From assembly GCA_039025295.1 (NCBI GenBank), contig JBCCOR010000071.1, positions 1 to 11,927 on the forward strand: 11,927 nucleotides of DNA, given 5' to 3'. Shown here piece by piece: positions 1 through 11,927 of this stretch. The notes beneath the pieces were generated by a model that searched no databases, was not told the origin of the DNA, and worked only from the letters and a program-made list of their open reading frames with translations. The first letter of the stretch is position 1; each line of letters opens with the position of its first letter. Source of the stretch: Acidobacteriota bacterium. GTDB lineage: Bacteria > Acidobacteriota > Thermoanaerobaculia > Multivoradales > J023. The position numbers and the translations under genes are program-made.

Positions 1-91
1 CCGCGCCGTCTTGACGGCGTCGGGCAGCGAAGCCGCGCCGTCTTGACGGCGTCGGGCAGCGAAGCCGCGCCGTTCTTACGGCGTCGGGCCC
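1..91. repeat. Tandem 32-bp repeat gaagccgcgccgtcttgacggcgtcgggcagc: one partial copy (1-28), one full copy (29-60) and one degenerate copy (61-91). Each unit contains a 7-2-7 inverted repeat cgccgtc-tt-gacggcg. The array is cut by the window edge.
   Basis: Read directly: 1-28 matches the last 28 nt of the unit. 29-60 is a full unit. 61-91 is a diverged copy (cgccgttcttacggcg, 6-bp arms). The arms cgccgtc and gacggcg are reverse complements. The array ends 19 bp before the ATG at 110. Confidence 0.8.
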
Positions 92-109
92 ACTGGTAGA
101 CTGGCGCGC

Positions 110-1183
110 ATGATCCACCGATATCGTGCTCGTCCGGCGGCATGGGCCGCATGCTCTCTCTCGATCCTGGGCCTCCTGGCCGCGCTGACGTTCACGCCGG
201 CCGTCTCCGCGCAGCCCGTGCGCCTGGCGATGGACGGCTTCGGCGGCAGCGTCGAGATCGAGATCCGCGGCCTGGCCGAGGAACGCGCGCGCGCGCTGGC
301 CGAGCGCGCCTTGGCCGAGATCCATCAGGTCGTCCAGCTGACCGATTCGTCGGGTCCGATCGTGCCGGCGCTCAACGCGCTGGCCGGGCAGCCGGCGCGC
401 ACGGTCGATCCGCGTCTGGCGCTGGCGCTCGAGCGCGCGCAGGGCTTCTGCGGCTGGTCGAACGGCGCCTACGGTCCGCTCGGCGGACGCCTGTATACGC
501 TGTGGGACGCGGGCGTCGATGCGCTGGCGTCGACCGATCCCGACACGCTGCTGGCGGCGGCGCAGAGCAGCGCCTGCACGGGTCTGCAGATCCGCAGCGA
601 GGCGACGGCGCCGGGCGCGCCGGGTCCGTTGCGGGCGACGGTGCAGCTGGCGCGCGACGCGCAGGTCGATCTGCGCGGCATCGCCCAGGGCCTGGCGGTC
701 GACCGGGCGATGGCGGTGCTGCGCGAGGCCGGCGTCACCAACGCGTGGGTCGGCGCGCCGCACGTCTGCCGCGCGCTCGGCCTCGGGCCCGAGGGCCTGG
801 GCTGGCTGGCGGTGCTGCCGTCGGTCGGCGAGATGGCCGAGGCGGCCGAGCCGGTCTGGCTGCGCGATCAGGCGCTCGCGTTCACGCCCGTCGACGGCCG
901 ACCGTGGCGGCGCGTGCACCAGCGCACGGGGCGCCCGACGCCGGGCGTGGCGATGGTCGTCACGGTCACCGAGCTGGCGATGGACGCTCAGGGTTTGGCG
1001 AGCAGCCTGCAGGCGCTCGGCCTGCAGCAGGGCTCGCTGCGCTTGGGCCAGCTCAAGCCCAAGCCGGCCGTCCTCTGGCTGCTGGGCGACGGCACCGGCA
1101 TGCCCGTGACCTCGCACTATCAGTGGGCCGAGCTGACCCATCAGGTGGAGACGGCCGGGCCCGAGAGCCTGGACATCCGCTGA
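110..1183 (+). CDS. apbE: ApbE/Ftp-family FAD:protein FMN transferase (periplasmic flavin transferase) with an N-terminal Sec signal peptide
   Basis: 357-aa ORF. N-terminus MIHRYRAR + hydrophobic stretch + AVSA/QP, typical of a signal peptide. ApbE family blocks are recognisable: SSGPIVPALNA (S..SELSRLN-like), GAYGPLGGRLYTLW (FDPTVGPL..LW-like), the family hallmark DLRGIAQGLAVDRAMAVLREAGVTNAWVGAPHV (LGGIAKGYAVD...ALVNLGGD), RRVHQRTGRP (HHIIDPRTGRP-like) and VTVT..AMDAQGLASSLQALG (VTV...ADALSTALFVLG-like). Confidence 0.75.
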   Translation: MIHRYRARPAAWAACSLSILGLLAALTFTPAVSAQPVRLAMDGFGGSVEIEIRGLAEERARALAERALAEIHQVVQLTDSSGPIVPALNALAGQPARTVDPRLALALERAQGFCGWSNGAYGPLGGRLYTLWDAGVDALASTDPDTLLAAAQSSACTGLQIRSEATAPGAPGPLRATVQLARDAQVDLRGIAQGLAVDRAMAVLREAGVTNAWVGAPHVCRALGLGPEGLGWLAVLPSVGEMAEAAEPVWLRDQALAFTPVDGRPWRRVHQRTGRPTPGVAMVVTVTELAMDAQGLASSLQALGLQQGSLRLGQLKPKPAVLWLLGDGTGMPVTSHYQWAELTHQVETAGPESLDIR

Positions 1184-1248
1184 AGATTGTTCGACGCCGC
1201 GCGACACAATTCGGTCCTGAATGCGTGTACGTACTGCAGCTCCCCGAA

Positions 1249-1902
1249 ATGCGTCTGGGGAGACTGCTCGTCGTCTTTCTCAAGGGCGGCAAGGTTCCCT
1301 TAGAGACCCGTTCGTTCGTCCAGGGCGTGCCGGCGTTCGCGTCGGTCCAGGTCAACTACCTGGCCTTCTGCCTCGCGCGCTGCGACCCCGCCGACTACCG
1401 CGATCGCGACGAGCCCCTGGCTGCGGCCCTCGTTGCCCTGATGCGCGCTGGGGACGGCGATCGCGTGCAGCAGAAGCTCGATGCGATCCGCCGCATCGCC
1501 GCGCTGACGAAGCAGCTCTCGAGCAAGCAGCGCTATCTGCTCCTGAAAACCATCGACACCTACCTGACGTTGCGCGGCCGAGACGCCGAGCGATACGCTG
1601 AAACCATGCAGGAACAGCCTGAGGAGATTCGCATCATGGCGCCCCAGACCTACGAGGAGTTCATCGCAGACGCTCTGCAGGAAGGCCGGCAGCTCGGCGT
1701 CCAGGAAGGCCGGCAGCTCGGCGTCTAGGAAGAGCGCGCACGGACGCGGATGCGGCTTCGGCGCCAGATCGAGCGCCGGTTCGGACCGCTGTCCGTCGAT
1801 CACCGCACGCGTCTCGACGCCATCGACGATCCCGACGCGCTCGATCGCGTGGCGGACCAGCTGCTCGACGCACCGTCGGTCGACGCCCTGCTGGGCGACT
1901 GA
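1249..1902 (+). pseudogene. Rpn/YhgA-family (PD-(D/E)XK recombination-promoting nuclease / transposase_31-like) C-terminal remnant including a DUF4351-like tail. It lacks the N-terminal nuclease domain and is interrupted by an in-frame TAG at 1726-1728.
   Basis: From ATG 1249 the frame gives ...QTYEEFIADALQEGRQLGVQEGRQLGV*. This is the Gln/Glu/Gly-rich repeat region characteristic of Rpn/YhgA C-termini. Read through the TAG, the same frame continues EERARTRMRLRRQIERRFGPLSVDHRTRLDAIDDPDALDRVADQLLDAPSVDALLGD* (stop 1900-1902). That matches the DUF4351 pattern (L..l.rRFG.l.......L......d.L..l...LL.a.sl..lL). There is no room upstream for the approx. 200-aa PD-(D/E)XK domain, because apbE ends at 1183. 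Confidence 0.55.
1678..1725 (+). repeat. Perfect 24-bp tandem duplication caggaaggccggcagctcggcgtc x2 (encodes QEGRQLGV x2), immediately followed by a TAG stop
   Basis: 1678-1701 and 1702-1725 are identical. TAG follows at 1726-1728. Confidence 0.9.
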
Positions 1903-1905
1903 GCG

Positions 1906-4900
1906 CTACTCGCCCAGCGAACGCGTGTCGATCTTGCGCAGCGCCTCGACCAGATCGCTCAGCTGATCGATCTCGCGCAGCGCACGATCGAGCTGATCGC
2001 GCAGGCCGCGGTCGTCGACCGACGCCGTCTTGAGACGCCGGTCGATGCCGCGGACGAGCTCGATCATCTGGTCGCCGACCTGGCGCCCCAGGCGCTCGAG
2101 CAGCTGCAGCACCGACGGACTCAGCACCTGGACCACACGCGGGCCCTGGGCAGCCTTCGCCAGCGCGCCGAGGGTCGCGTCGAGGCGGTCGAGATAGGGC
2201 GCGATCGGCGCATCGCCGTCGGCGCGTGCGGCCGACGGCACCGGCGGCACCGGCGACGCGGGCGCGGGCGCGGGCGGCACCGGCGCGGGTGGATCCGGGA
2301 CCGCCGGCGGACGCGCGACGATGTCGGCCAGCTGATCGAACACCGGACGCAGCGAAACGCCCAGACCGCGCGCCAGCGCGCCGGCCAGGGCGTCTGCGTC
2401 GAACGATGCAGCGGCCACAGCAGCCGGCGCGTCCGCACGCTGGGCCGCGCTCGCCTGGAGCGCCTCGACCACCATCCGCAGCTGCGCGGCGTTCTGCGCC
2501 TGCGACGCCTGCAGCGCCTCTGCGCGCGCCGCGTCGGCGTCGGCGTCCGCGTCGCCGTCCGTCGACGCGATCTGCGCCTGGCGCGCCGTCTCGATCGCCT
2601 CGCCGATCTGGCCCAGGCGATCGCCGAGCAGGCCGACCTGACCGATCAGCCGCGCCGCCGGATCGTCGTCGTCGCCGCCCATCGCCTGCACGCGCGCGAA
2701 GCCGCGCTTGATCTCGCGCCAGCGCGCCGCCTGCGCGTCGGTCATCGTGCCGCGCAGTTCGGCCAGCTTGAGCAGGTTGGCCTCGGCGCCGGTCGTCAAC
2801 GTCTGCGCCTCGCCGCGGTAGTGGTCGTCGAGCAGGGCCGCGCGCTCGGCGTCGTTCATCGCCGGCACGAGCTTCTCGACCAGCTTGTTCATGTTGCGGT
2901 AGCTGCCCTGCAGCTGGAAGCGCGGCTCGGTGCGGAAGGCGTCGGCCTGGGCGGCCGACTCGATGTAGGTCTGGTTGACCTGCAGCAGCACCGTGCGACA
3001 CGCCAGGGCGTGGCGCAGCACCGCCACCATCTCGTCGATCGCGGCGCCGCCGAGCGCCTCGGCCAGCGGACCGACGTCGACTTCCTCGCCCGCCGCGCGC
3101 CGGATCAGCAGGCGCGCATCCTCGGGATCGCGCGCCGCCAAAGGCGCCAGCACCGCGTTCGAGGTCAGGCTGTTCTCGACGTAGCTGAGCGCGAAGAGAT
3201 GCTCGCGGCCGGCCAGCATGTCGCCGAGGTTGTAGGTGTCGGCGCGGTTGGCGAGCATGTCGGGAATCTGAAAAGCCTCGCCGGCCTCGGTGTAGGGATT
3301 GCCGGCCATGCACACCGCGAAGCGCTTGCCGCGCAGGTCGTAGGTGCGCGTGCGACCGCGCCACACGCCCTCGATGCGTCGCTGGGCGTCGCACAGGCTG
3401 ATGAATTTCTGCAGCAGCTCGGGATGGGTGTGCTGGATGTCGTCGAGATAGAGCAGCACGTTGTTGCCCATCTCGAGCGCCAGGCCGATCTTCTCGACCT
3501 CCTGGCGCGCGGTGGCGTTGGGCGCCTCGGCCGGATCGAGGGAGACGACACCGTGGCCCAGCGCCGGGCCGTTGACCTTGACGAAAACCAGGCCGAGGCG
3601 CTGGGCGACGTATTCCATCAGCGTCGTCTTGCCGTAGCCGGGCGGTGAGATCAGGAGCAGCAGGCCCATCTGGTCGGTGCGCCGATCGGCGCCGACCGCG
3701 CCCATCTGCTTGGCCAGGTTGTCGCCGATCAGCGGCAGATAGACCTCGTCGATCAGCCGGTTGCGGACGAACGCGCCCATCACCTTGGGCTCGAGCTCAC
3801 CGAGCCGCAGGCGCGCGGTCTCGGCCTCGAGCAGATCGTGGCGGCGGCGCTGAAAGGCGCGGAAGGCCGGCACGTCGCGGCGCTCGAAGCCGTCGAGGCG
3901 GGCGGTGAAGGTGTCGAGGCGCAGCGACAGCGCGCCCTGACGCACGCGCGCGTGCTGGCCCAGGAGGCCGGTGATGCGCGCGTCGACCCGCGCCGACACC
4001 GTCTCCCACGCGCCGCGTCCGTGTACCAGCAGCTGCGCGACCGCCTCGGCGCGCGCCGCCGCGCGCGGATCCTCGGCTTCGTCGTCGGCGTCGCCATCGT
4101 CGGACGCCGGGCGACTCGCGTCGAGATAGGCGCCGATCCAGGCGTCGGCGAGGGCGTAGCGCGCGCCGAGGACGTCGTCGAGGGCGCGCAGATCGTCGTC
4201 GAGATCGAGCCAGCCGCGCGCGGTGTGCTGCTGCAGATGGGCGCGCAGGCCGTCGAGCAGCTGCGCCGCCTCGCCGCCGACGGTCAGGCGGCCGCCCTGG
4301 GTCGAGTGGCTGGGATCGTGCGCCAGCTCGTCGACCAGCCACGCCGCCGCCAGCGGCGCGTGGTCATCGAGCGGCAGCTGGGCGTCGCGGGCGAAGCGGT
4401 CCATGATCGTCGTCAGCTCGTCGCGCAGGGCGATGCGGGCCGCGCCCGCGCCGAAGGTCTCGGCCAGCCGACCCAGGCTGCGCGCGCGCCGCTGCCACAG
4501 CGCGCGCGCGGTGTGATCGGGATAGAAGGTCCAAAACAGGCTGCCGAGCGCGCGCGCCTCGGCCGGCTGGGCCAGGCGCGCCGCGTTGGTGGCCAGGCCG
4601 TGCAGCGCCTCGAGAATGCGCGCCGCGTCGTGATCGTGGACGCCGCGCGCGTAGCCTTCGTCGTAGCGCGCCGACGCCGCGCGGCGCGCAAGCTCCTCGA
4701 TGTCCGCGCGCTCGAGGGTCGTCGCGCCGCCCTGCCGGCGGTGCGCGCCGAAGAGCTGCCAGGCGAGGAATTCGGCGCGGTAGACGGCGTCGTTCTCCGA
4801 CGGATAGACCATGTCCCACACCGGGCGCGCGACGTCGAGAAAGTCGTCGCCGTCGGCCAGGCTCGACGCCACCGGCGCGCGGTAGTCGGTGCCGGTGAGC

Positions 4901-7662
4901 TGGAAGACCAGCGTGCGCGCGTCGCCGTCGCCCTGCGGCACGACGGTCAGGGCGACCGGCCGCGTGTTGACGCTGAAGCGATGGCGGCCGAGGCGCAGGG
5001 TCGGGCCGCTCTCGGCGTCGCCGTCGTCGAAGAGATCGCGGCGGTCGCGCAGGCCGCGGGCGGCCTCGTCGCGCGCGGTCTTGAGCCGGCCCTCGAGCTC
5101 GTCGGCCTGCACCGCCTCGCCCAGCGTGCGCAGCTCCTCGGCCAGATCGCGCAGCTTGGTGACCATCGGATCGGCGGCGAAGTAGGCCAGCAGCGCGTCG
5201 CCGTCGTCGATCTGCCCGCCGCGGCGGACGATGCCCTCGAGCACGCGGTCGGCGGCCGATGCCAGGCGCGCCGCCTTGCGCTGGCGCGCGTCGACCAGGC
5301 CCTGGCGCTTGGTGCTGAACGCCTCGTAGATGTCCTCGCGCTTGGTGGCGAGCTTGTCGGCGAAGTCGTCGTCGAGATCGGCGAAGCGCGTTTCGAGCGA
5401 CTCGAGGCGCAGCATGAGCTTCGCCAGCTGCGCGTCGCAGCCCTCGGGCGTGTCGGCGACCGCGAGCGCCGCGCCGACGCCCTGCGACAGCAGCGCGTAC
5501 TGCGCGCCGAACTCGGCCGCGCCTTCCTGCGCCGCCAGCGCCCGACGCGCGGCCTCGAAGCGCGCGCGCACCCGGTTGACCGACGACAGCACCTCGGCGA
5601 CGGTTTCGAGAATCCGCGTGCGCACGGTCGGATCGTCGACGTCGAGACCGTCGAGCACCTCGGTGAGCAGCTCGAGGCCGGCGGCCGCGTCGTCGAGGGC
5701 CTCGCCCACGGGCGCGGCGTCGGCGGTGCGGGTCAGGCCGTCGATCGACGCGTCGAGCGCGGCCAGGCGCGCGCGGTAGGGCGCGAGCGCGTCGTCGCCG
5801 AGCAGGTACGACGCGGCGTGCTCGGTGACGCCGGCCTCGGCCTCGGCGACCGACGCCGCCAGCGCCTCGATGCGGCCCGCGTCGGCGAAGCGCATCTCTT
5901 TGAGGCCGAGCACGTGGCCGCGATGGCGGCGCAGCCGGCCGAGCGCGCCGACGACGTCGTCGACCGCGGTCCAGCCGGCCGGATCGAGCCGGCGCTGGAT
6001 CTCGCCGAAGGTGCCCTCGGCCTCGCGCAGGGCGGCGGCGGCCCGGCGGCGGACCTCGGCGGTGCGCTCGTAGGCCGCGACCATCTCCTCGGCCGCGTCG
6101 CGCACGGCGCGGATCGGCGTCTGCAGATCGCCGACCACGTCGTGATCGAGCCAGAGATAGACGTCGAGCGCGCGCGTGGCGTTGCGGATCAGGTCCTCGA
6201 ACGGCCCGGCGCCGGCGTCGGCGGACGCGCCGGTGGCGGCCTGCGCCATGCTCAGGGCGTCGCTGATGCCGCGCACCAGCTCGGCGTTGCCGATCACCTC
6301 GAGATGGCTGCCGGTCGACGGCGCCGCCGCCGCGTGCTCGTCGCTGACGTAGGGCGTGCGCCACACCTGCAGCGCGTGCACCCGCGTCGGCTCGGCGCTG
6401 TCGGCGCGGAAGAGCGCCATCAGGCCGTCGTCGAAGAGGCTGTAGCCGCTGCTGCGCAGCGGGTTTTGCACGCTGCGGCGGATCAGGTTGTACGACAGGA
6501 GCAGCATGCGGCCGGCCGCGGGCGCGCGGAAGAGATAGAGCACGTCCTCGCCGTTGGGTGCGCGGATCGTGCGCTTGAACGCCAGGTCCGACGCGTCGAC
6601 GCCGTCGAAGACCTTGGTCTCGCCGCTCTGCAGATAGTAGCCACCCGGGAAGAGGATGCCGTGGTCCTCGGGCAGCTGCACGCACGCGCGGCCGATCGCG
6701 TCGATCCGGCGCACGTCGCGGGTGCGGATGTTGAACACCAGGTAGCGCCAGGTCTCCTCGCGGTAGGGCCGGATCTTGAGCAGGATCAGCGTCCCGAGCT
6801 TGGCGTAGAGGATCTCGCCGTCGTCGAGCGCCTGGTTGGCGTCGTCGACGTCCTCGCGGTAGATGCCGAGGCCGTCCTCGGTGTTGTCCTCGACCTTGAC
6901 CGTGAGATCGCCGCCGACGGTCTCGACGAAGACCTCGTCGAGGATGTTGACGTGCGGATGCCGTCCGAGGACGTAGTCGTCGCGGCCGGTCGCGACCCAG
7001 TCGAAATCGTGGCTCGGCGGCAGCACGTGCTCGCGCTCGCCGCGGTTGTCGAGATACGACACGCCGCCGTCGGGCGCGAGCGCCCAGCGGAAGACGCGCT
7101 GGTCGGTGAGCGCGCGACCGGTCTGGAAGATCATCAGCAGCCGGCCGTCGGTGTTGCGCAGCTGCAGCAGGCGGGCGTCCTTGTAGTAGCGGTAGAGCTC
7201 CTCGAAGTCTTTGACGAAGCCCGGATCGCGCAGGAAGTTCTGCGGCGATTCGGCCGGCACGCGCTCGAAGCGGTACGCCTCGCCGCCGGCCTCGTCGTCG
7301 CCGTCGTCGGGACGCGCAAAGGCGTGCAGGCTGAAGACGTCGCCGACGTGGACCTGGCGCTTGAGGCCGAGCACGACGTTGTAGCCGAAGAGCAGATGCC
7401 CGTCGACGGCGACGATGTCGCGCGGCACGCAGTTGTTTTCGGTGCGGATGCGCGCGCTGCCGGCCAGCGCCAGCTCGCCGCCGCCGAAGAGATCGAGGCG
7501 CTGCTGGTTGAGCGCGTCGGCGCGTTCGCGCAGCGTCTCGGCGTGGCTGCGCAGGCGCTCGCGCAGCAGGTCGAAGGTGCCGCGATCGATCGCCGCCGGC
7601 GCGTCCGCGTCGGACGGCGTCGCGTCGGACGGGACCGCGTTGGGTCGGTTGGCGTCCGCCAT
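1906..7662 (-). CDS. Giant (1918 aa) multidomain protein with a C-proximal AAA_5/MoxR-type AAA+ ATPase module. It is translationally coupled downstream of a flotillin-like gene. Function unknown.
   Basis: Single 5.76-kb ORF. ATG 7660-7662 (complement) lies 13 nt after the flotillin stop. The Walker A ISPPGYGKTTLMEY (aa approx. 1338-1351, nt approx. 3610-3651) was verified in the DNA: revcomp of 3621-3644 is ccgcccggctacggcaagacgacg. Walker B is NNVLLYLDDIQHT (aa approx. 1401-1413). The sensor-1-like motif FAVCMAGNPYTE is typical of AAA_5 (MoxR/McrB/midasin-type). The N-terminal approx. 450 aa are beta-rich (YLVFNIRTRD, GILFPGGYYLQSGETKVFDG). Aa approx. 450-1330 are acidic and helical. A Pro-rich linker PPAVPDPPAPVPPAPAPASPVPPVPS (nt approx. 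2233-2310) is followed by a approx. 100-aa helical C-terminus. The codon and amino-acid composition is coherent, unlike the Arg-rich alternate frames. Confidence 0.85.
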   Translation of the reverse strand: MADANRPNAVPSDATPSDADAPAAIDRGTFDLLRERLRSHAETLRERADALNQQRLDLFGGGELALAGSARIRTENNCVPRDIVAVDGHLLFGYNVVLGLKRQVHVGDVFSLHAFARPDDGDDEAGGEAYRFERVPAESPQNFLRDPGFVKDFEELYRYYKDARLLQLRNTDGRLLMIFQTGRALTDQRVFRWALAPDGGVSYLDNRGEREHVLPPSHDFDWVATGRDDYVLGRHPHVNILDEVFVETVGGDLTVKVEDNTEDGLGIYREDVDDANQALDDGEILYAKLGTLILLKIRPYREETWRYLVFNIRTRDVRRIDAIGRACVQLPEDHGILFPGGYYLQSGETKVFDGVDASDLAFKRTIRAPNGEDVLYLFRAPAAGRMLLLSYNLIRRSVQNPLRSSGYSLFDDGLMALFRADSAEPTRVHALQVWRTPYVSDEHAAAAPSTGSHLEVIGNAELVRGISDALSMAQAATGASADAGAGPFEDLIRNATRALDVYLWLDHDVVGDLQTPIRAVRDAAEEMVAAYERTAEVRRRAAAALREAEGTFGEIQRRLDPAGWTAVDDVVGALGRLRRHRGHVLGLKEMRFADAGRIEALAASVAEAEAGVTEHAASYLLGDDALAPYRARLAALDASIDGLTRTADAAPVGEALDDAAAGLELLTEVLDGLDVDDPTVRTRILETVAEVLSSVNRVRARFEAARRALAAQEGAAEFGAQYALLSQGVGAALAVADTPEGCDAQLAKLMLRLESLETRFADLDDDFADKLATKREDIYEAFSTKRQGLVDARQRKAARLASAADRVLEGIVRRGGQIDDGDALLAYFAADPMVTKLRDLAEELRTLGEAVQADELEGRLKTARDEAARGLRDRRDLFDDGDAESGPTLRLGRHRFSVNTRPVALTVVPQGDGDARTLVFQLTGTDYRAPVASSLADGDDFLDVARPVWDMVYPSENDAVYRAEFLAWQLFGAHRRQGGATTLERADIEELARRAASARYDEGYARGVHDHDAARILEALHGLATNAARLAQPAEARALGSLFWTFYPDHTARALWQRRARSLGRLAETFGAGAARIALRDELTTIMDRFARDAQLPLDDHAPLAAAWLVDELAHDPSHSTQGGRLTVGGEAAQLLDGLRAHLQQHTARGWLDLDDDLRALDDVLGARYALADAWIGAYLDASRPASDDGDADDEAEDPRAAARAEAVAQLLVHGRGAWETVSARVDARITGLLGQHARVRQGALSLRLDTFTARLDGFERRDVPAFRAFQRRRHDLLEAETARLRLGELEPKVMGAFVRNRLIDEVYLPLIGDNLAKQMGAVGADRRTDQMGLLLLISPPGYGKTTLMEYVAQRLGLVFVKVNGPALGHGVVSLDPAEAPNATARQEVEKIGLALEMGNNVLLYLDDIQHTHPELLQKFISLCDAQRRIEGVWRGRTRTYDLRGKRFAVCMAGNPYTEAGEAFQIPDMLANRADTYNLGDMLAGREHLFALSYVENSLTSNAVLAPLAARDPEDARLLIRRAAGEEVDVGPLAEALGGAAIDEMVAVLRHALACRTVLLQVNQTYIESAAQADAFRTEPRFQLQGSYRNMNKLVEKLVPAMNDAERAALLDDHYRGEAQTLTTGAEANLLKLAELRGTMTDAQAARWREIKRGFARVQAMGGDDDDPAARLIGQVGLLGDRLGQIGEAIETARQAQIASTDGDADADADAARAEALQASQAQNAAQLRMVVEALQASAAQRADAPAAVAAASFDADALAGALARGLGVSLRPVFDQLADIVARPPAVPDPPAPVPPAPAPASPVPPVPSAARADGDAPIAPYLDRLDATLGALAKAAQGPRVVQVLSPSVLQLLERLGRQVGDQMIELVRGIDRRLKTASVDDRGLRDQLDRALREIDQLSDLVEALRKIDTRSLGE
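2982..3672 (-). other. AAA+ (AAA_5-like) ATPase module of the giant protein, approx. aa 1330-1560: Walker A GYGKTT, Walker B LLYLDD, sensor AGNP
   Basis: Motifs read in the translation, and Walker A confirmed in the nucleotide sequence at 3621-3644 (complement). Module boundaries are approximate. Confidence 0.65.
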
Positions 7663-7675
7663 GATCGGCGCCCGC

Positions 7676-11927: not shown

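Follow-up and report, generated by a model that had tools for sequence, protein, structure and literature searches.

A giant DUF3686-family AAA+ ATPase encoded beside a flotillin-like SPFH gene in an Acidobacteriota bacterium

Introduction

At the inner membrane, an SPFH cage of HflK/HflC encloses the AAA+ protease FtsH. This pairing is referenced to Ma et al. 2022 in PMC10936438, which also cites work on SPFH proteins forming membrane cages and, in B. subtilis, recruiting PspA. A second combination of an AAA+ protein with a flotillin-like partner, the 'beta-propeller + coiled-coil + AAA+ ATPase' and its operon, was described in an earlier comparative-genomics study and tied to PspA-type membrane dynamics (Ravi et al. 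2024, mSystems, PMC11237479). In our literature searches on the family, this was the one description found, together with no experiment on any member. Searches for DUF3686/PF12458, for 'DNA repair ATPase' with flotillin, and for YqiJ with YqiK and AAA+ returned nothing, and a paper on a P. aeruginosa SPFH protein left the ATPase unmentioned. Bacterial flotillin function and the regulation of flotillin assemblies are still unsettled. Here, we analyzed an 11,927-nucleotide stretch of DNA from an Acidobacteriota bacterium (hereafter, the window) that encodes a 1918-aa ATPase. The protein is a typical member of this known family, and the window extends the family by a single member, whose operon is reduced.

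Results

Gene and family

The ATPase ORF had a GC3 of 0.94, typical of a true gene at the contig GC of 72%, and is real (Table 1). Its product was 100% identical to database protein P0001, 'MAG: DNA repair ATPase [Acidobacteriota bacterium]', and is a full-length, probably active member of the DUF3686 family. The protein, with a pI of 5.05, had neither a TM segment (maximum 19-aa hydropathy, 1.3) nor a recognized lipid-binding domain. Promoter and terminator scans at the ends of the operon found none of either.

The family combines Pfam DUF3686, DUF7902, and AAA, carries the NCBI name 'DNA repair ATPase', and was found in Acidobacteriota, Actinomycetota, Myxococcota, Deinococcota, Bacteroidota, and Gammaproteobacteria. 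Members also occurred on large plasmids, and a search of a phage collection returned no family copies. At E<1e-30, 343 clusters (50% identity) were recovered, with full-length members spanning 1590-2036 aa and always carrying the DUF3686 region at the N terminus. The 120 homologues listed shared 48-56% identity with the query over mostly 98-100% of its length (85-93% in the remainder), were 1630-2030 aa long, and nearly all had the same Pfam domain set. The architecture had been flagged as unusual in the first-pass annotation of this DNA; the layout is, however, fixed in this widely distributed family, is already catalogued as Pfam DUF3686/DUF7902, and was described by Ravi et al. It is the norm for the family and not an oddity.

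Domain architecture

Two confident AlphaFold (AF2) models, one with a pLDDT of 88.6 and the other of 81.2, covered the N-terminal part (m6b22372fee33) and the C-half (mae78c4b3a814) and gave the order N-terminal helix, divergent beta-propeller, helical rod, alpha/beta domain, AAA+ module, variable linker, and three-helix tail. PF12458 (DUF3686) matched aa 44-502 over profile positions 2-447 of 448 (648 bits against a cutoff of 25, E=7.7e-195). Within this region, the model placed approximately 26 strands over aa 65-435, with pLDDT mostly >90 in the propeller, bearing out the beta-like N-terminal region noted earlier. When the propeller domain was searched against the PDB using Foldseek, most matches were beta-propellers, including sialidases, prolyl oligopeptidase, the LRRK2 WD40 domain, DDB1, and clathrin, at E values around 1e-4.

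The stretch from aa 450 to 1330 had been read as a single, strongly acidic helical segment. Long helices were indeed modelled over aa 441-880, a rod of approximately 440 aa resembling spectrin/talin-like bundles and harbouring PF25472 (DUF7902), but aa 881-1290 formed a separate, mixed alpha/beta domain with no match in Pfam or the PDB. Nor did acidity set the stretch apart, its pI of 5.0 (net charge -38 over 881 aa) being the same as that of the whole protein. The alpha/beta domain contained an EGYxRGxHDxD loop in which the eight specified residues were invariant (alignment A2).

The linker between the AAA+ module and the tail was poorly conserved and ranged from 43 to 200 aa across homologues, with pLDDT <50 over aa 1744-1819. 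Both the Pro-rich spacer and the helical C terminus anticipated by the first-pass annotation were found. In being Pro-rich, this sequence stands apart from its homologues, and the feature is not conserved (14 Pro in a 25-aa window here; homologue median, 5). The tail helices corresponded to residues 941-957, 969-999, and 1005-1030 of the C-half model, and the tail aligned in 116 of the 120 closest homologues. Linker and tail are not features of the entire family, as actinobacterial orthologues (roughly 1670 aa) have no tail and stop at about aa 1690. For the window protein, the proposed layout was supported: a large non-ATPase platform at the N terminus (propeller, helical rod, and an extra domain) leads into the C-proximal AAA+ module, after which come the flexible linker and the helical tail.

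AAA+ module

The AAA+ module was the most conserved portion of the protein (conservation 0.85-0.91). Walker A, Walker B, and the AGNP motif were located where the first-pass annotation had placed them, and their invariance across the 120 homologues listed (Table 1) indicates that the protein is not a pseudo-ATPase. The acidic pair of Walker B is Asp-Asp, not Asp-Glu, and hydrolysis may therefore proceed slowly, more as a switch than as a motor. Two arginines were assigned candidate roles, R1473 as an arginine finger from its position after sensor-1, and R1589 in the lid as a putative sensor-2 arginine. Two family motifs were used as patterns in the genome scan, LQGSYRNM being specific enough as a family pattern. 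A pre-sensor-1 (PS1) beta-hairpin, the strands of which spanned E549-554 and E557-562 of the C-half model, was situated between the post-Walker B helix and the sensor-1 strand; this hairpin and the beta2-alpha2 loop were among the best-conserved parts.

Foldseek searches with the AAA+ module ranked RuvB best, followed by MCM and then NorQ/CbbQ, with Clp also among the best matches. Sequence-based PDB searches were started from the single protein and from a profile of 100 family sequences; apart from a designed coiled coil, they gave matches to the P-loop only, those to p97 and Rix7 included. Likewise, PF00004 scored 26.7 bits over positions 1-38 of 131, the P-loop region only, and no full-length classical AAA match was obtained.

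Table 1. Features of the ATPase gene and its upstream partner in the window. Residue numbers refer to the 1918-aa ATPase.
Feature	Positions	Strand	Residues	Basis or remark
DUF3686-family ATPase ('DNA repair ATPase'), whole gene	1906-7662	-	1-1918	1918 aa; beta-propeller / helical-rod / AAA+
C-terminal three-helix tail	1909-2202	-	1821-1918	Helices over aa 1821-1910, pLDDT ~75-80
Variable low-confidence linker	2203-2637	-	1676-1820	Conservation 0.18-0.38; gap fraction up to 0.46
Pro-rich spacer, PPAVPDPPAPVPPAPAPASPVPPVPS	2233-2310	-	1785-1810	Within linker
AAA+ module, alpha/beta core and helical lid	2638-3792	-	1291-1675	Pfam AAA and AAA_5; Foldseek
LQGSYRNM, in lid	2890-2913	-	1584-1591	Invariant or ≥90% conserved columns (alignment A2)
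PDMLANRAD	3238-3264	-	1467-1475	Invariant in 120 homologues
Sensor-1 strand, CMAGNPY	3292-3312	-	1451-1457	AGNP at 1453-1456; A, G, N, P, Y invariant in 120 homologues
PS1 beta-hairpin, RIEGVWRGRTRTYD, basic	3337-3378	-	1429-1442	Model; W1434 invariant
Walker B, LLYLDDIQH	3430-3456	-	1403-1411	D1407, D1408, Q1410, H1411 invariant in 120 homologues
Walker A, SPPGYGKTT	3622-3648	-	1339-1347	Invariant in 120 homologues; final T in 119 of 120
Conserved alpha/beta domain	3793-5022	-	881-1290	Model mae78c4b3a814
EGYxRGxHDxD loop	4627-4659	-	1002-1012	In alpha/beta domain
Helical rod, long helices	5023-6342	-	441-880	Spectrin/talin-like bundles
PF25472 (DUF7902)	5542-5793	-	624-707	92.7 bits against a cutoff of 26, E=1.6e-26
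Divergent beta-propeller-like domain, core of DUF3686	6343-7482	-	61-440	Pfam, model, and Foldseek
N-terminal long helix	7486-7611	-	18-59	AF2 model m6b22372fee33, H18-59
SPFH/Band-7 flotillin-like protein, long coiled-coil region	7676-9646	-		656 aa; upstream operon partner

Genomic context

The most informative clue, overlooked in the first-pass annotation, is the SPFH gene, the stop codon of which is separated from the downstream ATPase start codon by 13 nt. Pfam matched Band_7 (E=1.2e-9) when the N-terminal 233 aa of the SPFH protein were scanned alone, and returned nothing at E<=0.01 for the entire ORF. An SPFH orthologue was encoded directly upstream and on the same strand at all 77 genome loci with upstream DNA and in six of six further cases (83/83 in total). 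The intergenic gap in related loci had a median of 7 nt, with many 4-nt overlaps. A third gene, encoding a small YqiJ/YuaF-type (DUF1449) membrane protein, was present at 70 of 80 loci and usually preceded the SPFH gene. This protein had no Pfam match in the related loci and was recognized as YqiJ/DUF1449-like by homology to an annotated Hymenobacter protein. An HMM built from 65 loci was run over the 80 loci and the window, and by this HMM the window lacks the YqiJ-like gene. Outside the two- or three-gene unit the flanks were not conserved, consisting mostly of housekeeping or metabolic genes. Across the 80 loci, the conserved neighbours were all membrane-associated and included no DNA-metabolism gene and no VWA protein. 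In P. fluorescens pQBR103 and Hymenobacter, genes for PspA together with a CesT/Tir chaperone or YjfI adjoin the family operon; the CesT/Tir-PspA dyad was absent from the window (an 11.9-kb contig) and from the 80 genome loci.

The window SPFH copy has no N-terminal TM helix, which is present in its homologues. A mis-started SPFH gene was rejected on two grounds: AAGGAGGAG precedes the ATG at 9646 by a short distance, and the DNA farther upstream encodes no hydrophobic segment in any frame. The module in the window is a reduced version, with a TM-less SPFH protein and no YqiJ-like gene, and may therefore work differently or be decaying. A past deletion may have removed the 5' end of the operon. 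The window contains a gene of RHS/YD toxin type, as well as a remnant resembling Rpn/DUF4351; the side where YqiJ would lie is occupied by a divergent RHS gene.

Discussion

The best explanation of the locus, which we regard as moderately probable, is that the DUF3686-family ATPase, whose gene shares a two-gene operon with that of the flotillin-like SPFH protein, is an ATP-driven remodeller that acts at the membrane, upon flotillin assemblies or together with them. Judged from gene context alone, remodelling at the membrane, and not DNA repair, is its most likely role. The AAA+ modules would assemble into a ring, like the PS1-hairpin AAA+ proteins RuvB, MCM, and NorQ, whilst the long N-terminal arms, each a rod tipped by a propeller, may dock on an oligomeric flotillin scaffold at the inner membrane face. 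ATP turnover would remodel, disassemble, or load the scaffold or its clients. The module may form part of a membrane-maintenance or envelope-stress system, in some lineages together with YqiJ/YuaF and PspA, and the tethered helical tail, found in some clades only, is a candidate auto-regulatory or partner-binding element. A bolder proposal, which we put forward tentatively as possible rather than probable, is that the family is a dedicated assembly/disassembly machine for flotillin cages, in which an AAA+ ring with six propeller-tipped arms grips SPFH proteins and the TM-less SPFH protein of the window is a soluble, recruitable variant. Analogues would be Vps4 acting on ESCRT-III and NSF acting on SNAREs. 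If true, flotillin microdomains would be actively remodelled in many bacteria.

Other roles were weighed against membrane remodelling. The propeller and helical leg might instead self-assemble with flotillin into a scaffold or coat-like sub-membrane lattice, with the Asp-Asp AAA+ module serving as a nucleotide switch that governs assembly and disassembly and not as a substrate-threading motor. This is unlikely: TM-scores to clathrin were very low (0.12 and 0.08), confining the likeness to layout, the helices form long bundles and not an alpha-solenoid, and the high conservation of the pore-facing PS1 hairpin and beta2-alpha2 loop fits substrate engagement. Giant ATPases are also common in defence systems, and the large plasmids carrying family members, together with the RHS/YD toxin-type gene and Rpn/DUF4351-like remnant in the window, would suit a giant NTPase sensor/effector operating with a membrane protein in anti-phage or inter-bacterial conflict. 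Such a function is quite improbable, given that PADLOC (PADLOC-DB v2) returned P-loop noise only (IetA, mad8; E >0.002) and no match for the SPFH protein, that neither an effector domain nor phage copies were found, that the flanks are unconserved and mostly housekeeping or metabolic, and that the genes linked to the family are those of PspA stress and not of defence.

The remaining alternatives concern the AAA+ core. NCBI and Pfam name the family 'DNA repair ATPase' or 'ATPase involved in DNA repair', and a nucleic-acid substrate is compatible with the basic PS1 hairpin and with the identity of the closest solved AAA+ structures, the DNA motors RuvB and MCM. Yet the RuvB equivalogs scored far below threshold and only over the P-loop region (NF000868, 22.9 bits against a cutoff of 282; TIGR00635, 20.3 against 299), no nuclease, helicase, or DNA-binding domain was detected by Pfam, NCBIfam, or PDB profile searches, the sole conserved neighbours are membrane-associated, and literature searches gave no paper backing the name. 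A DNA repair or DNA-translocating ATPase is hence very improbable, and the database label is a mislabel without support. The first-pass annotation had framed the protein as a MoxR/AAA_5-type chaperone ATPase with an unusual domain order, and some sources do call homologues 'MoxR-like ATPase'. Although PF07728 (AAA_5) matched over core positions 2-125 of 139, its score only just passed the threshold (25.1 bits; cutoff, 22), and roughly half of the homologues have no AAA_5 on record; NorQ and CbbQ were among the Foldseek matches, but RuvB outranked every MoxR structure. Moreover, the model has no helix-2 beta-hairpin insert, beta2 and alpha2 being joined by just a loop and a short helix (aa 1365-1382), and no VWA/MIDAS partner was found among the genes of the window or the conserved neighbours at the 80 loci. 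We consider this framing the least probable of all.

What the data establish is the order of the domains, motifs for ATP binding and hydrolysis that do not vary, and, across at least six phyla, a strict linkage of the gene to SPFH. The ATPase gene sits beside a flotillin gene in every case examined, which makes the protein an obvious candidate for an energy-dependent regulator of flotillin scaffolds and a candidate link to PspA/ESCRT-III-type membrane repair. The confident domain models and the conserved sites K1345, D1407/D1408, R1473, R1589, and the EGYxRGxHDxD loop could guide experiments.

Among known systems, the MoxR family (RavA, NorQ, CbbQ) has a weak structural likeness to, and possibly an AAA_5-type core in common with, the window ATPase, which is about six times larger, carries its ATPase module C-proximally, and differs in the missing insert and VWA partner. 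RuvB, the best structural match to the AAA+ core and lid, shares the PS1 hairpin; identity is only 15-20% with a TM-score of ~0.36 to the target, and RuvA or RuvC context is missing. Vps4/ESCRT-III and the bacterial ESCRT-III homologue PspA, which some family operons include, share the concept of an AAA+ protein remodelling a membrane-bound polymer. Unlike Vps4, the window ATPase has no MIT domain, and its AAA core does not belong to the classical type found in Vps4. As in HflK/HflC-FtsH, an SPFH-family scaffold is paired with an AAA+ ATPase, a pairing known here from gene linkage. In contrast to FtsH, a classical-clade AAA protein with TM helices and a protease domain, the window ATPase has neither of these and combines a PS1-hairpin core with a 1290-aa N-terminal arm. 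Closest of all are the operons of Ravi et al. 2024 (CesT/Tir-PspA / YqiJ-YuaF / band-7-flotillin). Unlike these, the window has no YqiJ/YuaF gene, a TM-less SPFH protein, and no PspA within the 11.9-kb contig. The domains follow one another as in those operons, the flotillin-like partner upstream is shared, and the window matches their 'abbreviated operon' class (PMC11237479).

Domain architecture of the ATPase family

The ORF at 1906-7662 (-), encoding 1918 aa in a window of 72% GC, has a GC3 of 0.94, as is typical for a genuine gene on this contig. Its product, hereafter the ATPase, was 100% identical to the database protein 'MAG: DNA repair ATPase [Acidobacteriota bacterium]'. Pfam assigned DUF3686 ('ATPase involved in DNA repair') to aa 44-502 (E=7.7e-195) and DUF7902 to aa 624-707, together with weak AAA and AAA_5 matches at aa 1335-1458; NCBIfam and PADLOC scans of the ATPase matched nothing beyond the P-loop region. 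Against a set of 5.8 billion proteins the ATPase had thousands of hits, the best 120 of which were 1630 to 2030 aa long and 48 to 56% identical, most with 98 to 100% query coverage and nearly all with the same Pfam set. When aa 1-900 was used as the query, an exhaustive search retrieved 343 representative clusters at E<1e-30, and in full-length members (1590 to 2036 aa) this region was always N-terminal. Conservation was unbroken from ~aa 30 to ~aa 1680, with its maximum in the AAA+ module (0.85-0.91). The polypeptide up to ~aa 1680 is essentially a single conserved family, the kind of whole-protein match that the first-pass annotation had named as grounds against its reading. Hence, the layout with a C-proximal ATPase module, considered unusual in that annotation, is nothing exceptional, being the standard, already described layout of a widespread, uncharacterised family.

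Two AlphaFold2 models, built from 100-sequence alignments, covered aa 1-900 (pLDDT 88.6) and aa 881-1918 (pLDDT 81.2). The Walker A, Walker B and sensor-1 motifs, Pro-rich spacer, and helical tail all lie where the first-pass annotation had placed them. The strongly acidic helical block it described at aa 450-1330 survived only in part; aa 441-880 consists entirely of long helices, but aa 881-1290 forms a separate mixed alpha/beta domain, and the pI of the block (5.0) hardly differs from that of the whole protein (5.05). The mixed domain matched no family or solved structure in Pfam and PDB profile searches, and it carries an EGYxRGxHDxD loop, all 8 specified residues of which are invariant and which could be a metal site, a ligand site, or an interface. 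The linker (aa 1680-1830) varies in both length and sequence and the tail is moderately conserved. Both are clade-specific: 116 of the 120 closest homologues have them and the ~1670-aa actinobacterial orthologues do not. The Pro-richness reported for the linker is peculiar to this sequence.

Features of the ATPase, in residue order
Feature	Residues (aa)	Window position	Basis
Long helix	18-59		AlphaFold2 model
~26 beta-strands	65-435		AlphaFold2 model
Long helices, up to 58 residues each	441-877		AlphaFold2 model
Mixed alpha/beta domain	881-1290		AlphaFold2 model
EGYxRGxHDxD loop	1002-1012	4627-4659	
AAA+ alpha/beta core with PS1 hairpin	after 1290		AlphaFold2 model
Walker A, SPPGYGKTT	1339-1347		
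Walker B, LLYLDDIQH	1403-1411	3430-3456	
PS1 hairpin	1429-1442	3337-3378	AlphaFold2 model
Sensor-1, CMAGNPY	1451-1457		
Helical lid	to ~1670		AlphaFold2 model
Low-confidence stretch	~1744-1819		AlphaFold2 model
Pro-rich spacer	1785-1810		
Helical C-terminal tail	1821-1918		
Three helices (tail)	1821-1910		AlphaFold2 model

The three ATPase motifs and PDMLANRAD, in which R1473 is a candidate arginine finger, were invariant in 120 of the best 120 homologues, and the degenerate motifs expected of a pseudo-ATPase were therefore not seen. The Walker B acidic pair is Asp-Asp (LDDIQH) and not Asp-Glu, again across all 120, and might confer slow, switch-like hydrolysis. Between the post-Walker B helix and the sensor-1 strand, the model has a strongly basic beta-hairpin, the pre-sensor-1 (PS1) hairpin (RIEGVWRGRTRTYD). 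The best structural match for the C-terminal half was RuvB (E=5e-5), followed by MCM, NorQ/CbbQ, and ClpA/B/C (15 to 20% identity), and its model lacks a helix-2 beta-hairpin. On modeled structure, these observations assign the protein to the PS1-hairpin group of AAA+ proteins, not specifically to the MoxR family, weakening the earlier MoxR framing.

Linkage to a flotillin-like gene

The ATPase gene is obligately linked to a flotillin-like gene. The window's copy is preceded, at a distance of 13 nt, by a gene at 7676-9646 (-) whose SPFH/Band-7 product includes a long coiled-coil region. Patterns specific to the family, scanned against a single genome of each species, yielded at least 584 confirmed loci. 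The 80 that were kept represent Actinomycetota (among them Streptomyces, Nonomuraea, and Micromonospora), Myxococcota, Acidobacteriota, a Thiotrichaceae MAG, and a Clostridia MAG. An SPFH orthologue (44-63% identity) lay directly upstream on the same strand in all 77 loci with upstream DNA, at a median gap of 7 nt, with many pairs sharing a 4-nt overlap. Upstream of SPFH, 70 of the 80 loci carried a third conserved gene, whose product, a small polytopic membrane protein, shares homology with one from Hymenobacter that bears the annotation DUF1449 (YqiJ family); no further conserved neighbors were found among the 80. Plasmid records (tblastn) added Proteus, Pseudomonas fluorescens pQBR103, Deinococcus, Hymenobacter, Halomonas, Vibrio, and Photobacterium, and the order YqiJ-like, SPFH, ATPase held in all six extra loci examined. 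In two replicons distant from each other, pQBR103 (L081, 971-14175) and one of Hymenobacter (L082, 4553-13866), the three-gene unit directly follows PspA/IM30 and YjfI or CesT/Tir chaperone genes, and on pQBR103 it is also preceded by DUF2491, DUF350, DUF1190, and glutathionylspermidine-synthase-like genes. No member of the ATPase family was found in a phage collection.

The window's SPFH protein begins right at the SPFH domain, missing the N-terminal TM helix of ~76 orthologues, with AAGGAGGAG shortly 5' of its ATG at 9646. No YqiJ-like gene was found within the window; GC drops to 0.63-0.65 around 9000-10500, and a divergent RHS/YD-repeat gene (from ~9879; 9879-11927, +) runs off the contig end. 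Given that the two closest relatives examined, both Acidobacteriota MAGs, retain the three-gene unit, one with an SPFH gene also called without the TM helix, the window may hold a reduced or a 5'-truncated variant of the module.

At the other end, the product of 110-1183 (+) belongs to the ApbE family (FAD:protein FMN transferase-like) and its N terminus resembles that of a signal-bearing protein or lipoprotein; neither this gene nor the RHS/YD-repeat gene is conserved beside the operon in other genomes. Convergent with the ATPase gene is a DUF4351/Rpn-like remnant (1237-1902, +), its DUF4351 match, on the last 50 codons, being weak and below the Pfam cutoff (E=9e-4). Its frame is broken by an in-frame TAG at 1726-1728, where copy three of a 24-bp tandem repeat (1678-1732) has TAG in place of CAG. 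A 32-bp tandem repeat, CCGCGCCGTCTTGACGGCGTCGGGCAGCGAAG (2.8 copies, 96% identity), occupies 1-89 at the contig edge and may extend past it.

Proposed role and alternatives

The domain order is established, and the residues for nucleotide binding and hydrolysis are intact and invariant. We infer that the AAA+ modules would assemble as a ring, that propeller-tipped helical arms would engage an oligomeric SPFH scaffold at the membrane, and that ATP turnover would remodel this scaffold or its clients; the earlier general idea of a platform joined to a remodeling ATPase and a tethered tail is reasonable. The linkage is asymmetric. Flotillin-YqiJ pairs without the ATPase are common (Ravi et al. 2024, PMC11237479), whereas the ATPase was never observed without a flotillin gene among the loci examined here, a pattern consistent with an accessory factor that works on flotillin or through it.

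No membrane-binding element was found in the ATPase sequence, however, and the closest structures are DNA motors. The Asp-Asp Walker B and basic PS1 hairpin matter for the choice between a motor, a switch, and a nucleic-acid binder. Because of these caveats, four rivals to the proposed remodeling role are retained: a scaffold or coat switched by nucleotide, a motor acting on DNA, an anti-phage or inter-bacterial conflict system, and a MoxR-type chaperone. The 'DNA repair' label itself appears to be a legacy name without support. Literature searches found no experimental work on any family member. The family is an attractive target for experiments.

The same arrangement was described by Ravi et al. 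(2024, mSystems, PMC11237479), whose operon comprises CesT/Tir-PspA and three further genes, including a YqiJ/YuaF-type 3TM protein, and whose supplement gives the architecture as 'Betapropeller+Coiled-coil+AAA-ATPase'. In that study, abbreviated operons without PspA were more widespread than those with it. In its proposed remodeling role, the ATPase would be part of an envelope maintenance module related to PspA systems.
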